64,000 bases of DNA from Eledone cirrhosa (lineage: Eukaryota): positions 8,804,001 to 8,868,000 of the forward strand of contig OZ024751.1 in the NCBI GenBank assembly GCA_964016885.1, given 5' to 3'. A model generated the notes under the pieces. It did no database searches and was not told the origin of the DNA. It worked only from the letters and a program-made list of their open reading frames with translations. Position numbers and translations under genes: made by a program. This document shows positions 1 to 64,000 of the stretch, one piece after another (the first letter of the stretch is position 1; the number at the start of each line of letters is the position of its first letter).

Positions 1-1225
1 AATGCAGATATAGATAGAATATATCTCCCTAGGAAAGGAAGAGGACGTGGGTTAATCCAGTTAGACATTGCGTTGAAAACTGCAACAATTGGATTATCTA
101 CATATCAAAGGGAATCACATAATTGGATGATCAAACTCGTTTTGAAACACGAACGCATCAAAAGAACATACTCCATTACAAAAGATGCACAAAGATACAG
201 TAATGGACTACACATTTCAGAAGTCCCATTTACTACTGAAATAAAAAACACAGAAAAAGCAAAGCAGGTAAAAGTAACTGCAAAGAACGAACTCCTACAG
301 AAACTGGCTTAGAAATGGCAAGAAAAGCCTCTGTATGGAAAATACCCAGAACGAACTAACAATCCTGATGTTGACAAAACTTTAACCCATCAGTGGTTGG
401 CATCCTCTGGACTGAAATCGGAGACTGAAGGACTGATTATATCAGCACAAGATCAGTGTCTGCCAACAAAAAATTATCAAGCCAACATAATAAAAAATGG
501 ATGCAACCCATTATGCCGTGTATGTAAAAAACAACCAGAGACCATTGATCATATAATTTCAATGGTCAGTCCTATAGCTCCAACAGAATACCTAAACAGG
601 CATGACAGAGCTGCACAATACATACATTGGATAATGTGTAAGCATTTTGACCTGCCCCATCAAAAGTATTGGTGGGAGCATCAACCACCTCCCATACTTG
701 AAAAATATCACATCTCAATCTTGTGGAACTTTAGCATCCAAACAGACCGAAAAATAGATGCAAATAGACCTGATATAATATTGAAGGACTTTAAAAAGAG
801 GGTATGCCTGCTAATTGATATTTCCGTTCCAATAGACAAGAATGTATCTATAAAAACATTTGAAAAATTGAGCAAGTATAAGGACCTGGAGATAGAAATT
901 GGAAAAATATGGAAATTGAGAACTAAAACAATACCAGTGGTTGTAGGTGCTCTAGGAATGATTCCTAATGGGTCTAATGATTACTTATCGCAAATCCCAG
1001 GAAACCCGCGTATAGGAGAAATACAAAAGATAGTACTAATGGGAACTGCCCATATACTAAGGAAGATTCTGTCAATATAAGTACATCACAAGTCTAAACA
1101 CCTAAAGATGCATGTGTGAGTATGTATGTTCTTTCTTGAACATGGCGGACCTTGTTGTCTCTTGAGGTCACTGGTTGTGACTTGGTGATAACTCGTATGA
1201 ACATAAACCAAGATAAATGCAACTG
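1..1225 (+). mobile_element. 3' part of an RLE-type non-LTR retrotransposon (R4/Dong-like)
   Basis: One frame runs 1-1080 with a single stop at 310-312. It reads DIDRIYLPRKGRGRGL, Zn-knuckle region CRVC..ETIDHII..RHD, and RLE motif RPDII..LIDISVP..KLSKYKDL. A short 3' UTR ends in (TAA)n at 1226-1244. Confidence 0.9.
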
Positions 1226-1244
1226 TAATAATAATAATAATAAT

Positions 1245-4200
1245 GCTTTCTTTATTAACCACAAGGGTTTACATAAAGTAGTCATTAAGGACAGTACATG
1301 ACAATACAGGACGGTACAAATGAGCATTTCTGCGTGTAAAAAAAACAGAGGATGTAATAAAAATAACAATTAAAAATTCCTCAATATTGGGGAGACTTCT
1401 GAAGGACATTTGTGGAGAAAGCCCATTAAAAGGCCACAGTGACCCTGACACCAGGGCAAGTGCCCTCTCCCAGTTTTACACCTTTAATTTACAAACACAT
1501 ACTCAGAGTAGACCCATTAACTCGGGCCATACATGCTTCTTTCACCCATCTTTCAACAAAATGCTGGGAAGAGAATACTTCCCTCTCTACCCCGATTTTC
1601 CTTTTCAAATGAAATTTGAAAAAGTTAATCAGGGCATCACCGAAGAGGTAAGTGCTCGTCTTCAGCCCTTTCAAACGTGTCCATCATACTATCTCTTTCG
1701 CCATGGCCACCAGACAAATAAAAACTGCCTGCTCCTCGGTAGCACTGCCAGGCCAGGGATTTCTGGAACTTGTCCATAGGCCCCGGCCCGAAAGTCCTTC
1801 CAAAGAGATTGGCTAGTTGATTTTCGTCGACGCCTAGAGTTTCTCCAAGTACGTCGTCGCTCTTCCCCCTCCACTAATCCTCTATAGAACGCCAAGGTGG
1901 AGTTTTCACCGATCACATTGCCCGATTGGTCGAGGGCTGTGAGCGCCTGAAGACATTCCAGTCTCCAAGCGCTCCCTCTCGGTCGCGCTTGACCCAGGAC
2001 TGCAGCTCCGTCAAGGAGACGAGCTAGGGAAAGATGTGTCTAGCAAACGGCGACCATATCTGATCATGTCGTAGCCTGAGCGCGTGTCTGCGCATCATCA
2101 GCCACGACACGACCAGCCCTCCATGTAGCGAGTGTTGACATCAGATGGACCACCTGACCATCGGAGCGCGTCCCTTCCACAAAAAGCGAAAGAGGAAACG
2201 CTCCAGCGCAGTCAGGCGTGGCTTAGGACAAGGTACGACGGTCACGCTTTAGTAGGTGACGGACGCGATATACGCGTTAGCCACCTCCGCTCGACCTTTC
2301 AGGGATAGCTTCCACTCCGCGCATTTCTGGGTGAGAGAAGCCACCCTGCTCGACACCTCGTCCCTTTGTTTGTCCGTCTGGAGGTCCGGACCGAACCAGA
2401 CCCCGAGCAATTTAACTGGTCAGTCCGTTCAGCGCCCGACGACGCTGTTGGACGGCATAGACCTGCCTCTCCAGGTGCCGAGCTGCAGGCCCACTGACTT
2501 TTCATGGTTGATCATTGCTCCTGTCACCGCATCGTATTCTCTTAGTGTCGTGCCGATCGCCTAGATGTGTTTGGCGTTCGACACCACTTAGGTGACATCG
2601 TCCGCATATGCTGACACGGATCTTCCGCATCCTAGTTCGCGCGGGACACCCCTCAACGTCTCCAGTTTGTGCAGTAATGGCTCGAGAGTAATTACGTAGA
2701 AGAGGGACGAGAGGGGACATCCTTGGCGGACCGAGCGCATGATGTTGAACGGTTCTGAAAGGTGACCGTTCACTATCACCACAGAGCCGATGTCGCTGTG
2801 CATGGCAGCAATCAGCCTCTGAAGACGGGCCCAAAGCCAGCCGCCCTCAGGACTGCCGCTAGGTAACGATGGTCGACCCTATAGAAAGCTTTCGACTGAT
2901 TTAAATTGATCAAAGACCCACCCGTGCCAGGTTCCCTAGCTACCCTATCTACGATGTATCGCATGAGGTGGAGGTTGTCGTGGATGGATCTGTCGGGAAT
3001 GGTGCATGTCTGCGCCTGTCCCGCCAGACCACCAACGACAAGCGCCAACCTCTTTGCTAGCACCTTGGCTAAAATCTTGGACTCTGTGTTTAGCAGAGTT
3101 ATGGGCCTGAAATTATCTATGTTATCCCCCTTGTTCGGATCCTTTCTCAGCAGCGCCACAGCCCTCGGCTCACAGAGCTGGGAATTCTCCCGTTCTGTTG
3201 CCAGTTGAAGTAAACGTCCGCCAAGAGGCCTCCGAACAAATCTGGCATCTGTACGTAAAGTTCATAGGGCAGACCATCCACACCAGGCGATTTACCCCTT
3301 GTGCAGCCAGTCATTGCCTCCCGTACTTCAGCGGCTGTTATCGGCTTTTCGCAACACTCCGCCTCAGTAGGCTAGAGCCGCGGCAGTCCGTCGAGGTAGA
3401 CACTAAAGTCCATCCCTCGATCCGGCCCGCCGCTGCCCCTGAACAGTTGTGCGAAGTGTCGCTGAAAAGCTTTGCACATTTGCCCGGGATCGAGTAGCAT
3501 GCGACCGTCGTGGTCCACCAAAGACCGGATCGTGGCTTTGTTGCCACGACGCGCCTTCGCCACTCGGCCCCATTGAACGGCGTTCGTCCCCTCGTGTCTG
3601 GGAGCACGCACCCTAGCTCTGACAACGCAGCCTTCGTGCTTTGCATTGAAGAATTAGTCAAGGGCTAATTTCGCCACAAGTACGTCGGTCGCGATGTCTT
3701 TGCTAAGCGCCTCGTCTAATTTTCTAACTAATTCTCCCTCGGCTCTATTTTTCTCTATTGCTAAAGCCTTACTAAACCTAATGGACTCTATTCTAATCGC
3801 TCTTTTGAGAGCAAACCACCACTTGTTGTTGACAATTGCCCCCGTCAACGCCCGCTTAACTTGTTCGCTAATCCGGTCTCTGTAGGCCTTGCGCGCTGGT
3901 AAAGACGCGTTTAGCTTCCAGTAACCGGGTCCTCGTCTATGAAGCCTATCTCAGTCAAGCACACAGATCACGAATTTGTGGTCCGTGTAGCTGACTATCT
4001 TGAATTGTGGACAGCCTATGCTAGACCTATCTATTTCCGTACAAAATACTCTATCGAGATATGATTTGGATGACCCTATGCGATTTGTCCAAGTCCACAT
4101 TGGCACATTCGGGAAATCCAATCGGTACCTGTCAGACAGTTCAAAACGCCTGAGCAGGTTGGTGAAACTCTTGTACCCTCCTCCCCTATCCGCTAATCCC

Positions 4201-6853
4201 ACACAGTCCAGCGTGCATCTAAGATCCCGTTCCAGTCACCCACTAACACTAAAGAGCGGGACGTTCCAAGAAGGTCTCCAGACGCTGGAAGAAATCAGGC
4301 CGCCCTGCTCCTGTCCGGGCATAGACGGCCACTAGCCTTAAAGCTTGCCCGTCTCCGGTAGTCGCATCCAGCACCACCAACTTACCTTCTGGGTTCAGGA
4401 TGGCGAGATTCAACCCGTATGGCGAGATTCAACCCTCTCCAAAAAAGCACAGCAACTCCACCCCCGATCACGGACGGTTGGGAGATGCATACACATCGTA
4501 GCCGCCGAAGATCGGTGCGAAGGGCCGTGCTTCGGAGATTCTGGTCTCTCTGATGGCCACTACATCTATATTTAGTGACTTGAGGTCGTTGAGCAGGTGG
4601 CCATGCTTCCATCACGACCCCAAGCCACGCGCATTTATGCTGCCTATTTTGAGTGAGGTCATCTTGAAATGGAGTGGAAAAGATGGGATGGACCAATTAC
4701 CTTACTTCTCGTAGAGGAAGGATGGTTTGTCCATCCTTTTCACTGCTTGTGGCCTCCTCCAGAAGGATGTCCTTATAAATTCTCCTTGAGAGTGCTTGTC
4801 GGAAGTCTCCGATGTCTTTGGGGAATTTTTGTTTTAGTGTCGTGTACGTTTTCTGTGTGATGCGAGTGATTTGTATGTGTGGAGGTGGTGTGAACTTTTG
4901 GGTTGAGGTGTAGTATTTTTCTGTGATGCTGGTGTTGTGTTGGATGTAGTGTAATAATTGGTTGTTGTTCAAATTTAATGCTGTGTAGTGTGTATCGTTT
5001 TGGTTGTTTTGTTTTGTTTGCATTTGTTGTGGGTTTGTTTCTGTTTCGTTCTTTAGTGACTTGTGTGGTGTTGGTGATGGTGGTGGTGGGGTTAATGATG
5101 GTGATGGTGTTTGTGGTGATGGGGTTGGTGATGCTGGTGTGGATGTTGGCATATCTGTCCTAACTTTTTTGTTTGATAGTTTATTTGTTTTCCTCTGTAT
5201 TTTGTTTTTGGAGGGGGAAGGAAGAATTTTTTTTCTTTTTTGGTTTCTTTTTTTCTTTTTTCCTGATACCGTTTCCCACTCCTCGTCGTCACAATCTGTC
5301 CCCAGTTGTGATAGGCCGGGGAGTGGAAAATCCTCCACAGGCGTTAGTTTTGGTTGTGGCGTGGTGGATAGTGTAGGCGCTGGTGCTAGTTCTGGCGCGT
5401 TGGGTGGTGCGTGTGTTGGTTTTGCTACTGTTGTTGGGGTTGTTGCTGTTACAGTTGCTTCTGTTGTTGCTGCTACAGTTGTTGCTGCCATTTCTGCTGC
5501 TGGTGGTGTTGATGGTTGAGTCACTGGGTTGGGTAAGAGAGGTGGCCTCAACATTTTAGCCTGAGGGCAGAAAGCCCTTAGGTGGGTTCCTTCACCACAA
5601 ACGGCACACCTAGGCCTTCTGCCCTCGACGATTACGGTGAGGTGGCTGCCGTCAGTGAGGTCTATTACCTCTGGGATCTTCTCAATGCTTTTTTAGTCCT
5701 GTTGGATCAGGAGCTCCATCAAAGATCCGGACCAGTTCTACTGTTTTTCTTTCGCTATTTCGATTATCTTGGTGTTGGCTTCGATGCCGGCGAGGACGGC
5801 ATCTATTAACCAAGGAATGTCGATGGCCGGTGGAACGTGGGTCACCCTGATCTTTACGAGTCTCTGGCCACAATAGCTTGGGACGAGTGTGAAGTCGTCA
5901 CTTCTTAATGGGGCCATGGAGTGTTCTCTAGCCTCCTGTGGTGTTTCAAAGAACACATCCACGGTTCCATATTTCTGCCCACGTCTGATGTGGGTTTTTT
6001 TTTGCCCACACATGTCCCAACGCTTTTTGGATTTGGGACTCGGATGCCCGTTCCACTCGGCGCGATTTCATGTTAATTGTTTTATAAGACACATTGCATA
6101 GGCGCCGATGCTCCATTTTATTAGATGTTGGGGGGGGGGGGGCTGACCCTGTACCCATCTTTCTTTACCATTTTTTTGGCTTCTTCTAATTCCTCCTGAG
6201 TTACCTGAAATGCTTCGCACTGTTTTGCTACTCTGGCAAAACTCAAGGTGGTTTTCTTAATTTCATTGTTGTTGTTGTTATCGTTATTTTTGTTATTGTT
6301 AATTTTAGTTTCAGTTGTGGTGGTGGTGGCGTCAGTGGTGTTCGGTGTGGAAGAGTTCATTCTGGTTGAATTCATTTCGATATCACGATTTAATTTATTT
6401 TTCCTTTTGTTTCTGTTGTTGCGGTGGTGGTGGGGGTGGGGGTTGTCGCGGTGGTGGTGGTGGCGGCTTTAACACCTGCAGTCATTGGTAATGGCGGGAA
6501 ATGAATGTCTGCCTGAGACAAATTTAAAATATTGCTACTGCTTATATTTTTAGTGTTGGCAAACGTAGTAATATTTACAATGGTGGTGCCGGTGTGAGGT
6601 GTTAGTTTGTGAGGAAGGAGTGACTCTGAGTCATCCATGATTTTTCAAAGAAAAATATTTTGTTTGATAATTATAAAAGTTTAAATTTGGGGCTCAAGGC
6701 CCCAGTCTTTTTGTGTGTCCTTTTCAGATAACAATGTATGTGCACTTATATACAGTTAACAATAACAATTTTCCATGAATGGCAATTTTAAACAACTGAA
6801 AATAACAAACCTTTGCGGAGCTCACGATGATACGATTTACTACGTAGGTCGCC
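1245..6853 (-). mobile_element. Near full-length degenerate L1/Tx1-clade LINE
   Basis: ORF1 remnants ~6638-4697 (RRM-like region, CCHC knuckle CAVCGEGTHLRAFC, Pro/Thr-rich part). ORF2 remnants from ~4650: APE motifs (WTW..SYLDRVF, TDHKFV, PGYWKLN) and RT motifs (NFRPITLLNTESKILAK, VRQGCPLS, AYADDVT). AATAAA at the 3' end; (TAA)n on both sides. Confidence 0.92.
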
Positions 6854-7569
6854 AATAATAATAATAATAATAATAAATATACATATATATATATATGCGC
6901 GCGCGTGTGTGTGTGTGTATGTGCATATATATATATATATATTTATGTATGTGCAAATGTGTCAGCATCCACAAACACACACACACACACACACACACAG
7001 CATTCTATTGGGAATGTGTGAGCAAGGTTTATCCTTCATCTACTTCTATCACAATTTCAGAGAATCTGCAGCAATGTCCAATATCATTCCAGAATGGCTG
7101 ACTGCAATCTAGACCGTTTCAAACCTCTTATATAAAACATCAATTATTTAAAACAATTATATATTTTCTGTATCTATTTAACGTTTATCATCTCACTCGT
7201 AACACACGAGTTGTTTAAAATAATCAGTATTCTCTTTAGTATCTACCTACAAATATTAAATGAGAATATTTGAAATTGCTCAAGAGAAATATTTATAAAG
7301 TTGGTGTATTTTCTCATTTTACGATGCAGATAAAGAAAAATAATATAAATATTTGGAAACATTTCATAAATATTTCCAAAAATTAATAAAGAAATTGATT
7401 CAAGTGAAATGAAGTAATATTGTACCTACAGGTTATTTCAGTATAATTCAGCTACGCAGATGGTAAAATGGAATTTATGAAGTAGTCTGTCTATAATGAT
7501 AAAAAACGTGTTAATGAAACTGCAATAACAGCACTGCTTTACTTCACTTCAGCAAAAAGGTAAAACAAT

Positions 7570-10370
7570 CTGATTACAAAATAATATATACAATATACAA
7601 GTGGAACCCGTTTCTTCTACAACAACTACAACGGTACGCGATGGGGCCCACCCACAGCCCCGGCGGACAGAATGAAGAAGGCGTTTCCCCGGAGGACGGC
7701 TAGGGAGACGCACTGGAAGAGTCTCTCCAACTCGCAGGGCTCACACCTGCGGCTGGCCAGCTCAGCACCTTTAGTGGTGAGTAAGGAGGTAGCCCTAGAG
7801 CCGAGGACACCAGAAGTCTCCACTGCCAGGGGTACGACCGCAAACCTGTCGGAGAGCGACCGGTATTTGAGGAGTTTGGCCCCCTCAGCCCGACGTGCAG
7901 CAGAAACTCGGTCAGTTGCAGACTGCCTCAGCTTGCGGCTGCAGAAAGTGTCGGTGCAAGTGGCATCCCAGACGAGGGGTTTTCCACCGCGGAACGGGAA
8001 GATGGTCATGCCATCTGGCCTTTTGCCGTCCACTCGATGCAGCCCCACAGGTTTGAGCTGAGAGGGGAAGCCTGCAGCGTCCAAGCCACACTTAATGACT
8101 TCGTTCAGGGCAGCATGGAATGCGGGCAGCATGGAATCAGGGCAGCGTGGAATGCGGGCGACACTGTGGCGAGAGGAAAGCGGGTGGTGGCCGAAAGAGT
8201 CCACAGTGGAACCGCAGCGACATTGGTGTGACTGGCAGATCCGGAGGCCGAGCCTGAGGGAAACGCCGATGCGCAGGCTATGGTTGTCTAGCTGCGTGCC
8301 AGTGGAGAAGTAGGGCAAGGCATAGAGCCAGACACCACTGTGGGGTTTGGAGGCCGCACGAAAACAAGCAAGGCGGAGCCGGTCGAGCTGGCGTGTGAGC
8401 CTGTCTGAAGCCAGGCTGCACTGGATGGCATCCCAAGTACGTTGGGGGGACTTGACGTCAACAGGGGAGAAGGAGGGGGGACGTCTACTGGGCTAAGTCC
8501 CAGCCGGTCCCACGTCTCACAGGCGGCTTCACGTTCTCTGAACACAGATGGTTCTGTTGTGTTTTGAAGAACCCTGCTGATGAGGACGCGCATGAGGTTA
8601 CCGACGAAAGATACGCCGGCAAAGCTAGTGAGATCGGGGACCGGAGGCCAAGGCCGCCATACCTGACAGAAAAAGTGGCCTGTTGCCACCTTATGTCGAC
8701 AAACTTGACGTTGCATATCTCCTCGGCTGCTGTTCGGATAAAAGTATCGAGGTAAGCGAGGAGAGATGTCTGGGTGTAGAACGGAGCGCTGCCGAGTGTA
8801 TGGAGGATCTTCGGCATGGCGAAGCAGTTCCTGAGCAGAAAGAGAGCTGGGTGGCCGTCAATCAAGCCCAGTCGGCTCGTGAGAGTCTGGAGCTATTGAA
8901 GCCTGGACCTGATGGTGGAGTGGATGTCCGGCGGGTGGATCGGTGTCCCGAGGATGAGGACATCCTCTTTGGGGGTCACCTGAACCTGGCGGAGAATGGA
9001 CCGCACGTCCAAGACGGAGGGTGCAAAGCTCGCAGCATCGAGGCTGACATTCACCACCTCCGACTTGGCCGAGTTGACCTGGAGGCCGATTCCCGCCCGG
9101 GCAGGAACCACCGATTGAAGCTCATGGCAGACCGTCCGTACGGGCCCGCCCAACGTAGCATCATCCAGATACCAAACATTGAGAGTGGTCGTGATACTGC
9201 GGGCGATGTGATCAATACCAAGGGCGAACAGCAGGCGTCCCAAAGTGTCACCCTGTTGGAGCCCAGTAGCCGAGGAGGCGTATGAGCGTATGCCACGCTC
9301 TTTCTTCCTGAGAGCAGTGAGGCTTGCCGGAAAAAAGAGGCCTCAAGCGTAAGGGTCCAGGGCGCCATGGATGGGCCTATTGGTGAACGTCACAATTGCA
9401 CTCAGAAGGCGGCGTCCGGCCTCAGTGGAGAGGGGGGGATATCAACTCCTTGACGTGGCCTGGTCGGAGACCATCAACACCTCCGCAGCTGCTAGCTGGG
9501 AAGGACCTGATGGCGGACATGATGTCTGCATCAGAAACCACAAGGAGCAAGTGGGGGTCGGGTGGGGGTATGGGTCGGGTGTTTGAGTCGCAGAGCAGCC
9601 AGGACCTCCTCTGTGTGTTGGAGGACAGTGTCCTCTGAGGCAACAACTCTAACTGCGGCCGAGACATCACCCATGATAAGCTTGGTGTTTATCTGGTCAC
9701 GCAAACGCTTGGCCATGGCCTCGGGGCTGGAGGATAGGGGGCACCTGAGGTTGGGGTGTGCGGCGTCCCTGGACTCGCTTGGAATGGGCGCTTGCCCAAA
9801 GGACGAGACATTGGCCTTGACGAAGGCTGTTGTTGACCGGCCACCTTGGTCAGCGCCAGAGCTGGGGATGCCGAGGGCGAGTGGGATGAAGTAGAACAGC
9901 CGCTCCCAGTCACAGGCTCGATTGGAGTCCAGGGCGCTCTCAAACGAGGAAGCGAGGGCATCGGCTACCGACACCCGTGCCATCCTCGGTATCCTGAGTG
10001 GGATGTTGCGGAGCCGCCTGAGCCTAGCGATGTTGACCAGCGAGGCTTGGGCGCCAGGCCTTCTCGCTGTCCTAGCTGGTGGTGTGCCAGACGAACGTTG
10101 CTGGGAAGACGTGGGGAAGAAGCAGCTCCTGTACCTCCCCGCTGCTAGGGCATTGGAACCTAGACGAGTCAAGCAGACACAGGTGAGGTGGTGGAAGCAG
10201 CCGCACTCTAAACAGTTCCGGTCACTCTACCGTTTGTTAGTGGTACTGCAAGTGCTGCATGTGTCGGTTTGGGGGGATGGGCGTGGGGCCGGGGACTGGG
10301 GCACCGAGTGGAATCGGGGGTGTGTGGGTGGCGTGTGTGGATGGAAGGGAAAGTGCTGGTAAGTGTGCCT
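7570..10370 (-). mobile_element. Degenerate CRE-clade RLE non-LTR retrotransposon
   Basis: Frameshifted fragments SSCGGVDGLRPGHVK, LLFALGI..WYLDD (RT), RYGGLGLRS, and CRCG..GHH..RPDG..LVWDATCTD..K..KY..PLAVETSGVLG (RLE, 7626-8318). Boundaries approximate. Confidence 0.88.
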
Positions 10371-10877
10371 CATAGCTCACCTATATATATAAAGGTGTAA
10401 GAAAATAAGTGAGAAAAGAAGGAGCTGCATGTAGGGGGCACACAAGAAGGTAGAATGTTAGTAAATGAATGACTGATGCATGAATGTACAAAAAAGGGGG
10501 GGGGGGGAACAGAGGGTTGTTCCTAGCGGAAAGACCCACAGTTCAGCACGCACACATGCGAGCAACTTATCAGTTTGTTATAGGAATTCGTGGCTGGAGG
10601 TGTGTCACTGAGGCTGGGGTTGGCTTCCTCTTCTTAATTGGAGAGTTTTTGTTGTTAATGTCACTGTTGTCGTCGTTGCTTTCCTCTTGTTAATGGTGAA
10701 GATTGCTGGTGAGATGTTGATGTACACGTATGCGTGTTGTTCATGTTAATGCCACAGTTGTTGTCGTTGCCTTCTTCTTGTTAATGGTGGTGGAGATGAA
10801 ACTACTACCAGGTCGGGCTGTCAGGTACTATGCTGAGGCTCGAGTGCCTTCTTTTACCGAAGATGCGGATGTCGATC

Positions 10878-11060
10878 GATTGGGAGTATCGGTAGAGGGT
10901 CGGACGCCATGCTTTCCAGCATAGTTACGTCCCTTTACGATCTGAGTTCAAATCCCGCCGAGGTTGACTTTGCCTTTCATCCTTACGGGGTCGATAAAAT
11001 AAAGTACCAGTAATGCACTGGGTAATTGCTGGCCTTGTGCCTAAAGTAGAAACAGTTATT
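10878..11060 (+). mobile_element. tRNA-derived SINE (octopus-type)
   Basis: A-box-like TGGGAGTATCGG, B box GAGTTCAAATCC, core GACTTTGCCTTTCATCCTTACGGGGTCGATAAAATAAAGTACCAG and an ATT tail. Many copies occur in the window. Confidence 0.85.
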
Positions 11061-11380
11061 ATCATGTTGCTGTCGCCTTCCTGACCGGAGATGCGGGTCA
11101 GTGACTTTCGGCATCATTTGGCAGCACAACGGCAAATAAATATATTCTCTATTTTGTTATTTTGGGGTCTTTTCTGAAATAAATGCATATAGAGTATGTT
11201 AGTTTTAATTATTTATATTTATTTTAAAGTAGATAGAGAGAACATATCCAACGACGAGGTACATATACATTTGTATATAACGAATAGCTGGTTTGACACA
11301 CACACATAAAAGAACAATCATGTCTCGGCGAATAGTCTCTCTCTCTCTCTCACTCACTCTATTTCCCTCTCTCTCCCTCA

Positions 11381-11418
<38 letters not shown>

Positions 11419-11699
11419 TTCCCTCGCACTCTTTCTCTGCCACTCTTCCTTTGTTTCTCTCTCTCTTTCTTCGTTTCTTTCTATCTTTCTTTCTCTCTCT
11501 CTCGGTCTATATATACATATAGAGAGAAGGCGTTCAAGACAAATGAAAAATCAACCCACCTCTGGAAATTAATGTTATAAAATCAATAAAATAATATTTT
11601 CATCACTAACGAATATATAAATATGACAGTCCAGAGATACATTCCGGCTACTAACATAACTGACATGATCACAACGTTTACAGTGAGTCCCCTGTATAT

Positions 11700-14006
11700 A
11701 TATATATATATATATAAACCAAATGGAAACCTGAAATATGTCAACAGACACTCCACCCACCCTAGGAGCATAATTAACTCAATAGTTAAAAGCGTTTCCT
11801 ACAGAGTGTCCACCCTGTCAGCAAATAGAACTATCTTCAACCAGCACGCGGAATACTATAACTCCTCACTTGAAAAGGCTGGATACATTGAGAAGATATC
11901 TTACAATGACCCAACTAGAACCGCAACGCCGCTAAACCTAATCAGACCCTTAGAAATACATGTAGACGAGGACACCACACCTAGAACAAATACTAACCTA
12001 AGACCCTCCTTAGCCGACAGGACAGGCAGCGTTACACACAACTGCCAAGGAGATAAAGCTATACTCTCCAACCCCAATAAGGACTCTGAATATCGCACGC
12101 GTATACCTAGTAATAGAGACCCGAGACATAACGCCAATAGAATAGTAGGATCTCCTATAACAAATACGCCTGACCAAAACACACCCACGCAACCACCAAA
12201 CACCGTAAAGCCCGAAGCAGTCCTGTGACATGGTACAGCGTCCCGTACTCTATACACGTTGCCACCAATATACCGGAAACCTTCTTCAGAGCTCTGGAAC
12301 AATCCTTCCCACCCATACATAAATACCACAAGCTCTTCAATAAACACACTGTCAAATTCTCCTTCTCTACAGGACGAAATCTAGGCGAAACGATGGCACA
12401 CACTAATCGGACAAAATTACGCAAACACATGGTAGCTCCACAACAAACACTAGCACAACCCAGAACGAAACCAAACACACAACACAAAAACCCACATGCC
12501 AGCACCACACAGAATACGAACAACCGAAAACGTGCCATCAAACCTGTCGCCTCCAACTGCAACTGCAAAAAGCGGGTGGAATGCCCACTAAACGGGGAGT
12601 GCCTCGTTAAAAACATTATTTACCGGTGCGATGTCACAGCTGGCAGAAAAGAGTACTCCTATATAGGTGCGACCTCGACTACGTTTAAGGAGTGCTGGTA
12701 TAAGCACAAAAGCTCCTTTAAACACAGGCTCAAACGATCCCAAACTAGACTGGCCGACTTGATCTGGGAACTCAAAGACAAGAACATCGAATTCCAGATC
12801 AAATGGCCAGTTAAAAGACGCGTGGCCCAACTCCCTAGCGACAGAAACCACTGCAGGTTATGTCTGGCCGAGGCGGCTGAGATCATTAAATTGAAATCTG
12901 CCATAAACTCTAGGTCTGACATAATTATAAATTGTAGACACACCAGAATGAACGCCTTCTCTGCACAAATATTCGGCCGAGGGCCACAAACTAATCCTGA
13001 CTCAACATAATGATAACCACTTTTATCTTGCCACACCGCCCCTCATCTAAGTGCATTTGTCTTATATAACATGTAACCCTTTGTAAGTTCAGATTTTGTA
13101 AATATCATGTCGCATCCATCACCCCAACCGCCGCCACCAACAGACACATCGCCATACATCCCTCATCTCAGTACCATTGTGTTCAATCTGTCCTCCCTGT
13201 CAGGTTTGAACTTGTAAACCATCGTAACATCCGATCCTGTAAATAAAATGTCGAACATATCAACCCATCACCACCATACATATCGCTATATGTCAACCAC
13301 CCGTCATCCACAACCTTGTTTCCCCGTGTTCCCTATGTCATTGTTTAACATGTTATCCATCATAAAATTCGATCCTGTTAATATTTTGTCGCACCCACCA
13401 CCACCGCCAGCACCAGGCTCATCTCCATACTTCAACAATCATCAACATCAACACATATCTTCCCTCCCAAAACAACGCATGTGTGTGTGTGTCTGTGTAA
13501 GTATATTTACTTGTACAACGCCATCTCCGCTGGCCCTCTCACTCTATATATATATATTCACATGTGTATGTATACAACGGTTTTGTCAGACTAAGTGTGT
13601 CTATGTATGTATCCCCTTATTGAATTTGACACCACCAACACATTCATCACACCACCGTAATCACCATTACCACAAACAACAAGGCTACACCCACAGCACA
13701 CACACATCAGACTCAGCTACATGCCAATCTGTCCACCGACAACCAGCACCCCCACACACTGCCCACTTCAGTCTGCGACCGTCACCACCATCTTATCACC
13801 ACACCCACACCCACATTCACCACAGGCAAAAACATCACTATGAACTATTCCACCAATCAAAACAAACTTTATTGAATAACATATGAACTTCTGACTTTAT
13901 CATACACCATGTATTCATTCTCTACTAACATTACAAGACGTCCGACGAGCCGCGGTTTACAGATTCTGGTAAGATCGATACAGATCGAAAGTTTCAGCTG
14001 ATCAGT

Positions 14007-14010
<4 letters not shown>
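11700..14010 (+). mobile_element. 5'-truncated Penelope-like element (RT C-terminus plus GIY-YIG endonuclease)
   Basis: YKPNGNLKYVNRHSTHP..RVSTLS, then CNC..CPLNGECLVKNIIYRC..YIGATSTTFK..HKSSF..LIWELK (12225-13010). Long 3' UTR, a degenerate hammerhead-like motif at ~13961-13997, then (TA)n. Confidence 0.88.
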
Positions 14011-14085
<75 letters not shown>

Positions 14086-14229
14086 GAGGTATCCACTGTA
14101 AGTTGTGGGGTCTATTCTGTATGAAGAACTCAATGTAATCCATATGTTGAAAATGTTGTAGGTTAAGATAAATCTCAGAAAATAATAAAACATTAAAAGG
14201 AAAACAGAGTCATGATATAAGTTGAAACC

Positions 14230-14490
14230 ATGAAATAACAAAATCAAGTCATTAGAGATATACTTCACTGCTTTACGATCTTTTCTAGATGGTGGTAATA
14301 CATTGTATCCTCACTCAGTTATTGATCTCGTAAGTTTACAAACTATCAGATAGAGCGAATATTTACTTACATGCATAGCACCAGCTGTTTTCAAAAGCAA
14401 TAATAATTTTATTCAATAATAATTTTACACAGAATTAGTATAATTTCCATATTTGGAGGTAGTTGAAGAACTAACGAATCAAATTGTTCT
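14230..14490 (-). repeat. Left arm of a ~260-bp inverted repeat (partner ~20200-20460), PLE-type terminus
   Basis: Reverse complement aligns by eye with 20200-20460. Both arms carry the same hammerhead motif and face (TA)n tracts. Confidence 0.85.
14267..14401 (-). ncRNA. Type I hammerhead motif, U3-A8 core, extended stem II
   Basis: ATTGCTT-TTGAAAA-[~110 nt, base TGGTG/CACCA]-GAAAAGATCGTA-AAGCAGT; stem III has one mismatch. Confidence 0.6.
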
Positions 14491-14637
14491 TTTCATATGG
14501 TGTTAAGATGAAAAGTAATACACATTTGTTGAGGTCATGACCCTTTGAAAGGAATGGTTGAAAGGTGTTAGTAGAAATGGCATAACAATCTATTAGGAAG
14601 GAAGGGGATTGTCAAACTGATAGTTGAATGTATCTTG

Positions 14638-14889
14638 TGTGGTTAGAGAAAGCTATCTCACTTACCGCTTTTCATAGGCGCCGCTAAATTCCACTGCTGG
14701 TCTCTCCTCTTCCACGTGCAACCAACTGCTTAACACCGGGAGCTGCCAAAACTCGCGTCCACACCGTTGCTGGTCACCACTAGAGAGGGCCATCTGCTGG
14801 CCCTTCCGGTCGAGCGTCCTTCCGGCCAAGCACCCTTCCGGTTGAGCACTCGCCCGCTTCCGGCCAACGCACGCCACACCATACCTACA
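14638..14889 (-). repeat. 3' LTR
   Basis: TGTGG...TACA, 252 bp, roughly ten substitutions versus 18557-18808 counted by eye. Confidence 0.95.
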
Positions 14890-15127
14890 CGCCCTGCTAA
14901 TCTCACGGATCAATTTCCCCCTCGTCCTTCTGCATATGAAAGTCTGCTGTCCAGGTTGGTGGTTTACGACTTCTTTGCGATCTCCGCAGAGTTGGGGCAG
15001 CACTTTGGGTTTCCTCTTCCTCGGAGTCCGTTGAAACAGTGATTCTACGGACATCCAGGACGTGACGTGGTACTCCGTCCACGGACACATTGTTCTGGGA
15101 ATTTACGGCCGTCACCGTTCCCCTTCC

Positions 15128-17700
15128 TCATTGACATGTGCAACGTGCATCTGGGGGCTTAAGCCAGACTTCTTCGCCCACCTGCACGAATGGACTCTCT
15201 CTCCCCACTGGCCGTCGTGGTGGCGTGCACGGGTGCCGTGACTCGTATCTGAATAGTGCTCTGTGTGGCACCGATTCCTCGACCTGTCCCACCCGAGAGG
15301 ACATGTTGTACCAGAACACTGCCTCCATTGGTGAGATATGGCCACGCTCCGCCATTGCCTTGATCGTCCGGTGGTGTCGCCCCACAATTCCATTCCCGCT
15401 TGGCGTTGAAGAAACGATCCACCTTCCATCCATCGAGCATCTCCCTCAGCGCCTCCGAGCGGAACGCTGCGCTGTTGTCCATCAGCAGTTCGTCCACAGG
15501 GCCCCGCACCAAGAACACCTCTCTCAACGTCCGCATGATTTCCTCGGCCGTTCCAGTCTTCATCTCCCTCCATATCGCCATCCGTCCTGGTCCACAGTCG
15601 ACCATCGAGAGGTACGTTCCATGTCGGTAGTGCGTTACATCCACTTCCAATCGCTTCCAGTCGTGATCCACCGGGAGGCTTCCCGTTTCGTGTACACCCG
15701 GGGCGGGATCAATGGGCTGACATCGGACGCAGCCTCTAACCACCCTTTGTACACTGTGTCTGTTAACGTGCGAGTCGATTCTCCTGGCTAGGAACAGGCT
15801 CCTATCCACTCCCATGTGGTGCATGTCATGCAACCCTTTCAGATCCGACTCGGTCAGCTGACACACGGCAGCTATCTCATCTTCTACCTCCTCCGGCGCT
15901 TCATTCCAGGCTTTCTTCACCCTAGTTAACATGTCCGCCCTATTTTTCTCTGAGTGCACGAAAACTACGCTCAACCTCAGGTCGAACTCGGTGGCCAGCT
16001 CTCCTAAAGTTCCCAGGCGGTGCTTTATCAGCATCTCCGCGACCCCTCTCATTCGCACTCTATTCTCACTGGTGAGCACTGATCTCACCCATCCGAGTAC
16101 TGTAGCCAAGTCGGTGCGTATCTCGATGGTGCGCAGTTCCCACCTCAGGGAGAGGTTCACCCCTTTCAACACTGCGTCCAACTCGGCCACATTGATGTGG
16201 TTGCAGTCCTCCTTCTTCCTAAGCCAGGCTGCATCCTCGACCTCAACACCTCCTATCTCCAACGTGACACCCAGCGCTATGCTGCTGACATCGCACCATA
16301 CGGTCCCGCTCTGTGATTTGGGAACATACCAGCATCCCCGCCCTGGGTCGTCGGCCTTCACCCTCCCCACGATCTCCTGCATCATGGCCACCGTCCTCTC
16401 TCCCACTCTGTCACTCCAAGTCACTCCTCCCGCTCGTCTCTTGACAGAGCTGCATGCCGTCCGGAGCCACCCAGCAATCGGGTAGTGACCCAACAACTTT
16501 TCACACACCGAGAAAAGCTCCCGCCTACTCATACTTGGGCCCAGTTCTGGAACTTCATTTGCCCTCTGGAATACCAAGACGCCCGTCCTGTCTCGCCGTA
16601 GCCTAAGTTCCAGCGCGGCTCCTCTCTCCAACGCTTCTGACGGCTTCGCAGCCAGTCCATACCCTTGTAAATGGCTCGTGACCTGCGCCGCCGACGCCAC
16701 AGACTCGTCCACTAGGATGTCGTCAATATAGGAGTTAGTGGCGCTCTTCATCTTGTCGGCCTTTACCAGAAAGGTCTTGAGGACCGCCACCATGATCTTC
16801 GGTGCGGAGCTCAGCTCGAAACCGAGCCTGGTCAGACATAATGTCCGGCCCTTATACCTGACCAGCTGATACTGCCAGAGCTTCTCATCTATATGCAATT
16901 GCAAGTATGCCGACTTTAGATCTACGATTGCTCTACCCCCTGTCATGCGTCTCCACTCACGCATGGTTTCCCCACAGACATCTGTGATCTCGCCACCCGT
17001 GTGGCATGACACGTACTCGTTCAGCTCCCGAAAGTCCAGCACCGGCCTCACCTTGTTCTTCGTGGGTTGCGCCACGGCTATTAACGGCAATACTCCGCAC
17101 TTCACCTCCTCTTTCCAGGGAAGCAGTATGCCCTCCTCAATCCATCTCTCTACCTCTCGCTCGAACTCGCTCCTAATGATTCCCTTCAATGTGTGTTGAT
17201 AGCAGTCCACTTTGGTCTTCAGTGCTCCAGTACCACTCAACAACCCATCGCATCCCATCGAACACGGCCTTGAAGTCTTTGTCCTGCACAGTGTAAGCGG
17301 GGTATTTCTCCTCGTGGGCCTTCTGGTTCTCCTGTCGCGCACTCACAGCGCATACCGATGCAGCGGCGCCAAACGACACACCGACGTTGTTCACTGTGAC
17401 GCCTCCTAGACGGCCAATTGCGTCCATGCCCATAACCACGCCGATCTCATCCACTACGCTGTCTACTACGATGGCAGAAAGCCTTATTTTCCTTCCCCGT
17501 ACCGCTATTTCCATCTCGCTGCGACCTCGGCATTCAATTTTCCTGCCGTCGACTGCCCTTACGCTGCTCTTCCCTCTCCACCTCTGCGCCACCCCGCAGT
17601 CACCAGTGTCGTCGTACAGCCCGTGTCCACGAGGGCTCGCTGTGGCTTTCCCCTCACGATGACTTCCACCACGGACAGCGCCTCTACTCGTAAGGGGCAA
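15128..17700 (-). pseudogene. pol (protease, RT, RNase H, DDE integrase), frameshifted
   Basis: ORF 15159-17342 has KVRPVLDFRELN, DLKSAYLQL, LGFELSSAP, YIDD, WCDVSS..HINVAELDAV..NRADMLTR, HHMGV..CVRC, DVTHY and LLMDNSAAF. Integrase continues in 15128-15433 (SGNGIVGRHHRTIK). Confidence 0.9.
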
Positions 17701-17719
17701 CTACCGGCGCAGTAGTGCC

Positions 17720-18430
17720 CCTTGGATCATTTCCCTGGTCGCAGTTAGTAGCGATGTGGCCTGGTCACTTACACCAGTAGCATATTATTTCCGGCCTTGA
17801 TTCTCTACAGTCTCTAACCATGTGTGGGCCCTGGCACCGAAAACAGCGACCACTAAACGTTCGCGGGCGACCGCGTGTCATGGTTGCCTCCTGTTCACCA
17901 TTTCACTGCCAGCTGTCTTGAGCGTCTGTAGTTGCTATCGCCGCAACACTCTTTTTGGCATCTTCTGCTATGATCCGGGCTTGTTCCACCAGTGAACGCA
18001 TTTCCATTTCTTTGTAACCCGGGACTTGCTGCAGTTTCACCGCTATGTCGTCTGGAAATCCATTTATGAACACCAACCGCACCTTGCGTTCGCATTCCAC
18101 CTGATATCCAGCCAACATAGCCAATCGCCGTATTTCGCTGCGAAAATGTCAACGCGTTCACCGTTCCATCTAATTCTTGCCAGCTTAGCGAAAGCGGCTA
18201 ACGGTCCTTCTACGAATGCTACTATCATGCGCCTCTCAATCATTTGCGCATCTCTTTGGCTGTGTTCGTCCAACTCAAGGAAGAGTACCCCCCCCCCCCC
18301 CGAGGTACAGTGCCATGAGGCCAGCCACATCTTCTATCTTCTGCAAGCTTGCGCCCAGCCGGACTTTTCGCAGCCAAGCGACAACATTACCTTCCCCGGT
18401 AAATGCCCTGATAGCTTAGCTTGTTCGTAG
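17720..18430 (-). pseudogene. gag-like ORF with CCHC zinc knuckles, frameshifted
   Basis: Fragments 18064-18330 and 17903-18124, followed by CFRCQGPHMVRDC and a second damaged knuckle. Confidence 0.75.
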
Positions 18431-18544
18431 TCTAGTCGCCATCTGCTAATTTGTCTTACGGTACGTGATAAAAAAAACAACAGACTCCTCTGTTTTTCCA
18501 GTAGCTTTTTTTTTTTTTTTTTCAATCAGATCGCAGTTTCCAGT

Positions 18545-18556
18545 GCCGAAATAGCT
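18545..18556 (-). promoter_or_regulatory. Putative primer-binding site complementary to tRNA-Phe nt 1-12
   Basis: AGCTATTTCGGC directly abuts the 5' LTR. Its complement GCCGAAATAGCT is the 5' end of metazoan tRNA-Phe(GAA). Confidence 0.65.
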
Positions 18557-18808
18557 TATGGTTAGAAAAAGCTATCTCACTTACCGCTTTTCACAGGCGC
18601 CGCTAAATTCCACTGCTGGTCTCTCCTCTTCCACGTGCAACCAACTGCTTAACACCGGGAGCTGCCAAAACTCGCGTCCACACCGTTGCTGGTCACCACT
18701 AGAGAGGGCCATCTGCTGGCCCTTCCGGTTGAGCGTCCTTCCGGCCGAGCACCCTTCCGGTCGAGCACACCCCCGCTTCCGGCCACCGCACGCCACACCA
18801 TACCCACA
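18557..18808 (-). repeat. 5' LTR
   Basis: Direct repeat of 14638-14889. Confidence 0.95.
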
Positions 18809-19239
18809 TCTTGTATAGTGAATTTAAAAGGAATGTCAAAATAAATGGTGATTAGTGTTGTATTGAATTTTAAGGTGAATATAAATTAATGTTATTGCTA
18901 GGAAAGATAGTATATTAAAAGATGAAAATTATAATAAGATAATGTGATATAGTAATGCGATAATATACAACTTAACCAACACAATATAGTACGGTGCGGT
19001 AAATTGCACTCAGTATAATATATCTTATTATACGCTCTAAAATATTACTAAGTATGTTTATGCATAAACTATCAAACTCAGATAAGTACATGTTGGCATA
19101 GTTAAAACACATAAATGTCATAGTCTACAAATTGCATATATTCACACTCCATATATAGAGAGGTACAGTTATATTGATATATAACCAAAATATACATACG
19201 TGCAAATAGATGCAAACCTAAATACACACCCACACGCAT

Positions 19240-19345
19240 GAATATAATCATATATATATATATATATACATATCCATACATAAATATATCCACACATATA
19301 CATCTATACCCCCATATATACTTATACATATACACATACATATAT

Positions 19346-19402
<57 letters not shown>

Positions 19403-19432
19403 TATATATATTTACATATGCACATACACACT

Positions 19433-19478
<46 letters not shown>

Positions 19479-19604
19479 CATACACACCCATATATATATA
19501 TACATATATATATACATATACATACATATACATACACACATACATAGACAATCATATACATATATACACATATACATATACATAAACATATATATAAACA
19601 TATA

Positions 19605-19696
<92 letters not shown>

Positions 19697-19715
19697 AATA
19701 TATACACACATAAAT
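19240..19715. repeat. (TA)n/(CA)n compound microsatellite
   Basis: Direct reading. Confidence 0.95.
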
Positions 19716-20288
19716 ATATTTCCATATTATACATAGATGTTTATTTTTACTCATGCAATTACGGGTGGCTGTGTATCTTGTTACTTTTAGTCATTAACGC
19801 ATGAATCTAAGGAAGCTAAAACACTAAAAGGCAAAAATAAGCATGAAAGCATATAATTAGGGGAAAGAGGTACTAATAAATGTTATTCTATACGGAATTA
19901 TAGTGAGTTGCTATTTAGAATATTTAATTAGGTTTATAGTATTTAATTGTTTTTCGTATACTGTGATTACAGACTAGGATTATATCATGTCTTTTATTTA
20001 ATAAATCGTCCTTAGATTTAGTAATTTCCAAGATATCTCCTGAACATAATCTGCATTCCCTCCCGTCTCCAAGATATGGGGTTTTTTGTAGAATGGTGTT
20101 CCACGATAACTTAAAATCTATTTTTTCTTTTTATAATTATTTACCGCTTCAGCTAAAGATGTGGTGTTTGCTAGTTTAGTATTGTTGAAAACTACTAAAA
20201 AAACAATTTGATTCGTTAGTTCTTCAACTACCTCCAAAGATGGACATGATACTAATTCTGAGTAAAATTATTATTGAATAAAATTATT

Positions 20289-20424
20289 ATTGCTTTTGAA
20301 AACAGCTGGTGATATGCATGTAAGTAAATATTATCTTTATCTGATAGTTTGTAAACTTACATAGAGCAATAACTGAATATGGATACAATGTATTATCACC
20401 ATTTAGAAACGATCGTAATGCAGT
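20289..20424 (+). ncRNA. Type I hammerhead motif, U3-A8 core, extended stem II
   Basis: ATTGCTT-TTGAAAA-[TGGTGATA...TATCACCA]-GAAACGATCGTA-ATGCAGT, with palindromic stem III ACGATCGT and a GUA site. Confidence 0.65.
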
Positions 20425-20468
20425 GAAGTATATCTCTAATGATTGATTTTGTTATTTTATTGTTTTAA

Positions 20469-20785
<317 letters not shown>

Positions 20786-20802
20786 TATATATATATATAT
20801 AT

Positions 20803-21130
20803 ATTATAATAGAATATGAAAGAAAAACGAACACAGATATATGTGTTCAAATCTTAAGTGACCCGATTCGCTAAGGTGAAAAGAACACTAACTATAGTCA
20901 ATTGGGCTTGCTTGTCTCCATTTAAGAAAAAATCAAGAAAATAAATACAAACGGGAATTGTGGTAACTACCAATCACCCAGACAACTTGGTGTTGTTTCG
21001 GATTGTTAATTGTGAATAGATTGTCTATAGATAGTATTCTTTTCACCTTAGCGAATCTGGTACCTTACGATTGCAAACACATATATGTCTATATCTGTAT
21101 TCGTTTTTCTTTCATATTCCATTATAATAT
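20803..21130. repeat. Inverted repeat with ~100-bp arms between (TA)n tracts
   Basis: 20803-20903 and 21020-21128 are reverse complements. A related copy lies at ~34480-34640. Confidence 0.8.
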
Positions 21131-21190
21131 ACGGCTCGGAAATATATCTTTCTTAGAGCTATTTTGAGTTCGTAATTCAATATATACCTT

Positions 21191-21191
<1 letters not shown>

Positions 21192-21268
<77 letters not shown>

Positions 21269-21486
21269 GTATGCATTTATATATATATGTATATATGTAT
21301 ATGTATATATATGTATGTATATATGTATGTATATATATATATGTATATATATGTATGTATATATATATATATATATTTATATATGTATGTGTATATATGT
21401 GTATATGTATATATATATATGTGTATATATGTATATATATATGTGTATATATATATATATGTGTATATATGTATATATATGTACAC

Positions 21487-21521
<35 letters not shown>

Positions 21522-21608
21522 CATATATATATGTATATATATGTATGTATTTATATATATGTATATAAGTATGTATGTATTTACATATATATATATATAT
21601 ATATATAC
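21192..21608. repeat. (TA)n/(TATG)n microsatellite
   Basis: Direct reading. Confidence 0.95.
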
Positions 21609-22762
21609 CAATAAATTCATAATTTCATATAAGTTTCAACGAAGATTTATGCATATATGATGATATATATGCTTAATGTTTTTTATCCGTTGTAAATATG
21701 TCATTTTTTGTAATACAAGTTTTATATGACATCGCACTCACGATGTAATCCTGGTGATTATACAAACTTTCTGCCTCGCCTCTATTGTATATGATGTATC
21801 GTTCTTTTAATGTTGTTTTTTTATTGTGCCAATTTTACAGTATATTACATCTTTATATATTATAATATCCAATGCTGCAGTGTATAGTTGTACATATTTT
21901 TAATATATATATATGTAAAGGACACTGTGTATCTACCTAATTATGTAGCTCTACTTTTTCAATCACGAATTTATGTATGTGTTTGCATAGGCTCATACAT
22001 GTATATACACGTATATAACTCTTCGCCCGTATAACCAGAACGATAATACATGCGTCAGTGGCTGAGTGCGCGTGTGATTGTATCTATGTATAAAAAAAAA
22101 GAGCTAAAGACGTATGAAGTATAAGAAATAGAAAAAGTGAGAATTACTACCTGAACAATTTGTAACTTGTCACCAAGGTTACATCTTTTTGCTGAAAGAC
22201 CTTATCGTACAGCGTCCATTATACCAATCTGTTTTGCAAATTTCTCTATTACATAGACTGAAACAAGGCATTAACCCCACTTTGCTATCGATTAGTTTTA
22301 GATGTTTGTTTCCATCACTTCATCTATGTTGTTCATTTTTTCAGATCGCCTCAATGCTAACATTTTACATAGGAACGTTATATTAATTCGATTAGGTTTT
22401 CACTTCTCAGTTTTCTTATTTCTATTCGGTTTCCTCTCCTTTCGCTGTGACAATTCTTCAGGTACATTTCACAGCTGTTCATTCTAAGTGTGCGTCGAGA
22501 TAATTATTCCGGTGTATATAGTTTTAAAGTATGTCTTATATTCCTCATGCTGTTCTATGGCGAGCTTACATCTCAAATAGTAGGCGACAAATGTCGGAAA
22601 GCTGAATCCTCAGTAGATGGTTAGATAAGGGGTAGAACGATATTTCCGTCGCTCACGAGGATTTTCTTCTTCAACTCAACTAAATTGGTTGATTTGAATG
22701 TATGGAGAATAACATTCGGAACTTGACAAAGAATAGTTCATGTTATACAATGAGTATTTCAA

Positions 22763-22980
22763 TGGATTGGCAGTATAGATAGAGCGTCGGGCAACTTGTT
22801 TTGCAGCACAGAGTTACGCCCCTTTATGTTATGTGTTCACATACCGCAGAGTTTAGCTTTGCTTTTCATACTTTTGAGGTCGATAAAATAAAGTACAAGT
22901 AACGACCTGGAGTCCACTTAATCGACTTTGTCTCCAACAAAATTGTTGACCTTGTGCCTAAATCAGAAACATTTATTACT
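22763..22980 (+). mobile_element. tRNA-derived SINE, diverged
   Basis: TGGATTGGCAGTAT..GTCGATAAAATAAAGTAC..TTGTGCCTAAA..GAAAC. Confidence 0.75.
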
Positions 22981-23094
22981 AACTATTGACTAGGCGGGAT
23001 GTCTGAAACTTTTGTTGAATATATAGGAGTGTTGTAACACAAAATCTGATTGAAACTGATACAAAATTGGGCTTATGTAAATCATGTTAATAAA

Positions 23095-23305
23095 AAATGC
23101 TGCTGATCTTGCAGGGAAGGGCCCTAATGTGCAGTTCAGGTGACTTGGGTATTAATCCTAGTGTTCCTATTACCACAGGGATAGTGTTGTTGCCTTCCTC
23201 CACAAGCGGTTGATCTCTATATCCAGGTATTTTTACTTTGACAGTTTTCCATTGCTTTTGCAGATATATTCTTGTCAGCTGGTACAGCAGTATCTATAAG
23301 GCTAC
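23095..23305 (-). mobile_element. RLE-domain fragment of an R4/Dong-like element
   Basis: Minus strand reads LIDTAVPADKNISAK..IEINRLW..PVVIGTLGLIPK, paralleling the C-terminus of ORF 397-1080. Confidence 0.75.
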
Positions 23306-23312
23306 ATTACGA

Positions 23313-23660
23313 TTAACGCCGAGGTTAGCTTTGCTTTTCATCCTTACAGGGTCGATAAAATAAAGTACCAGTAATTCACTAGCGTCAATTTAATCGACGT
23401 TCCCCTCTCTCCAAATTGCTGACCTTGTGCCTTAAGTAGAAACATTTATTATCATTATTATTTTTATCAAGGGCGGTGGATTGGCAGTATCGGTAGAGGG
23501 TCGGACGCCATGCTTTGTAGCATAGAGTTACGGCCCTTTTACTTCTGAATTCAAATCACGCCGAGGTTAACTTTGTCTTTCATCCTTACGGGTTCGATCA
23601 AATAAAGTACCAGTAATGCACTGTAATAATTACTGGCCAAATGTAGAAACAATTATTATT
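23313..23660 (+). mobile_element. Two adjacent SINEs (partial 23313-23450; full 23471-23660)
   Basis: SINE core repeated. The second copy starts GGCGGTGGATTGGCAGTATCGG. Confidence 0.85.
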
Positions 23661-23981
23661 TTCATCAATATTATTATTATACGATTTTATATATATATTC
23701 ATCGTCTTCATCCTTATTATCAATCCCAGCATATTCTTTGTAATTCTATGAATTACTTATACATTTAACTTGTTTCCATCGAAATATTTGGCAGACCCCA
23801 GCATCTTATCTCCAGTAAAATATATTATATTGATTATATTCTAGAAATCTCTATCAGCTCGCCCATATCTCCTCAAATGGTTACATTTAGATTCACTTGC
23901 AGTACAGACATCTGGTTGGCTGCTACATATACAAAAATGCATTTATTTCCCCCTTTATCAAATTTAGATTCTAATGCCCTT

Positions 23982-24360
23982 GGTGAATTGGCAGTATCGG
24001 TAGAGGGTCGGACGCCATGCTTTGACGCATAGAGTTACGGCCCTTGCCATTCTGAGTTCAAATCCCGCCGAGGTTAACTTTGCCTTTCATCCTTACGGGG
24101 TCGATAAAATAAAGTACCAGTAATACACTGAGCAATTGCTGGCCTTGTGCCAAAAGTAGAAACAATTATTAAAGGCGGTGGATTGGCAGAATTGGTAGAG
24201 GGTTGGACATGCTTTCCAGCATAGTTATGTCCCTTTACGATCTGAGTTCAAATCCCGCCGAGGTTAACTTTGCCTTTCATGCTTACAAGGTCGATAAAAT
24301 AAAGTACCAGTAATGCACTGTTTAATTGCTGGCCTTGTGCCGAAAGTAGAAACAATTATT
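23982..24360 (+). mobile_element. Head-to-tail SINE dimer (23982-24170, 24174-24360)
   Basis: Two complete units with A/B boxes separated only by the ATT tail. Confidence 0.88.
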
Positions 24361-24670
24361 AGAGGAAATAAAATAACGTATATATAAATGTTCGTATTGT
24401 ATATTTAATAATATACTGTATGTTTATTTTAAAACATTTTGAAGGCCTTTCGCTATGAATATAAGGTCGTGTCTATCTTCAGCAAAAACAAAGGGAAATA
24501 ACCAATGATCGTTTCGCACTTTTTAGTGGTTATCAAGTTTATACATCCCTTGTTTTTGCTGTGAGCTGTGTAGACGCTGGATTCTTAAAGAATTACAATT
24601 AGGTTTATGAGCTGTTTAAACTCATTAACTTACAGAGCGATTGCCGACCCACCAAGAAATAGAAATTTGA

Positions 24671-24706
24671 GTTGGTACTCTGAAATAGCTATTTCAGAGT
24701 ACCAAC
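24671..24706. repeat. Perfect 36-bp palindrome
   Basis: GTTGGTACTCTGAAATAGCTATTTCAGAGTACCAAC equals its own reverse complement. Confidence 0.95.
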
Positions 24707-26311
24707 ACAAATATTTCATATATATTTAAAGGATATTCATTTTTTTTGTTTCATTTTTAAAATAGAATATTTCTGCATAAAATAATTTCTATTTACTCTA
24801 GCATTACGTCCACTGCTCCAACGAAACGGTAGTCAACATTTCATTTCCAACTGGTTTTGATAGTCAAAAGCTAATTCGATATATAATGAATGCGACTATG
24901 AAGTATTCACTTGATGCAGCTACTATTATATTTCAAGATTGGAGAAGATATGTATATAAATTGTTGTAGCTGATGTTTTGCAGTGAGAATAGTGAACCGG
25001 CTACTGTTTTCGACGGACCAACTCCTTAACAAGAAAGATGAACTGTTACTGCATGTAAACACCGATTACGTAGGACTTACTTCGCCCTCAAACCCCATAA
25101 TGACCCGGGTGGGGGTAGACTAGGGCTATAACACCCCACTTGCCTATTTTGTAATGGGTAACCCCTGCTTGCCTATGGAGACGTAAGATCTTCTTTTACT
25201 TTCCTTTATCGCTTCCCCTATATTTCTTCCTTCCCCCCATCCCTCCCCAGTCCTTCTACCCCAGTTCCCTCTCTTTGTCGTCGTCTTTTTCTCGCCCACC
25301 CGAGGTAGCCCATCGGTCCCTTGTAGCTTCAGCACCCCACCCCTCCCCTATTCTATGATAGATGTGGCTGACTCCGCTTTTTATAGCAGAGGTGTTAGAC
25401 GTCGGATAGTCGCCCCCTTCTCTGACCGCTGTCCCTTTTTTCCGTGCCTTCTATATTTCTTAGTGGCATCTTTGCTTTAATTTCTCGTTTATCCAGTATC
25501 TCTTTTTTCTTTTTCCCTTTTTTTTTGGGGGGGGGGGGGTGTTCCTGTATTAATTTTCCGTTCTTTACTTTTACTTCGTACGATCTTTCATGTAGCTTGT
25601 ATAAGATTTTTTGTTTCGTGGCGGTACCCTTAGAGTCAGCACTAGTATTGTTTTGCGGGACCCTGAATTATATTCTCGTACTAGTTTACTTTCTTGCACT
25701 GGGTGGTTGCTGGCTCTGTGTTTGGGGTAGAAACCTTTATTATTTTCGTGGTAGTCTCTTTAGTATTCTGCCCCCCCCCATTGTTGACCCGTCACCGTAC
25801 GATACACGCACTTATACCTCGTATAAGGGTCCCTTTATTTCCGTCCCACCTAGTTTATTTCTATTATTATTATTTATTTTTTTATTCTACATTATATATA
25901 TATATTTTAATTTTAAATTTATTTATCTATTCTTTTATTCACTTATTTGCTTATTTATTTATTTATGTATTTCTTCAGCCTAGCAATAGCGAGAGACTTA
26001 AGTCTTAGTAACCAGATTTTGCTTATTTATTTATTTTTTTTATTTTTCTCCCTCAGTACCTTTTAGTTTTACCTTTCATTGTTCTACTTACCGTTTCGAC
26101 CTCCTCACCATCCCCAGTATCCTCCTTGACCTCACACCCAGCTGTAGCTGGCACTACCAACGCATGAATGGGTCTACTCTACCCCCTCTCCCTTTTTCTC
26201 CTACTGGCAGGTTTAGCTACCCCTTCCCCCACCAACTCGCCATCACAGATTTACTACTAACTTGTGATGTGACCAATCATGGTGATTATCTCTTTGACCA
26301 TATATGGAATT

Positions 26312-26406
26312 ACCCCTTGATAAGTTCGGCTATTTAAATACCAGAATTAATTTTTCATTCAGTACAGAATTAGCCGTCGAAACGGCTTGAGCTCAGCCGT
26401 CGGGGT
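26312..26406 (+). ncRNA. Type I hammerhead ribozyme, U3-A8 core, apparently intact
   Basis: ACCCC-TTGATAA-G..CGGCTA[loop]TAGCCG.C-GAA-ACGGC[TTGAGCTCA]GCCGT-C-GGGGT; predicted GUC cleavage after 26401. Confidence 0.85.
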
Positions 26407-26439
26407 CTTACTTGTTCCTATATATATATATATATATAG

Positions 26440-27975
26440 TAATAATAATAAATTTGAAGACTAAAATCCAAAGAGGGTTCGATAAGGATAAATATATATC
26501 AAATATATAAGAACCGTAGAGCAAATATTTATTAAAATAACAGATTAAAGTTTAAGCAAAGAATCGCTGCTTTCACCCTTAACGGGATCTTCTGAAACTA
26601 ACAAAGTCAATCTGTAAACGCAGAAGTGGATTTTTCAAAAAACGTTGCAACCGGAGGAAGACAGGAAGACGATACTTTGGTTCGTGGAAACGTTCGCTTG
26701 CAAAGAACGGGAAAAAACGAATATAATACGTCATTAATAGGAGCGGTGAAAAACAATTACGCGCAAAGACAGGACCACGTTTATGGTATAAAAGAGGTCG
26801 TAGACTAATGTTCTCTTAGGTGGTTCATAGAGACGTTCTCTGGCAATGAACGAAAAAAACGAAGATAATACGTCATATGTGGAGCGTGGAGAACAATAGC
26901 ACGGAAAGACAAAACCACGTAAATGGTACAGCAGAAGTCGTAGACTAAAATTCTAACTAGGAGACCGAGTGAATCTCCGCTACAAAGTTAAGAACAAAGT
27001 AAATAAATACAATACAGAAGTAATAGAAATAAATAAATACATACACGCAAACAAATACGTACATACACAAGCATACGCAAAACACTTACCATAGGTATAG
27101 AAAACCACGCACATATAAATATGTGTGTGTGTGTGTATGCGTGTATACAAATAAATAAATAATTAATTATATAAACGTATATAAATAAATAAATACGTAT
27201 ATAACAAGATAACACACATACCTACATGTAAATACACGAATGTTCGGAGACGTAAGTCAACCAAAACATGAAGTACACATATACACACACCCTACGTACG
27301 TACGAACCACCATACTCACACAGACGCAAAAGTCCCGTATACACAGAGCCAAACCATATATACCAGAATATATAAAATTATACGCCATAACATAAACAAT
27401 CAAATAAACGTACGAGAAGGTATACGTACCTTCACAAAACATACGGGTAATATATACTTAACTATGCAAATAAGTAATGGTATAAACAAAACATATACTT
27501 AGCTCCCACATCAAGACGTAAAATATCCACGTATAGCTCGTACTATCCGTTAGGGTATAACGTGGGGCTGTAATACAGGAAAGTTTTGTGCAATTTATGT
27601 TTACAAGCCGAAATCGCCTCAGATTTTTTGTTTAAGATGTGGTCCGTGGCGTAGAGTATTTCCAGGGCCTCAGCGGCGCAGATGTCACATGGTCTTTTAT
27701 TTCCGTTATACGATCTAGCCCTAGCTAGGATCTCCCAGTGTAACTTATATTGGGTGTGGTTGTCTTTTAGACTCCAGATATAAGCTGAAAGTGACTTCAT
27801 ATTCCTTCTTAGAGGGTAACGAAAAGAATGGGTATGCATGTAAAGACGCTGCTTGAATCTATTGGCGGTTAACCCTATGTAGGCCCTACGGGACGTGGGT
27901 GTTAGAACCTTACATTTGTAGACAATGTTACTAGAAAGCAGCGATTCTTTGCTTAAACTTTAATCTGTTATTTTA

Positions 27976-27985
<10 letters not shown>
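26440..27985 (-). mobile_element. 5'-truncated Penelope-like element with a short inverted terminal copy
   Basis: GIY-YIG remnant 27543-27930 (IVYKC..YIGLTANRFKQR..HSFRY..LSAYIWSLK). 27934-27982 is an inverted copy of ~26525-26574. Flanked by (TA)n. Confidence 0.85.
26549..26599 (-). ncRNA. Type I hammerhead motif with one core substitution
   Basis: AGTTT-CAGAAGA-TCCC(GTTAA)GGGT-GAA-AGCA[9 nt]TGCT-T-AAACT; U4 is changed to A. Confidence 0.7.
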
Positions 27986-28021
<36 letters not shown>

Positions 28022-28094
28022 ATATATATACACATATATATTATATATATATATATATATATACATATATATTATACATATATATATATATACA

Positions 28095-28158
<64 letters not shown>

Positions 28159-28228
28159 TATATACATATATATTATATATATATATATATAGAGACATAT
28201 ATATTATACATATAGACATATATATACA

Positions 28229-28295
<67 letters not shown>

Positions 28296-28397
28296 AAATT
28301 GAGGTTGGTAATGGCACATGGAATATATAAGAGACAGAATACTTTTTTGTGAAAAAACATATAATTTTATAAGGTAAGGAAATAATAAAGGGTATAA

Positions 28398-28445
28398 AAA
28401 ATGACCGGTTTCGATGGGTCTGCAAAAGCCATCTTTTCAAATGTT
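28398..28445 (-). ncRNA. Type I hammerhead, U3-A8 core
   Basis: AACAT-TTGAAAA-GATGG[11 nt]CCATC-GAAACCGGTC-ATTTT. Confidence 0.75.
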
Positions 28446-28985
28446 GATTAATATTAAGAAAAATTAATAATAAGGAGAGTTAAAATTTGAGATTTGAAAA
28501 TTCAAGTATAAAATTCATTGTAGTATTTCACAGTAGTTTTCATCTTGGTAGCAGCTCGGGTGCCTTTCTGGTAGTGAATGAGAAGTTATTTGGGGGTGTG
28601 TGTTATTTTATAAAGGTCAAATTTAGAAATGGCTAGATGGCCAGCTGCTGGTCAGTGAGGAGGTGGAAGCAATATACATACATATATCTTCCTGTGGTAG
28701 GTAGGAGAGGGGAGATTGATAGAAAGGGATTTAGTGCACTTACACCTATATATACACACATACCTTCATCCACACATACATACATATACATATACATACA
28801 CATACATATATATATATATATATATATCCATACATATACACACGTACATACACACACACATACATATATATACACACACACATACACCCACACATATATG
28901 CACATACACACACATATATATATATACACACACACACATATATATATATACATACACATACATCCAGATACACACATACATACAT

Positions 28986-29017
<32 letters not shown>

Positions 29018-29751
29018 GTGTACATACACATATATACACACATATACATACACATATATATACACCCCCCACACATACATACACACGCACACATATATAT
29101 ACACACATACACACATACAAACGCACACACACACACATATACACATACACACACATATATATACACACACACACACATATATATATATATACACATACGC
29201 ATACATCCAGATACACACATACATACACACACACACACACACACGCACACACAATACATACATCCACATGGACACACATACACACACACATATATACACA
29301 TACATACACCCACACAGAGAGAAATGGCCTCCAAAAATATATATATATACATACATACACATATATTTTTTCCATAATATAAGAAGTTAGGACAGTGAAA
29401 TTAAAATACAAGTCATTCTGATCACATTGAGTTCTTCATGTAGATTGGGCCCCGCAACCGACAGTGGTGAATTCTGTGTGCGCATATATATATAGATATA
29501 TGTGTGTGCACGTGCAGGGTTTAACATGGATGTGTTGGTCACACAAAGGCATGGTCTGTCAACGAATAAACCTGATTCTACAGAATTGGTCTCTGGTCTT
29601 TAATAGTAGTGATAATTATATGCATGCACACATACAAACACATATATCTGTCACTCCGTGCGTATGTGTGTTTATATTTTATGACAATTCTATTGGGGTG
29701 ATAAGCCGTTTAGTTTTGGTTTAAATTTGTTAAGGAATAGATTTTCTTTGT

Positions 29752-31422
29752 TTATTCTTTGTTGCTGTAGAAGGGGAAGATTTTAAAGTTGGGTAGTGTC
29801 ATTCCTGCGCAGTTCGCAATATGGCTGCTCAAGGGGATTTTTCTTGTGCTAGCGTCCCGGATTTGTTGGCGGTGGATGGTCATTCTTTTGCGTAATGCGG
29901 TGCCCGTCTGTCCTATGTAGTTGTGTTTGCACCCACCGCAAGTTATTGCGTAAATCAAGTTCTCCGAGTTGCAGGTGAAATTGTTTTTTACTGTAAATGT
30001 TTGGCCATCTTTAAATGTAAATGTTTGTCCTTCAGTGAGGTAGAGGCACGTTCCACAGTTTGTTCTACCACATTTGGTAACTGTAGGGTTGAGGATTGGT
30101 TTGGGTATATTTGGTCCAGTGAGAATGCGTTTTAGTGATTTGGGTTGTCTTTTACTTTTAAGGATCTTGTGTGTTTCAAGAATAGACTTCATTTTTACAT
30201 CTTTAAGTAGGATTGGGAGGTTTTTGTGTAGGTGATCAAACATTTCGATATTTCTGGGGTTGAAAGTGGATACATATGGCAGGGCGTTGAGTGTGGTTTT
30301 CTGTTTTGGATTGTTAAGTTGATGGGGATTTAGGTGTTTTGCCCTGTCTATTCCATTGTTGATTATTTCAAGTGGAAAGGCTCTTAAGATAAGGGTGTCT
30401 TTTAGTTCCTTTAGTCTTTGCTCCCGTTTAGGTGGATCTGATACTATGGTACATATACGTTTGGCCAAATTGTAAGGAATGTTAAGTTTTGTATGTTTTG
30501 GGTGACTTGATGTGAAAAAGAGGTATTGCTTGGAATCTGTGGGTTTATAGAATATATCTGTATCTAATTTCCCGTCTATTACAGAGATGAGAATATCCAA
30601 GAAGGCTATTTCCTTGGGATTGGATTCCATTGTGAATTGTATGTTATTATCTATGTTGTTTATCATGTTTTTAAACATAGTAAGTGAGTTCATGTCTTCT
30701 TGCCATAGGATAAAGCAGTCGTCTAGATATCTTTTCCAATTGGCTTTGAGGTGTGTGTGGAAAGAGTCTCCAAATAAGAGAAGGGACTGACTGTATATTT
30801 GTTGTTCATGGAATCCCATGACTAGGTTGGCATATGTGGGTGCTACTTTCGTGCCCATTGCCGTACCTGATACTTGTCTGTATGTTGAACCATTGAATGT
30901 GAAGTAGTTATTTTGTAGGATAAAGCGGAGTCCGTCAGTGATAAAATCTTTGTTGATGCGTGTCGGTATTTTTGATGGGTGTGTGTTAAGCCAGTATTGG
31001 ACTGCTGTTATTCCATAGTTGTGGGGTATGTTTGTGTAGAGGTTTATTACGTCAAAGGAGACAAGAATTGTATTTGCACTTACTGTTTTAGGGAGGTGTT
31101 TCAGCATGTCAAGGTCATCTCGTATGTAGCTCTGTATATGTTGTAGAAAGGGTTTCAGTAGGATGTCCAGAAAGTTGCTAAGTCTGTGGGTTTCACATGT
31201 AGGGCCTGCTATAATTGGCCTGAGTTTTAGGTCTTCTGGTGGTGTTAGTTCAATGTAATTGTTGGTTGAGGTGTCACATGCATCGTTTATGGGTTTACAT
31301 TTGTGGAGTTTCGGTAAGCCGTAAAAAGAGCTTGTATTGCATTTGAAGTGGCTTATATAGTTAAACTCTTTTGTGGTTAAGCTGTTGCGGTATTTATTCA
31401 GTAAGGTCAAAAGGTTCCCCAT
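29752..31422 (-). CDS. PLE reverse transcriptase plus GIY-YIG endonuclease (5'-truncated, 556 aa open)
   Basis: FYGLPKLHK, LRPII, SFDVINLYTNIP, GTAMGTKVAPTYANL, RYLDD, FLDI, YKPTD, C..C linker, LIYAITC..C..YIGQTG..RMTIHR. Confidence 0.92.
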   Translation of the reverse strand: MGNLLTLLNKYRNSLTTKEFNYISHFKCNTSSFYGLPKLHKCKPINDACDTSTNNYIELTPPEDLKLRPIIAGPTCETHRLSNFLDILLKPFLQHIQSYIRDDLDMLKHLPKTVSANTILVSFDVINLYTNIPHNYGITAVQYWLNTHPSKIPTRINKDFITDGLRFILQNNYFTFNGSTYRQVSGTAMGTKVAPTYANLVMGFHEQQIYSQSLLLFGDSFHTHLKANWKRYLDDCFILWQEDMNSLTMFKNMINNIDNNIQFTMESNPKEIAFLDILISVIDGKLDTDIFYKPTDSKQYLFFTSSHPKHTKLNIPYNLAKRICTIVSDPPKREQRLKELKDTLILRAFPLEIINNGIDRAKHLNPHQLNNPKQKTTLNALPYVSTFNPRNIEMFDHLHKNLPILLKDVKMKSILETHKILKSKRQPKSLKRILTGPNIPKPILNPTVTKCGRTNCGTCLYLTEGQTFTFKDGQTFTVKNNFTCNSENLIYAITCGGCKHNYIGQTGTALRKRMTIHRQQIRDASTRKIPLSSHIANCAGMTLPNFKIFPFYSNKE

Positions 31423-31630
31423 TGTTTTGGTGTGTTTGTAGTTTTCTGTTTTTTTATAGTATGTGTTGTTTTCTAAAATGTTAAGTGCGAGGGTCCTATT
31501 GTAGACAGAAAAGCACCCGAGCTGCTACCAAGATGAAAACTACTGTGAAAACCCACAATGAATTTTATACTTGAATTTTCAAATCTCAAATTTTAACTCT
31601 TCTTATTATTAATTTTTCTTAATATTAATC

Positions 31631-31678
31631 AACATTTGAAAAGATGGCTTTTGCAGACCCATCGAAACCGGTCATTTT
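31631..31678 (+). ncRNA. Type I hammerhead, U3-A8 core (inverted copy)
   Basis: Same motif as 28398-28445 on the opposite strand. Confidence 0.75.
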
Positions 31679-31816
31679 TTATACCCTTTATTATTTCCTT
31701 ACCTTATAAAATTATATGTTTTATCACAAAAAAGTATTCTGTCTCTTATATATTCCATGTGCCATTACCAACCTCAATTTTCTCTATAACCTTCGTTTTG
31801 TGTAGTAAATTACACT

Positions 31817-31855
<39 letters not shown>

Positions 31856-32047
31856 GGTATGTTGGTTCACCACCGGATAGAATCGGTCATTCCGTATGGT
31901 CAATCTTGATGCAATATTATGAAAAGTACTCAACGTAGTGCAGTTCACCCGTCTTCGTTTGTGTAGTTGGTGGTACAAATACGTAGTTAATTATTATGAA
32001 TAAAATAATAGGAGGCTGGACTGGTGTAGATCCTTGAAAATTATATT

Positions 32048-32105
32048 ATACTATGATCATTTCGATGACCGGGTTCCGTATGAATCCGGTGATATTATCA
32101 GGTAT
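32048..32105 (-). ncRNA. Hammerhead motif, G8 changed to A
   Basis: ATAC-CTGATAA-..ACCGG..CCGGT..C-GAAATGATCATA-GTAT. Confidence 0.65.
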
Positions 32106-32302
32106 TCGAAATATAACAAAGAAATATATAAAAATCCATGAGTCCGAAAATCAGAGACAGAGAGGACGTCTGACCAACTAGCTGTTTTCACCTCGGTCAG
32201 TCGCCCACAAGTGACGGCTATTCGGTCTACTAATGACTATCTGGTGAAGGGGCGAAGGCTTATAGTGTACTACCACCTCTCCGTCAGAGAATTTAAAAAA
32301 TA

Positions 32303-32363
<61 letters not shown>

Positions 32364-32894
32364 AGATAAGTCAGCGTAAGGGTCACACTCCAGTCAGGCA
32401 AGAAAACGCCGCGAAAAATGTTATTCCAAAGAACATGTATTTTAACAATGGCATATATAATGGGTGTCTGTATGGTCAAATAGGTGAACAGAAAATTGGA
32501 ACGTTAACTTATGTTAACAGTTAAAGGATGAAATGAAATTAAAAGTTAAAAAAATTATGAGTTAAAAGAAATTTTTAAAAATAATTAGAAAATTAATAGA
32601 AAATTAAAGGTTTGTGTTGCGGAATTTATTTAATGAAACTACAGAGAGAGTCTTATATGAAAAAGTTTCTAATTGTTTTTTTTAAATTTCTTTTAACTCT
32701 TAATTTTTTAAACTTTTAATTTCATTTCATCTTTTAACTGTTAACATACGTTAACGTTCCAATTTTCTGTTCACATATTTGACCATACAGACACCCATTA
32801 TATATGCCTTTGTTAAAATACATGTTCTTTGGAATAACATTTTTCGAGGCGTTTTCTTGCCTGACTGGAGTGTGACCCTTACGCTGACTTTTCT

Positions 32895-32967
<73 letters not shown>

Positions 32968-33163
32968 TCTTTTTTTATTCTCTGACGGAGAGGTGGTAGT
33001 ACACTTTAAGCCTTCGCCCCTTCACCATATGGTCATTAGTAGACCGAATAGCCATCACTTGAGGGCGACTGACTGAGGTGAAAACAGCTAGTTGGTTAGT
33101 CGTTCTCTTTGTCTCTGATTTTCGGACCCATGGATTTTTATATATTCCTTTGTTATATTTCGA

Positions 33164-33221
33164 ATACCTGATGATATCACCGGATTCATACGGAACCCGG
33201 TCATTGAAATGATCATAGTAT
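33164..33221 (+). ncRNA. Type I hammerhead, canonical core
   Basis: ATAC-CTGATGA-TATCACCGGATTC..GAACCCGGTCATT-GAAATGATCATA-GTAT; palindromic stem III ATGATCAT, AUA site. Confidence 0.8.
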
Positions 33222-33556
33222 AATAAACTTTTCAATGATTTACTGGTGTAAATCCAGCCTCCTGTTATTTTATTCAAAATTATATATTTATAAAAGAAAA
33301 AAATGAAAATAAATTTCATTTCCCACTCTTAGTACGGCTGTTACTTAAATATAAGTATGTACACGTACATACATATATGTATACAGACGTACAGTAGTAT
33401 CTATATATATATATACATACATGCACACATATGTATATACGTTTGGATTCACCGAACATTTAATATTATGCTCGGTGTGTTTGTAAACAGACATCCCGTA
33501 TTAAGCCGTAGTGTCTAGCAACCATATTTGCTCGTTTGTTCAACACTGACAAAGGA

Positions 33557-33599
33557 ACGCTGTACTAGTTTCAAGCTTATTGGCTATCGTCAGCAACGT
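33557..33599 (-). ncRNA. Minimal type I hammerhead, canonical core
   Basis: ACGTTG-CTGACGA-TAGC(CAATAA)GCTT-GAAACTAGTA-CAGCGT; palindromic ACTAGT. Confidence 0.8.
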
Positions 33600-33822
33600 A
33601 TACCTTCCTGCCAGATTGTTGAACGTATATACTTACCTTATGCATATTAACGGCTGAGTAGCCCAATTTGCATATCGAGTGGGTTAATCGGCCGTTACTT
33701 AAATATAAGTATGTACACCTACATACATATATGTATACAGATGTACATATATATATGTGTGCATGTATGTATAAATATATATAAACATACTACTGTACGT
33801 CTGTATACATATATGTATGTAC

Positions 33823-33887
<65 letters not shown>

Positions 33888-34209
33888 TAGATTAGAACCT
33901 TACATGTTTTAAACTAGAAAGACTGTTATTCAATTTTAGGGATTAGCTATCGAAACAGCAAGAGTTCGGTCCTCGAGCCCCGACTCTCTCTATTATATAT
34001 ATATATTAATACAATACTGAAATTGACTGATATTTGAATAATTAGTTTTGCAGTACAAAACCAAATTTCACTAGCAAGAAGCCAGATTGAGGAATTTATT
34101 GTAATCTATACGGAACGGTGCTGTATAGTGTCACTCGATAATTGTATAATATTGATTTCAGTTTAAAGGTAAGTTTAAACGTAAGTGATATTTGACAGTT
34201 TGAGTAATG

Positions 34210-34274
<65 letters not shown>

Positions 34275-34428
34275 GAGAGAGAGGAATATAGAGAGAAAGT
34301 ATGGTAAGGAACCAGGTGCAACATAACGTACCAGAGTACCCGACACTTAGGGTAGTAGAGTGGGTAATAGGAAAAGCGTCAGGGCCCTGCGTCCTGACTC
34401 TTTTCCGATATATATATCTATCTATCTA

Positions 34429-34486
<58 letters not shown>

Positions 34487-34902
34487 CTGAACAAAAAAAG
34501 AAAAACGATCACAGACATTTACATATATGTGTTCAAATCGTAATGGACCAGAATCGCTAAGGTGAAACAAATACTAACTACAGACAATATGGTTTGTCAG
34601 ACTCAATTTAAGAATAAATCAAGAAAAATAAATACAAAGTTGTTAGCTGTCGAGACACTGCATCCTTTAAGGCCCCCATGCTTCCCGAGATCCGCCAACA
34701 CTACAGTTAATGTTCCCCCTCCATACACATACACACCTGCATACCATGACTCATACACTCTTCACTTCCCTGACATTTGTGTATTATTCTATGTACTATA
34801 CATACACCTTTGACGAGTTGTAGTGCACCTGAGCACTTTACACAATAATTTCATTATTATTATTATTATTATTATTAAACCATAATTGTGGCAACAACCG
34901 AA

Positions 34903-34986
34903 CACCCGGACAGTTTTGATAAAAACTTTTTTTCGCAATATTATTTGTGAAAAGTATTTCCAAAGTCCTAAGCTCATCAGCGGGTG
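34903..34986 (-). ncRNA. Type I hammerhead motif, stem III partly disrupted
   Basis: CACCCG-CTGATGA-GC[35 nt]GC-GAAAAAAAGTTTT(TATC)AAAACTGTC-CGGGTG. Confidence 0.7.
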
Positions 34987-36699
34987 AAGAAATTAGAAAC
35001 CTTATCACTTCTAAATCTAATTAGAAACTGGATAATGTGTGTATATACATGCCTTGATATATATACATATATATATGCGCGCGTTTGTGTATGTGTGTGC
35101 TTGCGCGCGCGTGTGTGTGTGTGCATGTGTGTGTGTCATTTACCTGATAATTTCTTACTACTGAAAAATTGCTTGTCCTGTATGAGTGAAGCTTTTTATG
35201 TTCTAAATAAAATAATTCACTTACGTGGGAGTAGATTTTATATATCATTTCCGTCGTTGTATTGTTGAGGTTGCCTCTTTAATAATAGATGAGACCGTTT
35301 ACCTCTGGCTGTAATAGATTAGGACGCTTACCAAAATGCCAGCTTGCAGTTCTTCTGGGAATGTGAAATGTCAGGTTTCTTTAATCCACCACATTCCCGT
35401 TTACAGTGTGACACAATAGTAATTTCCTTGCTTCATTTAGCTTTCAATCGAATCCCTAATTTCGCATCGAAAGCCAACTCTGCAAAACAATGCACGCTTG
35501 CTAAAGTTTGTATAGCTCATATTTTGTACAAACATCTGTTGGTCACTTTCAGACAAACTGAATCTCAAATTAGTGTCATAATGAGATGAAATAAATATAT
35601 ATCTCCAGATGTGTGTTCTAACATTGCTTTACATTGTGATTCTGGCCAACTGTTCTGGAATATTTACAGGAAAAAATACATGGAAAATTACACGCTACAT
35701 TTTGTAGAAAATCCTCGAAACTAACACGCCTAACATAGATGATTTACCCACCTTCTGCATCATATCGAGTAAGGAAGAGGGATTGTGTTACATTCAAGCA
35801 TACACTTTACGGTGCACTTTTACGGGAGTGATATTGTTTCATGTAAGAGAAGGAATTGGAAAAGCTGAAGTTACAGCAGAGGATACCACACCAACTGCCA
35901 AGGAATATGTTTCAACATGAAACGACTTGGTTTTGTATCAAACTTCCTAATGACACAATCATGTCTGCGCCTTTGTGTAAAATTTCTAATGGAATTTTGG
36001 TGTGGCCATATTATTTACATTTCACGTATTTAAATAATTCATGATGTGAATTGGAAAACATAAATCGGAGACATTAAATTTTAAAAGGTTTTTATCATTA
36101 ACTAAGGCGCTAAGAAAAAACAAAACAAAACCAACATGACTACTAAGATGTCTTTGCTTCATGTCCAGATATTACGGCCATGGAAAAGGACATGAGCTAA
36201 GTTAACTTTCAGCATGAACCAAAAAAACGAATATTTGAAATGACCCATATCTTATAATTTTATACTAATGCATATTAAAACCAAAAAGTGTGAAAATCTC
36301 AAAATTAATGGAAAAAACAAAGAATACTAGAGAAGCAGAGATGGTAAGAGGTTTAATTTTTGCTTTCATATTGGCTGTTGTTTATTTATTATTTGAATTA
36401 AACACGCCTGTACATTATATTTGAAAATAGTGATGTTTAATCATTAGACATTGGTATTCCTATGAAATATTAATTCAGTGTGTTGCTAATGGCAAATGTG
36501 TTCTGTTACTCTTAGTAGCAAATTATCATCTGTACGTTGAATCAATTTACGATGACAGCAATTCGTATCAATATTAAAAATATGTATGTATGTTCTTCTG
36601 GTTTTAGAATTTCACAAAGTTTTACCAATAGAGAGAGAGTCGGTTTCTAACATAGACACAAGACTCTCTCATTGGAATTCACATAACATCAACTAGGTA

Positions 36700-37765
36700 G
36701 ATATGTATGTATGCATGTATAGATATGGATGTTATTGTATGTGTGGATGTGTATCTTTTGAGTTGTATGTGTGTATGTTTGTATGTGTATATGCTTTGCA
36801 TCTGTACATGTGTATATGCAGTTATTAGATGCAAAATGTTTGGAATGTTTTACATATTTTTACTGTTCCATTAATGGATTGTACTTGTAATTTCCTAACT
36901 AGTTGTGTTCTTTCTGTTCTTACCAAGCCTAGCTTCTCAAGATTTGTATTGAGGCAGTTACTAACACACCCCATTGCCTCAATAATCACACGCATAAATC
37001 TGAAGGTGTAATCAGGATGGAGTATCTGCAAATTTCTCATCAGTTCTGCATAAATATTCTCCTTTTCACTAATCTTTGATATTATATTGGCATCTGCTGG
37101 GCAGCTAATTTCCACTACTGTGCATGCTTTCTTCTCCCTGTCCCATATCATATTATCTGGTCAGTTATGCCTGCATTTTATTGGGCTTTTTACTGGAACA
37201 TTCCACCAGTACTCTTTCATATTATGTACATGTATGTCTTCCACTTTGCTGTAGCTTTTAATGTGTTTATTATCGGGGCTATCTTTTTTACGAACTGTAT
37301 TGTGCAGTGTTTTGGCCACTACATCATGCCTCACAGGTAGATAGTACCGCGATGACATCTTTGGGCAGCTGCTGATGACATGGGTGATATCCTCGATGTT
37401 AGTTCTGCAGAGTCTGCACTTGTTATCACATCTAGGTATTTTGCCTGCATCCCTATCTCTTTTGTGAATCAGGTATTTCGTGTTAATATCCTGTTCTTGG
37501 ATTGCAAAAGCGTATCCTTCAAAGTGGGAGCCAATATAGCGGTTGTTGGTCGAAGATAGACTACTTTCCTTATCTATATTACTCTCACTCTGGAGCTTCG
37601 TAGATGTTGTCGGAGATATATGATGCGACATTCAAATGTTGTCTGGACTGATGTTAGGCCTCTGCCTCCCTGCTTACGTTTCGAGTAAAGGCGGTCTATG
37701 TCACTATTGATGTGGACGTTTCCGGTGTTGTTTAGTATTTTTCGAGTTCCAACATCAACTGCTCA
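36700..37765 (-). mobile_element. Internally deleted 3' fragment of an R4/Dong-like RLE element
   Basis: TRKIL..HINSDIDRLY..GGRGL (~37600-37750), AIQEQ..CRLC..EDITHVISSC..RHD (37161-37560), PD..VVEISCPAD (36825-37160). Confidence 0.87.
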
Positions 37766-37771
37766 TGTATG

Positions 37772-37802
<31 letters not shown>

Positions 37803-37854
37803 CTAGGGTTTTGTGATGTGTATATATTTGGCACACTGTATGTATTTACATAGT

Positions 37855-38005
37855 CGGCGAATTGGCAGACTCGTTACAACGTCAGATAGTTTGTTTTATG
37901 GTATTCGTTCTGGTTCCCTGCCCTCAGAGTTCAAATCCTGCCGATGTCAACTTTACCTTTCATCCTTTCGAGGTCGATAAAAAAACAGTCTAGTACTCAA
38001 GTCGA
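37855..38005 (+). mobile_element. tRNA-derived SINE, diverged
   Basis: GGCGAATTGGCAG..GAGTTCAAATCC..CTTTCATCCTTTCGAGGTCGATAAA. Confidence 0.75.
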
Positions 38006-39199
38006 TTCTTCTTCTATATCTCTTTCTCATTTCCTCTCTCTCACTTTCTATCTTTCTCTGGAAGAAATCTGCTGTTCTCAGGCCTGAAGAGGGATGGACT
38101 CTACCAGGCTTAAATGCCCAAGAAACGCCGTATGTCAATATAGCGCCCCTACGACTCTCTCAGGAGTTACGGGACCATACACAATACAAAATATTTCAAT
38201 TGTTTCTAATAGGATATATGGGATTTATTTGTAGTGGGGATAAATATCGTTTCTTAGATGTATACGATTTTTAGACAATTTCTAATTTCTAAATAAAATC
38301 TGCCGTCTTGCTGTGAAATATATGAAATACAGTGTAAATAAGTTACTATATTTTTGGTTTCCCCTCTATCTTATTAATGACATTTGCAATATTTAGTTCG
38401 GTTCATTCTGCTTGGAGCATTTTGTAGAACTGCAATATAGTATGTTCCTTTCATCTCATATATGGAAATAATGTCGCTCATTCGTATTATCTTTGTTCTT
38501 CATATACATATTACATTTGGGAAATGTATCATCTATCTCTTTATTTGTAACCATTTATTTATTCCCTAATAATTATTCACTATTTCAATTATTAATTATT
38601 TATTGAATGGCTGCTTTGTTGTCTGCGTTTATTAATTTCATCAGTCTACTTAGATTGAAAATCTTGTGCCGTATTTCAAAACTACAACATATATCGTGAT
38701 GACAGAGCTATACATATTTACAGTCTGCAACAATATTTTCCAGCTGTACCTTTTAAATACTGTACAATCTAATGTCATCTAGAGAGACTATGTGTTTATC
38801 ATCGTTTCAGTCGCCATATTGACTCTTTCTTTTATGAATGTATATTTTAACGAGGTGATGTATGTCACACCGAGAAATATGTGTTTAAGTTGTTACTTTA
38901 GTTATATGCAATAGTTACCAGTATTTGACGTCATATAATGTTGCTGATGACAATTATTTCTGTACAAACTGTAGTAGTGTAGCAATAGTGTGGAAATAAT
39001 TGTAGAAATGTGTGCTATAATACGTGTGGGAGATGATGTCGAATTGACCACTATGCTACCATATTACCTTCTATAAAAATTATCATCCAAATATATTTAA
39101 TATTTTAACACTCCGTCTAAATAGATGTATTCTGTAACTAGGTATGTGTATACGGGATCCTTCATAGCATAATAGAGATGTGGAGTGGTTTTTGATTTA

Positions 39200-39572
39200 G
39201 TCATAAGGCCAACGATAATAAGGAGGGGAAAGTCTATTAAATCGATTAAGAACGTTACTGGTACTTTATTTTGATGAAAGGCAAAGCTAACCTCGGTGCT
39301 ATTTGAAATCAGAATGTAAAGTTCCGTAACTATATGCCGCAAAGTATAAGGTCCGATGCTCTAACGATATTGCCAATCGACTACCCTGAACAATATTAAT
39401 AATTGTCTGTACTTTTGGCACAAGGACGGTAATTACCCCAGTTTTCTTTATTGACCCCGTCAGGATGAAAGGCAAAGTTAACCTCGGCGGGATTAGAGCT
39501 CAGAGCGTAAAGGGCCATAATTCTATGCTGCAAAGCATTGTGTCTGACTCTCTATGGATATTGCCAATCAAC
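39200..39572 (-). mobile_element. Two tandem SINE copies
   Basis: Reverse-complement SINE cores at ~39200-39385 and ~39400-39572. Confidence 0.78.
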
Positions 39573-40480
39573 CGATTGCAAATTCAGTTTCTTACAATCA
39601 ATGCATTCACAATGGTGATTTATAACTACTGTCACACGGTTAGATACCTTTCGAGAAAGGAAAGAGGTTATACTTGAGCAAATTGATACAAATATTTGAC
39701 TGATATTTCATTATTTATTTTTAGTGAGTGGATAGTTAGTTGGAAGGTGAAACCGACAGCAGTAGCATTCCAACACAGAACCTAAAAATGCATAATTAAA
39801 TAAATACATCAAGGCGTTATTATGCGTCACTCTATTGATTCTGCCATTGGTAAATGGTGAAAGAACAGTAAATAATCTTAAATCAACAAATAGGAAAACA
39901 CAATCGCTAAAGTTTCTGTTTTTCTTAATTGCTGACATGTAAAAAGAAAAAACAAAGGAATCAATCAAACACACAAAAATAATATAAACAATAAAATGAA
40001 AAAATGATGAAGAGAAAATATAAACCAGATTAAACAAATTTTAATTAACTTGACATTTCCTTCAAAGTATAAAATTATTTTAAATATAATAAAACTAAAA
40101 TTAAAAATATCTAGATATAAATGAATGAATGTCAATTCATGACAAACGGAATATAGAATTAACCAAATCTTGGTAGTAAAGAAGTAAAATATATTCAATT
40201 ATACAGAATTAAATTTAATAAAATACAAATTGAACGAAAAAATAACAAATAAATGAAACATTAAATATAGGAAATGAAAATGTGGTTGTATTCGTGAAGA
40301 TCGAACGACATTTGACGTGATTGCAAAACTAGAAATTACTATTGATCAAATGCGAACAATGATAATGATAATGATGATGTTGAAGGTGGTAGGAGTGTTA
40401 ATGATTGAACACAGCAAAGAAATAAAACATTCAAGACGACCACCCCATCAATTTCTTATTCTATCTGTTTTATATATATA

Positions 40481-40635
40481 AGAACTGAGAAACCGGTAAA
40501 GGAACCAAATAAATATATATATATTATTTTAAATAAGAGTCCAGTTGCATTTTCGATTTCATCTTTTTTCTTTATACTTTCACTCGTGTAGGAGACCTCC
40601 GTTATTTTTCATTTTGTAAAAAAAAACTCACTTTA
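40481..40635 (+). repeat. Isolated 3' end of the 43780-44065 PLE terminus
   Basis: Begins inside the hammerhead stem II loop (AGAACTG.GAAACCGGTAAAGG) and runs into (TA)n. Confidence 0.8.
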
Positions 40636-40643
40636 TATATACA

Positions 40644-40736
<93 letters not shown>

Positions 40737-40867
40737 GTGAGGTTTTTTTTACAAAATGAAAAATAACCGAGGTGTCCTACACGAGGGAAGGTATAAAGAA
40801 AAAAAGATGAAATCGAAAATGCAACTGGAGTCTTATTTAAAAAAATATATATATATTTATTTGTTTC

Positions 40868-40903
40868 TTTTACCGGTTTCGCAGTTCTTCTGCTTTTCGA
40901 AAG
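40868..40903 (-). ncRNA. U3-A8 hammerhead motif, U4 changed to C
   Basis: CTT-TCGAAAA-GCAG(AAGAA)CTGC-GAAACCGGTA-AAA. Confidence 0.6.
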
Positions 40904-43900
40904 TAGAGCTGAGTTGGAGCGTCTGTGGTTTTTCTCACATCTGGTTGGTCTCATGTGAAAAAGTGGCTCGAAATGCCAGGTTTTTAGAGAAGTAAATTGA
41001 TTGGTTGGTCAATAATTATAATAAATTTCGCGCCAGTTCGCGTTACAAAGTTCTTCAAACAAGGGGGGCTCAGGTTCTTTTTTCATATATGAGTGTCTGA
41101 ATTTCTAAACCCAAACCCAACACGAGTCGAAGGGAATGGGAGATTATCTATGAACTAAAAAACAATACGGACATTATAATTTAGGAAGAGGACAACGGAA
41201 GTACTGTTGTCATTATGGAGGCTGAACAATATAAAACTTCTATGTTTTCTCTCTTACAAAATACTAATTACTATGAAAGAGTAAAAAACTACCAGCAATC
41301 AAAAACAATGACCAGATTAAACACAGTGATTTATCGATACCAGGAAGACCTAACTAAAAAGGAACGCGATTATTTAACACATTTTGAATACAAAACCAGC
41401 AACCTTTCGGACTTCCGAAGATCCACAAGTGTAAACTAATTTACGATGCCTGTAAACAATCCGTCTCAGCCTGCGTGAACACACAATACCCCACAGACCT
41501 TAAATTAAGACCAATTGTAGCGGGCCCACAATGTGAAACACACAGACTGAGCAACTTTATAGACATACTACTAAAACCAATTCTCAAACACATACCAAGC
41601 CTTGTAAGAGACGATCTGGACCTCTTAAACCACCTCCCCAAACATGTCAACAACGACACTATTATTGTGTCTTTCGATGTAGTGAATCTCTACACAACAA
41701 ACCCACACCAATACGGACTAGAAGCAATAGAATTCTGGCTGGAGAAATATCCCACTGAGATACCTGGCAGAATAGAAAAAAAGCTTCATCACCGAGGGAT
41801 TAAAATTCATCTTACAGAACAACTTTTTTTATTTCGATGGCAGTACTTATAAGCAAATATCGGGGACTGCGATGGGTACAAAAGCCGCTCCAACTTATGC
41901 CAACTTAGTCATGGCATACTTAGAAGTCCAGATATATGAACAGTCCAAATCAAAATACGGATTGAACTTCCACAAATATTTATCAGAGAATTGGAAACGC
42001 TACTTGGATGATTGTCTCATCTTTGGTCCCGCACACTCGACCAACTGAAGGATTTCAAAAACTAAATAACGGCATCAATAACCACATCCAATTCACAATG
42101 GAATACAGCCAAGATCAACTCCCATTTCTGGACATCTTAATCTTAGAAAAAGACACAATATTGAAACTGACATACACTACAAACCAACAGATTCCAAACA
42201 ATACCTGCTATTCACCTCCAACCTTCCAAAGCACACGAAGACGAACATTCCTTTTAACCTAGCAAGAAGAATTTGCACAATTGTCTCCAATTATGAAACG
42301 CGAAATAAAAGACTTCAAGAATTAAAGGAAATTCTACTCGAAAGAGAGTACTCGCCATTACTAATAAATAATGGAATAGAAAGGGCTAAAGCAATAAGCA
42401 TTGATGAATTACGTAAACAAAAACAAATTCAAGGTACGTCCCATATTCTCTCATATATCTCAACACACAACCCAAGAAATGCGGCAGCTTACAACACTAT
42501 TAACAAGAACATCCCACCACTAAAACAAAACCCAAGAATGAAAAAAGCCCTTGAAACACACAAAATAATCAAAAGCAAAAGACAACCGAAATCACTGAAA
42601 ACATTACTCACCAATGCCAAATTACCTACCACAAACCCACAACCAAGTGTCAAAAAATGTGGTCGCTCTAATTGTGGAACCTGCACCCACCCCATTGAAG
42701 GCAACACGTATATATTTAAATCAGGACAAAAAATCACTTCACTTGCTCATCAAAAAATCTGCTTTATGCCATTAAATGTAAAGGATGCAATGAAGATTAT
42801 ATAGGACAAACTAAACTCACACTCAGAAACAGAATGACAGTTCATCGCCAACAATTACGAGATTCAACCACGAGACAGATACCACTAAGCGCACATCTAG
42901 ACATATGCACAAGTAATAAGACACCCAAATTCCTAGTCTTCCCATTTTACCTTTGCGCTAACAATACAACAGAACAAATACGAATAAATAAGGAAAATAT
43001 GTTTATTCAAAAATATAGACCAGCATAGATTATAGTTTAATATACATTATGTCAACACCATAACATGCTAACCATCCAAACAGACACATGCACACACACA
43101 CATAACACCTGCTACTTTAGAAAATAAATACCCGAACTAAATAAACCTTTACATACGTTTGCGTTGACAATACAACAGAACAAATACGAATAAGTGAGGA
43201 AAATATGTTCATTCAAAAATCTTCCTACTAAAGGAATCATTTTCCTACACACACACAATATATATATATTCTCTTCATCTTAACATGATGACCATACTCC
43301 CACACACAGAACACCCATACGCACACACATAACCCCCCCATACACAACTCCCTCCCCCATTTCTACTAATAGAATCACTTTCCTACACACATATATACAC
43401 ACACACAAAATATATATATTCTCTACATCTTAACATACTCCCACACACACACACATAATACCCATATACACACACACACAACGCCCTCCCCCATTTCTAT
43501 TATAGAATCATCTTCCAATACACACACACACACACAAGCACACACATAACCATACACATCTTACTTTCTTTATTTCAATAGAAAATCTGAATTCTGACAC
43601 CCCAGCGAACTAACCATATTCACTGAACCAGAAGAATTCTCCCATCCCATTTCTCTTGACCATTATCTTTTGCTTGTCATAAAATTCTCTAAAATGGCTA
43701 CAGAATAGATTTCCAAATAAGGGCGCGAAATTTAATGAAAACTTGTTCACGTGACAGACATAATTTCATAACCTGAGACCCCCCGCCCCTTGTTTGAAGA
43801 ACTTTGTAACGCGAACTGGCGCGAAAATTATTGACCAACCAATCAAATTACTTCTCTAAAAACCTGGCATTTCGAGCCACTTTTTTCCATATAAAACAAG

Positions 43901-43958
43901 CAACATTCAAAGACCAACCAGATGTTAGAAAAACAACAGACCCTCCATCTCAACTCTA

Positions 43959-43994
43959 CTTTTGAAAAGCAGAAGAACTGCGAAACCGGTAAAG
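43959..43994 (+). ncRNA. Minimal type I hammerhead, U3-A8 core
   Basis: CTT-TTGAAAA-GCAG(AAGAA)CTGC-GAAACCGGTA-AAG. Confidence 0.78.
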
Positions 43995-44058
43995 GAACCA
44001 AATAAATATATATATCTTTTTTTAAAATAAGACTCCACTTGCATTTTCGATTTCATCT

Positions 44059-44173
<115 letters not shown>

Positions 44174-44195
44174 GTATGTATATATATATATGTAT

Positions 44196-44240
<45 letters not shown>

Positions 44241-44275
44241 TTAAAAAAAATAGAGGTGTAACACACGAGTTGTGA

Positions 44276-44653
44276 TATATTAGTAAAAGGAAAAGAAAAT
44301 GCTGACAATTTTTTCCCAGTGAAAAATAGTTTAATTAGGAAAAAGTATAAATTCGTAATAAGTATTGGATAGTATTCAGTTTTAGTTTTAAATTTTTACC
44401 GGTTGCGCATTTCTACTGCTTTCAAAAATAATTTTGAGATTGAGCGCTGGTGATGTTTGCTCTAATCAGATTAAAGCAAACATCACGAGCGCTCTATCTC
44501 AAAATTATTTTTGAAAAGCATTAGAAATGCGCAACCGGTAAAAACTTAAAACTAAAACTGAAAACTAACCAATACTTATTACTAATTTATACTTATTCCT
44601 AATTAAACTATTTTTCACTGGGAAAAATTTGTCAGCATTTTCTTTTCCTTTTA

Positions 44654-44660
<7 letters not shown>
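44276..44660. repeat. ~385-bp spacerless palindrome of two PLE-type termini with hammerhead-like motifs
   Basis: Centre ~44468. Motif TTT-TTGAAAA-GCAT(TAGAA)ATGC-GCAACCGGTA-AAA at 44508-44543, mirror copy at ~44394-44428. Confidence 0.88.
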
Positions 44661-44704
<44 letters not shown>

Positions 44705-44707
<3 letters not shown>

Positions 44708-46335
44708 GGAGGTGAGTTTTATTGTAGTACAATAAAGCAATGTAGATATCGGATAAGAAGCACACTACAATTTGTAGGACTGGAGTATACATAATATATA
44801 AGATCAAAAGATGGTTAAAAGAGTTCCATGTATTTTATTATGCGCATTTCAAAAACAAATATCATCATGCAATAATATTTGTGTTTTCATCAGATAAAAT
44901 AGGAAGACATGATATGAAGGTTAAAAAACACTTGTGAATAGTGCAGTTTTAAATCAACATATGAAAAGTAGTTTTAGATTGATGTGTAATATTGTGAAAA
45001 AAAAAAATTTGAGTGGGGGGGAGATGAGAGTAAAAAGTAGAGGGGAGGAGTATAATGAGGAAGGATGAGATAGGAGGAGAGGATGGGTATATTTTTAAAG
45101 AAGTATATATATGTGCCTTTGAGAAAAGGATTCTAAATTGATAAAGTATTGGATATTAGCTGTACACTTTATGGAATGTTCTGTGGAATTTATGCAAGCA
45201 GAGAGAAAACAAGTCAGTGCGTCTATTTATTATAGAATCTAAATTAGATATAATGGTAAATTTTTCATTTAGACAGAGATTGCAAGTCTTGGATAGAGAA
45301 CTGTTCGGAGTAGAAGAAACCTTTTCCCAAGAGATGTTATATTTAATATTTTTGTCTTTCAAGGACCATATGAGTTCTGAGAGAGCCGTGTTGGTTCTTT
45401 TAAGTTGGTATTTCAAAGACGAATGATGATTATAAAGACTAGCTTTAAAGGAGGTGGAAGTGGAGCCAAAATAGGTGAAGGAATTGGTGTCAGTTATAAC
45501 TTTACATTCGTAGATTAAATTGAGAGGACATTTATTTTTAACAGGGCAATTGCAATTGCGATTAGAGAGATTATTAACGAGTGACCTAGTGTTATCTAGC
45601 AATTGGATTGGAGAAGTTATTTGCGATAGGAATAATAGTTTCTTGATTTAGAATGGGATTAAGAACATTTAGCGAAGTTCTGTTTGACGTTGTATTTGGG
45701 TTTGCAGAAATTAGCCTAGAGTTTACAATAACGTCGGGAGTACTATTACTATTATTATGATATCCAGTGTTGGAAGGAAGAGATTTAGTATTTAGTATTT
45801 TATTGTTGTGTTTAGAGATAATGTTGGAAATGTTGGAGGATGTCGAATAAGAGAATTTTATAGTGTGTTTGTTAAATATTTTACTATAGATATGTGAAGG
45901 AGGGAAGCATTTATTTAAGGCACTAACAAATAATTTAGGAATATTGTTATTAATAGAGATGGAAAAAGGAGCATGATACCAGATTATGTTTTTGTATCTA
46001 GGTCTTTTATTAAAGTTATTGGAATGATCATGATTAATTATTCTACTGTAAGATCTAGAATTTGTTTCTTTACTATATTTGATTTTATCAGGATAGCCGG
46101 CTTTAGAAAGCGCGTTATTATAGTAATTGGCGTTAGCATCAAAGATATTTTTATTAGAAGATAGGTTAGATTTTATTTTTCCAATATTACTAACTATAGC
46201 ATTCTTAATATTAGTGCACTATTTACAAGTGTTTTTTAACCTTCATATCATGTCTTCCTGTTTTATCTGATGAAATGCGCATAATAAAATACATGGAACT
46301 CTTTTAACCATCTTTTGATCTTATATATTATATAT
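44705..46335 (-). mobile_element. 5'-truncated Penelope-like element with an inverted terminal copy
   Basis: GIY-YIG 45156-45602 (CNC..CPL..IYECKV..YFGSTSTSFK..LSELIWSLK). 46215-46330 is an inverted copy of 44795-44945. Confidence 0.87.
44831..44901 (-). ncRNA. Type I hammerhead, canonical core, apparently intact
   Basis: TATTTTAT-CTGATGA-[AAACACAAATAT..ATATTTGTTTTT]-GAAATGCGCATA-ATAAAATA; palindromic ATGCGCAT. Confidence 0.85.
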
Positions 46336-46342
46336 ATATATA

Positions 46343-47060
46343 TCTTATTTGCTAAACCTTGATTATATATGTTCTGGCTGGTTAATTTATTAACCTGCCA
46401 TAGAACCACATTGGCAGATGGTTGGATAATACATGTGTCCCTATATGTATTTTACGTGTAGGGAAATATACTTTATTATTATTAATCTTCACTTGGACGA
46501 GATAATATTTGGTCGTTTTGACTGCTGCTGTTTCTAGTGGTAGTAGATTGACATCTCCGCCTCTGCCTTCTATCTTTGTACACGGATCTGGACAGAATTG
46601 CTTCCACATCATTTATTCTCATCTCGGGAACAATTTAGAATAGCGCCAGTTCGTAATTCGAACTCGGGAATATTATATTCTCCGAGTGAAAAGAACCATC
46701 CGACGAGAGTTTTTCTTTTCAATGGAGGCCCGTAACGACTATCTATTTATTTTTGAGACTCGAAACCCTACGGTAAAGGTAACCATAGCAGATACAGTGA
46801 ATTTTTTAAATTTATTTTAAAACTTTTTCTTATTTGCTAAACCTTGATTATATATGTTCTGGCTCGTTAATTTATTAACCTGCCATTGAACCACATTGGC
46901 ATATGGTTGGATAATACATGTGTCCCTATATGTATTTTACGTGTAGGGATATATACTTTATTATTATTAATCTTCACTTGGACGAGATAATATTTGGTCG
47001 TTTTGACTGCTGCTGTTTCTAGTGGTAGTAGATTGACATCTCCGCCTCTGCCTTCTATCT
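46343..47060. repeat. ~233-bp direct repeat (46343-46575, 46828-47060)
   Basis: Two near-identical units separated by ~250 bp. Confidence 0.9.
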
Positions 47061-47239
47061 GCGCATGCGTTTGCGCGTGTGTGTAGTGGTTTGTTTGTAT
47101 AGTAAACTAAGATAGAATACATTAACCAATACACAGGCACCCAAACAAGAACACACATCAAACAAAACGCTATACACACACGCAAACGCATGCGCAGAGA
47201 ATACAAAAAATAATACATAAAATGGCTACTACATCCCCC

Positions 47240-49605
47240 CTGTCCGACTTGAGGTCGTTTAAGAGTTTGCCATGTTTCCAGGGCATCCCCAGGCCACGTA
47301 CATTCACACGTCCAACTCTTATGTTGGCCATTTTGATGCTGAAAAGTTAAAAGAAGAGGAAAAGAAATCACTCACCACTTCGTCTCTTGGGGATCAGGCT
47401 GCACAATGTCTATGGGGTGTTGGAGGGGTTGTTTGGTAGGGTGGTGGTTCCTGGCGCGGGGGGGGGGAAATGTTGGTGGGGAGGGGGTATCTGGTCGGGG
47501 GGGGGGGTCTGGGATGGGGGTGTTGAAACGTTTAAAGAGGACGCGGTTCGTTGGTTTAACACACATATTCCCCACGTCCTCAGCAAAGTTTTCCTTTAAG
47601 GACTTATAGGTGTCCGTAGGGAACCTAATCATCCTTAAATTAGGTTTGTCTTTACATTTGGTAAAATATTTTCCTTCGGTTTCCACGGAAGGGTTTTGGA
47701 GATGACCTCCATCAACGTTTTATTGTCAGTGTTTATGTAAGTATAATATTTTTGTTGTGTTGTGTTAATTTTTGTCTGTTGCCCTTGTGTGTGTTTTCGT
47801 TTTGTTGTGGGTATTTGTGTTTGTCATTGTTTTGTTTTCGGGGGGGCTTGTTTTTAATGTTTGTGCTGTTTGTGTTGGTGGTTGTGTGTGTGTTGCCTTT
47901 TTGTTCATGTTATGTATTTTTTACTTTCTTTTGGAACGGAGGGGTTCTCCCTCATCATCACTGAGTGATGACGAGGGGGTTTCGTCCGCTGTGTTGTCTG
48001 TTTGATTGGGGAGGTGTACGATTTGGGGAGCTATTGTGCTTGTGGGTGTTTTGGGAGTTGTTTTAGGTGGGGAGAGTTTTGGTGGGATTGTGTTTGCAGT
48101 TTGGTTTGTATTCATTATTTTTGTGTGGATTGGCAGTATCGGTAGAGGGTCGGACGCCATGCTTTCCAGCATAGTTACGTCCCTTTACGATCTGAGTTCA
48201 AATCCCGCCCAGGTTGACTTTGCCTTTTATCCTTACGGGGTCGATAAAATAAAGTACCAGTAATGCGCTGGGTAATTGCTGGCCTTGTGCCTAATGTAGA
48301 AACAATTATGTTTGTGTGTTGTTTGGTGTTGTGGTGGTGGTGGTGGTGGTTGAGTTGTTGTGTTAGGTGTGGGCAGTAGTGCCTTTTTTAATGCAGTTAA
48401 TTGAGGACAGGAAGCCCTCAGGTGGCCACTGCTTAAACACTGGTAACATCATGGCCGCCTACCCTCAACAGAAATGTTTATGTAGGAATTTCCATCCAGA
48501 GGCACACGTTGTGGTTTTCTAGCTATCCGTTCTGGTCTCATATGGACCAGAACTTCTAAGCTTGTACCGTCGAATATGCTCCTGGAGGACTTTCCTACCG
48601 AAATTACTGTATCTTCATCAAAATTGATGAAACCAGCTAATATCCACCAGATGTTTACATTTGGTGTGATATTTGTTACTCTTATTTTTGGGGTCCTTTT
48701 TCCCATATATGTGGGGGAAAAGGTGTAGAGGGGGATACAATTGGCGACACAGAATATATCTGTGCCGTCAATTGGTCTTTCATTAGCACCGAAATGCTTC
48801 CAAAAAGTTTGCCTTTTTGGATGAAGGCAATATCCTTCATTGAATTTTTCAGAACCAGTTCAATTTCGTTTTGAGATAATTGGATTGTTTTTTTTTAGAC
48901 ACATTTGAAACTGTCCTAAAAATTACTATTTTTAGGATAGTTTCTCTACGTAACTGTTGAGGAGAAGTGATGCTGAAAGCACCACTGTCACCAAAAGTTA
49001 CATACTGCTTTGCATCACTTAACAGCTCCTTAGCATTGGAAATGTCAAGGTATGTAAACAGTTCCGTCTTTTGGACGGTTTTTACGAAGGAAATATTTTC
49101 CTTGTGTGTGGAGTTGTTCGTCTTGCTGTTGTTGGTGGTGTTGTTGTTGTTCTTCTTCTTGTTGCCATTGTTGATGTTGTTGTTGTTCTGGTTGGTGTTG
49201 TTTACCTTTTTCATGTTATTGGTGTTGGTGTTGGTGTTGGTGTTACAATCAACGTTTGACATCATGTTTTCAAAACTGACGACATTTTCGACGTCTTTCA
49301 ATGAGGTGGTGAGAGGAGATGACTGCGAACTTAACACTCTTACCGCCTCTCCACCACTTCTAGTATTGGACGCGTCGTCCATGACTGAATGCAAAATTTG
49401 TTTACAACTTTTTTTTCAGCGAAAAAATTTTTTTCAAACGAAAATTTCGCCCCAGGGAAGGGTGAAGATGAGTTGACCTACCGTCCAGACGTCCAGACGT
49501 GGGGGTTAAGCTATAAAATATTATCTAATTTAACAATAAAATTTTGATTTCTTACTTAGAAAATCAACAAAAACTTACCAGCCAACTGGCACACGTCTAT
49601 CAAGA
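47240..49605 (-). mobile_element. 5' part of an L1/Tx1-clade LINE (ORF1 plus APE start), interrupted by a SINE
   Basis: ORF1 fragments homologous to the 1245-6853 element (KIRVTNI..VEGRRP, knuckle CYQCLSSGHLRASCP, YKSLKENF). ORF2 start (NVRG..WKHGKLLNDLKS) stops at ~47240. Confidence 0.82.
48128..48304 (+). mobile_element. tRNA-derived SINE with a 14-bp TSD
   Basis: Flanked by ATTATTTTTGTGTG (48114-48127) and ATTATGTTTGTGTG (48305-48318). Confidence 0.9.
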
Positions 49606-49607
49606 TG

Positions 49608-49627
49608 ATAGATAGATAGATTATAGC

Positions 49628-49712
<85 letters not shown>
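49608..49712. repeat. (GATA)n microsatellite
   Basis: Direct reading. Confidence 0.95.
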
Positions 49713-50874
49713 GTGTGTGTGTACGTGGATAATCTATGAGGTTATAGTGTAGTGATTCACTATTTTCGTTGGTCAGATGAGATACGCTCAATGCACTGCT
49801 ACCTCCCCTGTTTTTCTGGAGTAAAACCCGGATGATTACGATATATTATCATTAAGGTTGGTTCAGGTAACGGAGCATTTAAAATTCAAAATTGTAAGAA
49901 AGTCACGTATAGGAAATTATTATTTATTCATACATCACTACGAACGTTTCAATACGGCTAAAATATCACATCCATTTGCAGAGCAACTGGGGATTGTCTT
50001 CTTTTTGAACAAGATAAGAAAAAATACTGTGTATTTATACATCTATTTCTATACATGCGTACAACACTAACTAATGAAAAAAAAAAGTGCTAAATAATTT
50101 TCAAATGTTTCTCTTATAACTTAGTAAACAAACTACCCTAAATTTATAAATAAAAAAACTTTAACAACCCTACTGTACCCAAGTCCTAATTATAAGTATT
50201 GTTTCTGGAAGAAAAAACAGATAAACGTATGCTTGTTTTAAATATGAAAAAAACTAATAAAATCTGCTGCATAATAACCATTTGAAATCTCACTGCATGC
50301 CTAAAAGATTTCAGTTCTCTCATTATCTTGATATTTTCTTATGTTATTATTTATAATATGTTTTTTCTGAATATTTCCTCAAGATATATGGTTGAGATAA
50401 AGCATCCATAATAGAGATAATCTCCAGTTGCTCTGCATTTTTAACTATGGTCAATTACAATAAACTCCACCACACAATAGAGTGAAGCTGGAAACGAAAA
50501 GACCTGCGGCCAATAAAAAATACCCACAAAAATTTAAGATTAATTTTGGAATATGTAATCACATCACAATTCAATGATAAAGTAAACAGAAACAATATCA
50601 ATTTAAGTCAGTCTAACAAAATACATTATTTTGGCATGAAACAGATACACATTCTGGAGATGAACATTAGACAAAGTATATTTACAACTAAATGAATCAG
50701 ATTTCACCTACTGAGGATAATATAGTGAAAGTCTAGAACGTTTCTAATGGATTTGGGTGCAAGGCTGTTTTGATAGACCTACAAAGGAAACATGGGTAAA
50801 TATGAAGAATAATTAATTAATTGTAAGTTTGTAATAATATTTATCTAAACGTTCTGCTATCCATATATACAAAT

Positions 50875-51241
<367 letters not shown>

Positions 51242-51244
51242 TAT

Positions 51245-52225
51245 AGTTAATTTATTCCCGCTTGAGTCGGAGGTAACAACAGTAAGTAAGGTACTCAATA
51301 CATAGCAGAGTATAAAAGTTTTAATAGAGATGAGATTCTACAGGACTAGAACTGTTTCATTCTTTAGAAATCATCAGGAATCTGACTTTCTAAAAATAAA
51401 TGTTGTAGTATTTATATCTTTTCAGGTGGGAGGAGAGGGTGGGGCGTGGGATGGGTGGAGGTATTTGGTTGAAAGAAAAGGGAATTCATTAAAACCTAAT
51501 TGTTTAAGGCTATAATTAATATTTAGAGTGACAAAGTCAGAAATAATTCTATAAACAAGTTCAGAATGGGGTGCCACTCCTTATTTTTAAGTTTCTCTTT
51601 AGCTAACAATGCCTATATTTCAGGTGTCTATAAGATAGTTGGGGTCGGTCATGGTTGATGGATTTAAAGAAAAGGGAAATTCTTTAAAAGCTAATTCTTG
51701 AAACGAAACGAAAAGAAATAGAAGAGGAATGAAGGAGAAGGGAGGGATATAGGTATTGGTTTTTGTGGGTAATTAAAGGCGTTAGATACAATAAGAGGGT
51801 ATAAAATCTAAGTATATGCAGTTTGTCAGTTGGTAGTAAGAGGTTAAGGGTTCGATTTGCACTTGTAGTGCGAACACTTTTCTTTGAGTCTATGGTTACA
51901 ATAAATTGATCTTTCGATTTTATTGTTGAGTAACTTATTCTTCGAACACAAAATGTGGAACAGCTCAAGGTCACATAATCGACAGCTTCTCATACCTCTC
52001 CGATAGGGGGGCGCGTTCGATAATTTGTTCCACTTCAGGGTGTATTGATAGTTACTTTCCCTCAGGTGCCAGGTCTTGTTTGCAAAGGTAGTGACATAAC
52101 GATGCTGGGAATGTTTCATTGCGTAACGGCGTGTATACCAACGGGCTTTAAATGTATTCCCAGTCCCCGATGTAGTACCATTTCTGGTTGTCTGATTCCA
52201 CTGTGCATTGGTAAACCTGGTTAGA
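51245..52225 (-). mobile_element. 3' fragment of a Penelope-like element
   Basis: GIY-YIG remnant ~51844-52225 (VYQCTV..YIG..TFKARWY..TW.LRE..CRLCDLE..C.H) followed by a 3' UTR with a hammerhead. Confidence 0.8.
51333..51383 (-). ncRNA. Type I hammerhead, canonical core
   Basis: AGATTC-CTGATGA-TTTC(TAAA)GAAT-GAA-ACAG[TTCTAGTC]CTGT-A-GAATCT. Confidence 0.8.
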
Positions 52226-52516
52226 CTGCATACATTATGTAATCACTCTATACTATTCCGTTTGTCCCCCCACTTTCTAATTCCTCTTCCTCTCTCTCTA
52301 TACTAGTAAATACAATTCCAAAAAATGTTTTTCTCTATATATTAAGAACTATTTCAAGAGTAACTTACTCACTATTTTGAGAATTTGGACGTGAACAACA
52401 ATTATCATTGAGTGGCTGCTTTTTGCAGTATAGCAATATAAGGTTGCACTTACCAATGAAACAGTCGTAAATACCTGGATAAATGCATTCTCTTAATGCT
52501 TACCTGTGTTTTCACT

Positions 52517-52548
<32 letters not shown>

Positions 52549-52639
52549 TATTTGTGTATGTGTTTTGTATATGTGTATATATGTGTATTTCTGTAGATGT
52601 TTTTGTATGTGTTTATATATGTGTATATTTATATGTATG

Positions 52640-52737
<98 letters not shown>

Positions 52738-52845
52738 AATGTATGTGTATGTATGTGTGTATGTATATATATATATATAAAAAGATGAAATCGAAAATGC
52801 AACTGGAGTCTTATTTTTTTTTTAAATATATATATTTATTTGGTC

Positions 52846-52881
52846 CTTTACCGGTTTCGCAGTTCTTCTGCTTTTCAAAAG
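52846..52881 (-). ncRNA. Minimal U3-A8 hammerhead
   Basis: CTT-TTGAAAA-GCAG(AAGAA)CTGC-GAAACCGGTA-AAG. Confidence 0.78.
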
Positions 52882-52953
52882 TAGAGTTGAGATGGAGTCT
52901 GTGGTTTTTCTCACAGATGTGAGAAAAACCACAGACCATCCATCTCAACTCTA

Positions 52954-52989
52954 CTTTTGAAAAGCAGAAGATCTGCGAAACCGGTAAAG
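52954..52989 (+). ncRNA. Minimal U3-A8 hammerhead
   Basis: CTT-TTGAAAA-GCAG(AAGAT)CTGC-GAAACCGGTA-AAG. Confidence 0.78.
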
Positions 52990-53127
52990 GAACCAAATAA
53001 ATATATATATTTAAAAAAGAAATATGACTCCAGTTGCATTTTTGATTTCATCTTTTTTTCTTTATACGTTCACTCATGTAGGACACCTCGGTTATTTTTC
53101 ATTTTGCAAAAAAAACCTCACTTTCTA

Positions 53128-53159
<32 letters not shown>

Positions 53160-53202
53160 GTATATGTGTGTGTATATATGCGTATATATATATATATATG
53201 TC

Positions 53203-53259
<57 letters not shown>

Positions 53260-53262
<3 letters not shown>

Positions 53263-54325
53263 GTCACCAGTTGGTGCTACTGGTAACATGTATCCCAGTA
53301 CAAGCTGTCTCATAGTCGGGGCGTTGGCGACTAAACTGGCAACTCCACCAAGGTTTCTTGGTGAGGAGGGTTACTTTGGACATCCTGCAGGACTAAAAAC
53401 AAGACCTGTCAATGGGTAAAGGAGCTCTTAACAGTCAATGGCCCTCAACAATCACCGGGAGAGATGACCCCTTAGCCTTTGTTAAGGCAGAATTCTAGGA
53501 GAAGGAAAACTTTGATATAACACCTGCAACCCTGATGGTATCCAATGATTTTGACTTGTTATTCTTTTTGGTAAATATCATCTTGTTTAACAGAGTAGGA
53601 CTGGCTTTGCGCAGTGCCTTTGCTCACTATAAAAGCTCCACGGCACAGGCATTACTTTATATCTGGAGATCTCTCTGCACTAGTCGTCGCATGGTGCTAT
53701 GGGCCCAGCACTATGTGTCAATAATTGTCACAGGTGTAGTGTTTGTACCAGAGTTTTCAAGTCGCTGGCTGGACTAAAAGTCACACTTGTTTAGCGCATC
53801 GGTGGGGTTTCTCCTACATGGATATAAAGTAGTGGCCGTACTCGAAAACGAGTTGGCAGCCACCATGTATATATATATATATGTGTCTATGTATGTATGT
53901 ATGTATATATTTATCCGGGAGAGATGACGCCTTAGCCTCTGTCAAGGCAGAATTCTAGGAGAAGGAAAGCTCTGATATAACACCTGCAACCCTGATGGTA
54001 TCCAATAATGTTGACTTGTTCTTCTTTTAGGTAAATATCATCTTGGCTAAGAGAGTGGGACTGGCTTTGTGCAGTGCCTTGGCTCACTATAAAAGCTTCA
54101 CGGCACATGCATTGCTTTGTATCTGGAGATCTCTCTGCACTTGTCGTCCCATGGTGCCATGGGCCCAGCACTATGTGTCAATAATTGTCTCAGGTGTTGT
54201 GTTTGTACCAGAGTTTTCAAGTCACTGGTAGGACTAAAAAGTCACACTTGTTTAACGAATCGGTAGGGGTTCTCCTGCATGGATATAAAGTAGTGGCCGT
54301 ACTCGAAAGCGAGTTGGCAGCCACC

Positions 54326-54326
<1 letters not shown>
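53260..54326 (+). mobile_element. RTE-like 5' UTR fragment with a ~410-bp tandem duplication
   Basis: 53455-53867 is repeated at 53915-54326. It contains CTAGGAGAAGGAAAACT, a motif I associate with RTE-clade 5' UTRs. The first copy ends at GCCACCATG. Confidence 0.5.
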
Positions 54327-54359
<33 letters not shown>

Positions 54360-54549
54360 ATGTTTGTGTGTGTGTATATATATATATTAGTCTAACGTGT
54401 AATATAGTAAGAAATGCGTCTTAATATTTCGGACGGTATTTTCTTCAACAGAAGATAGAATGAGAAATAAAATAATCAATAGTTAGATAGATGAAACAGA
54501 AAAAATATTGTAAAAAAAAGAACGTGTCAGACATTTGTGGGGGAAAATA

Positions 54550-54985
<436 letters not shown>

Positions 54986-55259
54986 TGTACTCTATTAGTG
55001 AGTATGGTTTATGAATCGCGCCACTCGTTAGATTACATGTTCATTACCTTTCTGGGAGGCATTTGCTAGATTGAGAGTCACTCTGGCACCGAGTGATAAT
55101 TAGAATTAGTCTGTCGTTTCATCTTCCTTCCGCCATTAACTCACTTTTTACTCCTCTCCGTTCATTTTGTCGTTATAGTGAATGAGAAGACGAATCAGTT
55201 TTAACTGAATTTATGTTTTTAGCAAAGAATCTTGTGTTGATTAGGAAAACAAACTCAAA

Positions 55260-55915
55260 CAGCCACGCATACAAATATAACCACATTTACACAATATCAG
55301 GTACATGCATATATAGACACATGTACTCATAATAAAAAATATACGCAAATATAGGCACATTTTCACACACATACATACATGCAAATATAGACACATGTGA
55401 AATACAATCACACATACATTCAAACATACACACATGTAAAAACAATGACACATACACACAAGTATATACACATGTACACACACACACATACATGCACACG
55501 TAAACACATATACACACAATCACACACATGTACACATGTACACACACAGTTATGCATATATGCTAATATAGACACATGTGCACATAAACAGACATACATG
55601 CAAATGTAGTCATATGTACACACAATCACACATACATGAGAGCATAGACACTTTTACACACAGTTACACATACACACAAACATACAGGTAAACATAGACA
55701 CAGGTACAAATGGACATACATTAAGACAGACACATGTACATACACACATACACATGCAGACATAGACACAGCTATATACAAACATACATACATAAACACA
55801 TAAACACATGTGCACATATACACGTACATGCAAATATAGACACAGTTGTACACGTACCAACAAACACACATATCCAAACATATATATAGATACATACCAA
55901 CATACATATACACAT
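55260..55915. repeat. Degenerate (CA/TA)n low-complexity tract
   Basis: Direct reading. Confidence 0.85.
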
Positions 55916-56479
55916 TCATTGTCCTAAACATCCTACTTGTTATATTCTATGTTATTCTTATTAATTTGTAATTTACTTAGTTCTTTGGTGTCCTTTGTTT
56001 TCAGGTTATTTGTGATCAATAGTTTCTTATGTATGTTTATTTTGCATTGCTTTTGAGATCTTGTCCGTGGGGCGTAGCTGCAATACCACTGCGCCCTAGG
56101 GCCAGAGCCCACCACCCTTCCCTTCTCGTTTATTCTGTGACAATAGATTCCTTTTCTTTTGCTGTTTTCTTTTTTCTTATTTTACATTCCATTCTTTTTT
56201 CTCAATCTATTTTATTTTATTTTTCTATTAAATTGTTTTTACTTTTAATAAATCTATTCAATTTTTATATATAATTAGCTAAAATGATGTCTCCCGCGCC
56301 AAAACCGCCACACTCTATGCCAAGAGCCCACCACTCCCGCCCCCCCTCTCTCATCCCCTTGATCCCAGAGCCCTTGCCCTTCCTGCATTTCCCATTTTTA
56401 GATATATGGTGTGTTGTTGATATTTGAAATAGATTTATGGTTTCTTTCACTACTTAGTGAGATGAACTACTTGGTTAAA

Positions 56480-56583
56480 CAGGGTGTCCCCACAAGATGT
56501 ATACACACTTTGATTACCTGTACAGGCAATATTTATTAGAATGCGGTTGAAGTGTGTATATATATAATTTTTGGGACACCCTG
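56480..56583. mobile_element. Tc1/mariner-type MITE
   Basis: Terminal inverted repeats CAGGGTGTCCC..TATACACACTT and AAGTGTGTATA..GGGACACCCTG. Confidence 0.75.
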
Positions 56584-56686
56584 TTTTTTCACAGACAATG
56601 TTTAGAAAAAGAATGAGTTGAAGTATCCTTTGTTGCCGGTGGTTTGCTTCTTCCATCCTAGTATATTTATTATTAAATGTATATAT

Positions 56687-56960
56687 GTGGTGATGGATTG
56701 GCAGTATCGGTAGATGGTCGGCCACTATGCTTTGCAGCATTGAGTTACGGCCATTTTGGGTCTGAGTTCAAATCCCGCCGATAATTTGCGTTCATCCTTA
56801 CGGGATCGATAAAATAAAGTATAAAATAAAGATAATTGCTGGCTTTGAGCCAAACGTAGAAACAATTATTAAATGTATATATATAATAAAGTACCAGTAA
56901 TGCACTGGCGTAGCTTACCGCTAGCGCCAAATTGCTGGCCATGTGCCTATAGTAGAAATT
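56687..56960 (+). mobile_element. SINE plus a duplicated SINE 3' end
   Basis: SINE 56687-56864 and a second 3' piece 56886-56958. ATTATTAAATGTATATAT occurs three times around them. Confidence 0.8.
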
Positions 56961-58684
56961 ATTATTAAATGTATATATAATAGTATTGAACTGATACATT
57001 GGTCGCATTTTCTACATAGTGATACATCAAGCAAAGAATAGCAACTAAATATCCCTCGAGTCACACTATGTTAAATAAGTGACACGTATTGTTCATAGAT
57101 ATAGAAAATTAAATGATCTCAGACGGATATATTTTTTCGTCATTGATGGTTTCTGATTTATACACAAGTCTTTATTTTATCATAACGTAAATGGATGTAA
57201 CTATATGCTACACAGCATGTCTTCCGACGCTCTACCGAAACTGCTACAATGTTAGTGGAATAGAGAAGACTAGTGGCTAAACAACTAACCACAACTCATA
57301 ATATCAGAATAGAATCAGTGAGACGTGGAATGTGCAAGAACAATGGCCAACCAGTGTAACTACATCAGCAATTGCAGTAGGAATAGCATATATGGATGAT
57401 GTGGTGGTGGAAATATGCATCTCAACGAATATTTATAGATTAAATAAAACATAGAATGTTTTAAAATGCTGGGAGAAATCATGTCAAAAGCTCATATGTA
57501 TAATACCATAACATGGGAACATAATTTAATGAGATATGAACCAATTACCTTGCGATTCATACTCCAACCCTGTGTCTGTTCCAAATATGAATGCGCTTCT
57601 TTTAGAAGACATTTTCTATTAGAGCAATTATATTCATATAACGATTCATTCTGTATCTGTCGTATTTCTTCAGACAGTAATAAAGATTGGAAATTAAATG
57701 GCATTCTATGAATACATTCTTCCATAATAAAGAAACGTGATTTCCCTCTTGAACATTGACATAAAATATTTCAAAAGATTTCTTGTGTGGCATAACCGAA
57801 AAAAAATAAAAAATAAATAAATAAAATTAATGTTCAACTTTTCTGTAGAAATGACATCATATGTTTCTGAGATCAGTATGTATTAATGCAATATTTTGTT
57901 TAGATTGTTTCCAAGTGGCTCCACACCTCAGGAGATGGGCAAATATAAATTGGAGTAATCTTATCATCATATGATGTGCGTATCGTATCTCAATCACGTC
58001 ACTTTACAATAACAATGTACACGGAAATTTCTGGCCAGAAATGTTAATTAAGGGATCTGGGATTTAATTTAATCTTCAATGCTGAAGACCTATAGAAATT
58101 GCAATAGCCAGCCATTGTCAGTATCACCTTATACACTAATTAGATTTCTAAGCTGTCACCTTCTATCACGGAGAGTAAACGCATGTGTTTTTATCTTGTT
58201 TAGCATTTGAAACGAGAAGGTTCACCAAACGTGCCGATCCATACAAAAGTCTAAAGGAGTTGTCAATAATATCCCCATGTGATACCACATGCATATGAAT
58301 AATACATTAATTTATATTTAACAAATAGAATACGTAACACACTGCAACATAAGAAAACAGAACTATTCATGTGTTACTGCAGGTAATCCCATTTAGTGAG
58401 AATCAAGAACCCACTGTAAAATATATCATGACGTTTACATTTTTACATTTGCTCAATGCTTAACCTTAAAAAATTAATAAGTGAGGGATCCAAACAGCGT
58501 TTTTTTTTTTTTTGCTTTTTTATATATGCATTAAACGTGGTTCTTCTTTCAAGGCACTTACTGCTGTTATCCCCAGTAGCACATATGATACAGACGTACA
58601 TATATATCACAACCTTATATTTCTATTATGATATACGCATGATTTATAATTGTTACTGTTATTGCTGATTTAGTGAAGTCACTT

Positions 58685-58845
58685 TGATATAGCAGCTCTG
58701 TGATCAAATGCTTTCAAATGGTGAGTATTATACTTTTCTCTCAGAAATAGTAAAACCAGGTATACATTATCCGAAGTGAGATATGGGTTAAGGGAGATTT
58801 GATCTGCTATTTCTATATAGTCGAGTGGTCATGCTGAAGCTCAGC
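58685..58845 (-). mobile_element. Old interspersed repeat remnant (second SINE family, possibly Nin-domain)
   Basis: Weak reverse-complement similarity to 59620-59820 and ~57030-57090; family assignment from memory only. Confidence 0.35.
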
Positions 58846-58958
58846 CATGGCTTGTATGTCCACATTTCTCACATTTCTAAAATAGATTTTCAAAATCAGA
58901 GACAGGATGGCTACAGCAGAAAATCAAGAGCAATATATATATAAATATATGAGAGAGA

Positions 58959-59044
<86 letters not shown>

Positions 59045-59619
59045 GTGTGTGGAGGGGGGGGGGGGTGACGTACATGTAAAACCATTTTCTGCATAAATGC
59101 TATACTGAAACATTTAATAATATTTCAAACAATTTATACGTTCTATATGGTCAATGACACGGGACGAATTCATTTGATAATTAAAATGTATAATACGTTT
59201 AATGAAATGATATTTTAGAATATTATAACACTTTGAGGTTTTTACTTTTAATATTTTGTTAAGGTTTGAAAGTAGAATATAGAAAAGTAATCATTTGATT
59301 ATGTATTTTCCCTTGACGTTATTGCTTTTAGTAGTGCAGTAAAGAATTCCTTAGATAACATCAATTTAATTAAAAACTGTAGAGCTGAGTATCAGCTTCA
59401 ATGCCAATACGTCACATAAGCAAAGTAATGATTTTAGAAACTACTCATTTAATTTGATTTAAAATTATTCATGAGAGAAATTTACAATCAAAGCAATTTC
59501 AATTGCCTCAGTATTCCAAAGCCTTGTTTCTCCCATAAATAAAACATGTTTTTTTTTTCTTCAGTTATCATGTATTGTGTGAGTCGACGCCAACTATCAA
59601 CAATTATCTTCGGGCTAGA

Positions 59620-59820
59620 GTGGGATTTCCTAGTCTGTTGCTAGCCATGTTAGAAACATATGTCCAAATTTGCCTCAGATAATACCCTGCAATTATAAAA
59701 TATTGAAGGGCATATTAGATAATGGAGGTCTGGATAACTATAATGTATTTCTTAGACTTGCTATGGAAATATTTGATCGTAGGTCTGCCAGACGTGAGAT
59801 GTTCTGGGCTAAATAACAGC
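59620..59820 (+). mobile_element. Old interspersed repeat remnant (second SINE family, possibly Nin-domain)
   Basis: CCAAATTTGCCTCAGA..GATAATG..TTTGATCGTAGGTCTGC..GGGCTAAATAAC. Confidence 0.35.
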
Positions 59821-59939
59821 GACTACAATTTTTGCATGAATATCAATAAATTCCGATAGTATAGTTTGAAGAAAACTTTTTGGGGAGTACTTAAACTTTA
59901 GAAGTATAGAAGGTAATCCCAAAATCAATCTCGAATATC

Positions 59940-60095
59940 AGAAACGGCAGGCTGCTCACAAAATGCCTTGCAGTATTTCACTGAATTTATTTAAAGTCAA
60001 ATTACAAATGTCACCAATGTTGATTTTGACATTCATCCTTCGGGGCTGATAAAATAATTAATAGTTGCGCATTGCAGTGGATCTTTCGATAACAC
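59940..60095 (+). mobile_element. Highly diverged SINE
   Basis: TTCATCCTTCGGGGCTGATAAAATAA core. Confidence 0.5.
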
Positions 60096-60294
60096 TTCAT
60101 CTCCTGGGCGACTGTGTGTCTTTGTCACGATGTACGACACATTAGATGAATTTGATTTTCTTATTACACCATATCTTCCTCATAGTAGCATGGCTGCAAT
60201 ACCGTAGTGATACTATTACAGAGGGTTTACTGTTATATCACACTTTGTTGAATGATCATATTAACGTATGTTCCCGTCAACACCTCTAAGGAAA

Positions 60295-61191
60295 TATCAG
60301 GTTATACCTTATGTAATGTCCGAAATGTTGATCAGAAAATCAAGTCATAAAATTTCATATTTTATTTAAAATTAGTCGTCCATATAATTCCCATCATTAT
60401 TGATGACTTTCCTCCATCTACTCATCAGTCGTTTAATTCCATTGGTGAAAGACCCTTTTGGATTTGATGAAAAGAAGGAAGAGGGGTCAATTTATACATT
60501 TTGGGGGCTTTTGAGTGCAAGTCTATCTAAATGATTCTGTAAGCTTCGAAACAAATGATAATTAGAAGGAGCAAGGTCCGGGGCGTAATGTGGGTGAGGG
60601 ATGTTTTCCCAGCCAAGTTCTTCGATTTTTTCTGATGTAATATTTGCAGTGTATGGCCTTGCATTATTATGATGGCAGTATCGGTAGAGGGTCGGACTCC
60701 ATGCTTTGACGCATAGGGTTACGATCCATGCCATTCTGAGTTCAAATCTAGCCGAGGTTAACTTTGCCTTTTATCCTTACGAGGTCGATAAAATAAAGTA
60801 CCAGTAATGCACTGAGTAATTGCTGGCCATGTGCCAAATGTAGAAACAATTATTATGATGAAGTACCACTCCCTTACGATTCAACAAAGCAGGCCTTTTC
60901 TTCTTTAAAGCAGCATCCCCGTAAACAGAATGAATATTCCGGTTGCTTCTGCTGCATTGTTACCTATTTTCAACGCATAGAAAATTATGTGCCATAAATG
61001 CTCCTTCGATACGTTCATCTTTAAGTGTTAATATTATATTATTCTGTTTAAACAAAATTATATTACTTATATTACGTTAAAGATTTCCAAATGCATAGGA
61101 GTATCAATGAATACCATTTTAATTATAGAATACTCTAAAATGTTATAGATATTATATATAATATTTCGGACATTTATGGTATGACCTGATA
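60295..61191 (-). mobile_element. Internally deleted mariner transposon interrupted by a SINE
   Basis: ~30-bp TIRs TATCAGGT(T/C)ATACC..AATGTCCGAAAT. After SINE removal the transposase C-terminus reads KKRPALLNRKGVVLHHNNARPYTA..HPHYAPDLAPSNYHLFRSLQNHL. Confidence 0.9.
60675..60848 (+). mobile_element. tRNA-derived SINE with a 12-bp TSD
   Basis: ATTATTATGATG at 60663-60674 and 60849-60860. Confidence 0.92.
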
Positions 61192-63214
61192 GAAGGCTTA
61201 AGCTTTTCAAACAGGACTACATTACCTACTCATCAATGAAATATGAACGTGCGTGGGAAAAGGTATTTGGTAACAGTGAAGACAATCCGGATGAACTTCG
61301 TAATTTTGGCGACGCCGATAAACTATGTTCTACTTCATAATATTAACTTTATATTATGTAATATTTTTGAGGTACATTATCCCAAAATAACATTTTATTA
61401 ATTAAAATAACATATAGGGATCAATAGGAAGAATGAATTGCTGAGCATATTTCGAATTCCAACACTGAGATGAAGAAATACACGGCCCGAAACCTTGCAA
61501 CATATGACACTGTTAATGTTATCCAAGAGCCTGGTGAATGTGTTCCACATGGTGACAGATTAAACCTACTTTTTCAATAAGTTGTCCCTAATTCAATGTA
61601 TCCAAATTTAGGCAAGGTAAATAGTGCTAACATAGGGTAACTAATTATAGTAACTAATTATATTATTGGTGATTACAGACAATGCCTTCCATACTTATAT
61701 AATAAGGTAACGCCCGTCGCAATAACCTCAGTGGTAAATCTCTACAGTTCTACACGTAGAATGATGCAGAAACTAGAACTAAAACTCAATGAATATTTCT
61801 AGTGGTGTCGTTTGATTTTTAGTAACTACAGTAGAAGGATTAACTGCATTGAAACCTATTTTCAAACCTACTTTACATTGTAATTGAACAAGAATGATAT
61901 CTTCGCGATCAATTTATCTAATTACATACTCATTGTTATTACTGTGTAGTGGAGGTAACCTATTTTTCCCTCTGCCTATTTATTTCTTCTATTTGGATGT
62001 AAAGTAATTTAAATTGTAGATTCATGATAAAACCGAGATATATCTGTGTTCATTGGATACAATTTCATTTCGCTAATATCATTAAAGAAAAAAAATCAGA
62101 AATTAAGTATAAAACTTGGATCTGTCCTCATATTTTCTCTTATTAAAGAAATCAAATAATAAATATAACATAAAACAGTACTAAGAGGTCAGACAGATAG
62201 AAAATTCCATTATGTACAGTAACTTTGATTTTAATTTTAAAAAGTTCGCGAGAAATAGAGGTCATAATTAGATTAGCAACTCTTCAGTAAAGGCTTCAAT
62301 AATTTCATTTTTATGGTCTATTGGCTAAATTAAACTAAATTAAATTATTGAATCAAGTAGGGAAACAGTCTTTTATCATATCAGACCAAAGAGAAAGGGT
62401 GACTGATCAGAGAGGAAGAATTTCTGGAAGAGTGAGGGAGCTTTATTGCATCTGAAGCGATGATTTCTATACACTTAAAATTCAATGTTAAAGTGATCGT
62501 ATAGAATGAAATGTTGTCTAACATGATCATGTAGAAAGTGAAAAAAACAACAACACAACAACAATGAAAATCACTAACAGGCCTCGGTGACATATTAGAT
62601 ACAGTATGGCATGATTTATAACTGCTGTTAATGTTGTTAGTGTTTATGTTTCATGTATTAATGTTGTCGCTGTTGATTGTGCTGTTGCGCTACCGTGTGT
62701 TCAATATATTTTAACCAAATAAAATTAAAATTACATTATCTTAATTAAACTAAAACAGCCGACATTAAGATATTCATGCTTTCATCTTCCCACCCGAAAT
62801 ACCGCCTATTAATCTATCTGGAATAGAAATAAAATTACGTAGCGCAATCTTATCATTACTGAGTTTTAGTCAGAGTGAAATCAGGCCACACTATTTTCTT
62901 GAACGCGTAACTATAAACTGATGTTTATATTCTATGTTATGATTCTATCGGTAGATAGTTTGTAACCCACGGATTATTGTATTGAAAATGTTTCGTTGAA
63001 GTGTGCTATCCAATTGAATGTACTATAAATGACTGAGGTCTTCAATGAATAATTTCAAATATGCACCATTAAATGAGCATCTATTAATGAATATCTTTCT
63101 ATCAAATTATGAGACGGAGAGAGTCAGCAGAAATATATTTTATTAGAGTAGTGTTCGATTAGAGTGGATCCTGCTCTAAAAATCAACAATAATAACTACA
63201 AACATTTATTGCAT

Positions 63215-63500
63215 TGATTTGATTTGGATCAACTTTATTTCATCGACCCAGAAACAAAAAATAAAAAACGTCGACTTCACAGCCTTCCGATCTGAGAAAG
63301 ATAACGGGAAGCATACGAAGAATGTGTTTTTGTTCACCACCCTAGTGATTCGTCCACTCGAAGACTAATAATTATAACAGCAATAATTTCTAACTTAGAC
63401 AATGCCTGGAATTTCAGGCAGTATACAGTGGATTAGATCAGTAAACGTCATTGAGTAATAAGTTATATTATCGACCCCGGAAGAATGAAATGCAACGTTC
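63215..63500 (-). mobile_element. Diverged SINE remnants
   Basis: Reverse-complement cores (TTTATTTCATCGACCC at ~63234, TTATCGACCCCGGAAGAATGAAA at ~63468). Confidence 0.5.
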
Positions 63501-64000
63501 ACAATAACATGATGAGAACGCGGAAGGTAAATAGGCATAAGACATCAGCGTCCATACTGAAATCAGTTCAATTGTGTTTAGACGGCAGTAACATTCAGGG
63601 TCAGTAGATATTAATATTCCATTTATTTTTCCTATTGTGTTTTTATCCACAATCCATTTGGAAATTCACTCATACGTTTTTCACTTCCAATTTTATTTAT
63701 ATCAATGGACAGTGCTTATCTCCTACTTGATTTGTATTAAATGTGCTATATTCAGTTCATAAGAGTTAGCTGTCAGAAACCGCTCATCACATCACTAGCA
63801 TTACCATAGCTGCCCAAAGTGGCAAGCATTTGAGATGAAAGGACTCTGTAAAGATTGACATTGATGTAAGATTCGAATATTCAGAGCATTATTGTTCAAA
63901 AAGAACCATGAATATAGAAATGCTATCTGACAGCCTATATGCATTATTACATAGCTTATTCAATAATCAGATATCTTCGCCGTGTTTTACTCAAAACAAA

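What the first reader, a model, noticed from the sequence alone, without database searches (positions are those of the whole stretch)
14638..18808. Compact LTR retrotransposon with DIRS-like RT/RNase H but DDE integrase, direct LTRs and 5-bp TSD
Seen: only 4.2 kb, order gag-PR-RT-RH-IN. RT reads RPVLDFRELN / DLKSAYLQL / LGFELSSAP, and RNase H reads WCDVSS..HINVAELDAV..NRADMLTR. Known: HIN.xEL.AV and DLK.AY..FGLSSAP are typical of DIRS elements, which use a tyrosine recombinase and lack a protease, DDE integrase and TSDs. Gypsy RNase H has the YS..EKE.LA pattern, absent here. Inference: it belongs outside Gypsy/Copia/BEL. It may correspond to the little-studied Troyka group, which I cannot verify.
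Basis: partly seen in the sequence, partly recalled or inferred. Interest (0 to 1): 0.75.

Follow-up and report, generated by a model that had tools for sequence, protein, structure and literature searches.

The report
Unnamed retrotransposon lineage with unusual primer
This is a decayed copy of a small jumping gene from a widespread animal lineage that forms its own branch apart from the Gypsy, BEL and DIRS groups sampled and is not Troyka; its primer site matches the first 12 bases of a tRNA, so it likely starts copying itself in a way other than the three described so far.

Summary
The anatomy is confirmed: a 4,171-bp minus-strand LTR retrotransposon with 252-bp LTRs (96% identical), TG...CA ends and a 5-bp TSD. 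Empty sites in 4 of 4 runs confirm the ends. The copy is decayed.

It is not Troyka (termini, TSD, zinc knuckle and catalytic motif all fail), and it is not specifically DIRS-like. Hundreds of relatives (named hosts: a sponge, molluscs, arthropods; all marked by Pfam DUF7047) form their own RT/RNase H clade outside Gypsy. The best-fitting position is sister to BEL, but this is unresolved.

New here: 52 of 77 family loci carry a 12-nt motif abutting the 5' LTR instead of a TGG primer site. In this copy it is the exact complement of nucleotides 1-12 of animal tRNA-Phe. Its variants switch in blocks at the positions that pair with the variable acceptor stem. I infer priming by a 12-nt 5' tRNA fragment, a fourth priming mode. 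A conserved hairpin precedes the polypurine tract (16 of 19 loci).

Ten paper searches found no description; Repbase and subscription journals were not searchable. The scan's own index held no look-alike sequence.

The parts
18809..18813 (.). target-site duplication copy (TCTTG on +)
   Evidence: empty-site joint skipping 4,176 bases
18557..18808 (-). 5' LTR, 252 bp, begins TG; its inner end carries one substitution relative to the 3' LTR
18545..18556 (-). 12-nt primer-binding site abutting the 5' LTR, exact complement of nt 1-12 of human and Drosophila tRNA-Phe(GAA); no TGG-type site
   Evidence: paper passages; conserved in 52 of 77 loci
17741..18442 (-). gag remnant (capsid + two zinc knuckles, CX2CX3HX4C and CX2CX4HX4C), broken by stops and frame changes
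   Evidence: relatives' Gag folds as an ortervirus capsid
17203..17700 (-). aspartic protease (LVDTG) and linker; frame change before RT
   Evidence: PF13975/PF13650 in relatives
16355..17150 (-). reverse transcriptase, YIDD at 16730; Pfam DUF7047 (ORF residues 272-329) aligns with the RT thumb region
15920..16313 (-). RNase H, D-E-D-D positions retained, HINVAELD motif, directly after the thumb (no tether domain)
14915..15833 (-). HHCC + DDE integrase with C-terminal domain lacking GPY/F; broken in this copy
14890..14912 (-). decayed polypurine tract and the short hairpin that precedes it in relatives
14638..14889 (-). 3' LTR, 252 bp, ends CA
14633..14637 (.). target-site duplication copy (TCTTG on +)

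Best explanation
This is a decayed full-length copy of a compact LTR retrotransposon from a widespread, apparently unnamed animal lineage with its own RT/RNase H clade, which likely primes reverse transcription with a 12-nucleotide fragment cut from the 5' end of a host tRNA (tRNA-Phe here). SHOWN: LTRs, 5-bp TSD, gag-PR-RT-RH-IN, capsid fold, separate clade, and a 12-nt site abutting the LTR that is complementary to tRNA nt 1-12. INFERRED: Gag packages the RNA. The site displaces the 3' strand of the acceptor stem and pairs with nt 1-12. The tRNA is cut after U12, most likely by the element's own RNase H (as recalled for the RNA duplex of Tf1), otherwise by a host nuclease. Minus-strand DNA starts at that 3'-OH. 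Plus-strand strong-stop synthesis copies the primer and runs off the tRNA's 5' end, so the site is exactly 12 nt and is rewritten from the host's tRNA each cycle. The G-rich tract with its upstream hairpin primes the plus strand, and the DDE integrase makes a 5-bp TSD. Its nearest kin by RT/RNase H is most likely BEL/Pao, unresolved.
For: LINEAGE. 426 homologues at E<=0.001 among 8,000 scored, the best 120 at 51-66% identity; all 120 carry PF23088, none PF17917/17919 or PF05380. The family RT-RH profile scores 14 full family proteins at 454-598 bits (one fragment 110) and the best of 38 non-family proteins at 73. Own clade 99/91/100 SH-aLRT, joined to BEL at 88/96/92. AU on 45 rows x 366 columns: BEL sister best (p 0.86, 0.87), nesting with Mag rejected (0.021, 0.004). 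A one-residue-shorter N-x-AD at the RNase H end occurs in 42 of 44 family and 30 of 30 BEL, 0 of 38 Gypsy and 0 of 8 YR; D..KA[FY]LQ-type motif in 34/44 and 26/30 vs 1/38 and 0/10. PRIMER. The motif was first seen without a pattern search, after the self-aligned LTR end of L007, L040, L046 and L048. Strict motif in 52 of 77 loci, 47 distinct contexts, against 1.3 chance matches per shuffled set; 2 relaxed matches on the reverse strand vs 56 forward. It follows ACA directly, and the base after position 12 is variable. The window's version equals the end of a published antisense probe to the tRNA-Phe 5' end. A second common variant is complementary to the first 12 nt of a tRNA-Phe(GAA) gene in L209. 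Seven discrete variants need 12 changes on a 30-row tree, with two-base switches between sister rows (L007/L008, L019/L026). No self-complement in the LTR above control in 40 loci. Neumann et al. 2019 list three primer types: whole tRNA 3' end, half tRNA cut in the anticodon stem, self-primer (PMC6317226, passages).
Against: No primer RNA or cDNA end was observed; priming is inferred from sequence. The conserved positions of the strict motif are partly fixed by my search pattern. Host tRNA genes were matched for only 2 of 10 variants, and the L209 gene is from a viral contig, not a known host. Hosts of the metagenome loci are unknown. The BEL-family join carries a long-branch warning. AU does not reject a YR sister (0.06, 0.13) or a Gypsy+caulimovirus sister (0.25, 0.21). 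The RT core profile is closest to Gypsy, not BEL. Gag hits the Gypsy-type PF03732 in 13 of 31, and the integrase tree puts the family beside Mag-like Gypsy (91, unstarred; no alternative rejected). References were incomplete: no Copia, Troyka, VIPER/TATE or hepadnavirus rows, and the BEL rows were the hits nearest one nematode seed. With DUF7047 clusters skipped, the Atlas's nearest look-alikes are 495-550-aa proteins (Euglenozoa, Mollusca) of the size of YR-element RT-RH ORFs.
Confidence: 0.7

Rival explanations
1. A highly divergent basal branch of BEL/Pao (Belpaoviridae) rather than a separate superfamily-level lineage.
For: Sister to BEL in all three RT/RH trees, best AU tree, shared N-x-AD indel, D..KA[FY]LQ, VLG[LIV] and T[KR]R.L motifs, best RNase H profile score.
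Against: No PF05380 or PF18701 in 33 RT-RH members scanned or in the 120 listed homologues. The BEL HMM scores family RT at a median of 17 bits against 371 for BEL. Gag is about 250 aa with two knuckles and PF03732. Stem branches of 1.5 and 2.2 substitutions per site separate the two groups. The integrase does not group with BEL in the free tree.
Confidence: 0.2
2. A chimera: DIRS/VIPER-type RT-RNase H that acquired a protease, DDE integrase and LTRs.
For: HIN..E in 44 of 44 family and 3 of 8 YR rows; DIRS-1 reads RPVLD...DIKKAYL in a paper supplement; Atlas neighbours; AU p 0.06-0.13, not rejected.
Against: Never the best tree; YR elements are closer to Gypsy than to this family in both domains (218 vs 116, 111 vs 61); the family lacks the [FYW]LG motif found in 9 of 10 YR and 36 of 38 Gypsy RTs.
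Confidence: 0.12
3. A fast-evolving Ty3/Gypsy clade, possibly already catalogued under a Gypsy or MolGy name.
For: Gypsy domain order, 5-bp TSD, PF03732 Gag, RT core profile nearest Gypsy, integrase beside Mag. Thomas-Bulle et al. 2018 name 16 MolGy clades without motifs (PMC6238403, section 6), which I could not compare.
Against: Outside Gypsy in all RT/RH trees, also without BEL; nesting with Mag rejected; PF17917 in 1 of 33 at E 0.07; family RT motifs absent from the reference alignments of Gong and Han 2024.
Confidence: 0.13
4. The lineage is real, but the 12-nt motif is not a primer site (a packaging, translation or integrase-binding signal), and priming happens otherwise.
For: The gag ATG lies only 0-43 nt behind it in relatives, so it could act on translation or packaging; no direct primer evidence.
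Against: Position flush with the LTR end, exact complement to tRNA nt 1-12, variation concentrated at positions pairing with tRNA nt 4-7, no TGG site, no self-complement.
Confidence: 0.15

Closest known systems
BEL/Pao (Belpaoviridae)
   Same: PR-RT-RH-IN order, TG...CA LTRs, animal hosts; best-fitting sister in RT/RH trees; shared RNase H indel and several RT motifs
   Different: No Peptidase_A17/DUF5641, short two-knuckle Gag, 4.0-4.3 kb elements, HIN..EL instead of IPRLE, 5'-tRNA-type primer site
Ty3/Gypsy (Metaviridae), incl. Mag lineage
   Same: Domain order, 5-bp TSD, PF03732/Arc-like capsid, RT core profile nearest, integrase near Mag in one tree
   Different: RT/RH outside the clade, no RT_RNaseH Pfams, no GPY/F (0 of 29 vs 13 of 38), different primer site
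DIRS/Ngaro tyrosine-recombinase retrotransposons
   Same: HIN..E RNase H motif and some RT motif wording
   Different: Has protease, DDE integrase, direct LTRs, TSD and capsid; no tyrosine recombinase; not the preferred sister
Troyka = Kuafuorterviruses (Kojima 2025 PMC12440569; Gong and Han 2024 PMC11673190)
   Same: A precedent for an overlooked aquatic-animal LTR lineage with Gypsy-like domain order, no tether and no GPY/F
   Different: Troyka has CG...CG ends, 3-bp TSD, CX2CX8-10HX4C, [IVL]ADD and RLVTAF/AMGMPGSE RT motifs; this has TG...CA, 5-bp TSD, CX2CX3-4HX4C, YIDD
Half-tRNA priming (copia, Ty5, Osser, Bianca) and Tf1 self-priming
   Same: Works like them: the primer 3'-OH must be made by cutting an RNA
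   Different: Those cut in the anticodon stem or cut the element's own RNA; here the pairing is to tRNA nt 1-12, implying a cut in the D stem

Membership tests
LTR retrotransposon (Ortervirales-type) | Direct LTRs with TG...CA and a 4-6 bp TSD | tested here: met
   relatives: 5-bp TSD perfect in 1 of 4 loci with both flanks, 4 of 5 bases in 2, none in 1
LTR retrotransposon (Ortervirales-type) | Capsid-fold Gag with zinc knuckles, protease, RT, RNase H, DDE integrase | tested here: met
   Gag model of relative L026 (pLDDT 86): MLV capsid Z 13.0 (rmsd 4.7, 174 aligned), copia, Arc; RT-RH fold; integrase hits
Troyka/Kuafuorterviruses | 5'-CG...CG-3' termini | tested here: not met
   TG...CA in window and relatives; definition
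Troyka/Kuafuorterviruses | 3-bp TSD | tested here: not met
   5 bp
Troyka/Kuafuorterviruses | CX2CX8-10HX4C knuckle and [IVL]ADD catalytic motif | tested here: not met
   knuckle spacers of 3-5 in all 34 Gag ORFs with knuckles, of 51; YIDD in 89 of 120, other [FY]xDD in most of the rest; definitions
Troyka/Kuafuorterviruses | RT clade membership | not testable with these tools
   no Troyka sequence could be fetched; compared by eye only with supplement rows
Ty3/Gypsy | PR-RT-RH-IN order | tested here: met
Ty3/Gypsy | RT/RNase H nest within the Gypsy clade | tested here: not met
   outside; nesting with Mag rejected; only that one nesting was tested, with 14-25 Gypsy rows
Ty3/Gypsy | Gypsy-type RNase H (PF17917/PF17919) | tested here: not met
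   1 of 33 at E 0.07; 0 of 120
BEL/Pao | Peptidase_A17 (PF05380) region and IPRLE-type RNase H | tested here: not met
BEL/Pao | RT/RNase H inside the BEL clade | tested here: inconclusive
   sister, not nested, but the BEL rows derive from one seed and lack verified Pao/Sinbad/Suzu references
DIRS/Ngaro (YR elements) | Tyrosine recombinase; inverted or split repeats; no TSD | tested here: not met
   DDE integrase, direct LTRs, TSD
DIRS/Ngaro (YR elements) | RT/RNase H grouping with YR elements | tested here: inconclusive
   not the best tree, AU p 0.06-0.13; 8-10 YR rows, no VIPER/TATE
Ty1/Copia | Integrase before RT | tested here: not met
Described primer types | Site complementary to a tRNA 3' end (TGG...) | tested here: not met
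Described primer types | Self-priming: complement of the site in the LTR | tested here: not met
   best upstream match 6-9 of 12 in 39 of 40 loci (one 11), same as the downstream control
Described primer types | Half tRNA cut in the anticodon stem | tested here: not met
   the match is to nt 1-12 of tRNA-Phe

The most novel reading that the evidence does not exclude
An undescribed superfamily-level lineage of LTR retrotransposons (a candidate further Ortervirales family beside Troyka), present from sponges to molluscs and arthropods, that uses a fourth, undescribed priming mode: it cuts a 12-nt primer from the 5' end of host tRNA-Phe/Lys-type tRNAs with its own RNase H, and its primer site records the host's tRNA.
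Probability: 0.45. Interest if true: 0.88.

Novelty: new variant of a known kind. Interest (0 to 1): 0.76.

Why it matters
A fifth LTR superfamily (Troyka/Kuafu) was only proposed in 2024-2025. This would be another overlooked one, already with hundreds of sequences hiding as 'hypothetical protein' with DUF7047. Standard primer-site finders that look for TGG would likely miss it. Priming from a 12-nt 5' tRNA fragment would add a fourth way to start reverse transcription, give 5' tRNA fragments a role in retroelement replication, and is directly testable in vitro. Because the site would be recopied from host tRNA, it could also mark host switches. As a lineage near the BEL/DIRS/Gypsy split it bears on the unresolved root of reverse-transcribing viruses.

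Tried and rejected
No host genome is held, so copy number and host tRNA genes could not be read. No family member in viral contigs.

Motif scans for BEL, Copia and DIRS references in viral contigs gave chance hits or one decayed Copia piece, so Copia is absent from the trees.

treekit AU runs did not finish on one CPU. They were replaced by constrained IQ-TREE searches on 45 of the 70 rows. The first fast version gave p 0.58 for a YR sister, and I rely on the more thorough.

A separate origin of the sponge subfamily's integrase was suggested, but AU does not reject grouping (p 0.37; two constrained searches were cut by time), so it is not claimed.

Self-priming was considered because the window's LTR has a partial complement 25 nt upstream; it is at control level. 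Sailor/Sparrow/Surcouf are ordinary Sinbad-related BEL clades. Thumb-region profile comparisons were uninformative. Fold searches of RT-RH give all ortervirus RTs at 10-19% identity with no near neighbour. No Rfam match above gathering score. No RNA holder listed.

Paper searches that found no description of this lineage or primer. Supplements of PMC12440569 could not be read, and 3 of 14 files of PMC8556966 were not searched; both may bear on novelty.
Full report
1. Observation. The element spans 14638-18808 on the minus strand. It has 252-bp direct repeats (10 mismatches, K2P 0.041), TG...CA outer ends and TCTTG on both sides. Laying four public runs on it gave, in 4 of 4 runs from 3 studies, a joint from 14631 to 18808 skipping 4,176 bases, the element plus one 5-bp copy. 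Loose ends at 14638 and 18808 fit other insertions with the same ends, and 4,330 contigs of one run were laid, which indicates many copies. The target is a host repeat, so the empty forms may be paralogous. Pfam finds DUF7047 (E 2e-19), rve and weak RVT_3/H2C2. The copy is decayed: stops and frame changes in gag, frame changes near 17,210 and 15,410, and a damaged integrase.

2. The family. The ORF has 426 homologues among 8,000 scored candidates. The best 120 (51-66% identity) all carry PF23088 and none carries Gypsy RT_RNaseH or BEL Peptidase_A17 Pfams. Named hosts are Argonauta, Aplysia, Oratosquilla, Petrolisthes, Nymphon, Trinorchestia and, for a divergent single-ORF subfamily, the sponge Sycon ciliatum; most records are unnamed. 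A metagenome scan gave 76 loci. Relatives with both LTR ends in view are 4.0-4.3 kb, usually with a separate Gag of about 230-280 aa and a Pol of about 950 aa. A relative's Gag folds as a two-lobed ortervirus capsid (MLV Z 13.0, copia 10.9, Arc 9.2-9.7) and hits PF03732 in 13 of 31. DUF7047 aligns with the RT thumb region, and RNase H follows without a tether.

3. Position among retroelements. References came only from tools. They were 35 Gypsy-type proteins, one BEL and one retrovirus-like protein from two searches of longer proteins; errantivirus-like and caulimovirus contigs; 10 DIRS/Ngaro-type elements in contaminant contigs of genome bins; and 150 BEL hits, 30 used. Group labels rest on Pfam content and motifs. 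The family profile scores its own full proteins at 454-598 bits and the best outsider at 73. With 73 rows (RT) and 70 rows (RH, RT+RH) of 124 and 121 extracted, the family is one clade (99, 91, 100) on a stem of about 1.5. It is joined to BEL at 88, 96 and 92 with a long-branch warning. Without BEL it stays outside both Gypsy (98) and YR (88). AU tests on 45 rows favour a BEL sister (p 0.86 LG, 0.87 C20) and reject nesting with Mag-like Gypsy (0.021, 0.004). They do not reject a YR sister (0.06, 0.13) or a Gypsy+caulimovirus sister (0.25, 0.21).

Discrete characters side with BEL: N-x-AD in 42 of 44 and 30 of 30 vs 0 of 38 Gypsy and 0 of 8 YR; VLG[LIV] 36/44 and 21/30 vs none. HIN..E is shared with YR (44/44; 3/8). 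Profile scores are mixed: RT core Gypsy 149, YR 116, BEL 66; RNase H BEL 85, Gypsy 64, YR 61. YR and Gypsy score 218 and 111 with each other, so the family is further from every sampled group than DIRS is from Gypsy. The integrase is unresolved. Copia, Troyka, VIPER/TATE and hepadnaviruses are missing from the trees.

4. Not Troyka. Kojima 2025 (PMC12440569; main text read through the start of the references; supplements unavailable) defines Troyka by CG...CG ends, 3-bp TSDs and CX2CX8-10HX4C. Gong and Han 2024 (PMC11673190; main text; supplement searched) add [IVL]ADD. All fail here, and their RT rows read quite differently. The family's RT motifs were not found in their reference alignments, apart from RPVLD in DIRS-1 and AYLQL in one Gypsy row.

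5. The primer site. Self-alignment of relatives showed the same 12-mer after the 5' LTR in L007, L040, L046 and L048, as in the window at 18545-18556. A strict pattern finds it in 52 of 77 loci (47 distinct contexts, 10 variants), against 1.3 by chance. Of the 25 without it, 20 gave no hit to the start of Gag. Of the other five, one has a one-base-longer version, one contig starts inside the motif, one starts inside gag, one is decayed and one shows nothing. The window's version (14 of 47 contexts) is the exact complement of nt 1-12 of human tRNA-Phe(GAA) and is the end of a Drosophila tRNA-Phe 5' probe (PMC11706605 and PMC7038984, passages). The second commonest variant (13 of 47) complements the start of a tRNA-Phe gene in L209. 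ARAGORN places GCC-N4-TAGCT at the 5' end of 35 tRNA genes among 39 viral loci chosen by that pattern. One variant matches tRNA-Lys(CTT) from recall only.

Variation falls at the four positions that would pair with acceptor-stem nt 4-7. It comes in discrete blocks and needs 12 changes on a 30-row tree; the base after position 12 varies. Self-priming is not supported. The gag ATG follows within 0-43 nt in relatives. At the other end a G-rich tract abuts the 3' LTR and is preceded by a perfect stem of 5-7 bp with varying sequence in 16 of the 19 distinct loci where the tract was found (shuffles: mean 0.68, max 3 of 300).

6. Mechanism. Shown: structure, clade, site, complementarity. Inferred: the site pairs with tRNA nt 1-12 and a cut after U12 makes the primer. 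By analogy to Tf1 (recalled) the cutter is most likely the element's RNase H. Plus-strand copying runs off the tRNA 5' end, which fixes the length at 12 and rewrites the site from host tRNA; this would explain the block switches. Neumann et al. 2019 (PMC6317226, passages) and Kojima 2024 (PMC10886601, passages) list tRNA 3' ends and anticodon-region halves; Neumann adds self-primers (also PMC6934838, passages).

7. Novelty. Ten searches of the open library found no description of DUF7047, this lineage or this primer type. The mollusc and annelid surveys (PMC6238403 passages and section 6; PMC8556966 passages and 11 of 14 supplements) describe BEL and Gypsy clades without data that let me exclude that one MolGy clade is this family. 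Repbase, Dfam and subscription journals were not searchable, so prior cataloguing remains quite possible. The scan's own index had no look-alike sequence; three word hits concerned other elements.

Verdict: a new variant of a known kind, candidate superfamily with a candidate fourth priming mode; confidence 0.7, interest 0.76.

Noticed in passing
family loci, e.g. L015, L020, L027, L033, L035; window 14890-14912: A 5-7 bp hairpin with varying sequence sits immediately upstream of the polypurine tract in 16 of 19 loci; role unknown, perhaps plus-strand primer selection.
   Followed up: partly
proteins P0124-P0134 (P0124 cluster named Sycon ciliatum): A subfamily with one 1,380-1,460 aa Gag-Pol ORF has the family's RT/RNase H but a longer, Gypsy-looking integrase region; it falls apart from the main family in the integrase tree, though grouping is not rejected. 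Its primer site could not be seen.
   Followed up: partly
window 14301-14637, 18814-19000 and 20197-20390: The element inserted into a high-copy AT-rich host repeat; a second, inverted copy of the left flank (92% over 194 bp) lies 1.4 kb beyond the element, so the target may be a terminal-inverted-repeat element.
   Followed up: no
window 313-1080, 7626-10226, 11590-13010, 29752-31524, 42082-42804, 45592-46218: Other decayed retroelements by their ORFs: non-LTR elements with restriction-like endonuclease motifs and several Penelope-like GIY-YIG elements (labels recalled from motifs).
   Followed up: no
L161-L170: Ten of ten hits to a DIRS-type RT motif in prokaryote genome bins are eukaryote-like tyrosine-recombinase retrotransposons, most likely contamination of those bins; L164 lies in a 1.5-Mb contig labelled Nitrospirales.
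   Followed up: no
proteins P0121, P0122, P0135: Family pol sequence is fused into host gene models annotated as DNA primase, GCN2 kinase and a Tc1 transposase, most likely mis-predicted insertions.
   Followed up: no
L059:about 1980-2000: A primer-site variant one base longer than the usual 12 nt.
   Followed up: no

Follow-up and report, generated by a model that had tools for sequence, protein, structure and literature searches.

A primer-binding site complementary to nucleotides 1-12 of host tRNA in an LTR retrotransposon lineage of Eledone cirrhosa

Among the traits that define LTR retroelements is the choice of primer, and three primer types are listed for them in the available text of PMC6317226: a whole tRNA, a half tRNA and a self-primer. 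Half-tRNA use is placed only in Copia lineages in the accessible parts of PMC6317226 and PMC10886601, with Drosophila copia, yeast Ty5, plant Osser, Bryco, Gymco-II, Bianca and fungal Helenus/Copia as examples (PMC6317226, PMC10886601, PMC5371799). For Ty5, the host nuclease RNase P is reported in the available portion of PMC5371799. In Tf1, the RNA's first 11 bases are paired with the site, and the RNase H cut falls between bases 11 and 12, according to the accessible text of PMC7175516. Here we describe a lineage of LTR retrotransposons in which the site beside the 5' LTR is complementary to the first 12 nucleotides of a tRNA.

Structure of the element and its primer-binding site

The window is the whole stretch of DNA that was analysed, 64,000 nucleotides of the Eledone cirrhosa genome (GCA_964016885.1, contig OZ024751.1, positions 8,804,001 to 8,868,000). 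It carries an LTR retrotransposon of 4171 bp (~4.17 kb) on the minus strand at 18808..14638, with the following features in window coordinates.

18809..18813, minus strand: upstream copy of the target site duplication (TSD) CAAGA, matching CAAGA on the other flank
18557..18808, minus strand: 5' LTR, 252 bp, starting with TGT and ending with ATA in the window copy and with ACA in other copies
18570..18579, minus strand: U5 stretch with predicted pairing to the first 10 bases of the primer site, including two G-U pairs
18545..18556, minus strand: primer-binding site AGCTATTTCGGC, next to the LTR and complementary to tRNA-Phe(GAA) nt 1-12
17800..18442 (end approximate), minus strand: gag remnant, in pieces, with frameshifts and stops
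17173..17700, minus strand: ORF of the pol protease region, disrupted by frameshifts and stops
15159..17342, minus strand: pol open frame of 727 codons with RT (YIDD), DUF7047, RNase H and integrase
14890..14904, minus strand: polypurine tract, decayed in the window copy, with CG before the 3' LTR
14638..14889, minus strand: 3' LTR, TGT..ACA
14633..14637, minus strand: downstream copy of the TSD CAAGA

The two LTRs are of the TG..CA type, 252 bp each, and differ at 10 of 252 positions; the ..ATA end is that of the window copy's 5' LTR, and ..ACA is found in its 3' LTR and in all 29 other copies retrieved by DNA search. A CCHC-like knuckle was read by eye near 17850-17810 in the gag remnant. 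Neither the gag pieces nor the protease-region ORF of the window gave a Pfam match; gag ORFs of relatives match Retrotrans_gag or zf-CCHC, and gag-asp_proteas was matched in 7 of 16 aligned lineage members. The end of the integrase runs on in another frame (15128-15445) in the window copy. RT, RNase H and integrase were confirmed by fold search and by PDB sequence search, neither of which gave a lineage placement, and the fold model of pol matches retroviral and caulimoviral RT structures. An A-run follows the primer site (18498-18524, minus strand), as it does before gag in most host families. Elsewhere in the window, a second, unrelated RT frame (RVT_1) lies at 29752-31524 on the minus strand, and a dispersed, SINE-like family of short repeats occurs at 10874-11061 and 22763-24361.

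Read on the minus strand, the 12-mer AGCTATTTCGGC occupies window 18556..18545 and adjoins the 5' LTR without a spacer, the LTR border being fixed by the 3' LTR (14889..14638) and by the 5-bp CAAGA on both flanks. A TGG site, the complement of the tRNA CCA end, was absent after the 5' LTR in the window element and in the lineage members checked; a TGG-type site stands at the aligned LTR end in 7 of 10 host gypsy controls (L409-L418), and an ordinary gypsy control from a metagenome (L131) has one behind a 2-base spacer. The first-pass annotation had placed the 12-mer directly after the 5' LTR with no TGG, which agrees with the border so defined. It had also stated that metazoan tRNA-Phe(GAA) begins with the complement of the site, and the host tRNA-Phe(GAA) genes found with ARAGORN do start GCCGAAATAGCT, making the site an exact 12/12 complement of host nt 1-12.

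The tRNA-Phe start pattern had 219 matches in the genome versus 0 for its control. CA followed by the 12-mer occurs 527 times versus once for the reversed control, and the 12-mer occurs once in the window. By arithmetic, one given tRNA start would be matched at 12/12 positions with a probability of ~6e-8; the match is not a chance one. The site is the only stretch of more than 8 nt in the window element that is complementary to mature tRNA-Phe, and it covers exactly nt 1-12; nt 13 of the tRNA is a C, which cannot pair with the A that ends the LTR. The longest tRNA match was likewise nt 1-12 in 14 of 14 elements examined (the window element and 13 further ones), among which no site complementary to the anticodon arm was found. 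Nucleotide 12 falls in the D-stem, not in the D-loop. G9 is usually methylated in tRNA, and methylation would block pairing; all tRNAs that these elements would use have A at position 9. The host genome also contains a long tandem array of tRNA-Phe and tRNA-Asn genes with a period of ~1.26 kb (C4, near 117.37-117.57 Mb; L034-L040), and similar arrays of intron-bearing tRNA-Met genes (C2) and tRNA-Lys(CTT) genes (C4).

Copies in the host genome and distant relatives

The 3.0-Gb genome was searched with DNA and with protein. Among 30 copies found with a DNA query that included the primer site itself, the site is exact in 26 and carries one transition in 4. A protein-only search pointed to 58 places, of which 31 were retrieved and examined: 22 have the exact site, 5 have one change and 4 have no recognisable LTR end before pol. 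Paralogues keep the 12-mer, as the first-pass annotation had expected. The TSD is 5 bp long in 22 of the 28 protein-found copies where it was measurable. When 30 of the 527 loci with CA and the 12-mer were compared, 23 had the LTR of the window element, 3 formed a second group and 4 stood alone. Downstream of the site, 27 of 30 pattern-found loci have clade protein, and the base that follows the site is not constant. The same 12-mer is carried by at least four LTR groups, from loci selected by pattern, that fail to align with one another and differ at base 13. A Lys-type site gave 0 matches in the genome for the pattern tried, and no LTR-LTR junction or primer remnant was present in four contig-only runs.

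Distant relatives were taken from metagenomes as 63 loci chosen by RT peptides alone, with 23-70% identity (mostly 38-56%). A site of the tRNA-5'-end type stands directly behind the LTR end, with 0-22 bases between it and the ATG of gag, in 42 of the 63 (31 found by pattern, 11 picked by eye). The other 21 comprise 18 loci without DNA upstream of gag, two ordinary gypsy elements (L131, with its TGG site, being one) and one weak match. Two of three extra contigs also carry the site, and the third begins inside gag. All 44 of the RT-found relatives with readable DNA before gag thus have a site of the same type. L073, at a contig end, is a partial case, in which just 7 matching bases come after an LTR-like end; L076/L082 and L088/L089 are near-duplicates among the metagenome loci. 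Conservation in the 42 sites is strongest beside the LTR and ends at position 13: the last LTR base is A in 42/42, site positions 2-4 are invariant, positions 1 and 5 agree in 41/42 each, positions 7-9 are variable, position 12 is C in 37 and position 13 is mixed. This is the pattern expected if the primer's 3' end is tRNA nt 12 and the acceptor-stem positions track the tRNA.

Exact complements of tRNA nt 1-12 make up 14 of the 44 sites, spread over Phe, Lys(CTT), Lys(TTT) and elongator Met; host tRNA-Phe is matched exactly by 9 of 44. For Met and Lys, the matching tRNAs are those of the Eledone genome or of human, not those of the metagenome loci's own hosts. The L104 site is exact for host tRNA-Lys(CTT), differing from the Phe site at 4 positions, and the L112 site is exact for host elongator tRNA-Met, with 5 changes, one of which adjoins the LTR; in both, every change restores pairing. 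Three further sites (L083, L106, L376) are exact for human tRNA-Lys3 (Lys(TTT), sequence per PMC8715211), the human sequence being used because host tRNA-Lys(TTT) is represented by one divergent copy only. It had been anticipated that other families would use other tRNA 5' ends, and these sites do so in the same register. Another 18 of 44 sites are of a GCCGCG/GCCGTG type that is complementary to host tRNA-Phe at only 10 of 12 positions. Such 12-mers start tRNAs (Thr, Phe and others) in 22 of 26 viral-collection loci, where the tRNA scans returned mostly prokaryote-type tRNAs and assigned no eukaryotic tRNA to these sites. The remaining 12 of 44 match no checked tRNA exactly, and six of these (L076, L082, L097, L123, L130, L378) lose register at the LTR-distal end of the site, which is the would-be 5' end of the primer.

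Homologue searches returned as named relatives only Argonauta, Oratosquilla, Aplysia and a few bacterial bins, and no relatives were found in viral contigs. The members on short contigs in bacterial metagenome bins (L376-L378) belong to the eukaryotic lineage and are probably misbinned. Many of the metagenome members L071-L133 are contigs of ~4 kb that have terminal repeats and represent either circles with one LTR or repeats that were collapsed, and gag and pol are in separate frames in most of those read. A quick tree of 44 rows was built from clade members only, leaving out eight site-bearing loci with short RT and the gypsy control; its resolution is too poor for primer switches to be counted from it.

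Proposed priming and alternative explanations

The site holds its position and register, is conserved throughout the clade and switches among tRNA 5' ends. The lineage quite probably primes minus-strand DNA from a 5' tRNA fragment ending at or near nt 12, with the site abutting the LTR. The reading of the first-pass annotation, priming from a tRNA cut in the D-arm, draws support from the site, its register, the paralogues and the tRNA switches; from these we infer the fragment, the cut and the nuclease. None of the outcomes it had named as contrary (other copies missing the 12-mer, a TGG-type or self-priming site, a different start of host tRNA-Phe) appeared. Under this proposal, the element RNA would displace the 3' acceptor strand of the tRNA and open the D-stem, probably helped by the zinc knuckle of Gag, and a 12-bp duplex would form between the site and tRNA nt 1-12. 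A cut after nt 12 would place a 3'-OH beside the last LTR base, and reverse transcriptase would extend the cut 5' fragment.

By analogy, and at somewhat less than an even chance, we favour a cut at the RNA duplex end by the RNase H that the element itself encodes, because the geometry equals that of Tf1, where a paired 5' RNA end is cut at the end of the duplex. An RNase H domain is present in the pol of the lineage, and Tf1-like cleavage by it is a prediction. A host nuclease as in Ty5, or a fragment that exists beforehand, would be nearly as likely. It is a tentative, rather doubtful proposition that this is an unnamed, widespread LTR lineage of superfamily level whose own RNase H cuts host tRNA after nt 12, Tf1-style in trans, as a fourth kind of primer. 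If true, an RNase H cut in trans would link tRNA priming to self-priming and make the element a source of 12-nt tRNA 5' fragments.

Two spacer bases often come after the polypurine tract, so the same pairing could serve a primer that ends at tRNA nt 10; the two LTR-adjacent bases would then be copied as DNA and become a 2-nt overhang trimmed by integrase. Many members do have a G-run and two spacer bases, often with a pyrimidine, before the LTR, and the 2-base spacer of the canonical gypsy L131 fits as well. However, complementarity to tRNA nt 11-12 is maintained at both bases throughout, and in L112 the first of them changes along with tRNA nt 12; we consider this version improbable. More improbable still is that the site only anchors an intact tRNA, with priming from its CCA end at a second site or from a retron-like 2'-OH branch. 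Retrons use branched (2'-OH) priming. Ty3 has a split primer site in the available text of PMC5371799, but in the elements described here pairing goes precisely as far as the LTR border, none of the 102 loci scanned (63 metagenome, 39 host) holds a complement of the final 9 bases of mature tRNA-Phe, and no second complementary stretch is common in position to the 14 elements examined. That the primer is some other RNA ending in a tRNA-like 12-mer, such as a tRNA-derived SINE or an aborted transcript, would suit the many tRNA-like repeats of the genome, and DNA sequence alone does not distinguish the source molecule. Yet the sites are exact matches, always from nt 1, to the starts of three different true tRNA genes of the genome, which leaves this source very improbable.

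Least credible of all is self-priming as in Tf1, in which the element's own LTR RNA would pair with the site, an idea already disfavoured by the tRNA switches. A U5 stretch does pair with 10-11 bases of the site in the window element, L051, L065 and L069 (4 of 9 host sequences), but none of the 42 outside loci tested and none of the host groups L050, L054/63/67 and L068 has such a stem, and the best self-match within 700 bases upstream covers 4-9 of 12 bases at scattered places. A Tf1-type complement of 10-12 site bases in the 5' LTR was not found beyond this lineage-limited stem with its G-U pairs. The stem is also set back ~13 bases from the LTR end, which presumably would leave a primer cut in it unable to copy the rest of U5. 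The predicted pairing of 18570-18579 with 18547-18556 is better read as a local hairpin, which in the window lineage may gate access to the site or compete with tRNA binding.

A splice-donor-like motif was seen in the same region (18579-18585, minus strand), 25-28 bases before the LTR end. It is common to L051, L054, L063, L065, L067, L068 and L069, host LTR groups that otherwise do not align, and is mostly absent in outside relatives; splicing from it would take out the primer site.

Significance, classification and comparison with known systems

The site is real and clade-wide, and its sequence is best explained by priming from a very short tRNA 5' fragment, a variant of truncated-tRNA priming. 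No report of a site for tRNA nt 1-12 was found in the literature searched, outside which lie Repbase Reports, most subscription journals and supplements; three papers containing the 12-mer are, by title, studies of tRNA modification. The available text of PMC6238403, PMC8556966, PMC7472051, PMC12859917, PMC13524379 and PMC6934838 describes no such site. A clade-wide site for tRNA nt 1-12 would be a fourth type beside the three listed in the accessible part of PMC6317226. It would give very short 5' tRNA fragments a concrete role and provide a route, open to testing, that links tRNA priming with the self-priming of Tf1. Searches restricted to tRNA 3' ends, as in the methods available from PMC6317226 and PMC13524379, would score such elements as lacking a primer site, and these elements would presumably escape 3'-tRF silencing at the primer site.

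The element has the paired LTRs, TSD, polypurine tract and RT-RNase H-integrase of an LTR retrotransposon. It shares with Ty3/Gypsy (Metaviridae) gag and pol, the order PR-RT-RH-IN, TG..CA LTRs, a 5-bp TSD and a polypurine tract. Unlike Ty3/Gypsy, it has DUF7047 (16/16 members) and no TGG site; the gypsy RNase H models PF17917/PF17919 matched 0 of 16 members, with the controls L409 and L131 positive. The RNase H of the lineage matches RVT_3/RNase_H models and has a HINxAEL motif, which is reminiscent of DIRS elements. DUF7047 occupies alignment residues 217-274, flanked by the RT palm and RNase H; the model shows it as helical, which is consistent with an RT thumb. The 16 members matched 13 families, which did not include Peptidase_A17 (PF05380) of BEL/Pao or related Pao domains; the host genome yielded no BEL element usable as a reference. 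Copia order, with integrase before RT, was not seen either, as in the open frame rve lies downstream of DUF7047 and RNase H.

Troyka/Kuafuorterviruses are described in the available text of PMC12440569 and PMC11673190 as having CG..CG ends, 3-bp TSDs, an xADD motif and lengths of 5-6 kb; primers are not mentioned in the accessible text of PMC12440569. Going by those descriptions, the lineage resembles Troyka as an LTR lineage of aquatic animals with gypsy-like order outside the usual groups, and differs from it in TG..CA ends, a 5-bp TSD, YIDD and a length of ~4.2 kb. Membership in Troyka/Kuafuorterviridae, as so characterised, is ruled out by the termini, the TSD length and YIDD versus xADD. 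Judged by its sequence features, the lineage is marked by DUF7047 and fails both gypsy and Troyka markers; it could be one of the MolGy or PolGy clades.

Among the priming systems, Tf1/sushi, as far as the available sources describe it, has in common with the proposed mode that the extreme 5' end of an RNA is paired with the primer site for 11-12 bases and that the duplex end is where it has to be cut. In Tf1 this RNA is the element's own mRNA, whereas the partner in the lineage described here would be a tRNA in trans, with no self-primer found. The half-tRNA systems, in the accessible accounts, are alike in that a 3'-truncated tRNA, rather than the CCA end, pairs beside the LTR. Their cut lies in the anticodon arm, whereas the site of the Eledone lineage covers nt 1-12 and the cut would fall in the D-stem. 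Unlike in the half-tRNA systems so described, the tRNAs matched in this lineage are those for Phe, Lys and elongator Met, and the domain order is PR-RT-RH-IN.
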